Part shown: positions 1-39,991 of the stretch, one piece after another
How positions within the stretch are numbered: the stretch's first letter is position 1
How the letters are laid out: the number at the start of each line of letters is the position of its first letter
NCBI GenBank assembly: GCA_048941015.1
Contig: JBHLNZ010000028.1
Span: forward strand, 1-39,991
Direction of reading: 5' to 3'
Source: Promethearchaeota archaeon
Lineage (GTDB): Archaea; Asgardarchaeota; Lokiarchaeia; Sigyniarchaeales; SOKP01
Length of the DNA: 39,991 nucleotides
Translations under genes and position numbers: made by a program
Notes under the pieces: generated by a model
What the model was told of the DNA's origin: nothing
Seen by the model: only the letters and a program-made list of their open reading frames with translations
Database searches by the model: none

Positions 1-758
1 TATTTCATCGCAGGTAGTCCAACATATATCCACCCCGGTTCAATAAATTGATTAAAATTAGTATTAGTAAACGCACCTGTTACCGAATCATCTCCCAAAA
101 ATGTTCCAGGGGCTATATTTGATACTCCTCCTGCAACTGTATACTCTCCAAATACAACTTTTTTTATAATTAAATATTTTCCAACGACCATTGAACTCAT
201 TACTACAGTGCCTTGCCCAATAGTTACTCTTCTGCCAAATTCAATGAAATCAGTGTCTACCCATGCATCTTGAAGGTGACTAGAGAAATCTATCCTGACT
301 CCAAACCATCTGAAGCCCCACATTACAATCCAAGGCAACGGACTATTATTCATTAACCATAACGCTAATTTCTTCACTTCAATTCTCAATCTCCAAAACT
401 CAAATTCTGGATCCCCTTTTTCTGCTTTAAAGATGCCCTCTCTAGGCTTATGCACCATATTAATCATTAATAAAAAAGCTTTAGAAAAAATTGCGATTCC
501 AAAAATAAAGATGAAATATAAAATGAAAAGCCAAAATGGTAGAAGTAGCATTGTTATTATCCAATTATTAATATATCTTGAAACATCAAAAAAGACGGCT
601 ACAGCCATATATCCACTAACCCATAGAATAGGAATATAAATTGCAAGAAACTTTATACTAATTTTGCTTATAGCACTACTGGTTACAAAATCAATAATAT
701 AATCTACTTTATTATCATCTGTTTCTTTATCATTAGATGCTGGAGTATCATTAGTCAT
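1..758 (-). CDS. Membrane protein with left-handed beta-helix (acyltransferase-like) domain, 3'-truncated by the window edge; paralog of the C-terminal half of 2744..4576
   Basis: Not in the ORF track; translated by hand from the ATG at 758, which overlaps the end of 751..1665: MTNDTPASND...DFVTSSAISKISIKFLAIYIP...HKPREGIF...EFEFWRLRIE...DAWVDTDFIEFGRRVTIGQG...GWIYVGLPAMK. It aligns colinearly with DFTTSGAISRVNIKFLAVYLP...DAWCDAEFVDFGRRVVIGQG of the 610-aa ORF. Confidence 0.85.
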   Translation of the reverse strand, partial: MTNDTPASNDKETDDNKVDYIIDFVTSSAISKISIKFLAIYIPILWVSGYMAVAVFFDVSRYINNWIITMLLLPFWLFILYFIFIFGIAIFSKAFLLMINMVHKPREGIFKAEKGDPEFEFWRLRIEVKKLALWLMNNSPLPWIVMWGFRWFGVRIDFSSHLQDAWVDTDFIEFGRRVTIGQGTVVMSSMVVGKYLIIKKVVFGEYTVAGGVSNIAPGTFLGDDSVTGAFTNTNFNQFIEPGWIYVGLPAMK

Positions 759-1665
759 TAGACATCCCTCTCTCTTTAGAAATTTGCTCCATAGTTTTAG
801 TTTTAAGTTCATCTGCTTTCTCAAGATCCGCTTCAGAAACTTGAAGATATTCCATTAGTCTTTTTTTAAAAATACGTCTTAAAGGAGCTCCAAAATAATA
901 ATTGTCTCCTTTCAAAAGATTAAATTTGGTTGCGCCTGTCATCGGGAGAAACCATGAATTATCATTAATTACATTTCCTGGTCCAATACAATTGAAAGCA
1001 CCGGTAGTGACGTTATTTCCAATTTTAACTTTGAAATAACTTAGATTTCCAAATATTCCTTCGACCGCATGGGAACTAAAAGCGCCATTTACCCCAAAAT
1101 AGCAATTATCTCCAACTTCTATAAATCTATCTGCACCAACGTTTTCTTCAATAGTTGTAGCTTTTCCTATCTTATTAGATCCAATAAAATTGTATAACCA
1201 ATTTATTAACCAAGGGAAAGGACCTCTTATAACAGCATTTTTAGGATATTTAATCATAAAACTACGAATATGGTAATAATTCAATGTTTTACTGGGAATA
1301 TTTCTTGGAATAATGCCATCCTTAGAAGGAGACTTTTTTTCAGTTATACTCCAAAACCATTTTGTAATGGCTGCTGCAATCAGAATATGAATCAAATAGC
1401 ATATAATTAGGATAAAAGGCATGAAAATTGACGCGAGTAATGGTTCTAAGTTAGTAAAAATCGAAATAAAATTATTATTTTCTAGAAAATACGGTAAATA
1501 GAAATACATTACATATAACATTAGTATAATGGCGGGAATCAGAAGAGAACTAAAATAAACTACAAAAAATGATCCTAAATACCAATGAAATTGAAGATTG
1601 ATTTCCTCCTTTATAATATTCTGGCCTTCAGTGTTTTTTTTATTACTGTTTTGATCTTGACTCAT
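751..1665 (-). CDS. Membrane protein with left-handed beta-helix (acyltransferase-like) domain; paralog of the N-terminal half of 2744..4576
   Basis: Two N-terminal TM helices, hexapeptide-like repeats (IEVGDNCYFG, VKIGNNVTTG, IGPGNVINDNS), an SSHAVEG motif and a terminal YYFGAP. Confidence 0.8.
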   Translation of the reverse strand: MSQDQNSNKKNTEGQNIIKEEINLQFHWYLGSFFVVYFSSLLIPAIILMLYVMYFYLPYFLENNNFISIFTNLEPLLASIFMPFILIICYLIHILIAAAITKWFWSITEKKSPSKDGIIPRNIPSKTLNYYHIRSFMIKYPKNAVIRGPFPWLINWLYNFIGSNKIGKATTIEENVGADRFIEVGDNCYFGVNGAFSSHAVEGIFGNLSYFKVKIGNNVTTGAFNCIGPGNVINDNSWFLPMTGATKFNLLKGDNYYFGAPLRRIFKKRLMEYLQVSEADLEKADELKTKTMEQISKERGMSND

Positions 1666-1825
1666 ATTATAACTTAAAGCAATTATAATAAATATAAAAT
1701 AATAATTGTAGAGATAAATCTATAGTTATAAGTATAAATGTATTTAAAAATATCAAGTCTATAGTTTATAGAATATTTTTTCAATTGTTTTTAATATAAA
1801 AAAGAAAAAGAAATTTATAAAATCT

Positions 1826-2659
1826 TTATGATTTTTGTTTTTTTTTTGGAAACCAGGGAAAAAAAGCACTAGTTCTTCTTTTGTAATCAAGATAAGCTTC
1901 ATTTCCTTCAAATCTTTTATCTAATAACCTTATCCCTGATACTTTAATGATTTGAAATGTTATATAGGCTGGACCTATAAAAGTTATAAATCCATAAGGC
2001 ACTGCTAGCGCAATAATAAATAAACCCCACCATTGGGTTACTTCTCCAAAATAATTTGGATGTTGAGTGTATTTCCACAATCCCTTATCCATGATTTTTC
2101 CTCTATTTTCTGGTTTTTGCAAAAACTTATATAGACTCCAATCTCCAAAAGTTTCGAATATAAATCCTACAAACCAAACTAAAGAACCTAACCAGAGTGT
2201 AATCCCATAAAAATCTAATAAAGAGCTAAGAGGAGGGTTGTCGCTTATATTGACAAACCAAACAGGAAAATCAACCAAAAAGATAATAATTCCTTGAAAA
2301 AGATAGATTTTCAAAAAACTTTTTAGTGCTATATTTTTTTTCCATCTCTCTCTCATAGCAGCATATCTATAATCTTCTGGCTTACCACGATTTCTGATAT
2401 AAACATATGTAGCAATCCTTACTGCCCAGATTAACACAAGGAAAGTTGAAATAATTTGTCTTATAGAGAATTCATTTGTTAGAATAAGATAGGAAATAAA
2501 GCTCGTTAGAGAAACAACGAAGTATGCTGGACCATAAAATATATCCATAAGTCCATTATTTTTTTTTATTGTACCAGTTATAAAAGCAATTATTATATAT
2601 ATGAAAAGCGCAATCGCTGAAATACCTATGATTAATAACATATTTTCTATAGTTGCCAT
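1826..2659 (-). CDS. DUF1295 / steroid 5-alpha-reductase-like membrane protein
   Basis: Multi-TM protein with the motifs EDYRY, FETFGD, GLWKYTQHPNYFGE and YKRRTSAFFPW. Confidence 0.9.
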   Translation of the reverse strand: MATIENMLLIIGISAIALFIYIIIAFITGTIKKNNGLMDIFYGPAYFVVSLTSFISYLILTNEFSIRQIISTFLVLIWAVRIATYVYIRNRGKPEDYRYAAMRERWKKNIALKSFLKIYLFQGIIIFLVDFPVWFVNISDNPPLSSLLDFYGITLWLGSLVWFVGFIFETFGDWSLYKFLQKPENRGKIMDKGLWKYTQHPNYFGEVTQWWGLFIIALAVPYGFITFIGPAYITFQIIKVSGIRLLDKRFEGNEAYLDYKRRTSAFFPWFPKKKQKS

Positions 2660-2743
2660 AATTAGAATTATGTATATTAATTTATATAATAAGCGATAAA
2701 ATCAAAAGGAATTTATATTTTGTACTTATGTTTTAAAAATTTA

Positions 2744-4576
2744 TCAGGCAATATCTTTTTTATCATCATCAATGTTGATTTCATGTTCAATTTCAAATTT
2801 CCTTTCAGCATCTACATCTTTTTTCATTATAAGGTCCCTACGAGATTCAGCATATTTATTTGGCTTTATTTTAATTACAGGGATGCCAATATAAATAAAA
2901 CCAGGCTCTAAATATTGGTTGTATAATGTGGTTGAAATTGCAGCAATAACGGTGTCTTTACCAACAATTGTCCCTGGAGCGATTGTTGTATGCCCTCCTA
3001 CTAACACATAATCATCAAAAAAAACTCTTTTAATTATTAGGTATTTACCTATTACCATACTGGACATAATTGTCGCGCCCTGTCCAATAACTACTCTACG
3101 CCCAAAATCTACAAATTCAGCATCGCACCATGCATCATAGAGATAACTTGAGAAATCAATGCTGATTCCAAACCATCTAAAAGCCAAAACATCGACCCAA
3201 GGTATAGGGCAATTTCTCATCAACCATAAAACGATCTTCTTGAGCTCAGTCCTTAGACACCAGAATTCAAAATCTGTATCACCAATTTGAGCGAGGAAAA
3301 CACCCTCTTTAGGTTTATGGATTAAATTCACTAGAATAAGAAGTAATTTACTAAGAAGAAAGCAGCTTAAAATAAACATAAACCATAAAATTAAGATCAT
3401 TGTAGGTAAGAAGTATATAAAGAGAATGATATTATTGAGAAGGAATGAATAGGTATAAAATGAGATTGCAACGATTAATCCTGCGAGCCAAAATATTGGG
3501 AGATATACTGCTAAGAATTTGATATTAACTCTGCTAATTGCACCACTTGTAGTAAAATCGACTGCTAAGTCCTTCTCTGATAATTTATTTACATCAACAG
3601 GTTTTTCCAGAATTTCTTGCTTATTAGCTGTAGATTCATTAAAGAGTTCTCCTTTCTCAGTTTCTACAGTTTTTCTTTCTGACTTATCTTTTGGGTTTTT
3701 TTCAAGATATTCATTGATATTTTCATTTATTTGGAGGTTTTTGGGGGTTAAATCTAAATATCTCATAACTTTTTTGTTAAAGATTCGACGTAGTGGAATT
3801 CCAAAATAATAGTTATTACCTCTTAAAATGTTATGTTTTGTGGCCGAAGCTAAAGGTAAAAGGTAGGAATTATCATTTATCTCGGTTCCTGGACCGATTT
3901 GATTTGAACCCGCTAAAGTGACGTTATCGCCTACTTTTATTTGAAAATAGGCTATATTTCCGAACAGACCTTCTACTAAATGGGACGATAATGTGGAGTT
4001 AACCCCAATATAGCAATTCTTTCCAACGATCGCAAATTTTTCATTTCCAACTGATTCTTCGAGAGTGGAACCTTTTCCTAATTTTGTAGAACCTATAAAA
4101 TTAAATAAAGCATTAGATAACCAAGGAAAGAAACCTTTCATGAAAGAATTCTTAGGGTGCTTAATTAGGAACGATCTGAGATGGTAAAATTTTTCAGTTT
4201 TACTTTTGATATTGCGAGGGATGATTCCGTTTTTAGAGGGTGATTTTTTTTCTGTATAATTCCATATTATTTTGGTAATAAGAGCTAAAAAGAATAATCT
4301 TAATAGATAGCAGAATATCATTACTAGAGGCATTGTTATCAGTGCTAGTAATGGATTTAGTTCAGTGAAAATTGAGACAAAGGTGGAAGTCTCTAAGAAA
4401 TTTGGCAAGAAAAATAGTAAGAAGTAAACCAAAAAGCATATAGTGGGGATTAAGAGCGAAGCTAAATAGATTGTCGCAAATATTACGAAATATAAGAAAT
4501 ATTGGAAGCCTAATTCTTCTTTAATAACTTCTGGTTTTAATTCTTCTAAGCCATCTTTTTCAGAGTCAATAGACAT
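2744..4576 (-). CDS. Membrane protein with two tandem (TM hairpin + left-handed beta-helix) modules
   Basis: Two modules, each with TM helices, hexapeptide repeats and a YxGIP end, joined by a charged linker. Module 1 carries SSHLVEG. Confidence 0.8.
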   Translation of the reverse strand: MSIDSEKDGLEELKPEVIKEELGFQYFLYFVIFATIYLASLLIPTICFLVYFLLFFLPNFLETSTFVSIFTELNPLLALITMPLVMIFCYLLRLFFLALITKIIWNYTEKKSPSKNGIIPRNIKSKTEKFYHLRSFLIKHPKNSFMKGFFPWLSNALFNFIGSTKLGKGSTLEESVGNEKFAIVGKNCYIGVNSTLSSHLVEGLFGNIAYFQIKVGDNVTLAGSNQIGPGTEINDNSYLLPLASATKHNILRGNNYYFGIPLRRIFNKKVMRYLDLTPKNLQINENINEYLEKNPKDKSERKTVETEKGELFNESTANKQEILEKPVDVNKLSEKDLAVDFTTSGAISRVNIKFLAVYLPIFWLAGLIVAISFYTYSFLLNNIILFIYFLPTMILILWFMFILSCFLLSKLLLILVNLIHKPKEGVFLAQIGDTDFEFWCLRTELKKIVLWLMRNCPIPWVDVLAFRWFGISIDFSSYLYDAWCDAEFVDFGRRVVIGQGATIMSSMVIGKYLIIKRVFFDDYVLVGGHTTIAPGTIVGKDTVIAAISTTLYNQYLEPGFIYIGIPVIKIKPNKYAESRRDLIMKKDVDAERKFEIEHEINIDDDKKDIA

Positions 4577-5017
4577 ATTTTTTTCCTGATTGATTCCTAA
4601 AAGAAAAAAGGAAATGATTGAATATAAGAATCTTTTTTACATATTAAAATATTTTATGAATTTATAGTATTTTCTGGAAATTAATAATTTTTCAATCAAT
4701 TTTTGTTTAAATACTTTCTAAAATTAAAAAATTTGATACAGTGCGACATAAATTCGACATAAAATTCTTTTCAAGGCTATAAAATAAAATAGTTAAAAAT
4801 TAAAACGTAAATTTCCTTGTATTCCATGAATTACTTGAAATATTTCCCTTAAAAGTTAGGAAAAAGTAATCAATGGTTTAATATGTACAAAAGATCAATT
4901 TTATATTATATCAAAGCATTAATTTATAGGTAGGTTAAGGCAAAAAAAATTATTAAAAATTTAAAAGAGCCGATAAAATTAAGAACGTAAATTTTTTTAT
5001 ATTTGTGGAGGAATAGA

Positions 5018-7258
5018 ATGACCAATAATTCTTTTTCGTTAATTGATTTGTATCCAAAGTATGTTATTAACTCCAAAGGGGAAAAGAAGAAGTTCGATGA
5101 AACTAATATCGCTAAGGTGCTAAATAAAGAAACGGGGTTAGACATGCATATTGCGGTGAAAGTAGCAGAAGATGTAATCCGTAAGATAATTGGACTTGGA
5201 GTAGATGAAATTACTACGAACTATATTCGTGAGTTAGTATGTGTAGAATTAACTCAACGAGGAATGAATAAATATCGAAATTTATTTGCTCGAGCTATCA
5301 ATCTTGAAAATATCTCATTTAAACTTGATGATAATTTTCTAAAGCAATTTAAAGGAAAACAACCTGAGTGGGGTCCATTAGGGTATATTACGTATAAAAG
5401 AACCTATGCTCGAATAATAGAAAAAGAAAATCGTAAAGAAGAATTTTGGGAGACTATTAGAAGGGTGGTTGAAGGATGCTATTCAATTCAAAAGGAACAC
5501 TGTATCAAATTAAGCTTACCTTGGTCTGACGAGAAAGCTCAAAAATCAGCACAAATAATGTTTAAAAAAATTTGGGATTTTAAATTCTTACCACCAGGCA
5601 GAGGACTCTGGATGATGGGTACTGAGTTTATCGCTCGGCATGGATCGATGTCCCTAAATAATTGTGGTTTTGCTTCTACAGAGGATATTGATCGAAAATA
5701 CTCTAAGGCTTTTGAATTTGTAATGGATGCTTTAATGCTTGGTGTTGGAGTAGGTTTTGATACCAAAGGAGCAGGAAAATTAACAATAAAAAAACCAAAA
5801 GAAGGAAAGTTTGAATTTCAGATCCCTGATAGTAGAGAAGGCTGGGTTGAGGCTCTTAAATTAATATTAGAAGCCTATTTTTTGGGAAAACAAATTCCGG
5901 AATATAATTTTAGTTCAGTTCGGCCCGCAGGAGTTCCCATTAGGGGTTTTGGAGGAATAGCTTCAGGTCCAGAACCATTAAAACAGATGCTTGAGGATAT
6001 AAAAAAGATCTTAGAGAAAAGAATTGGTCAAAAAATTACTTCTGTAGATATTGTTGATATTATGAATCTGGTTGGTAGATGTGTAGTTGCGGGAAATGTA
6101 CGTAGAAGCGCTGAAATCGCTTTAGGTGAACCTACTGATTTGGAGTTTGTAACATGTAAACAAGATGAAAAGGCACTTTATAGCCATAGATGGGCAAGTA
6201 ATAATTCTGTTTTTGCTGTAAAGGGTTTAGATTACTCATTTATTGCAAATCAAATTGCTGTAAATGGAGAACCAGGCGTTTTTTGGCTAGAGAATGCTAA
6301 AAACTATTCTCGAATGGGAGATAAACCAGACTTTAAAGATAAGAAAGCTGCAGGAGTTAATCCCTGTGGTGAACAGACATTAGAAAGTTTCGAATTATGT
6401 TGCCTTGTGGAGACTTTTCCATCAAGACATGAATCTTATGAAGAATTTCAACATACGCTTAAATATGCTTATCTTTATTCTAAATCCGTTACGTTGGTAA
6501 ATACTCATTGGAAGGAGACAAATGCTGTAATGCTAAAAAACAGAAGAATGGGTATCTCTCAAACAGGAATTATTGAGGCTTTTAAAAAGCATGGAAGAAG
6601 AACAATGTTAGAGTGGTGTGAAAAGGCTTATAATTATCTTAGAAACTTAGATGAAGATTATTCTGATTGGTTATGTATTCCGAAATCAATAAAATTAACC
6701 ACCGTAAAACCGAGTGGGACAGTAAGCTTATTACCTGGTGTTCCTCCAGGAATTCATTATCCTCATTCAGAGTATTATATTCGAAGAATTCGACTCTCTA
6801 AAAACTCTGATTTAATAGAACCGATAAAAAAAGCGGGATATTTTATTGAGGATGATTCATATTCACCGAATACTGTAGTTGCTGAGTTTCCTGTTCATGA
6901 AACGTACTTCGATCGTTCAAAAACAGAGGTCTCAATTTGGGAACAAGCTGAAAATGCAGCCGCCTATCAGAAATATTGGTCAGATAATCAAGTATCAATT
7001 ACTATAACCTTTAAGAAAGAAGAAGCAAATCAGATCAAGCATGTTTTAGAATGTTTTGAAGATACGCTAAAAAGTGTGAGCTTCTTGCCAATAAAAGATC
7101 ATGGATATAAACAGGCTCCTTATGAACTTATCTCTAAAGAGAGATATGAAGAAATAGTCTCAAATATAAAACCACTTCAATTAGATGAGACAAGAGATCG
7201 TGCTATTGGGGAGAAATTTTGCGATAGCGATGTTTGTGAAGTTAGATTCGAAAAATAA
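5018..7258 (+). CDS. nrdJ: Adenosylcobalamin-dependent (class II) ribonucleoside-triphosphate reductase with N-terminal ATP-cone
   Basis: Motifs YKRTYAR, FLPPGRGLW, LNNC, GNVRRSAE, NPCGEQTLE (thiyl Cys), TTVKPSGTVS and a C-terminal CDSDVC. The N-terminal VINSKGEKKKFD is ATP-cone-like. Start moved to ATG 5018 because GGAGG lies at 5007-5011. Confidence 0.92.
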   Translation: MTNNSFSLIDLYPKYVINSKGEKKKFDETNIAKVLNKETGLDMHIAVKVAEDVIRKIIGLGVDEITTNYIRELVCVELTQRGMNKYRNLFARAINLENISFKLDDNFLKQFKGKQPEWGPLGYITYKRTYARIIEKENRKEEFWETIRRVVEGCYSIQKEHCIKLSLPWSDEKAQKSAQIMFKKIWDFKFLPPGRGLWMMGTEFIARHGSMSLNNCGFASTEDIDRKYSKAFEFVMDALMLGVGVGFDTKGAGKLTIKKPKEGKFEFQIPDSREGWVEALKLILEAYFLGKQIPEYNFSSVRPAGVPIRGFGGIASGPEPLKQMLEDIKKILEKRIGQKITSVDIVDIMNLVGRCVVAGNVRRSAEIALGEPTDLEFVTCKQDEKALYSHRWASNNSVFAVKGLDYSFIANQIAVNGEPGVFWLENAKNYSRMGDKPDFKDKKAAGVNPCGEQTLESFELCCLVETFPSRHESYEEFQHTLKYAYLYSKSVTLVNTHWKETNAVMLKNRRMGISQTGIIEAFKKHGRRTMLEWCEKAYNYLRNLDEDYSDWLCIPKSIKLTTVKPSGTVSLLPGVPPGIHYPHSEYYIRRIRLSKNSDLIEPIKKAGYFIEDDSYSPNTVVAEFPVHETYFDRSKTEVSIWEQAENAAAYQKYWSDNQVSITITFKKEEANQIKHVLECFEDTLKSVSFLPIKDHGYKQAPYELISKERYEEIVSNIKPLQLDETRDRAIGEKFCDSDVCEVRFEK

Positions 7259-7432
7259 TATTTAATTTTAGTTAAAATTTTATTAGCAGGATACTATGAT
7301 TAATAACTTTGTAGCTAAAATTATAAACTTATATTCACTTCATTATTACTAAAGAATATTTTGAGTAAAAAATAAAAACAATTTAAAGAAAGTAATTTTA
7401 TCATATTAGAATTTTAAATAAAGTGATTAAAT

Positions 7433-8368
7433 ATGACAGAAGAAGATCCCGTAGAAGAAATAGAAAAGATGGCAGAAAAGAAGCCGAAAAAACCTCGTAC
7501 AAAAGCAAGAGCAACACCTTCTAAGAAAACAACAAAAGCACAAGCTGCAGAAGTAACTGAAGCTGAAGTAGAAGCCCCTAAGCAAATTGTATATAAAAAA
7601 CTAAAAGTTAATTTTTGGCGAACTAGATTACATGATGAAGAATTAGGAATCCATCAACAACTTAAATACCAAGCAAAAACTCGTTGGTTTAGCAAGAATT
7701 TTGATATTGAGGGGGTAATTGAAGAAGATGACGAAAAGAAATATATTATAGGTTTTAATAAAGAACAATGGGAAGAAAACCCCTTAGAAGAAAAAAGATT
7801 AGTTTGTAGATTTTTCACTATTATGGAAGAATCCATGGACGCTACTCCTAAAGGTGGAAACTTTAAAGGTGGAGTAGAATTAAGTGTAGCACATTCTTTA
7901 ATACAAAGTTATGAAATAAAACACGCTGCTCCTGTATTCATCATGCAAATTCCAGGAACGATAAATTTGGTAAGATTAGTGAGAGGTTGGAGATTAGTTG
8001 GAACTCGTTGGACTTTTCCACTTCTTCCCGAAGAGAAAGATGATGAATTTCAAATGGTTCGAGCAAGGGGAGTGGTTGGTCCTGGAAGAAACTATAAACT
8101 CTCTATTGGCAAAAAACTTATTGCAAGAATAGATGGGCACCCTATCCAAAAAGAATTCGAGATAGAAATCTTCGATGAAGATTATGCCAAAGATAAGACT
8201 TTTGTTAAATATATGATTTTATTTGGATGCGCATGTAATTTTATGGATGGAGCAACAAAGCTTGTTAAGAGACTCTTTAAAAAGATGAAGAATACAGGAA
8301 GCTCTCCTTATAGACCGCCCAAAAACGAGCTTGATCTGTTTAGAAATCCAAGAATGATGCGTAGATAA
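7433..8368 (+). CDS. Hypothetical protein with a disordered K/E/A-rich N-terminus and a beta-rich domain (possibly tubby/LURP1/scramblase-like)
   Basis: 311-aa ORF. The C-terminal pattern NYKLSIGKKLIARID...FEIEI...hydrophobic helix suggests the fold; that call is tentative. Confidence 0.6.
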   Translation: MTEEDPVEEIEKMAEKKPKKPRTKARATPSKKTTKAQAAEVTEAEVEAPKQIVYKKLKVNFWRTRLHDEELGIHQQLKYQAKTRWFSKNFDIEGVIEEDDEKKYIIGFNKEQWEENPLEEKRLVCRFFTIMEESMDATPKGGNFKGGVELSVAHSLIQSYEIKHAAPVFIMQIPGTINLVRLVRGWRLVGTRWTFPLLPEEKDDEFQMVRARGVVGPGRNYKLSIGKKLIARIDGHPIQKEFEIEIFDEDYAKDKTFVKYMILFGCACNFMDGATKLVKRLFKKMKNTGSSPYRPPKNELDLFRNPRMMRR

Positions 8369-8415
8369 AAGTCTAGAAAAATTATAAAAAAATTTTTATT
8401 TTTATTTTTTAGAAG

Positions 8416-9183
8416 TTAGCTTAACATTTTTTTTTTCCAAGATTTATAGGCTCTAGTTTCTTTTCCGCGATAAATAGCTTTTTTCCCTGTTTGTTTTTCA
8501 TACACTTTTTGTAAAGTTTCTTCGTCAAGTCCTTTTAATTCATCCTTTTTAATTTCTTCTTCAATTTCATATTCTTCTTCAATACGTTTCACTCGTTTGA
8601 GTACAGAAAATACAGCATGATTCCAGAGAACAAATCCTAAATATATCAATCCTATTATTACAAGCATCAGGATTCCTATAAATAAAACCCATTCTCCTGG
8701 ATTAAATGTAAAAATATAAAGCCATAATTGAGCAACCCAATTCCAGACTAATGAAGGGATAATTACTACGACAAGCGTAATAAGAAAGATGTAAATACTA
8801 ATCAAAGTGACAGCAACTAAAAGTCTTAGAGTAGTATAATCTTCATATTTTTTAGCTAAGATTCTGTCTTTAAATATCTTTTGACATATTTTTAATATCC
8901 CACCTCTAAACAATATATAGAACAGGACCAGTAGAAAAAGATGGCCAACAATAATCCCCACAATAATAAGTGTTACTGCCCCTGGACCCCAACCTGCAAT
9001 TATGGTCCATCTTCCAGTTTCAATTAACCAACCGATAATTGTCAACCAAATTCCAAGGATTGTAATAGCAGCACCTACAATTAGGGCATAATAAATAATT
9101 TTAGCAATACGTATATCCCAAGTACTATATTCATCTAAAGGATCTGGTTCTCTAGTTGGTGCTCTTCTTGCTTTTCTTGGCAT
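8416..9183 (-). CDS. Hypothetical membrane protein (about 4 TM) with a charged C-terminal tail
   Basis: Hydrophobic segments and a C-terminal YEKQTGKKAIYRGKETRAYKSWK. Confidence 0.75.
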   Translation of the reverse strand: MPRKARRAPTREPDPLDEYSTWDIRIAKIIYYALIVGAAITILGIWLTIIGWLIETGRWTIIAGWGPGAVTLIIVGIIVGHLFLLVLFYILFRGGILKICQKIFKDRILAKKYEDYTTLRLLVAVTLISIYIFLITLVVVIIPSLVWNWVAQLWLYIFTFNPGEWVLFIGILMLVIIGLIYLGFVLWNHAVFSVLKRVKRIEEEYEIEEEIKKDELKGLDEETLQKVYEKQTGKKAIYRGKETRAYKSWKKKMLS

Positions 9184-9308
9184 AATTATTTTACCCTTTA
9201 TTAATAATTAAATTAAAATTTAGAATTTCTATTATTTTATATTTTATTTTAGTTTATTTGAATACTTTATCTATTTAAATATTATGGCGTTGATAAATTA
9301 GATCAATG

Positions 9309-9749
9309 TTACTTATTAGGTGTTTTCAAAGTGCTTCCACAGTAAGGGCATTTTACTGCATCAGCTTTTACATCTTCTCCACAGTATGGGCAAAATTTTT
9401 GTTCGGGTTTAATACGTTCTTCTTCCATTTCACCTCTGACTTCCTCCGCTTTTTCTTTGCGTTCTACTTTTTTTCCTGCTTTTTTAAGTACTTTCTCTTT
9501 AGGGGTTAGTGGAACTAATTCTTCTTCTTCCTTTTCAAAGGGCTCACTTGAGAATTCTAGGGCAGATAAGCATGTTGGGCAGTGATTCTTCCTTTTATTA
9601 CTTACATAAATTGCATACACTAATGCCGCAATTCCTACTGTAGCAATAATAACTATTACCCAAACTACTTTTTCAAATGTTTCTAGCGGTTTTCTAACCG
9701 GTTTATCAATCTGTTTTTTGCAAACCTTGCAATATGCATATTTAACCAT
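9309..9749 (-). CDS. LITAF-like zinc-binding membrane protein with a C-terminal zinc ribbon
   Basis: CKVC, a hydrophobic stretch, then HCPTC; a C-terminal CPYC-x10-CPYC ribbon. Confidence 0.7.
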   Translation of the reverse strand: MVKYAYCKVCKKQIDKPVRKPLETFEKVVWVIVIIATVGIAALVYAIYVSNKRKNHCPTCLSALEFSSEPFEKEEEELVPLTPKEKVLKKAGKKVERKEKAEEVRGEMEEERIKPEQKFCPYCGEDVKADAVKCPYCGSTLKTPNK

Positions 9750-9859
9750 ATATCATCATTGAATAATGAAAGTTTCTTATTGTAAATAATAGATTATTTT
9801 AATTAAAAAACTCTTTTAAACCTATATAAAGTTAAATATTAATTTTTAAAGGATTTCAA

Positions 9860-11173
9860 TTGGAAAAAAATTCTTTTTACATAGAGACTTATGGGTGTGC
9901 GTCAAATAAAGCAGATTCTTACATAATCTCAAATATTCTAAAGAATAATCATTTTACCGAAACTAGTCTAAATGAAGCAGAATATTTGATCATTAATACT
10001 TGTGCCGTTAAACAACAAACAGAAAATAAAATAAAGACACGATTAAAGAATTTATATAAAATCTATAAAAATGAACCAAATAAACATATCATAATAGCTG
10101 GATGTTTACCTCATATTGATCCTGGTTATATTGATGTGGTTAGGAAACTAGTCCCATCATTCTCAGCAATAATAGATTTAGATAATATCCATCAATTTCC
10201 TGAAATTTTACAACAGGTTAGAAATGGTAAAAAAAATCTCATTATAAAAAGTACAGAATCAATTGATAAAGCCAAAATTTTAATAGATTATCCCAAAAAT
10301 AAAATCACAGGAATCTTACCAATCTCGGAAGGATGTTTAGGATCTTGTACCTATTGCTGTGTAAAAAATGCGAGAGGGCCACTTAACTGTTATAATCCAG
10401 ATAATATTATAAATAATGCGAATCATCAGTTAAATCAAGGAATTAAGCAATTATATCTTACTTCTCAGGATTGTAGCACTTATCAACATAATAATATAAC
10501 CTTAGCTAAATTAGTAAAGCATATAAATGACTTAGAGTTCAAATTTTTCTTAAGATTAGGTATGGTAAATCCTAGTTTTCTAATCAACGAACTTGAGCAG
10601 TTGATTTCAATCTATCATTTGAACAAAGTTTATAAATTATTGCATATCCCAATCCAATCTGGGAGCGACAAGATTCTAAAAGAGATGAACCGATTTTATT
10701 CAATTTCAGAATTAAAAGATAAAATTAGGGTATTAAAGAAAGAAGTGCCAGACCTAACTATCTCAACAGACATAATTTGTGGTTTTCCAGGTGAAACTGA
10801 GAAAGAATTCAATGAAACTATTAATTTAATTAAATGGCTACAACCAGAAATTTTAAACATATCAAAATTCACTCCTCGTCCTGGAACTAAAGCAAAGGAC
10901 ATGAAGCAAGTTAATAGCAGAGTTATTAAAGAAAGATCAATCAGACTATCAAAAATTTTCAGGGAAAGTTTGATTGATATGAACAAACATTGGGAAGGAT
11001 GGGAAGGTGAAATTCTGATATTACATCCTGGTGAAAAAGAAAATCAAGCATTCGGTAGAAACCTTGCTTATAAAAATGTATTTATCGCGAATTATACTGG
11101 TGAGTATGGAGAATTCGTAAATGTTAAAATAGATAAGGTTGATGGATTTAACTTATTTGGAACTTTACTTTGA
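9860..11173 (+). CDS. mtaB: tRNA t6A37 methylthiotransferase (archaeal/eukaryotic MtaB/CDKAL1 type, radical SAM)
   Basis: UPF0004 cysteines (ETYGC, INTC, AGCL), radical SAM motif CLGSCTYC, HIPIQSGS, TDIICGFPGET and a C-terminal TRAM-like region. TTG start. Confidence 0.88.
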   Translation: MEKNSFYIETYGCASNKADSYIISNILKNNHFTETSLNEAEYLIINTCAVKQQTENKIKTRLKNLYKIYKNEPNKHIIIAGCLPHIDPGYIDVVRKLVPSFSAIIDLDNIHQFPEILQQVRNGKKNLIIKSTESIDKAKILIDYPKNKITGILPISEGCLGSCTYCCVKNARGPLNCYNPDNIINNANHQLNQGIKQLYLTSQDCSTYQHNNITLAKLVKHINDLEFKFFLRLGMVNPSFLINELEQLISIYHLNKVYKLLHIPIQSGSDKILKEMNRFYSISELKDKIRVLKKEVPDLTISTDIICGFPGETEKEFNETINLIKWLQPEILNISKFTPRPGTKAKDMKQVNSRVIKERSIRLSKIFRESLIDMNKHWEGWEGEILILHPGEKENQAFGRNLAYKNVFIANYTGEYGEFVNVKIDKVDGFNLFGTLL

Positions 11174-11800
11174 AATTTTACCTTTTACTTCTTTTTCCCA
11201 TTCATTATAAACGGACATGAGGCGATCAATTTCATCAATATTTGCGTCCTGATTAAATACTACAGAATTAGAACTCTTGAAGTAGCGAGCATAAATTTCA
11301 TTATTCTGTATCATTTTTTCCACCACGTCAATAATAGTTTTGTGAAATGCACCTGTTCTTTCCGCAATCTCAGCTACTTTTAATCTTGTTAATCTTGTGC
11401 CAAAATCTAAAACGGTTTGCCTAATTAAAGTTTCATCTTTCAGTAGATCATGATTTCTTCGTATATCAATAAGTATTATATAAAATAGGCAAAATATGGG
11501 AACACTTAAAATATCGAAAATAATTATGGGATGTAAAAAAATTCGATAGGCAACAAAAAGAAATACGATATTAGTAATTACTAAAATCGATCCTGCAAAT
11601 CCATATTTAACTGAATAGGATATATTGTTATTCTTAATAAATTTAGTTGAAAATGCAAGGAGTATTAATCCAAAGCCTCCGCCGAAAACAAATAAAATAA
11701 AACTTGATGCGCCACCTAACGGAAAGGAGTTAATCGCTATAAAAAGATATATATAAATTAAAAAAACATCACTTAGGGTTCTACTATTTAATTTTTTCAT
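11165..11800 (-). CDS. Membrane protein with C-terminal PCI-like winged-helix domain (paralog 3)
   Basis: About 4 TM, then LDFGTRLTRLKVAEIAE...MIQNNEIYARYFKSSNSVVFNQDANIDEID. Confidence 0.75.
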   Translation of the reverse strand: MKKLNSRTLSDVFLIYIYLFIAINSFPLGGASSFILFVFGGGFGLILLAFSTKFIKNNNISYSVKYGFAGSILVITNIVFLFVAYRIFLHPIIIFDILSVPIFCLFYIILIDIRRNHDLLKDETLIRQTVLDFGTRLTRLKVAEIAERTGAFHKTIIDVVEKMIQNNEIYARYFKSSNSVVFNQDANIDEIDRLMSVYNEWEKEVKGKISK

Positions 11801-11820
11801 TCATAACACCTTCAAATATC

Positions 11821-12522
11821 TCAAACTTTCCCTTCTTGACCTTCTTCCCAAACTTGATACATAGCCATTAAATTATCAATTTCTTTTATGTTTGCCTGCT
11901 TATTGAAAGCAACAGTTTTACTACTCTTAAAGTATTCAGCATAGATTTCATTATTTTCAATCATATCTTGAATCGTATCTATGATTGTTACTTTATCCGC
12001 TTTACAAGCTTCTGAAATCTCTCGTACCTCTAAATTAGCATATTGCGTACCAAGGTCTAATATCGTTTTTTTAATAATTTTAAAATTAATATCTTTAACT
12101 ATGATGTTTCCAAAAAATAATATAAGATTTATAACGCAGAACAATATCCAAATGATAAATTGAATGTAATAACCATAAGCGATATTATACCCAATAACAA
12201 TTCCACTTCCATACGGTCCTGACACCCCAACAGAAGGAACTGAAGGAAAGAACATATTGATTCCCATAATAAGGCATCCAATGACTCCAAAAATTAATCC
12301 TAACTTTACTCTTAATAGAAAAACAAAAAGTATTGATAATAAGAAAAGAAAAAAAATAACAGATCCCCCTACATAAAAGAAATTAAACCCTTGATAGAAC
12401 GGACGACCATAAAATTCTCCTTCAACCTCTGGGTATAGCATTGGAGGAAATGATGCTATCAAAAAAGATAACAATAAACCTATGTATAAAATTTTGACAA
12501 TAAGGAATATTTTTTCTTTCAT
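11821..12522 (-). CDS. Membrane protein with C-terminal PCI-like winged-helix domain (paralog 2)
   Basis: About 4 TM, then LDLGTQYANLEVREISE...MIENNEIYAEYFKSSKTVAFNKQANIKEID. Confidence 0.75.
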   Translation of the reverse strand: MKEKIFLIVKILYIGLLLSFLIASFPPMLYPEVEGEFYGRPFYQGFNFFYVGGSVIFFLFLLSILFVFLLRVKLGLIFGVIGCLIMGINMFFPSVPSVGVSGPYGSGIVIGYNIAYGYYIQFIIWILFCVINLILFFGNIIVKDINFKIIKKTILDLGTQYANLEVREISEACKADKVTIIDTIQDMIENNEIYAEYFKSSKTVAFNKQANIKEIDNLMAMYQVWEEGQEGKV

Positions 12523-12556
12523 CTTTTACCACCTGAAACCTTTATTTTTTTCTTAA

Positions 12557-13231
12557 TCAAATCTTTTTATCAATTTTCTTTTCTTCGAATTTAGAAAACT
12601 TAGATAATAACTGGTCAATTTCATTAATATTTGCTTGTTGATCAAAGGTTATGGTTTTCGTACTTTCAAAATACTCACCATAAACTTCTTTATTTTTCAA
12701 CATATTTTTAATTAAATTCAATACTAAAATTGGATCTTTATCTAATTTTTCAGAAATACCCCTAACTTCTAACCGCGTAAACTTAGTACTAAGATCTAAT
12801 ACTTCTTTTTTAAGATTATAATTTTCATAAACTTTTTTAGACGGTTGTGCTGAGATAAAGAGGATATTAATAGTCAATATGATAGCCCAACAGATAAAAT
12901 ATAAAAACGTAATCAAATTTAAATCTTGTAAACCGGGTTCATAATTCAAACTTGATACGAAGCGATAAAACAATATATCTAATCCAAAAATTACACATCC
13001 CACCATGCCTAAAATAAAAGAAAGTTTCCATTTTAGGTTATGGATTAAAACTATTGAAGTTAGGAATAAAATTGCTTCAATCATTCCTCCTTGGATTAAT
13101 CCACTGATTAATAAATTCCCATCATGAGGATAATACTGAGGTCTGCTGACAACAATCGTTAAAAATACTAATAATGTGAGTAAATAAAGGATTTTTAATA
13201 TGATAAATATCTTTCGATTAATAATTCTCAC
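12557..13231 (-). CDS. Membrane protein with C-terminal PCI-like winged-helix domain (paralog 1)
   Basis: About 4 TM, then LDLSTKFTRLEVRGISE...MLKNKEVYGEYFESTKTITFDQQANINEID. GTG start. Confidence 0.75.
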   Translation of the reverse strand: MRIINRKIFIILKILYLLTLLVFLTIVVSRPQYYPHDGNLLISGLIQGGMIEAILFLTSIVLIHNLKWKLSFILGMVGCVIFGLDILFYRFVSSLNYEPGLQDLNLITFLYFICWAIILTINILFISAQPSKKVYENYNLKKEVLDLSTKFTRLEVRGISEKLDKDPILVLNLIKNMLKNKEVYGEYFESTKTITFDQQANINEIDQLLSKFSKFEEKKIDKKI

Positions 13232-13356
13232 TCCGAGTATAATATTCTTTTTGTCTTTTACATTTAATACCTATGGTTTAATCATATATAAAAGTATACA
13301 TATCATCACAAAATGAGTAATTTAAAGAATTAAGAACAAGAAAATTAATATAATTA

Positions 13357-14244
13357 TTATTTAAGATTATATTTTTCCAAGAAGGCCGTTAATCTTGATC
13401 TATGGAATTTAAGCCCGAGATCATCCGGATTAAAACCAAAAGCTAATGCTAATAATTCAGTTAAATAGAGAATTGGTATATTAAATTCGTTGCCAGATTG
13501 GGTTCCAGCTTTCTTTTGATTCGTATCCATTTGTTGGAAGCAAGCGGGACAAACAACCACAAATATTTCAGCTCCGGCATTTAATGCACTTGTAAACTTA
13601 TTCGATAATACTTGCATCGAAGGTTCTTCTTCAGTATTTCCGACGCCAGATCCGCAACATAACATCTCTTCTTCATAATCGACTGGAGTAGCTCCAGACG
13701 CTGCAACTAATTCTCTCAGTTTTACTGGTTCCATTGGATCATCCGTCTGCATGATTTCAGAAGGCCGATTATAGTGGCAGCCCGTATGACATGCTACCTT
13801 TAAACCCGAAAAATCTTTTTTAACGTGTTCTTTTATTTTATCTGGACCAAATTCATGTAAAACCTCAACAAAATGTTTTACATTAATGCTCCCCTTAAAC
13901 TCTCTTTTCACTGTTTTTAGTATATCATTAATTTGATCTCTTAAATGATCATCATGTTTTAGTTCATGATTTACTGCTTTTAACGTCTGAAAACATCCAT
14001 TACATAAGGATACTATATTTTTTCCTTCTTCTTCTGCAATAGTTAAATTTCTTGCCCCCATAGCAAGCCAACTTAAATGATCCACTGCATTAAATCCAAC
14101 AGGATCAGGACAGCATGCAAATGGAGCTTCAGAAGTTTTAATTCCGAGAGTATCAAATACTTTTCGCGCACTGGCTTCAATAAATGGAATTCTATTCCCG
14201 ATAGTACAGCCCTGGAACATTTTAAATTCTTCTGCTTTTGCCAT
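13357..14244 (-). CDS. hdrB: Heterodisulfide reductase subunit B (two CCG domains)
   Basis: FQGC...ACCP...LCNGC and HTGCH...LCCG...VCPAC; ends IPILYLTELLALAFG. Confidence 0.92.
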   Translation of the reverse strand: MAKAEEFKMFQGCTIGNRIPFIEASARKVFDTLGIKTSEAPFACCPDPVGFNAVDHLSWLAMGARNLTIAEEEGKNIVSLCNGCFQTLKAVNHELKHDDHLRDQINDILKTVKREFKGSINVKHFVEVLHEFGPDKIKEHVKKDFSGLKVACHTGCHYNRPSEIMQTDDPMEPVKLRELVAASGATPVDYEEEMLCCGSGVGNTEEEPSMQVLSNKFTSALNAGAEIFVVVCPACFQQMDTNQKKAGTQSGNEFNIPILYLTELLALAFGFNPDDLGLKFHRSRLTAFLEKYNLK

Positions 14245-14320
14245 ACAAACTCCTCTTATCTTAATTATTAATAATTTTATTTAATATTGGTTTATTTATA
14301 ACTTTTTAAAATTTGAGATC

Positions 14321-15721
14321 TTATTCTCCTTCCACTTTATCATGATATTTATGCCCTAAAATGCTATCTGCTAACGTAAATCGATTAAATAACCCTGCAG
14401 GATCTTTAATAATCTTCATAACTTCTTTAGGATCTCTGTCAGCACACAAAGAACCTAAAGTACTAATAAATCTAGCACCTTGATCTTTTACACCTACAGG
14501 AGGACCATAACAACCAAGACATGGAGCATTAGCTTTATTTGGACAAATAGTACCGCATCCAGCTTGAGTTACCGGACCTAAGCAAATATAACCTTCTTCT
14601 AAAAAGCATTTATCCATTGAAGGTAATCCCTTGTAATCTCTTTTTAATTCAGTAGGAACTTTATCTACTACATCCCTATTACAATGACTGCAAACTGTTT
14701 TAGAACTAAACTTAAAGTGGGGATCATCTTTTAATAGAAAAAGAATACTTCCAACAATGTCATCAATAACAGCTGAACCTGTTGGATTTACATCAATAGC
14801 AAGTTTTTGCCCTTTCTCGGATTCTATTTCTTTAACTTCAAAGCTATCTGGCTCGTATGCTAATCTCTGTAATAAATCTCCTCGAAAATAAAAATTTGTA
14901 ATATTAGACGCGCCTAAATATACATCAAGAAAATGTTGTAAATTTGCACCTAATTCATCATTCAATTCTTCGATATTTTGTATCATATTTTTCAAATTTT
15001 CAACTTTTTTGCTTGGTTTAGATGTACTTTTAAAGCAGCCATAACAGATATCGCCATTATTTGGACACATTAAGTCACACCCTCCTGCTGTGATCGACCC
15101 GTAACATAAAAGTTCTTCATCCAGTAAGCATCCCTCCTTGAACAAATTACAACTGTCACAAACACTCTTATTTTTGTCAAGTGAATTTGGTAATGGTGAT
15201 ACTAGAGATAATAAATAAGAAATCGCTCCCATTATATTTTCAGTAGTTGGGGGGCATCCAGGGATAAACATATCAACATCGATAGTATCTTTAACATTAA
15301 TTATATACTCTTCAAACCCAGGAACGACTTCCTTAGGTTCTTTTGGGTTTTCATCTGTAATGGATTCAGTTTTCATAAACTTTCTTTTTATCAAATCATT
15401 TAAATCATACAAATTAGCTAGACCTTTAACACTACCATAGCATGAACATGCCCCAATGGTAACTATGATTTTACATTTCTTTCTCATTAACTTAACATTA
15501 GTTGTATCTTGTTTAGTTCTTGCTACTCCTTCAATGAACCCTATTAAAATATCTCCATCAGGTCTTGATTCTAAAGACTTATGTTTAAAATCTACAACCG
15601 CTGGCCAATACACTATATCAAGTTCAGGTAAAATTGGAAGAAGTCCAAGATGAGCGTTTAATAAACTTTGATGACAACCCCAACAGCTACTTAATTGCAT
15701 AAAAGCTACTTTAATAGTCAT
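14321..15721 (-). CDS. mvhG: [NiFe]-hydrogenase small subunit, MvhG/VhuG type, extended by a duplicated FeS module
   Basis: SSCWGC, FIEG, IGACSCYG, IPGCPP, and two copies of the CxxC...C-L/F-L...C-x-G-x2-T-x-x-GC...CP...CxGC module. Confidence 0.82.
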   Translation of the reverse strand: MTIKVAFMQLSSCWGCHQSLLNAHLGLLPILPELDIVYWPAVVDFKHKSLESRPDGDILIGFIEGVARTKQDTTNVKLMRKKCKIIVTIGACSCYGSVKGLANLYDLNDLIKRKFMKTESITDENPKEPKEVVPGFEEYIINVKDTIDVDMFIPGCPPTTENIMGAISYLLSLVSPLPNSLDKNKSVCDSCNLFKEGCLLDEELLCYGSITAGGCDLMCPNNGDICYGCFKSTSKPSKKVENLKNMIQNIEELNDELGANLQHFLDVYLGASNITNFYFRGDLLQRLAYEPDSFEVKEIESEKGQKLAIDVNPTGSAVIDDIVGSILFLLKDDPHFKFSSKTVCSHCNRDVVDKVPTELKRDYKGLPSMDKCFLEEGYICLGPVTQAGCGTICPNKANAPCLGCYGPPVGVKDQGARFISTLGSLCADRDPKEVMKIIKDPAGLFNRFTLADSILGHKYHDKVEGE

Positions 15722-15893
15722 TTTATCCCTTATTTTTATTTTTAAACATGATAATTATGAATTTAATTATTATATTTTGGTATATTTTGAGTCTATTAAA
15801 AAATTTGTTAATTAGAAATATTTCAATACTCTTTTTATATAAATTAAAAAGATGAGGTAATTTCCTGAATAAGGGGTTTTCAAAAATAGGTAT

Positions 15894-17477
15894 TTAAAAA
15901 ACATATTTTTTACCTTCTTCTGATAGAATTATCTTACTTGATAATCCAAACTCTTTAAAAGTTTCTGGATGCTCTGTATGTATTGGAATAACATAATCTG
16001 CATTGATTTTTTGTAGTAAATCTATGAGATCATCTACATTACAATGCCCAGAAGAATGTATTGTTTCTGTTTTCAAAATCCCAAATCTTTGTAGCCAAGA
16101 ATTTAATCTCTCATCTTGCATTGCCATCTCCTCGTTAAAAGGATCGGTTGTTGAATTCAAAAATAATACTGTATCAGGCTTTTGATTAAGATCAATTAAT
16201 TCTCCAAGCATAAAGTAATCAAGATATAGTAAATATCTTTCGGGATCGTCGATAATATTAAAGCAATTTACAAAATTGTTTGCTTCAAAAATCCTTTTTT
16301 GATATCCTGAATAATCTGCAGAGTCAAATTTACCCCATCCTTTTCTCTGAAGATAAACAACAAAATTTTTATCGACTTCATCTGGGAGTTTGTAAGAATC
16401 ATTAAAGTCTTTAATTTCATCTTCTCCCATATGGTTCATGCTTGCTCTGATATTCTCAATCATAGCAAAAATTCTGGGATGGACAGCAAAAATTCGATTA
16501 GTTTCTTTAGCTAATTTATAATACATTAAAATCCTATCAAGATTCCTTGAAGGACAATTTATTAAGATTAATCCAGAATGCATTCTGATAATCTCTTTTG
16601 AACGATCTTCTACCTCTTGTTCTGATTGATCATCTTCATTATATGTACCATCTCTGAATTCTTCTATGCTTTTAACTCTTGAGCCCTCAGTAATAATAAC
16701 TATCGGATTTCTTTTTTTTACTTTTTTAATGAAATTGTCAACCCAGTTACTATGAAAACCATGGCTTCTAAAATCTCCTGTGTAGATTATGCTTCGCCCA
16801 TCATTTTCTACTATATAAGAACATGCTCCAGGAATAGAATGATCAGTTTGATATTGTGTTATACCTACTTCGCCATTATTAGATTTGAAAAAATAAGGTT
16901 TCTCATTTTCCATTGTAAAAATCTTTCTTGTAATATCTCCTTCTTTATAATCTTTTTTAGTAGCACGTTTATATTGGGTTTCCCCTTCTTTATTTTGAAT
17001 TTTTTTAGGAATGATCTTAAAAAATTCATAAAAATTTAAAATTTCTGGTAAGAGTTGATCTGTTGTGGTCTCTATAAGATGTTCAATAATAATTTGAGAA
17101 ATATAATTCATATAAATAGGAGTATCTTTTTTGAGAAATCCTATGAATTTATAATGATCCATATGAGCATGTGTTAAAAAAAAAGCATCAACAATATTTC
17201 GTTCAGAAGGAGTAATATTATAAGGCTCTCTACTTAAAATCTGTTTAAATGGTTGAATTAAATCATTTCTGTAGAAATCATTTAAAGAAGGAACCAAACC
17301 AAGATAAAGATAGTCAATAATCCCATTAAATTTTCGAGGACTTAAGAATTCGGAAAAATATTGTCTACTTTCCTGAAATGATAATCCAAAATCAAATAAG
17401 AATTTTCGTTCTCCTATATTTATGAATACTTTATTTCCGCCAATTTCATTTACTCCTCCAAAAATCTCAATCTCCAT
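15894..17477 (-). CDS. Metallo-beta-lactamase / beta-CASP ribonuclease (RNase J-like)
   Basis: GGVNEIGGN, DFG, THAHMDH, DHSIPG, YTGDFR, HSSGH and IPIHTEH. Confidence 0.85.
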   Translation of the reverse strand: MEIEIFGGVNEIGGNKVFINIGERKFLFDFGLSFQESRQYFSEFLSPRKFNGIIDYLYLGLVPSLNDFYRNDLIQPFKQILSREPYNITPSERNIVDAFFLTHAHMDHYKFIGFLKKDTPIYMNYISQIIIEHLIETTTDQLLPEILNFYEFFKIIPKKIQNKEGETQYKRATKKDYKEGDITRKIFTMENEKPYFFKSNNGEVGITQYQTDHSIPGACSYIVENDGRSIIYTGDFRSHGFHSNWVDNFIKKVKKRNPIVIITEGSRVKSIEEFRDGTYNEDDQSEQEVEDRSKEIIRMHSGLILINCPSRNLDRILMYYKLAKETNRIFAVHPRIFAMIENIRASMNHMGEDEIKDFNDSYKLPDEVDKNFVVYLQRKGWGKFDSADYSGYQKRIFEANNFVNCFNIIDDPERYLLYLDYFMLGELIDLNQKPDTVLFLNSTTDPFNEEMAMQDERLNSWLQRFGILKTETIHSSGHCNVDDLIDLLQKINADYVIPIHTEHPETFKEFGLSSKIILSEEGKKYVF

Positions 17478-17534
17478 TTTATATATTACCTATTTGAAAA
17501 TTCTTAAATAACTTAAAATAAAAAAGAAATTTGA

Positions 17535-18140
17535 TTAATCGAAATCTTTCCCACATTCACTGCAGAAATTTGCATGAATTGGAAGGATTGTTCCACAATT
17601 TGGACAATATTTATTTTTTAAGTTGTCAAACATACTAGAGTCTCTCTCTTCTACTTTTGAAGCACTTGGCTCCTCCGAAGGAACTTCTGGTTCTTTTAAT
17701 CCCATCCTTCCAATTATAGCGAGAACAGTGCCTCCAAATGCTAATCCTGAATTAAAGGTAAATAGATTATAAACTTGATCAAGGAAAAGTTGTATAGAGG
17801 GATCTAAAGTGATATTTGTAATTCCAATAATCCAAACAGCAATATAAATAATCAAACCAAGTAAACCAAAACTAGTTGCGATACCAATAATAAATCTACC
17901 AAGCCAATATTGCTTCAATAAGACTAATAATACTCCTACTAGCACAGAATAGCCTCCTCCTATCGCAATATATTTTAAAACATTAAAAATAATTCCTATT
18001 AAAGGTTCCCATTCTGCTCCTACGTATAATTTAATTTGGTTTAAAATTAGAGTATATAATCCAAAACTACCTGTTGCAGAGCCAATAATCATAATAATTC
18101 CACCGATTATAGTTAAAATTAGCCATTTTTTATTTTCCAT
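17535..18140 (-). CDS. Membrane protein with C-terminal zinc ribbon
   Basis: About 4 TM; ends CPNCGTILPIHANFCSECG. Confidence 0.8.
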   Translation of the reverse strand: MENKKWLILTIIGGIIMIIGSATGSFGLYTLILNQIKLYVGAEWEPLIGIIFNVLKYIAIGGGYSVLVGVLLVLLKQYWLGRFIIGIATSFGLLGLIIYIAVWIIGITNITLDPSIQLFLDQVYNLFTFNSGLAFGGTVLAIIGRMGLKEPEVPSEEPSASKVEERDSSMFDNLKNKYCPNCGTILPIHANFCSECGKDFD

Positions 18141-18259
18141 TTTTTTGGACCTCCAAAATAATTCTTAATAATCTGATAATAGTAATGACTTTTCAATTAT
18201 ATAAATATATATCATAAACAAAACGATTTCGGAAAATAATGCGAAAGATTTGAGGATTA

Positions 18260-19069
18260 TTAAATTTTAACTCTTGAGGGATGAGTATAAATATTCATCT
18301 TATTCCCCCTTACAAATCCAATTAATGTAATTCCATATGCGAATGCTAACCTAATTCCCGATTCTATTGCCGCTGATAAAGAAGCTAATATAGGGATTTT
18401 TGCTCTCACTGCTTTTAAAACAGAATCTCCTGTTAATCTACCCGTTGTAGTTAATAATTTATTATTCAAGTTTTCTTTTCTGATAAGCAAATCACCAATC
18501 ACCTTGTCAATTGCATTATGCCTTCCGATATCTTCTTTAACACTTGAAATTGTTCCATTAAGATCGAAAATAGCAGCACCATGACACCCTCCCGTTTCCC
18601 TAAATAATGTGGTTTGTTTCTGCATTTCAATAATAGATGAAAAAATAGTTTTTGAAGATATTTCAATATCTTTTTTAATCAAACTTGATTGTTTTGACTC
18701 CTTAATTAAATTTTTAATAGTATTCCTCCAAGGAGAAGGAATACCACAAGTTGTATCAATTACTCGATTAACTGAACTTAAGTTAAGAATATCTAAATCA
18801 ATATTTAATGAATCTTTTAAATCAATAAAGATTCTACTTTCTAATTCATCAATTTTAATGCTTTTTATATCATCTATAGAATTAATAATTCCAATTGAAT
18901 AAATAAATCCAATAGCTAATTCTTTTAAATTATTAGGTAGACAAATGATGTTAACTATCGATTTCGAATTAACAATAATATCGATTGCACTCTCAATAAG
19001 AACTATATCAATTTCTTCAGACTTCTGGTCTCTTTTTACTCGTGTAATGTTTACTTTTCTTTTATACAA
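18260..19069 (-). CDS. fdhD: Formate dehydrogenase accessory sulfurtransferase FdhD
   Basis: TTCG, FRETGGCHGAA, EDIGRHNAIDKVIG, TTGR and GITLIGFVRG. Confidence 0.93.
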   Translation of the reverse strand: MYKRKVNITRVKRDQKSEEIDIVLIESAIDIIVNSKSIVNIICLPNNLKELAIGFIYSIGIINSIDDIKSIKIDELESRIFIDLKDSLNIDLDILNLSSVNRVIDTTCGIPSPWRNTIKNLIKESKQSSLIKKDIEISSKTIFSSIIEMQKQTTLFRETGGCHGAAIFDLNGTISSVKEDIGRHNAIDKVIGDLLIRKENLNNKLLTTTGRLTGDSVLKAVRAKIPILASLSAAIESGIRLAFAYGITLIGFVRGNKMNIYTHPSRVKI

Positions 19070-19189
19070 GGTAAAATCCTAGTTTAATCAAATTGAATCT
19101 AACGTTATAATATTTATATCTATTAAATAAAGAATTTTTTATTCTAATTTATAAAATAATTATAAAAATAAGTAAACAATAAACTCAAA

Positions 19190-20041
19190 TTAAGCAGCTA
19201 CATATAGTCTCCCATTTACTCCAATTTTAACTTTTCCTGTCTTTTTATCAATGACTGAATGATTCTTTTTAACTGAATGATCACCGCTATATTCTACAAA
19301 TTTACCAGTTATTTTTTCTCCATTTGGTAGTTCAATCTCCTTAACTTCGCCAATTTTTTTAAAAGAAGGTAAAATTCTTGAAACCTTTCCTTTCACTACT
19401 ATGGTACCCTGAATTTGATCAGCCCCTGCGCATCTGTCAACATTTCCTTCTATAATTGCTGTTGCTCCATGATTGTGGATCCCCAAGAAAGAGCCTGCAC
19501 TTCCACATATTAAAGTTGGAAATCTTTTTGCCGCAACAGAACCATTTGCCCAAGTTAAAGCTTCATTTCCTATTTTTCCTTTGACAGTAATTTTTCCATT
19601 TTTCATCCCCTGCCAATTCCCTCTATATGCAGCACCAACATAATGTCCTGCATCTCCAGTGATTTCTAATTCTCCTCCTTGGAGCATAGCCCCGGCCCAA
19701 TCATCAGCATTACCATTAATAATTATTTTACCGCCCTTCATCTGATTTCCAACGTGCATACCTACATTACCATTAATTACAATTTCACCGCCAGTCATTT
19801 TTTCTCCAATCCTTTTTACTTTAGACAAATCGCCATCAATAATGATTTTTGTATCATTAATTTCTCCTGGTTTACCAGAAACATCAAAAAAACTTCCTAA
19901 AGTAACAATATCTTTTCCGTAAAATAATACTAATTTCTTAATTTCGGCAACAGTTTTACCAACAAAATTATTTGGAGAAATGATATCTGCTTCTAAAGGT
20001 AAATCTATTTTCTTTTTTAACTTTAGCTTGACTTCTACCAT
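19190..20041 (-). CDS. fwdC: Formylmethanofuran dehydrogenase subunit C
   Basis: PLEADIISP, repeated M-x-GG-x-I-x-I-x-G (GXGXG beta-helix), GAAYRG and YSGD. Confidence 0.92.
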   Translation of the reverse strand: MVEVKLKLKKKIDLPLEADIISPNNFVGKTVAEIKKLVLFYGKDIVTLGSFFDVSGKPGEINDTKIIIDGDLSKVKRIGEKMTGGEIVINGNVGMHVGNQMKGGKIIINGNADDWAGAMLQGGELEITGDAGHYVGAAYRGNWQGMKNGKITVKGKIGNEALTWANGSVAAKRFPTLICGSAGSFLGIHNHGATAIIEGNVDRCAGADQIQGTIVVKGKVSRILPSFKKIGEVKEIELPNGEKITGKFVEYSGDHSVKKNHSVIDKKTGKVKIGVNGRLYVAA

Positions 20042-20044
20042 TGT

Positions 20045-21373
20045 TTATTCACCTTTTTTCTCCTTAACTTTGTGAATTAATCTTTCCAAAATCTCTCTAT
20101 CGGATAATGATTCTCCAGGAGCTTCTTTTACCTTTCTTAGTCGTAAAGGTACTTTATCCATTCTGTAAGCAGTTCCTTCACATTCAATACCAGCAAATGC
20201 AGCAGGTAAAATAACGTCAGCAAAAGCGGTGGTTGGTGTTTCATGGGGATCAATTGAAATTAAAGGATGCTTAAACATATTCTTTACAGATGCTGCAGGA
20301 AAATTACTTGCGGGATCAGATGCAACAATCAATGCAGCATCAACTTCATCTCGCATTAAGAGATCAACTGAGGAAAATTCTCCTGGATTATAACGGGGAT
20401 ATCCTCTTGAAAAATCGATAGAATAGCCATATCCTGTATTCCATGTAAAAACTTGATTTGCTCCAGCTACATTATAATGACCTCGCATAGGAGTTAACAA
20501 AAATTTTGTATAATCATTTAACTCTCGTGTGAGACAAATTGCTGAATCGACGTTACGATGATGTGCTAGCGTTTGAGTTAATCCCATACCGAAAAATATT
20601 ACACCAAACTTACATGATTTCAAAATTTCAACTAATTTTTTTATATCTTCCATCGAAACTCCAGAGACTTCATCCTCATCTAATTCTGTTCCTCTTACCA
20701 TAGCTCTAATTGCATTCAATAATTCATAATCTTCGTTAGGATTAACTTTGATATATAAATCAGCTATTTGAGCTGTATGAGTATTTCTTGGATCGACTAC
20801 TACTATGAATCTATCGTTCCTACCATCTCTTCGAAAGTATCCCCTAACAAAATCGCTATATCTCCCAAGATGACGAGGATGAGCATGAACAGGATTACAA
20901 CCCCAGAAAATTACAAGATCGGCTCTATTTTTATATTCTCCTAATGTAGATAATGGTGCTCCGACATCTTGTATTGCTAACATACTTGGGCCATGACATA
21001 CAGAAGCAGTATTATCCAAAATAGCTCCCAGAATCTCAGCTAATTCTACACCTTTGCTTTGAGCTTCACATTCTGTTGATGAAAAACCATAAAGTAAAGG
21101 CCGCTTAGCTTTCACTAAAATATCTGCAGCTTTGTCGATTGCTTCTTCCCAGTTGACTTCCTTATATGAACCATTTTCTCTTATTCTCGGTTTTAAATAT
21201 CTGTGCTCACTTGGATTTGATGAGAAGAATTTCTTAGTGCCTATTTGACATCCATTTCTTACTTCTACAACTACATTTTCTTTAATATCAATATCTACTT
21301 CAAGATCATCACATAAAGTCCCACAAAAAGGGCACACTACATCATAAACAGTATGAATTTTCTTTTCAACCAT
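20045..21373 (-). CDS. fwdB: Formylmethanofuran dehydrogenase subunit B (Mo/W-pterin)
   Basis: CPFCGTLCDD, SVCHGP, KNRADL, HAHPRH, PMRGHYNV, GTAYRMD. Confidence 0.95.
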   Translation of the reverse strand: MVEKKIHTVYDVVCPFCGTLCDDLEVDIDIKENVVVEVRNGCQIGTKKFFSSNPSEHRYLKPRIRENGSYKEVNWEEAIDKAADILVKAKRPLLYGFSSTECEAQSKGVELAEILGAILDNTASVCHGPSMLAIQDVGAPLSTLGEYKNRADLVIFWGCNPVHAHPRHLGRYSDFVRGYFRRDGRNDRFIVVVDPRNTHTAQIADLYIKVNPNEDYELLNAIRAMVRGTELDEDEVSGVSMEDIKKLVEILKSCKFGVIFFGMGLTQTLAHHRNVDSAICLTRELNDYTKFLLTPMRGHYNVAGANQVFTWNTGYGYSIDFSRGYPRYNPGEFSSVDLLMRDEVDAALIVASDPASNFPAASVKNMFKHPLISIDPHETPTTAFADVILPAAFAGIECEGTAYRMDKVPLRLRKVKEAPGESLSDREILERLIHKVKEKKGE

Positions 21374-21376
21374 ATT

Positions 21377-21772
21377 TTATGCCTCCTTTAATTGTCTTAT
21401 TAAATCTAAAGCATCTAAAACCTTTCCATCTTTTACAACTTCAACCTTTGCTTTCATACCTTTATAGGTTGGAGTTCCACATGATTGAGAATCGGGATTT
21501 ACAACTTGATTAGCCCAAGGACCCATTGGAATAAATATTATTCCGCGATGTGGCCCTTCTTCTGAAATTGTCGAATAAACCATAACTTCACCATAGTTTG
21601 TTATTACTTTTACCGGAGTACCGGTAAGGCAATCCAATTTTTTAAAATCCTCTTTGTCAAAAGCACAGATTGCTGCAGCTCTAACATTCTCTTTGGTGGT
21701 TTTTCCACCTTCTAAAGCTACTCCTTGGTTTATTGTTCGTCCTGTTAATAATATTAAATTATCTAAACTCAT
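21377..21772 (-). CDS. fwdD: Formylmethanofuran dehydrogenase subunit D
   Basis: LLTGRTINQG, FIPMGPWAN, GTPTYKG; lies directly upstream of fwdB. Confidence 0.92.
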   Translation of the reverse strand: MSLDNLILLTGRTINQGVALEGGKTTKENVRAAAICAFDKEDFKKLDCLTGTPVKVITNYGEVMVYSTISEEGPHRGIIFIPMGPWANQVVNPDSQSCGTPTYKGMKAKVEVVKDGKVLDALDLIRQLKEA

Positions 21773-21775
21773 GAT

Positions 21776-22483
21776 TTAAGCCTCCTTTTTGCTCCATCTT
21801 AGAGTTTTTAATCTTTCGACTAATGGGGGCCAAAATAATTCGCTAAATTCTCCGGAGGTTCTAACCTCGGTTATCTCTAATTGTAAAGCGCCAGTAGGGC
21901 AAGCGTTATCACATGCACCACACGCTACACAAGCATCAGGATCAACTACTTCTACGTTTTTTGACATCTCCCAACCATGTTCAGGGCGCTTAGCTATTTC
22001 AATTGTCCCTGATGGGCATACTTCAGCACAGGATCCACATCCTTTAGCACATTCTTCATCAATAACACTTACTTCAGCTTTTGCATATTGCTTTGCTATT
22101 CTGTCTGTTTTCAACGTTTTTGCTTCAAACTCTATTTTTGGTACTACCTTCTGAGTAACGATAGGAATATCTTCTAAATTTATTACTTCACCATCTTTTT
22201 TAAGAGTTAAAGCGCTAAAAGGACACATTACAACACAACTACCACAAAAAACACATTTCCGTGGGTTATATACTTCTGGAATAATCTCTTCGGTTCCAGG
22301 AAATCTTCTTGAATAACCAACTGGCCCACGAGATATCGCTTCTTTTGGGCAGATTCGAGCACATGTCCCACATCCTACACATTTATTTCTATCAAGAATT
22401 AATTCTAGACTTTCAGTAAGGAATTGAACTTTAACATGTTCACTATCTTTGGTTATACTTCTTGATATTTTTGGAAACGACAT
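21776..22483 (-). CDS. Polyferredoxin (4 x [4Fe-4S] motifs), FwdF-like
   Basis: CVGCGTCARICP, CVFCGSCVVMCP, CAKGCGSCAEVCP and CVACGACDNACP; inside the fwd operon. Confidence 0.85.
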   Translation of the reverse strand: MSFPKISRSITKDSEHVKVQFLTESLELILDRNKCVGCGTCARICPKEAISRGPVGYSRRFPGTEEIIPEVYNPRKCVFCGSCVVMCPFSALTLKKDGEVINLEDIPIVTQKVVPKIEFEAKTLKTDRIAKQYAKAEVSVIDEECAKGCGSCAEVCPSGTIEIAKRPEHGWEMSKNVEVVDPDACVACGACDNACPTGALQLEITEVRTSGEFSELFWPPLVERLKTLRWSKKEA

Positions 22484-22487
22484 TTAT

Positions 22488-22745
22488 CTAAAAACCTTCT
22501 ACACATTCAATTCTAATAGCAACTTGAGGACACATTTTAACACACACTCCACATCCATCACAGTTAATATCTCTTTCTTCATTATAGATTGGTGTAGCAA
22601 TACCATTCTTTACAAGTATTACTGCATTAATTTCATTCAAAAAACTCTGTTTTCTTAACTGGTTAAAATTTATAGGGCAAGAAACAACACAGGCATTACA
22701 ACCAGTACAAGTGTTCCTATTTATTTTCAATTTGTAAATCTGCAT
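22488..22745 (-). CDS. fwdG: 2[4Fe-4S] ferredoxin, FwdG-like
   Basis: CTGCNACVVSCP and CDGCGVCVKMCP; operon context. Confidence 0.8.
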   Translation of the reverse strand: MQIYKLKINRNTCTGCNACVVSCPINFNQLRKQSFLNEINAVILVKNGIATPIYNEERDINCDGCGVCVKMCPQVAIRIECVEGF

Positions 22746-22746
22746 C

Positions 22747-23172
22747 TCATTTTGCCTCCATTTTAATTGGATTTGGACCTAATTCTTTTAATTCTTTAAC
22801 AAATTCTTCTACAATTTCAGTTAATTCTGCTCCTTCCGAAGCGGATACATAGGTATATTTAACACGTTTAGGATTGATGCCAAATTGTTTCAAATAAAGT
22901 TGAAGCATTGGCAATTTTCTAATTGTTTTATAATTTCCTTCTACATAATGACAATCTCCCGGGTGGCAATGCGAAACTAATACGCCATCTGCACCATTCA
23001 TTAAGGCATCTAAAACAAAACTTGGTTCAATACGACCACCGCACATAACCCTCATAATTCTTAAATTAGCGGGTCGTTGCATTCGAGAAGTTCCTGCTTG
23101 GTCGGCTCCAGCGTATGTACACCAATTACAGCAAATACCTAATATATATGGGTTAAACTCATTTTTAGACAT
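22747..23172 (-). CDS. mvhD: Hydrogenase/Hdr adaptor [2Fe-2S] subunit MvhD
   Basis: CCNWCTYAGAD, RVMCGGR, GADGV, CHPGDCHY, SASEG, LGPNP. Confidence 0.93.
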   Translation of the reverse strand: MSKNEFNPYILGICCNWCTYAGADQAGTSRMQRPANLRIMRVMCGGRIEPSFVLDALMNGADGVLVSHCHPGDCHYVEGNYKTIRKLPMLQLYLKQFGINPKRVKYTYVSASEGAELTEIVEEFVKELKELGPNPIKMEAK

Positions 23173-23327
23173 TATAATTCAATTCTATTCTTTTAAAATC
23201 AATATCTTTTCAGTAAATTATAATAATATCCAATTAAAATTATGTAATAATCTTATTTTTTAGAAAGTATTGTATTTTAAAAAATTTAGTATAGCGATTA
23301 ATAAAACCTTGTTTTTTATAAAATTGA

Positions 23328-23349
23328 AAAAAATAAATAAAAAAAAAAA
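23328..23349 (-). terminator. Probable archaeal oligo-U terminator downstream of the ABC operon
   Basis: Long A tracts on + (T tracts on -) just after the stop of 23359..23829. Confidence 0.4.
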
Positions 23350-23358
23350 GATTTGTTT

Positions 23359-23829
23359 TTAATCTAATTCATTAAGAAACTCATCAAGCTTTTTCGATTC
23401 TTCGTTCGTACTTTGAGTTTTTTCAGGATAAATCCATCCAAAAATTATACCAAGAATTACACCAATAGCAATAGCCAATATCAAGAAAATAATACGTTGC
23501 ATTAAAAAAATTGGCGAATCTATTTCATGATGAGTGAAAACATAAATCCATTCATAAACAGTAATTGTTATTGCAGAGATTAATGATCCATAGAATCCAA
23601 TTGTTAACCCTAATTTTAAAGAAGATTGATCAACTTTCCTATTTTTAAAACTAAAGATCAAGGAGATTATACCCCCAAATAGCATATCGACATCTCCGGG
23701 ATAGATTAGACTAAAAGGATTAATTATATACGCTAAAAAAGCGAAAATATCGAAAATAATAATACCTGACAAGATATTATTTTCTTTTGCTTTGCTGTAA
23801 AGATTAAAAATAAATGGAATAAAAATCAC
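23359..23829 (-). CDS. Hypothetical small membrane protein
   Basis: About 4 TM; follows the ABC ATPase gene after 16 bp. Confidence 0.65.
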   Translation of the reverse strand: MIFIPFIFNLYSKAKENNILSGIIIFDIFAFLAYIINPFSLIYPGDVDMLFGGIISLIFSFKNRKVDQSSLKLGLTIGFYGSLISAITITVYEWIYVFTHHEIDSPIFLMQRIIFLILAIAIGVILGIIFGWIYPEKTQSTNEESKKLDEFLNELD

Positions 23830-23845
23830 CCATGATTATTCAGTT

Positions 23846-24955
23846 TTAATGTCTTTCAGGATCTTTATATAAAAGATTTTTCTCTGTATCCTTATCAAAA
23901 ATATATAATTTCTCTACTGGAAATGAAATATAAGATTTATCACCCATTTTTGCGGGATAGTATCCGGGAGTTGATATGATAATAGATTTTTTATCTGAAA
24001 ATTCAATTGTTACCAGTGTTTCCGCACCAAGATATTCTACAACAGTTATTTTTATCTCATACGAATTTTCGTGGGGCTCTGGAGTAATTTTTATATGTTC
24101 AGGTCGTATCCCTAATTTATAAAGATTTGTTGGAGTACTTTTTAAAATACTAACAAACTCATCAGGAACTTCATATGTTATGTCTGCAAATTTAAGTGAA
24201 TTGTTATTATCTTCAAATTGAACATCTATAAAATTCATTGAAGGTGATCCTATAAAACCTGCTACAAACATGTTAAAAGGATTATTATAAACTTCAGTTG
24301 GAGTTCCTATTTGTTGAAATCTTCCATCATGTAAAATAGCTATTCGATCAGCCATTGACATTGCTTCGACTTGATCATGAGTCACATAAACTTGTGTAAT
24401 TCCTAACTTCCTTTGTAATTTTATAATCTCGCCACGCATTTGTATTCTTAATTTAGCGTCTAAATTACTTAGTGGCTCATCAAAAAGAAATACGGTAGGA
24501 TTGCGGACAATTGATCTTCCTAAAGCTACTCTTTGGCGTTGACCTCCGCTCAATTCACCAGGTCTGCGATCAAGCAAGGGTAAAATCCCTAATAATTCCG
24601 CAGCATATTCAACTCTAGTGTTAATTTCTTCTGAATCCATACCAGATAATTTCAAAGCAAATCCCATATTTTGACGAACATTCATATGCGGATATAGAGC
24701 ATAACTCTGAAATACCATTGCCACTTTTCTTCCTTTAGGGGGTATGAATGTTACATCCACATCATCGAAAAGAACACGTCCATCAGAAACAAATTCTAAA
24801 CCAGCAATTATATTTAAACAAGTTGATTTTCCACATCCAGAAGGTCCAACTAGCACCATAAATTCCTCATCTTTGATTTCTAGATTTATATTCTTTAAAA
24901 CGTGAACATCTGGTTCAAAAATTTTATTTACATTTTCTAATTTTATTTTGACCAT
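23846..24955 (-). CDS. malK: Sugar ABC transporter ATP-binding protein (MalK/UgpC family)
   Basis: GPSGCGKST, VFQSYALYPHM, LSGGQRQR, DEPLSNLD, FVAGFIGSP, GIRPEH (TOBE). Confidence 0.92.
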   Translation of the reverse strand: MVKIKLENVNKIFEPDVHVLKNINLEIKDEEFMVLVGPSGCGKSTCLNIIAGLEFVSDGRVLFDDVDVTFIPPKGRKVAMVFQSYALYPHMNVRQNMGFALKLSGMDSEEINTRVEYAAELLGILPLLDRRPGELSGGQRQRVALGRSIVRNPTVFLFDEPLSNLDAKLRIQMRGEIIKLQRKLGITQVYVTHDQVEAMSMADRIAILHDGRFQQIGTPTEVYNNPFNMFVAGFIGSPSMNFIDVQFEDNNNSLKFADITYEVPDEFVSILKSTPTNLYKLGIRPEHIKITPEPHENSYEIKITVVEYLGAETLVTIEFSDKKSIIISTPGYYPAKMGDKSYISFPVEKLYIFDKDTEKNLLYKDPERH

Positions 24956-24976
24956 CTTAAAATCACCCTAATTTTA

Positions 24977-27430
24977 TTAACCTTTAACTGCGCCTCTTGT
25001 TAAACCACTAATTATTTTCTTTTGGAATATCAAAACTACAATAACTAAAGGTATTGTTGCAATAGTAGTTGCTGCCAATAATGCTATATCTGTGTCCCAA
25101 GTAGCCGTTAAGCTTTGTGGATTTCTGACATATCTCAAAATTGCTCGAGGAACAGTATGATTTATGGGACTGGTAAGAAATATTTGAGCAAATAATAATT
25201 CATTCCAAGAAGCTATGAATACTAATATAGCAGTTGTAAAAATGCCAGGAATCGTTAACGGTAAAATTATTTTTCTGAATATTTGAAAATTTGAAGCCCC
25301 ATCAACTTTAGCAGCTTTCCATAAATCTTCAGGAATTTCTTTGAAAAAGGCAACTAAAATAAATACTCCCAATGGCAAATTGAATGCAGCATAAGGTAAA
25401 ACTAATCCCATTAAATTATCACGTAGATCAAAAAATTTTTTGATCCAATTAGCAACAAACGGTGAAAAAATAATTGCCATCACAGAGATGATTACAATTA
25501 TACTTATAGTTATAAGTACTTTTTTCGAGGCTTTAATTCTATCTTTTGCAATTGCTAGTAACGCAATTAGTATGGTAGCAATTATGATTATGATACTAGT
25601 AATTGTCACACCAAGTGGGTTAACTTGGGCTACAAATGTCGCTAAACCAACTATTTGAATGTAAAATGGTATTATTATTATTAATGGCGGCAGACTATTC
25701 ATAGAAAAGATGAACCCATTTAAACCTCTTTTAAATTTAAAAGAAAATTTCGCTAAAGCATAAGCTATTAATGAACCAGCAATTAAAACCACTAAAACAG
25801 TTGTTCCTGAAAGAATAAATCCATTTAAAAGGGCTCTTTCAAATGTAACTCCATATACTGCCCTACTCCCAAAAATTACCCCATAAGCTCCTGTCGAAAA
25901 ATAATTTATAAACTCAATGCCTGTTTGTGTAAATTTAATCAAATTAAATAACTCGAATCCACTTTGAGTTATAAAAGGGTCTCTAAATGATCTAAAAATG
26001 ATCCAAATAAAAGGTCCTGCGCAGAAAAGACACATAATAACTACTAAAATAGAAAAAATAACTTTTTTAATCCTTCTTGAGATAATATACCATTTAACTT
26101 TAGTTTCAGTAATCAATGGGAGCTTTGTAATATTTTTTTTGTTAATTGGAATTTTTTCTTCTTCAATATTTATTGCTGAGATACTTTCTTCTAATTTTGT
26201 GTTATCCTCGTAGTTTTGAGTTAGGATAAGTTGTTTTCTATCTTTAGAAAGGATAGGTATCTGACCTATCCTCTGAAAAATAGATTTTAGCTTTGATCTT
26301 TTACCTTTTTCTCTTCTAGTTAAAAGTGAAATAATAACTCCAAATACAACTATGAATACAAGGAGCATTACTGTAACCGCTGAAGCTAATCCATAATCAC
26401 CATTAAGCCATAGAAGCACAGCATGAGAGGTCATTGAACGAACACTATCATCATTAAAAACTACTATTGCATCATAAACTCTAAGCGCTTGCATCATTCT
26501 AAAAATTAATGCCACACCTACTCCAGGTCTAATTAAAGGCCATGTAACATATCTAAATTTCTGCCAACCACTAGCTCCGGCTATATCTGCCGCTTTATAT
26601 AAATCTTCTGGTACTATTTGTAATGCAGCAAGGATTAATAAAGTTATAAAAGGAGTTGTTTTCCATACATCAATGATAATTGCAGTTATCATCGTCATTG
26701 TGAACTCTAATTCCGTTAAATATGCAATTAACGTTAATATAATTAATGATATTATTATACTCGCCATACTTATTATTCTCTTTTTCGAAGTACCTAACTT
26801 TTTCTGATATATAGCAATGAAAATCATAATTGCTAAAAAAATTGCAAGTCCAATATTAATTATCATTAGAAAATCGCCTAATTTAAAAATTTCAGCATCA
26901 GGTCCAAAGAAATCGATTGGTCGGCCCCCAAATAAACCTATAAGGCTATTGACTAAACCATATTCATCTGCTGTATTGAAAATTTCAAATCTAAAAATAG
27001 TCGCTGACGCCACTGTAGGGATTGCCCAAGGTATTAAAAGCGTTGCTCGAGCAATTCCTCTGCCTTTAAATTTTTTATTCAAAAGTAGAGCAAAAATAAG
27101 ACCTAATAGAAATTCGAGTGTTAAAGATATAACTGAAAAAAATAATGTTTGATAAGTATAACGCCAAAAATCACGTGTGTTATAATTTCCATATACTAAA
27201 AGTTCATAATAATTAACAATCGTTAATTTTGATCCAAAATAGCCAATCGATGCCTCACTATCTGTAAAACTAATAAATATACCTGTTACAATTGGAAAAA
27301 GGATTGCTAATGCAAAAATTATCAATCCAGGAAGTAATAAAGTAATAACAAACCCTCTATCCTTCGGTGGTTCGTTTAATTGTTTATCTCTGCCTTCCAA
27401 TTTAAACTTTTTTATTGTAATTGTTTCCAT
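24977..27430 (-). CDS. Fused MalF-MalG-type sugar ABC permease
   Basis: Two EAA-loop-like motifs (LYKAADIAGASGWQKF and LWKAAKVDGASNFQIF), LLIPWAIP, WKTTPF, SWNELLFA and a C-terminal GLTRGAVKG, all in one 817-aa ORF. Confidence 0.9.
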   Translation of the reverse strand: METITIKKFKLEGRDKQLNEPPKDRGFVITLLLPGLIIFALAILFPIVTGIFISFTDSEASIGYFGSKLTIVNYYELLVYGNYNTRDFWRYTYQTLFFSVISLTLEFLLGLIFALLLNKKFKGRGIARATLLIPWAIPTVASATIFRFEIFNTADEYGLVNSLIGLFGGRPIDFFGPDAEIFKLGDFLMIINIGLAIFLAIMIFIAIYQKKLGTSKKRIISMASIIISLIILTLIAYLTELEFTMTMITAIIIDVWKTTPFITLLILAALQIVPEDLYKAADIAGASGWQKFRYVTWPLIRPGVGVALIFRMMQALRVYDAIVVFNDDSVRSMTSHAVLLWLNGDYGLASAVTVMLLVFIVVFGVIISLLTRREKGKRSKLKSIFQRIGQIPILSKDRKQLILTQNYEDNTKLEESISAINIEEEKIPINKKNITKLPLITETKVKWYIISRRIKKVIFSILVVIMCLFCAGPFIWIIFRSFRDPFITQSGFELFNLIKFTQTGIEFINYFSTGAYGVIFGSRAVYGVTFERALLNGFILSGTTVLVVLIAGSLIAYALAKFSFKFKRGLNGFIFSMNSLPPLIIIIPFYIQIVGLATFVAQVNPLGVTITSIIIIIATILIALLAIAKDRIKASKKVLITISIIVIISVMAIIFSPFVANWIKKFFDLRDNLMGLVLPYAAFNLPLGVFILVAFFKEIPEDLWKAAKVDGASNFQIFRKIILPLTIPGIFTTAILVFIASWNELLFAQIFLTSPINHTVPRAILRYVRNPQSLTATWDTDIALLAATTIATIPLVIVVLIFQKKIISGLTRGAVKG

Positions 27431-27507
27431 TTTGTTAACAACGCCTAATAAATATTATTTGATAAAAATAAAAAAAATTAGATTTTAAAATTTGAGTTAC
27501 GATATTT

Positions 27508-29061
27508 TTATTTATTTTTTCTCCTAAGTAAAGCAATTATTCCTATGGTAAATGCAGTTGAGAGAATCAAAATCGCTATACTAAAGCCGGGAATTCCTGG
27601 AACTTCGGGTCTTCCCGCTACAATTTCTTCAAGATCTCTCTGCATTTCCGTTAAAGCATCATCAACACTCTTTTGACAACTTAATAGATCACTGAAATAA
27701 TCAGCGATAGTGTTTGAGATCAATGGATAATCTTGGTGAACTGGTCGAGATAAAGTTAATGGCAATTGGTCTGTCCAGTTTTCAATCCATTCAAACCCAG
27801 CAGGTGGACTACTATAAACGGACATTAAAGCTGGAAAGTTTGAAAGTGGTTGTACACCTGGATCAGCACTTGAATCAGAAGTGAGTTCTGCTTCTTGAGC
27901 TACTGTATCTCCAAGGAATTTAGTAAGATTAACTGCTGCTTCTAGTTCATCTGCTCCTGATGTTGCGGTTGGAATTGCTAAAATAGCACCTCCTACGGCT
28001 GATGTTCTATATCCTGTCGCACCAGCGAAATGAGGTAAAGGAGCAAGACCAAATGATATGCCATCGGAAACTGATTGCCCATAAGGGAATGGCCATTGTC
28101 TCATAAAAATAGTATTTTCTGCGTACCAAACCCCTACAGATGATCCTTCATCATGAACTAGTCCAGATCGAGGAATGATATAGTTATTATAATCAGAATT
28201 TGGACCAATTGGAGGATCTGTATCCGTTAAATTTCCTTGGACTCCTGTATATTGACCAGGAATTAAATCTTTAAGAAATTGCATCGCATAAGCTACATCT
28301 GGATCATCGGCATTTACCGTTCCATCACTAGTAACAACATCTAAGACCCCATTACTTCCACACCACTCGAAAAAGTTAACTACACCACCTTCATATGCAT
28401 CAAATTGGCCAACATAGCCTACAAGATCAGCATCAGCTGTGGTTAACAAACCGCTGCCATTATTAAGTACAAAGTTTGCTGTTGCATTAAGTTCTTCCCA
28501 AGTATCGAAATCCGCTTCTGACCATCCTCCTACTCCAAAATGAGTATCCAATATATCTGTTCTATAGAATAAAATTCCCAGATTATTGAAGTAAGGATAA
28601 GCATATAGATGTCCTTGATAGGTACCCGCATCTACTAAACCAGCAACATAATCATCCATCTCGCCAGCTGTTAAATATGAATCAAGATTTCTAATCCAAC
28701 CATTAGAAGCAAATAATGCGGTCCAAACTACATCTAGGCCAATTACATGGGCTGTAGCTGTGTCTGCTGCCATTAGGGTTTGTAAAAAGACAAGCTGTTC
28801 ATTAGCGGTAGTTCCTGAAGATATGACATCTACTGTATTAACACCAGAACCTAATGGTGAACTTAAAAAGTCATCCGTAACATTTTCAACTCCTGGCATC
28901 TGCTGATCAGTAACTACAATTGTTAAATCAACAAGCTGAGAGGTTTCTGGTTTCGAATAGACATTTATAGGAAAGAGAAAAAAGGTTGTTGTCATTAACG
29001 ATAATAGACTTAAAAGCACAATTACTGCCTTTATATTATATTTCTTAGTCAAAATTTTCAC
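27508..29061 (-). CDS. Sugar (trehalose/maltose-type) ABC solute-binding protein with a C-terminal IPGF-TM-basic anchor
   Basis: N-terminal signal sequence, LDVVW, ILFYRTD, YEG, FMRQWPF, VGGAILAI, RPVHQDY, and a C-terminal IPGFSIAILILSTAFTIGIIALLRRKNK. GTG start. Confidence 0.88.
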   Translation of the reverse strand: MKILTKKYNIKAVIVLLSLLSLMTTTFFLFPINVYSKPETSQLVDLTIVVTDQQMPGVENVTDDFLSSPLGSGVNTVDVISSGTTANEQLVFLQTLMAADTATAHVIGLDVVWTALFASNGWIRNLDSYLTAGEMDDYVAGLVDAGTYQGHLYAYPYFNNLGILFYRTDILDTHFGVGGWSEADFDTWEELNATANFVLNNGSGLLTTADADLVGYVGQFDAYEGGVVNFFEWCGSNGVLDVVTSDGTVNADDPDVAYAMQFLKDLIPGQYTGVQGNLTDTDPPIGPNSDYNNYIIPRSGLVHDEGSSVGVWYAENTIFMRQWPFPYGQSVSDGISFGLAPLPHFAGATGYRTSAVGGAILAIPTATSGADELEAAVNLTKFLGDTVAQEAELTSDSSADPGVQPLSNFPALMSVYSSPPAGFEWIENWTDQLPLTLSRPVHQDYPLISNTIADYFSDLLSCQKSVDDALTEMQRDLEEIVAGRPEVPGIPGFSIAILILSTAFTIGIIALLRRKNK

Positions 29062-29301
29062 TTTTTTGGATTTTCTTTTTATTTTTTAATTTTAGATTAG
29101 ACTTAATTTACGGTTATGTAAAAGTAAGTTAGAGATGAAATACGATAATTTAACTTAAAAACCTTATCATAATAATTTTTAATTCAAAAAACCAAAATGC
29201 TTTAAAACATTATAAAATTGAATTATACGATGAATACTTAAATTAAATCTTAAATTTGAAAAAATAATCGATAATTAATAAAGATAAAAGGTTTAATCAT
29301 A

Positions 29302-30519
29302 ATGAATGATGATTCAATAAGTATATTGGAAAAATATGAGAACCTATTGGGAAAACCTGCCATGGAAAAATTGAAGAACAAGGCTAAAAAATTTACAGAG
29401 AAGTCTATTCTAAATGTTAATTCAACTAAATTTGGTGGAGGAGTAGCTGAGATCCTTCATAATATGATCCCATTAATGAATGATTTAGGTATAAATGCAG
29501 AATGGGAAACATTTACTGCTCCTGATAGTTTTTTTGAGATTTCTAAGAAAATGCATAATGCTTTACAGGGAAATATGGATATTATATTTTCTGAAGATGA
29601 AATAAAGGATTATATTAACCAAGCGCAATCCACTTATGATCAATTGCATCCAGATAGAGATTTTAATATCATTCATGACCCACAGCCCTGTCCTGCTATA
29701 AAATTTGCTACAGATAAAAAAGGAAAATGGATCTGGCGTTGCCATATTGATACATCTGATCCTAATCCACAAGCTTGGAATATGATTCATCGATACTTAT
29801 CTTTATATGATGCTTTAATTTTTACAAAATTACAATACGCCAGAAAGGTAAAACATAAAAATATTTTCCAAATTCCACCATCTATAGATCCATTCTCATT
29901 AAAAAATCAAGAAATTCAAGAAGAAGATGCGAGGGAAATTGTTGAAAGATTTATTCCATCAGACCTTCCTCTTATTTCACAAATTTCACGATTTGATCCT
30001 TGGAAAGACCCCCTTGGAGTAATAGACGCTTATAGAATAGTTAAAGAAAAATATCCAGTTCGTCTTGCATTGATAGGAAGCTTGGCACACGATGACCCAG
30101 AAGGAGAGAAATGGTTGAATAAAATAAATAACTATATTGGTGGAGATCCTTATATCCATGTGTTAAGCAATCTTGATGGTGTTAATGCCCTTGAAGTAAA
30201 TGCTTTTCAACGAGTTTCAAAAGTAATAATCCAAAAATCAATCAAAGAAGGTTTCGGATTAACTGTCACTGAAGCTTTATGGAAAAAAACGCCTGTTATA
30301 GGGGGAAATGTTGGAGGAATTAAGCTTCAAATTGATAATGGAGTGAATGGATTTTTAGTTGATACGGTTAGTGAGACTGCAGAAAAAATATTATATTTAT
30401 TAAAGAATCCCAAAATTGCCAAAAAGATGGGTCAAGAAGGTCATAAAATGATAAAAAATGAATTCTTGCTAAATAAACATGTGGAACGTTATTTAGATTT
30501 ATTTCAAAAGATTTCATAA
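29302..30519 (+). CDS. treT: Trehalose glycosyltransferring synthase TreT (GT4)
   Basis: NSTKFGGGVAEIL, HNALQG, IHDPQP, WRCHID, SRFDPWKD, DDPEG, EGFGLTVTEALWK. Confidence 0.9.
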   Translation: MNDDSISILEKYENLLGKPAMEKLKNKAKKFTEKSILNVNSTKFGGGVAEILHNMIPLMNDLGINAEWETFTAPDSFFEISKKMHNALQGNMDIIFSEDEIKDYINQAQSTYDQLHPDRDFNIIHDPQPCPAIKFATDKKGKWIWRCHIDTSDPNPQAWNMIHRYLSLYDALIFTKLQYARKVKHKNIFQIPPSIDPFSLKNQEIQEEDAREIVERFIPSDLPLISQISRFDPWKDPLGVIDAYRIVKEKYPVRLALIGSLAHDDPEGEKWLNKINNYIGGDPYIHVLSNLDGVNALEVNAFQRVSKVIIQKSIKEGFGLTVTEALWKKTPVIGGNVGGIKLQIDNGVNGFLVDTVSETAEKILYLLKNPKIAKKMGQEGHKMIKNEFLLNKHVERYLDLFQKIS

Positions 30520-30597
30520 TTCTTTTTAAACTTATAAACCATATTCTCATATTCTATAATTTTTTATAATTACTAATTTATTTTTCTTTATTCTACA

Positions 30598-31824
30598 ATG
30601 AAAGGAGTTAATGAGAAACCAAAATTCGCTCAGCAATTTGTCATTTTGATGACAATCTTTATTGATGCTACGGGATATGCGATGGTAATTCCTCTTCTCT
30701 CTTTTTATACTGTTTCATTCAATTTAGGCGCTCTTGGGTTGGGTATTTTAATGAATGTGTTTGCTTTAATGCAATTTATATTTTCTCCTATAATGGGGAG
30801 ATTATCAGATAAATATGGACGTCGTCTGCTTCTTTTAATATCAATTTCTTTATCAAGTGCTAGTTTTTTTATGTTTGCTATAGCTTCTTCTTTTTATATC
30901 CTCTTATTATCACGTATGTTCTCTGGTATGGCTACAGAAATCTCGATTGCTCAAGCATACATGGCTGATATTACATCTAATAAGGCAAGAACTTCTGGTT
31001 TAGGTAAGGTTAGAGCAGCCTTTTCTGCTGGAGTAATCGTTGGTCCTTCGATTGGTGGATTCTTAAGTGTATTTGGTTATTGGGCCCCCGGAATAATGGC
31101 TGTAGGATTAACGTTGTTAAATCTAATTTTTGTTTACTTTTTTCTTCCAGAACCCAAAAGGAGTGACAATTTTCATCAAAATAGGAACTCTTCCAGTAAA
31201 TCTAATTTCATAACTAATTTAAAAAATTCTTTGAAAAAATCTTTATTACCATCATTACTTATTGTGTTTTTTATTATGACCTTATCATTTGCTGCAATAC
31301 CTGTATTAATGCCTTTTTTAACATTTGCTTTTTTTAACTTCAACGAAATTCAATTATCTTTAGTGTTTATCTATATTGGTGCTTTACAATTAATATTGCA
31401 AGGATTTTTGATTGGAAGATTGTCTGATAAGATAGGGGAAAATTTATTAATTATATTTGGTTTGCTATCTGTTCTTCTTGGAATGATCATTATGCCAAGC
31501 ATCCCTAGTCTCGTATTCTTTTTTATTTTAGTTGCAATGCTATCTTTAGGATCTGGGCTTGTAAGAACCGCGGTTCCAAGTATTATTTCAAAAATTTCAA
31601 GTGAAGATGAACAAGGTGGATTTTTAGGAGTAGCTCAATCTGTAGCGAGTTTTGCTTTAATTCCAGGACCCCTCTTTGCTGGCTTTTTTTATGATTATTT
31701 TGGATTGGGTGCGCCTTTTTACTTTAGTGCAGTTTTATTATTACTAGCTTTCTTGATGAGTATTAATTTATACTTTAGAATTCGAAAAAATACAAATAAA
31801 GAAAAACATATAGCACTCTCTTAA
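30598..31824 (+). CDS. MFS transporter (TetA/DHA1-like)
   Basis: GRLSDKYGRR (motif A), AYMADIT, GPSIGG, about 12 TM. Confidence 0.9.
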   Translation: MKGVNEKPKFAQQFVILMTIFIDATGYAMVIPLLSFYTVSFNLGALGLGILMNVFALMQFIFSPIMGRLSDKYGRRLLLLISISLSSASFFMFAIASSFYILLLSRMFSGMATEISIAQAYMADITSNKARTSGLGKVRAAFSAGVIVGPSIGGFLSVFGYWAPGIMAVGLTLLNLIFVYFFLPEPKRSDNFHQNRNSSSKSNFITNLKNSLKKSLLPSLLIVFFIMTLSFAAIPVLMPFLTFAFFNFNEIQLSLVFIYIGALQLILQGFLIGRLSDKIGENLLIIFGLLSVLLGMIIMPSIPSLVFFFILVAMLSLGSGLVRTAVPSIISKISSEDEQGGFLGVAQSVASFALIPGPLFAGFFYDYFGLGAPFYFSAVLLLLAFLMSINLYFRIRKNTNKEKHIALS

Positions 31825-31920
31825 AAAATAGTCTTAAAACTTATAATCCATATTTTTAAATAATTGATAGAATGTTTTACTTTATCTTGTTATAAAATTT
31901 AATTTAAGAGTTGATTTAGT

Positions 31921-33585
31921 ATGGTAAATGATATTTTTACCTTTCTTGTTGGAGGAAAAGCTGGAGAAGGTGTTAAAAAAGCTGGTTCTGTAGCAGCAAA
32001 AATTTTTTCAACAATGGGGCGCCATGTCTTTCAAATGGATGATTATATGAGTTTAATAAGAGGCGGACACAATTTTTCTGTAATAAGTACTTCAACAAGC
32101 TGGATAAGTAGTCATTATATGAAAGCAAATGTAGTTGTAAATTTCGATAAAAGAAGTTATGATTTACACCTTAATGATTTTGCGACTGAAAATGGTATAA
32201 TAATTTACAATTCTGATGAGCAAGAAAATGTAGAGGGAATAGGAATTCCCTTTTCTTCATTGGGTAAAAAATATCCAATAAAATCTCTCATTTATGGGGT
32301 AGGAGCTGTCGCTATTTTATCTTCAGCTATAGGTTTTAAAAAAGAAGAAATGAATGAAATAATTAAAAGCGAATATCCCTCAGGTATTAAAGATAATATC
32401 TCTTTTGCTGATCAAATCTATGATTTGGTTGATCCAAAATTAAGAGGAAAATTCACACTGGAAAAAGGTGACTTTAAAAGACCAATTCTTACTGGTAATG
32501 AAGCTTTAAGTTTAGGTGCTATAGCCGGGGGTTTGGACATATATTATGGATATCCAATGACTCCTGCATCTACTATATTACACTTTCTTGCCTCACAAGC
32601 AGACAATTTTGGATTAGCAGTTATGCATGCTGAAAGTGAATTGGCAGTTATTAATTTAGCAATAGGTTCTGCTTTCACAGGAGCTAAGGCAATGGTAGGT
32701 ACAAGTGGAGGTGGTTTTGCCTTAATGGCAGAAGGACTCTCATTAGCTGGTATGATTGAGGCTCCAGTTCTTGTAATCCTTTCCCAGAGACCTGGTCCTG
32801 CGACAGGCTTACCTACTTACAGTGAACAAGCAGAATTACTGTTTGCTTTAACAGCAGGACATGGAGATTTCGTAAGAATCGTAGCTTCACCGGGAACAAT
32901 CGAAGAAGCTTATTATTTATCAGCTGAAATGTTAGACTTAGCATGGAAGTTTCAAACCCCTGCTATATTACTTACTGAGAAACATTTGTCAGAATGTAGC
33001 ATGACTGTTGAAATAAAACCTGAGAAAGCTCAATGGGTTCGACCAAAAATGCATGATAAAGGCTCATATAAACGTTATTTAAATACTGAGGATGGAGTTT
33101 CTCCAATGTTGTTTCCTCCTTCAGATGAAGTAATAAAATGGAATAGTCATGAACACGATTTCGATGGAATTACGACGGAAAATCCTGATATTGCAACTCA
33201 AATGCATAATAAGCGATACATGAAGTATAATTCTCTAATTAATTATTTGAAACAAAAAAAAACTGTTAATATAATTCGTGGGGAGCACCCTAATAACATT
33301 ATTACTTATGGATCAACTTATATGAGTGTACTCGAAGCTCTTAGACATAGTAATTTAAATCTTACTGTCATTCAACCTATCTATTTAAATCCTTTACCTG
33401 TTTGGGAGTTAGAGGAATTTAAACACCAAGACAACATAGTTGTCGAACAAAGCGTCTCAGGTCAATTTACCTCACTTTTAAAGGAAAAAGCTGGACTAAA
33501 CATTAAAACAACAATTAAACAATACGATGGTCGTCCATTTGATCCCATTACCCTCGCACAAAAGATTAAGGAGGTGCTCAGTTAA
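31921..33585 (+). CDS. korA: 2-oxoacid:ferredoxin oxidoreductase alpha subunit (gamma-alpha fusion)
   Basis: GGKAGEG, IRGGHN, GYPMTPAS, ESE, TSGGGFALM, QRPGPATGLPT, YDGRPF. Substrate cannot be determined from the sequence. Confidence 0.88.
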   Translation: MVNDIFTFLVGGKAGEGVKKAGSVAAKIFSTMGRHVFQMDDYMSLIRGGHNFSVISTSTSWISSHYMKANVVVNFDKRSYDLHLNDFATENGIIIYNSDEQENVEGIGIPFSSLGKKYPIKSLIYGVGAVAILSSAIGFKKEEMNEIIKSEYPSGIKDNISFADQIYDLVDPKLRGKFTLEKGDFKRPILTGNEALSLGAIAGGLDIYYGYPMTPASTILHFLASQADNFGLAVMHAESELAVINLAIGSAFTGAKAMVGTSGGGFALMAEGLSLAGMIEAPVLVILSQRPGPATGLPTYSEQAELLFALTAGHGDFVRIVASPGTIEEAYYLSAEMLDLAWKFQTPAILLTEKHLSECSMTVEIKPEKAQWVRPKMHDKGSYKRYLNTEDGVSPMLFPPSDEVIKWNSHEHDFDGITTENPDIATQMHNKRYMKYNSLINYLKQKKTVNIIRGEHPNNIITYGSTYMSVLEALRHSNLNLTVIQPIYLNPLPVWELEEFKHQDNIVVEQSVSGQFTSLLKEKAGLNIKTTIKQYDGRPFDPITLAQKIKEVLS

Positions 33586-33586
33586 G

Positions 33587-34420
33587 ATGGATGACCTTAA
33601 AACTAATGCAGAAATAACTTGGTGTCCAGGTTGCGGGAATTTCGGAATTAAAACTGCGATACAAAATGCAATTCTCGAGCTTGAAAAGGAAGGAATGAAC
33701 AGAAGAGATTTTGTAATTACAACAGGTATAGGTTGTCATGCTAAAATGTTTGATTATTTGAACCTCAGTGGAATTTATGGATTACATGGGCGAAACAGTT
33801 CAAATGCGGAAGGAATTAAATTAGCGAATCCCGATCTAAAAGTAATTACTTTTTCAGGGGATGGAAATGGGTTAGCTGAAGGGCTAGAACATACACTATT
33901 TGCAGCAAAGAGGAATCAAGATATTACTATGATTCTTCATAACAACAGTGTATATGCTCTCACAACTGGACAATATTCTCCACTAACAGAACCAGGATGG
34001 AAAGGTCCTTCTACTCCAAAGGGTAGTTTTGAGATACCATTTAATCCTGTTTCTCTATTAATAGAAGCTGGAGCTACTTTTGTAGCCAGATGCTATTCTG
34101 GTGATATAAAACATCTAACTGAAACATTAGTTAAGGCAATTAAACATAAAGGGTTCTCATTCATAGAAGTATTACAACCCGCAGTACCTTATCATAAATG
34201 GGAAGAATATAAAGATAATATTGAATACCTTAATAAAGAACCTAACTCTCCTGAAGAAGCAATGATCACTGCTAAAAAGGTTTCTAAATTTACAATAGGA
34301 ACATTTTACCAATCTGAAAGAGGTGTGTATCATAAAGGTTTATATGGAGAACTTAATCCAGTTAAAGATAAAATACCGAGAGATAAACGATTAGATAAAA
34401 TAAGAGAAATTTTACAATAG
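33587..34420 (+). CDS. korB: 2-oxoacid:ferredoxin oxidoreductase beta subunit (TPP-binding)
   Basis: WCPGCGNF, GIGC, LHGR, GDG...NN, YALTTGQYSP. Start moved to ATG 33587 (MDDLKT), after GGAGGTG and the alpha-subunit stop. Confidence 0.9.
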   Translation: MDDLKTNAEITWCPGCGNFGIKTAIQNAILELEKEGMNRRDFVITTGIGCHAKMFDYLNLSGIYGLHGRNSSNAEGIKLANPDLKVITFSGDGNGLAEGLEHTLFAAKRNQDITMILHNNSVYALTTGQYSPLTEPGWKGPSTPKGSFEIPFNPVSLLIEAGATFVARCYSGDIKHLTETLVKAIKHKGFSFIEVLQPAVPYHKWEEYKDNIEYLNKEPNSPEEAMITAKKVSKFTIGTFYQSERGVYHKGLYGELNPVKDKIPRDKRLDKIREILQ

Positions 34421-34618
34421 TGATTATACTTATCAATATCAACCCGAAATTAATTCTAAGTGGCAAAAACCGGTAGTAGAGTACTATTTTTTTACGATAT
34501 TGCTGTTCTACCTAAATTATATTTTAAAAGATATATACTTCTCACAATTTTGTAGTTTTTTAAGTTAGCATTCATTAATTAAATTTCAAATAAATTAAAT
34601 TATAAAAAGGATAATTTT

Positions 34619-36031
34619 ATGTCCAAAAAATATGAAAATTGGATTGAAGATAACCAACGAAAACTTATTGAAATTAGCGATAAAATTTGGGAATTTGCTG
34701 AAGTTGGGTTTGAAGAGTACAAATCATCAACCTTATTAGCAGACACATTAGAGAAATCAGGATTTTCTATTGAAAAAAATGTTGCAGGAATGCCTACAGC
34801 ATTTTATGCCAGTTATGGAAATGAAAAACCAGTAATTGCTATTTTAGGTGAATATGACGCATTACCAGGGTTAAGCCAAATTAAAGAACCAATAAAAAAA
34901 CCTTTAAAGGAAGGAGCATCTGGTCATGGATGTGGACACAATTTATTAGGTACTGGGTCACTTGGAGCTGTTCTTGCAGTAAAAGAAGCTATTATTTCAG
35001 GGGACGCTAAAGGTACAATTAGGTATTATGGTTGCCCTGCTGAGGAAAAATTCAATAGTAAGGGTTTTATGATTAATGCAGGAGTTTTTAAAGATGTAGA
35101 TATTACTCTTTCATGGCATCCTGCATTTCTGAATGCAATAAATGATGTTTCATTATTAGCTATAAATTCTGTAAAATTTAAATTCTTGGGTCGTTCTGCT
35201 CATGCTGCTTTTGATCCCCAGAATGGACGGAGTGCATTAGATGCTGTTGAATTAATGAATGTTGGTGTGAATTATTTAAGAGAACATATTATTCCTGATG
35301 CTAGAATCCATTATGTAATTACAAATGGTGGTGAAGTCCCTAATGTTGTTCCAGAAAAAGCCGAAGTATATTACTTCATTAGAGCTCCTAAACGTCCTTC
35401 AGTTGAGGAAGTTTATAACCGTGTTATTAAAATAGCCGAAGGAGCAGCCTTAATGACAGATACTAAAATGGAAATAAATTTTTTAGGAGGTATGTATAAT
35501 CCTTTACATACTGAGGCAGTTGGTGAAGTACTTCTTTCTAAAATGAAATTAGTAGGTGCACCTAAGTATAACAAAGAAGAGAAGGAATTTGCACAAAAGC
35601 TCAAAAAAACTTTGCCCCCTGGTTCAATGGAGGCTTTTTCTCGCCTTATACCTGATAATTTTCGTGAAATGGCTAAACAAATTCTTGATCACCCTTTGAA
35701 TCGAATGATACTTCCTGGACTTGGAAAAGGAAAAGTCATACCTGGTTCTTCAGATGTTTCTGATGTTTCAAGAGTTACACCTTTAGGTGAAATTGCTACT
35801 ACTTGTCAAATTATGGGGTCCCCAGGACACTCTTGGCAAAATGTGTGCACATCTGGTACGAGTATAGGCCATAAAGGAATGATAATGGCAGCAAAAGTAT
35901 TAGCTTTATCCGCTATAGAATTTATGAACAATCCTGAACTAGTCATTAAAGCAAAAAAAGCATTTGAAGAGAAAATTAAAGATAAACCTTATATTTCACC
36001 ATTTCCAGAAGGATTTAAACCACCTTTTTAA
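34619..36031 (+). CDS. M20 family amidohydrolase (AbgB / p-aminobenzoyl-glutamate hydrolase B-like)
   Basis: GEYDALPGL, GHGCGHN, GCPAEE, WHP, GRSALDAVELMN, HSWQ. Confidence 0.9.
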   Translation: MSKKYENWIEDNQRKLIEISDKIWEFAEVGFEEYKSSTLLADTLEKSGFSIEKNVAGMPTAFYASYGNEKPVIAILGEYDALPGLSQIKEPIKKPLKEGASGHGCGHNLLGTGSLGAVLAVKEAIISGDAKGTIRYYGCPAEEKFNSKGFMINAGVFKDVDITLSWHPAFLNAINDVSLLAINSVKFKFLGRSAHAAFDPQNGRSALDAVELMNVGVNYLREHIIPDARIHYVITNGGEVPNVVPEKAEVYYFIRAPKRPSVEEVYNRVIKIAEGAALMTDTKMEINFLGGMYNPLHTEAVGEVLLSKMKLVGAPKYNKEEKEFAQKLKKTLPPGSMEAFSRLIPDNFREMAKQILDHPLNRMILPGLGKGKVIPGSSDVSDVSRVTPLGEIATTCQIMGSPGHSWQNVCTSGTSIGHKGMIMAAKVLALSAIEFMNNPELVIKAKKAFEEKIKDKPYISPFPEGFKPPF

Positions 36032-36100
36032 ATAAAAGGAAGAATTTCCCTTCTAATACAGAAGATAAAAATTATATATTTCAATATTTTCCAAATTTGT

Positions 36101-36122
36101 TACAAAACACTCGCGTTTTGTA
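36101..36122. terminator. Inverted repeat between convergent genes (possible terminator or binding site)
   Basis: TACAAAAC-ACTCGC-GTTTTGTA, a perfect 8-bp stem. Confidence 0.3.
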
Positions 36123-36236
36123 CTATCGCGAGAAGAGAGAATTAAATTAATTCGAGAACTTTTAAAGTCCTAATATTCAAAAAATAGAGTTAATAATAAA
36201 AAAAAAAATTTGAACTTTTATTATTTATTCTTTTTC

Positions 36237-36551
36237 TTAACTTTCAAGCTTCTTTTTAAGCTTTATCAAGATGGGGAGAGCTTTAGCAAGTTCCATTGCA
36301 GGAGAATTTTTGATAAGTTTAAATACCCCTGGTTTAGCCATTCTCCATACATTAGTGTCTTGCACTAACTGTTCTTCATTTTCTGCTTCTGATATTGTAA
36401 TTCCCCAATAATCTCCAGTAGATACATACCATCCTAATTGTTTAACTCCTTCTGTAGGATAAAGGTTCTTGCTTAAGACTTTTTGAGCCATTTCAGCTAA
36501 TTCTGCTGGGTCAAAATTTTCATTCAATTCCCAATACGTAATAAATAACAT
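36237..36551 (-). CDS. Small alpha/beta protein (DUF3303 / GYD-like)
   Basis: MLFITYWEL...GVKQLGWY...WGITISEAE...W...SPAM pattern; GAGGTG upstream. Confidence 0.65.
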   Translation of the reverse strand: MLFITYWELNENFDPAELAEMAQKVLSKNLYPTEGVKQLGWYVSTGDYWGITISEAENEEQLVQDTNVWRMAKPGVFKLIKNSPAMELAKALPILIKLKKKLES

Positions 36552-36860
36552 TCTTTAATTTACACCTCTATTAAATTCCGAGAAAATCTATTGATATTTA
36601 AGGATTATAATTCATTCTTTAAACACCAATAAAGTAGAAAATGATAATTAATTATTTAAGTATTTTCCAAGTTTGTCAAATCTAAAACAAATCTTTTTTG
36701 AAAAATTGGATTAAATTTTACCAATCACTCTGAATAGAATTGATTTAATAAAGCATTTATTAATTATTATATAGTTTGTAAAGCCATAAGGGATATTAAA
36801 TCGAAATATATAAATCTATGAAATTTATTATTTAGAAAGATAATTATTGGAATATCTAGA

Positions 36861-37823
36861 ATGACCGAAGATTTTCAAAAAATAAAGATTAAAAAGTTGG
36901 AATTGGAATTAGAATTAAAAAAACAAGAACTATCCGAACAGCTCGATAAAATAGACCAACTAGAAAATGCAATTATGGAGCTAGAAGCAATCATATCTAA
37001 ACCTGACAATGATTCATATTTACAATTTCAATTAAAAGAAATGGAGAAAAATTATCGAGAACTGAAAGATAAGACGGGTTTACTAAGGTTAGAAAACATA
37101 AGATTAAAACAAGAGTGTGATGAAGCTAAAAATAATCCAACTTTTCTTCCTATTGTTGAAGAAGAATCACAATCTACGAATTTAAAACCTTTAAAGACTT
37201 CAAAATTAGAAGATAATAGTGAGAATCTAAACCAAGAAGAAAATACTAAAAGGATCCTTATAAAATGTCCAGAATGCGAGAATCAAAAATTCTTGAAAGT
37301 TCCATTAAAAGTAATAAACCAAAGTAATAATGTAACAACAATTAATGTTCCCTCTGGAATAATTTGTTCTCATAATTTTCAGGTTTTTGTTGATAAGTTT
37401 TTTTCTATAAGAGGATATCAATTAGCTGATTTTGAGTTTTCTAAAATTGAATATTACGAAAGTAATATTCCATCATCTCCAGAGTTTCAAGAAATTATTA
37501 ACATTTTAAGGAGATCTGTAGATGATCGGGAAATACTTGGGACTGCAATCTTTACTATTGAAGGGAGAGTTTTATATACATCAATTCCACAAAAAACATT
37601 ACTTGACACAATTAGGGAATTCGAAATTAGGAATGAAAAACATGTGCACAGTGTTATAAAAATGTTTCTTGAATTAAAGAATCAACAAAAAGTGTGTTCA
37701 GAGACTTTAGAAATTCAAGGAATAGAATTTATACTGGTCTTAATTTTTTCCGAACTTGTGAATTTTGGGATAGGAAATATGTTAATGAGAGATATTGTAA
37801 AAAAATTAAAAGTTCCCGGTTAA
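36861..37823 (+). CDS. Coiled-coil + zinc-binding + roadblock/LAMTOR-like domain protein
   Basis: Heptad-rich N-terminal ~90 aa; CPEC...CSH...VDKFFSIRGYQ; C-terminal ILGTAIFTIEGRVLYTS...FILVLIF...VNFGIGNMLMRDIVKKL with roadblock-like topology. Confidence 0.72.
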   Translation: MTEDFQKIKIKKLELELELKKQELSEQLDKIDQLENAIMELEAIISKPDNDSYLQFQLKEMEKNYRELKDKTGLLRLENIRLKQECDEAKNNPTFLPIVEEESQSTNLKPLKTSKLEDNSENLNQEENTKRILIKCPECENQKFLKVPLKVINQSNNVTTINVPSGIICSHNFQVFVDKFFSIRGYQLADFEFSKIEYYESNIPSSPEFQEIINILRRSVDDREILGTAIFTIEGRVLYTSIPQKTLLDTIREFEIRNEKHVHSVIKMFLELKNQQKVCSETLEIQGIEFILVLIFSELVNFGIGNMLMRDIVKKLKVPG

Positions 37824-37825
37824 AT

Positions 37826-38698
37826 TCATAATAGAAAAGAAAGCAGGATTTCACCTTTTATTAGATATGAAACTATATTATTAAAATCTTTAGCATAATT
37901 GTCTGATTTTTGAAGGTTTTGTAACACAGATTTCCTATTATCTGAATATTTATTAGATAATTTAGGATTTATAGGTATTATCCCTAAAAATGAAGGGACG
38001 AGAAATAAAGCTAACATCTCTAACGAATAAAAATAGTAATTTTCTAAGTATGGTTTTATAGCTTGAATTATTTTTTCAATGTTTGGGCTAGATTTTTTAA
38101 TTTTAAAAATCAGAAAGATATTATCCCTTTCTTTTAAATCTAATTTTGTATAATTATATTGTGGTATTTCTTGATTTTCCATTATTTTCCGATATATATC
38201 AATCATTTCAGAATTTGATACTTGTTTTTCTCCAATCTTAAGTGGACATGATTTAAATTTATCGTCTCCTTGTAAGAAAAAAATTTCTTTAACATCTTCA
38301 ACTTCTACATTTTCAATAAGTCTGTTTAATTCAAGATACTCAAGTAACTTATTTGTAAAGATCTCTTTCATAGTTTGATTATTTGGATTACTAATCGCAT
38401 AAAATAAATTACGCCGTAAAAATAAGTCTAGGTTATCAAAGGTCTCATTTTCTTCAAAAATGATACCTAAAATTCCTTCCCTCTGACTTCTACGATCTAA
38501 ATTTCCTGTAAAACATGAAATACTTCTATGTTGCCTTAATTTAATTTCAAGATGGGATGATGTTTTAAATCCTGCATGAGACATATAGAGTTTCGAAATA
38601 AACTCTTGAGGTAGCTTTATAGGGCTTGTATAATAAGAGCATTTAATTTCAGGACCTTTTATTTCGTCATGAATCAATAAAAAAATTCCTTTTGGCAA
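37826..38698 (-). CDS. Longin/uDENN-like domain protein
   Basis: N-terminal GIFLLIHDEIKGPEI hairpin; TTG start preceded by AGGAGG; lies 21 bp downstream of the GTPase gene on the same strand. Confidence 0.65.
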   Translation of the reverse strand: MPKGIFLLIHDEIKGPEIKCSYYTSPIKLPQEFISKLYMSHAGFKTSSHLEIKLRQHRSISCFTGNLDRRSQREGILGIIFEENETFDNLDLFLRRNLFYAISNPNNQTMKEIFTNKLLEYLELNRLIENVEVEDVKEIFFLQGDDKFKSCPLKIGEKQVSNSEMIDIYRKIMENQEIPQYNYTKLDLKERDNIFLIFKIKKSSPNIEKIIQAIKPYLENYYFYSLEMLALFLVPSFLGIIPINPKLSNKYSDNRKSVLQNLQKSDNYAKDFNNIVSYLIKGEILLSFLL

Positions 38699-38719
38699 TT
38701 TTATAATATCCTCCTATTA

Positions 38720-39913
38720 TTACCATAAATTTCTAATTTGATATGAGACTTGCTTTCCCATATTTTCAATTTCATTTAAAATCTCTCTATTATAATCCGG
38801 TGAATTCAAAATAATAACCAAGAGTAAATCTTGATTTACATTACTTAAATAAAGATATTTTGATTCCGTTTTCAATTTAAATTCTTTAAAACTTTCTAAT
38901 TTCATTTCATTTGTTACTTTATCTATAGTTATAATCAATAATGAAAGCATTCCAACAACAATAACTTCATCAGAGGGATTTAAAGTCGAACCACATGCTA
39001 ATCCTGTTGACTTCTCCAGAAGTACAGCATCTTTAACTCCATGATGATTTTTCAGTAAATTTAATATTGAATTTATAAAAGTCGATTTAGGTGAAATTAC
39101 TCTTATGAGTTCACTCCACGCAGAAAATAGAGATTGACCAAATATAGAGGTTAAATGAAAAGAAATTTCATGAGATATATTTTGAGATAAAAGATTCTTC
39201 AGATATGAGGAAACTGATTCCTTATCATTAACTAGATCAATTTTATGTAAAAATATAATAAGCTTTGCGTTAGGGTTAAATGCAAGAATTTGTTTTGCAC
39301 TCCATTCAAACTCAGATTTAGCTTGTTCAAATCGATCCACATCAGTCACATCTACAACATACAATAATATGGATGCTTTTTTAAATATATTTTCTCTTAG
39401 AACTCCGTGATACTCATCAAGATATTGCTGTTGCCCTCCTAAATCCCATATCATTGGTTTTGACATTGATCCAATACTGTATTCTTTATAAGCGATTCCT
39501 TTAGTAGCTGCTGAATGCAAAAGTTCCCAAGGTTTCTTTCCTTCAAAAACACGTTCATAGATACATGTTTTTCCTGCATTTGAAAGTCCTATTAAAATTA
39601 TTTTTTTCATATCATCAGACGGAGTTTTTTCAAACTCCCCAAGCATTGTTGATACTGTGCCTTCAATAAAACTAATATCGCTATCGGGGAAAATTGTTTT
39701 TAACTCTTCTTTTATAAGCCAGTCTATTCTATTACGTGGAATGCTTAAGCCTTTGCTTTCAAAGAAGAATTCAACCTCATTTGTAATACTTTCCTTAATT
39801 AGTCCCGTTTTTTCATAGACTAATTGATCCCTATACCAAATATTTAAGTTGAATATATTTTCTCCTGAGCTAGTAACTCTTAAATTAAATAATGTACCGG
39901 GAATCTTTTTCAT
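38720..39913 (-). CDS. Rag/Gtr1-like small GTPase with C-terminal roadblock domain and N-terminal extension
   Basis: G1 GLSNAGKT, G2 AAT, G3 WDLGGQ, RENIF, LYVVD, G4 HKID, G5 TSIF, SLFSAWS, then a roadblock-like tail (VKDAVLLEKSTGL...LLLVII). Confidence 0.88.
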   Translation of the reverse strand: MKKIPGTLFNLRVTSSGENIFNLNIWYRDQLVYEKTGLIKESITNEVEFFFESKGLSIPRNRIDWLIKEELKTIFPDSDISFIEGTVSTMLGEFEKTPSDDMKKIILIGLSNAGKTCIYERVFEGKKPWELLHSAATKGIAYKEYSIGSMSKPMIWDLGGQQQYLDEYHGVLRENIFKKASILLYVVDVTDVDRFEQAKSEFEWSAKQILAFNPNAKLIIFLHKIDLVNDKESVSSYLKNLLSQNISHEISFHLTSIFGQSLFSAWSELIRVISPKSTFINSILNLLKNHHGVKDAVLLEKSTGLACGSTLNPSDEVIVVGMLSLLIITIDKVTNEMKLESFKEFKLKTESKYLYLSNVNQDLLLVIILNSPDYNREILNEIENMGKQVSYQIRNLW

Positions 39914-39991
39914 AGTTCACTTCCTTTATCGTTTAATTGAGAAGCTTTCTTTAAGCAATTATTAATCATATCTCTGAATTTTTGTACATTT

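Follow-up and report, generated by a model that had tools for sequence, protein, structure and literature searches.

The longin GAPs of eukaryotes are heterodimers with a second, finger-less longin, and an arginine-finger mechanism has been proposed for one of them, NPRL2 (Npr2 in SEACIT, NPRL2 in GATOR1; the catalytic longin there and GAP for RagA/Gtr1), on RagA. SMCR8, in the C9orf72-SMCR8-WDR41 complex, is an Arf GAP that works via Arg147, and its longin arginine finger is aimed at BeF3 in the solved complex with Arf1 (PMC8213707). Folliculin (FLCN-FNIP2; Lst7-Lst4 in yeast), the GAP for RagC/Gtr2, acts on RagC through an arginine finger, Arg164, which lies at BeF3 in the active complex and is described as catalytic (PMC9473554). 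A Gly-Pro pair (GP), located where the β1-β2 loop ends or β2 begins, has been put forward together with an arginine as what sets GAP longins apart from non-GAP ones, and the study does not report the combination for the longins of FNIP2, NPRL3, adaptins, TRAPP and DENND (PMC12290439).

Asgard longins with GP and arginine "in the same structural arrangement" as FLCN, NPRL2 and SMCR8 are described in the same paper, and Liu et al. (bioRxiv 10.1101/2020.10.19.343400) reported Asgard longins that resemble NPRL2; the kind of protein treated here is therefore already known. The GTPase targets of the Asgard GP/arginine longins are stated to be an open question (PMC12290439). According to Tran et al. 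(PMC10933270), GTPase genes of MK-D1 do not generally share an operon with a longin or roadblock gene, which means that genome layout cannot be used to match regulators to Asgard GTPases. The longin family analysed here is an exception, an operon-defined pair in which the Rag-like GTPase has 397 aa and the longin protein 290 aa. Our literature search returned no description of this family, of its fixed Rag/Gtr pairing, or of joint loss of finger and neighbour, albeit the family may be among the 15 Asgard sequences of PMC12290439, the text of which holds no instance of "operon" or "synteny".

A longin gene directly downstream of a Rag/Gtr GTPase gene

The window (the whole stretch of DNA that was analysed, 39,991 nt) carries the pair near its end, between a convergent gene and the terminal part of a receptor-like gene:

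36861..37823, plus strand: zinc-ribbon-roadblock gene, 320 aa, convergent with the longin gene and 2 nt from its end
37826..38698, minus strand: longin-protein gene (ORF), TTG start, 290 aa, MPKGIFLLIHDEIKGPEI...
38699..38719, minus strand: spacer of 21 nt from GTPase stop to longin start
38720..39913, minus strand: Rag/Gtr-family GTPase gene, 397 aa, ending 21 nt upstream of the longin start
39910..39990, minus strand: gene for a large receptor-like membrane protein, of which the final 26 codons and the stop are present and the remainder lies beyond the end of the window and contig

An initial annotation had placed a longin-like protein with a putative arginine finger at 38477-38698, which corresponds to codons 1-74 of the 290-aa ORF. 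The strings that it quoted are all present in the protein and were numbered correctly: GIFLLIHDEIKGPEI at residues 4-18, RSISCFTG at 58-65, NLDRRSQR at 66-73 (R69, R70 and R73) and EGILGIIF at 74-81, the last running 21 nt beyond the end of the annotated feature. A Shine-Dalgarno-like AGGAGG (38710-38715) lies 11 nt ahead of the TTG, the stop of the receptor-like gene overlaps the GTPase start codon (ATGA), and a terminator scan of 36000-39991 returned zero terminator-like sites.

Pfam assigned the GTPase to Gtr1_RagA (E 5.1e-39, 134.5 bits against a cut-off of 22, residues 104-308) and its C-terminal part to Robl_LC7 (Roadblock/LC7; E 5.6e-8, 32.9 bits against a cut-off of 23, residues 282-368). 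Its closest solved relative is yeast Gtr1 (E 2.6e-22), in an alignment that spans residues 99-379 and thus both domains, followed by RagC (E 1.5e-20) and RagA (E 1.5e-18); solved Lokiarchaeal Rag-like GTPases score lower (E 3.4e-13 and 2.5e-12). The G-domain motifs are a P-loop (GLSNAGKT, 109-116), T137, WDLGGQ (156-161) and a G4 motif of the HKxD type (HKID, 223-226), and the P-loop, T137, WDLGGQ with Q161, and H223-K224-D226 are invariant in 29 of 29 orthologues. The G3 glutamine that the annotation had ascribed to the neighbouring GTPase is thus in place, and because Pfam, solved relatives and invariant motifs agree, we regard the protein as a genuine Rag/Gtr GTPase with a catalytic glutamine. 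It also has an N-terminal extension of ~100 aa in which P59, N61 and R62 are invariant and for which an ESM Atlas search (N-terminal 100 aa) gave no usable match.

The arrangement recurs. In contigs from one genome per species, 37 loci were found, and the Rag-like gene lies directly upstream of the longin gene in 36 of these. GTPase-longin pairs persist down to 31-34% identity for the longin protein and 41-46% for the GTPase, and one genome holds three separate paralogous pairs plus an orphan finger-less copy. No fused longin-GTPase form of the family was found among proteins of 509-2000 aa, which is weak evidence.

The longin family is narrow. A search of a 5.8-billion-protein collection gave 209 proteins at E up to 0.001; among the matches listed (120), relatives measure 254-307 aa, and the ones that carry a source name are hypothetical proteins of Asgard MAGs. 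The family profile recovered just 33 representatives from a library of 1.84 billion, all within the family itself, and full-length family-HMM matches occur in 26 of 301 sampled Asgard genomes, with one copy in this genome. Seventeen members gave zero matches to Pfam at E up to 10, including the NPR2 (PF06218) and Folliculin N-terminal (PF11704) profiles, and the longin protein had 0 matches among PDB sequences at E up to 10; no sequence search (Pfam, PDB, 1.84-billion-protein library) ties it to NPRL2, FLCN or SMCR8. Two weak Pfam Folliculin matches in this genome sit elsewhere (C33 and C1) and not at the longin gene.

Other genes of the module

The 320-aa gene is a neighbour of the longin gene at 32 of the 37 loci, and at 31 the two converge. 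It is missing beside five divergent pairs of GTPase and finger-bearing longin (L028, L062, L063, L069 and L070). Its product comprises a coiled coil (~1-100), a zinc-ribbon-like part and a C-terminal roadblock domain (~207-320), with C136, C139, C169 and H171 invariant. Sequence searches returned coiled-coil and zinc-ribbon noise only, and the roadblock was identified by folding: the AlphaFold2 (AF2) model of residues 125-320 has a pLDDT of 83.4 and a roadblock fold, for which the best VIA match is LAMTOR p14/MP1 (2zl1_B, Z 11.0, rmsd 2.2, 106 of 116 residues aligned), ahead of a roadblock from MK-D1 at Z 10.2, MglB at Z 9.7 and the C-terminal domain of RagC at Z 9.5.

On the other side of the pair, the tail NVQKFRDMINNCLKKASQLNDKGSEL matches the C-termini of large ORFs found on the same strand upstream of the Rag-like gene. 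After removal of duplicates, 27 of 30 loci have such an ORF ending less than 300 nt from where the Rag-like gene starts, and these ORFs are mutually homologous. They carry a hydrophobic segment ~250-270 residues before the C-terminal end, leaving a conserved predicted cytosolic tail of ~250 aa.

The N-terminal domain has a longin fold

The AF2 model of the longin protein (mean pLDDT 82.8, pTM 0.83) contains β1 at residues 4-11, β2 at 15-23, α1 at 31-41, β3 at 50-54, β4 at 57-63, β5 at 75-82, α2 at 90-103 and α3 at 107-130. The domains and the sites discussed below are as follows:

38309..38698, minus strand: longin domain, residues 1-130, AF2 topology β1β2α1β3β4β5α2α3
37829..38302, minus strand: C-terminal alpha/beta domain, residues 133-290, pLDDT blocks 81-96 from residue 161 on
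38651..38656, minus strand: GP motif, G15-P16, with which strand 2 opens (G in 133/134 members, P in 130/134)
38477-38509, minus strand: β4-β5 loop in the AF2 model, residues 64-74
38492..38494, minus strand: R69, candidate arginine finger in the β4-β5 loop (R in 130/134)
38480..38491, minus strand: R70 to R73, not conserved as arginine

Both topology and structure matches bear out the longin-like assignment of the N-terminal domain. Given the order of the modelled elements, GP falls at the β1-β2 turn and the Arg-rich stretch is the β4-β5 loop, where the initial annotation had guessed it to be; the part of this loop that bears R69 is modelled with only moderate confidence (pLDDT 67 for block 61-70). 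From the topology, the β1-β2 and β4-β5 loops would emerge side by side in the longin sheet, in agreement with the account given in PMC12290439.

In VIA-align, the longin domain matched GATOR1 chains 9o5a_H and 9o5d_D (Z 11.1, rmsd 3.0-3.1, 120-123 aligned), a Lokiarchaeal longin (8yqg_B, Z 10.8) and the VAMP7 longin (Z 10.2-10.5). A structure search with residues 1-132 returned GATOR1 8fw5_B (Z 10.5), the SEA-complex chain 8adl_S (Z 10.2), Lst4 (Z 9.2), folliculin-complex chains (Z 9.2 and 8.5, the latter 6nzd_H) and 7o2w_A (Z 8.3). GATOR1 chains also rank first for the full-length protein in Foldseek (E 9.1e-5 to 1.8e-4, TM ~0.3; 288 columns at best), which places Mon1-Ccz1 and Fuzzy-Inturned chains high as well. 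We take the top GATOR1 chains to be NPRL2, judging from chain length, as the entry titles name the complex only. GAP longins cannot be told from SNARE or adaptor longins by fold score (Z 11.1 for GATOR1 against 10.5-10.8), and because the tie with SNARE longins is within one Z unit, the fold shows a longin and not specifically a GAP longin. Over its full length, the protein aligned with 8fw5_C across 168 residues within 1-289 (Z 9.3, rmsd 5.0). The C-terminal domain is confidently modelled as alpha/beta within the full-length model and has no known fold assigned to it.

GP and R69 are conserved, and are lost, together

Of 152 family proteins, the 134 that cover the N-terminal domain were used to count conservation. 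The annotation had suggested that one of R69, R70 and R73 may be the finger. R69 held up; position 70 is R in 109 members (T in 11, K in 6, others in 8) and position 73 is mostly lysine (K 112, R 8, M 8, others 6). Because R70 and R73 are not conserved as arginine, they were rejected as fingers and R69 is the only arginine that qualifies. The preceding D68 is conserved in 119 of 134 members, with alanine instead in 12 members that retain R69.

GP and R69 go together: 130 members have the two, 4 have neither, and no member has just one of them. Within this alignment, being kept in 130 of 134 and strictly kept or lost jointly exceeds what chance would give. In a maximum-likelihood tree of 28 diverse members, hand-picked from the 134 with near-identical members left out, the four finger-less proteins take four changes, at least three of which are forced by well-supported branches; three of these proteins are each sister to a finger-bearing one, the fourth branches alone, and the finger-less branches are long. 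The tree thus indicates at least three independent joint losses. As GP and R69 are ~53 residues apart and were repeatedly lost together, they behave as one functional site.

Finger-less paralogues of the family are present in other genomes, and loss of the motifs was compared with gene order. Contig loci were combined with genome and metagenome searches and duplicates were removed, giving 45 distinct loci:

Finger-bearing loci (n = 42): 41 with a same-strand Rag-like gene directly upstream (exception L034)
Finger-less loci (L068, L092 and L093; n = 3): 0 with a same-strand Rag-like gene directly upstream

The 41 comprise 40 loci scored directly and L011, where the locus is interrupted by a contig end; for the finger-less loci, 524 to 3514 nt of upstream sequence were on hand. 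The exception, L034, is a finger-bearing copy without a GTPase neighbour. Across finger-bearing loci with a Rag-like neighbour, the spacer between the two genes is 11-32 nt. At L092 the finger-less longin gene comes straight after a receptor-like gene. Since this upstream gene is a homologue of the large ORF that precedes the Rag-like gene elsewhere (37-47% identity in most loci), the GTPase gene has dropped out of this locus.

A distant Asgard lineage shows another combination. There, a ~340-aa longin protein, the first 95-115 residues of which match the longin domain of the finger-bearing family, also follows a Rag-like gene and carries GV in place of GP and K in place of R69, so the Rag-longin pairing does not strictly need the finger.

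A weak bridge from R69 to folliculin Arg164

The annotation had likened the Arg-rich loop to the finger position of NPRL2, FLCN and SMCR8. For folliculin, one conserved loop arginine does come to lie at that place, through two chained sequence/profile alignments (R69 to R82 of an intermediate protein to Arg164), each link of which is weak, and not through residue-level superposition. The intermediates are other Asgard proteins that match Pfam Folliculin (PF11704), found in 113 of 301 Asgard genomes (51 of 301 above the curated cut-off); the longin protein is not among them. Eight of these proteins share an invariant GP (G17-P18) and an invariant ARG motif. One of them, a 418-aa protein (L083, Pfam Folliculin E 2.6e-8), aligns with human folliculin 149-200 and sets its R82 on Arg164 (phmmer E 0.87, weak, although the FFIKD..ARG match is plain).

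In hhalign, an alignment of the longin family (A3) against the eight placed GP on GP and R69 on R82 (E 0.0023, 79 columns, probability 12.6%), and a less diverse alignment (A1) reproduced the GP part only (E 0.0012); the hhalign probabilities in this bridge are low, at 12.6% and 19.6%. The chain is consistent and statistically weak, and weakly suggests that R69 corresponds to Arg164 of FLCN. No such bridge leads to Arg78 of NPRL2, because Pfam NPR2 was above its cut-off in 0 of 301 Asgard genomes.

Comparison with known GAP systems

NPRL2 and the longin protein resemble each other in several ways: both proteins have an N-terminal longin and then a further domain, each is paired with a Rag/Gtr GTPase, Foldseek and VIA alike put GATOR1 chains at the top, and GP with a loop arginine occurs in both (motif as defined in PMC12290439). 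The longin protein differs in its 290-aa length, in having no detectable sequence relation (no match to Pfam NPR2), and in that no NPRL3-like or DEPDC5-like partner is encoded near its gene. With folliculin it has in common GP, the longin fold (6nzd_H) and R69, which maps to Arg164 by the two weak alignments above; unlike folliculin, it has no identified DENN domain, no Pfam Folliculin match and no FNIP-like partner. It is in the longin-GAP class with SMCR8, but the substrate of SMCR8 is Arf and not Rag, SMCR8 works in a longin-DENN heterodimer, and the structural match (7o2w_A) is lower. The Asgard FLCN/SMCR8-type longins described in PMC12290439 come from the same superphylum and carry this motif pair at equivalent positions of the structure, whereas the family here is narrow, is missed by Pfam Folliculin and is fixed beside a Rag-like GTPase gene. 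From its motifs and model, we assigned the longin protein to the Asgard GP/arginine longin class (PMC12290439; Liu et al.).

A candidate arginine-finger GAP and alternative readings

We propose, with about an even chance of being right, that the longin protein is a trans arginine-finger GAP for the adjacent Rag/Gtr-like GTPase. Encoded in the same transcription unit, it would be the cognate GAP partner, and its N-terminal longin domain would dock on the switch regions of the GTP-bound GTPase. R69, on the flexible β4-β5 loop beside the G15-P16 turn, would then be inserted into the nucleotide pocket and neutralise the developing charge, with the GTPase's own Q161 positioning the water. The C-terminal domain, the zinc-ribbon-roadblock protein and the receptor-like protein would probably assemble or localise the pair, a speculation from gene order. 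Physical binding of longin protein and GTPase, the orientation of R69 and catalysis are what we infer. Counting against a GAP, no second longin gene was found within the module or, for this family, elsewhere in the genome.

The longin protein could instead be a platform, exchange factor or scaffold for the Rag-like GTPase, R69 and GP shaping a binding surface; most longin/roadblock partners bind GTPases in that way (Mon1-Ccz1, TRAPP and Ragulator). We consider this unlikely, with evidence on both sides. Longin and roadblock dimers are described as mainly GEFs and platforms (PMC10933270), Liu et al. (bioRxiv 10.1101/2020.10.19.343400) proposed a GEF function for a different longin/DENN module of Asgard archaea, Mon1-Ccz1 and Fuzzy-Inturned chains stand high in the Foldseek ranking, and the distant lineage retains the gene pair with neither R nor GP. 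Against this, PMC12290439 reports GP with arginine in GAP longins but not in the FNIP2, NPRL3, adaptin, TRAPP and DENND longins, and strict joint loss of the motifs and of the GTPase neighbour fits a single shared role in an active site.

A division of labour as in Myxococcus is a further alternative. MglA-MglB likewise sets a prokaryotic small GTPase gene beside that of a roadblock/longin-superfamily regulator; MglB is not known to supply an arginine and works by moving residues of MglA itself into new positions. By analogy, the zinc-ribbon-roadblock protein might be the GAP, MglB-on-MglA style, and the longin an effector or adaptor reading the GTP state. This is improbable in our estimation: MglB, a roadblock GAP (PMC9481161), is among the best fold matches and the 320-aa gene is conserved beside most pairs, but the better matches, LAMTOR p14/MP1 and archaeal roadblocks, are scaffolds, the five divergent loci named above keep GTPase and finger-bearing longin without it, and the GP/R69 pattern would go unexplained. 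The GTPase here also differs from MglA in being Rag-type with a roadblock domain of its own.

There is a slim chance that R69 and GP are conserved for a role outside the GTPase active site, whether loop folding (a D68-R69 pair), homodimerisation, or binding of a receptor tail or ligand. D68 is well conserved too, and the long cytosolic tail of the receptor-like protein needs a partner; however, the 12 members with D68 replaced by alanine keep R69, the equivalence of R69 with FLCN Arg164 speaks for a finger, and finger-less copies coincide with a missing GTPase gene at loci where the receptor-like gene can still be present (L092). An arginine supplied in cis by the N-terminal extension of the GTPase, where R62 is invariant, was also considered.

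Relation to the eukaryotic Rag switch

Returning to the arginine-finger reading, the module of receptor-like protein, Rag-type GTPase, arginine-finger longin GAP and zinc-ribbon roadblock scaffold might be a direct forerunner of the eukaryotic Rag-GATOR1/folliculin-Ragulator switch, which we regard as possible but doubtful. If true, both the use of a longin arginine finger to inactivate Rag and the link between that inactivation and a membrane sensor would predate eukaryotes and TOR. The finger-less paralogues without a GTPase neighbour are natural negative controls, and since the pair comprises two proteins and is defined by an operon, these controls make an archaeal origin of Rag regulation by longin GAPs testable by ordinary biochemistry. 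Outside the finger-bearing family, the ILYHMRQLKEH stretch in the C-terminal portion of the distant lineage's ~340-aa protein looks, by eye, like a winged-helix-like domain.

An N-terminal extension on the Rag-like GTPase

The Rag-like GTPase encoded directly upstream of the longin gene carries an extension that eukaryotic Rags lack:

39613-39913, (-) strand: N-terminal extension of the GTPase, residues 1-100 (~100 aa)

Within this extension the motif IPxNR (P59, N61, R62) is invariant, even when paralogues at 41-46% identity are included, and the extension may supply an arginine in cis. A search of the ESM Atlas with the N-terminal ~100 aa of the GTPase returned no usable hit.

The extension is absent from the Rag-like GTPase-roadblock gene at three related loci from a distant lineage of the same phylum (L064, L065, L067), where this gene is followed by one encoding a ~340-aa protein. 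The first 95-115 residues of the latter match the longin domain of the window protein's family, with the GP motif (G15-P16 in the window protein) replaced by GV and the candidate finger arginine (R69) by K, and its C-terminal part looks winged-helix-like when judged by eye. The sequence upstream encodes the end of a membrane protein, including a hydrophobic segment and a tail that is basic.

Several longins in one genome and finger-less copies

Three separate pairs of a Rag-like GTPase and a finger-bearing longin were observed in one sampled 5-Mb genome (G282; loci L063, L068, L069 and L070), together with one orphan longin that has neither GP nor R69; by analogy with NPRL3 or FNIP, this finger-less copy could be a putative non-catalytic partner. 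At another related locus (L092, 7-3885), a receptor-like gene is followed after a 3-nt gap by a finger-less longin gene, and the GTPase gene that elsewhere lies between the two is missing.

Two weak matches to Pfam Folliculin were detected elsewhere in the window's own genome (G000):

G000:C33:9960-10127: weak match in a 483-aa ORF (E 2.4e-4)
G000:C1:20449-20613: weak match in a 477-aa ORF (E 1.0e-3)

These ORFs may encode FLCN-type longin proteins, a kind present in 113 of 301 Asgard genomes.

The zinc-ribbon-roadblock gene and its surroundings

Adjoining the zinc-ribbon-roadblock gene in the window is a small ORF, of which no counterpart was seen in related loci with the queries used:

36237-36551, (-) strand: 104-aa ORF matching Pfam DUF3303 (E 8.2e-6)

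The zinc-ribbon-roadblock protein itself occurs in two forms: a long one of ~335-350 aa that begins with a coiled coil (L005-L012, L015, L027, L035, L037), and a short one of ~222 aa that lacks this coiled coil (L002, L014 and others). The complete Asgard-type module was also found on a contig (L028) whose record is named for a bacterium, Candidatus Deferrimicrobium sp., a name that probably results from misbinning when the source assembly was made.
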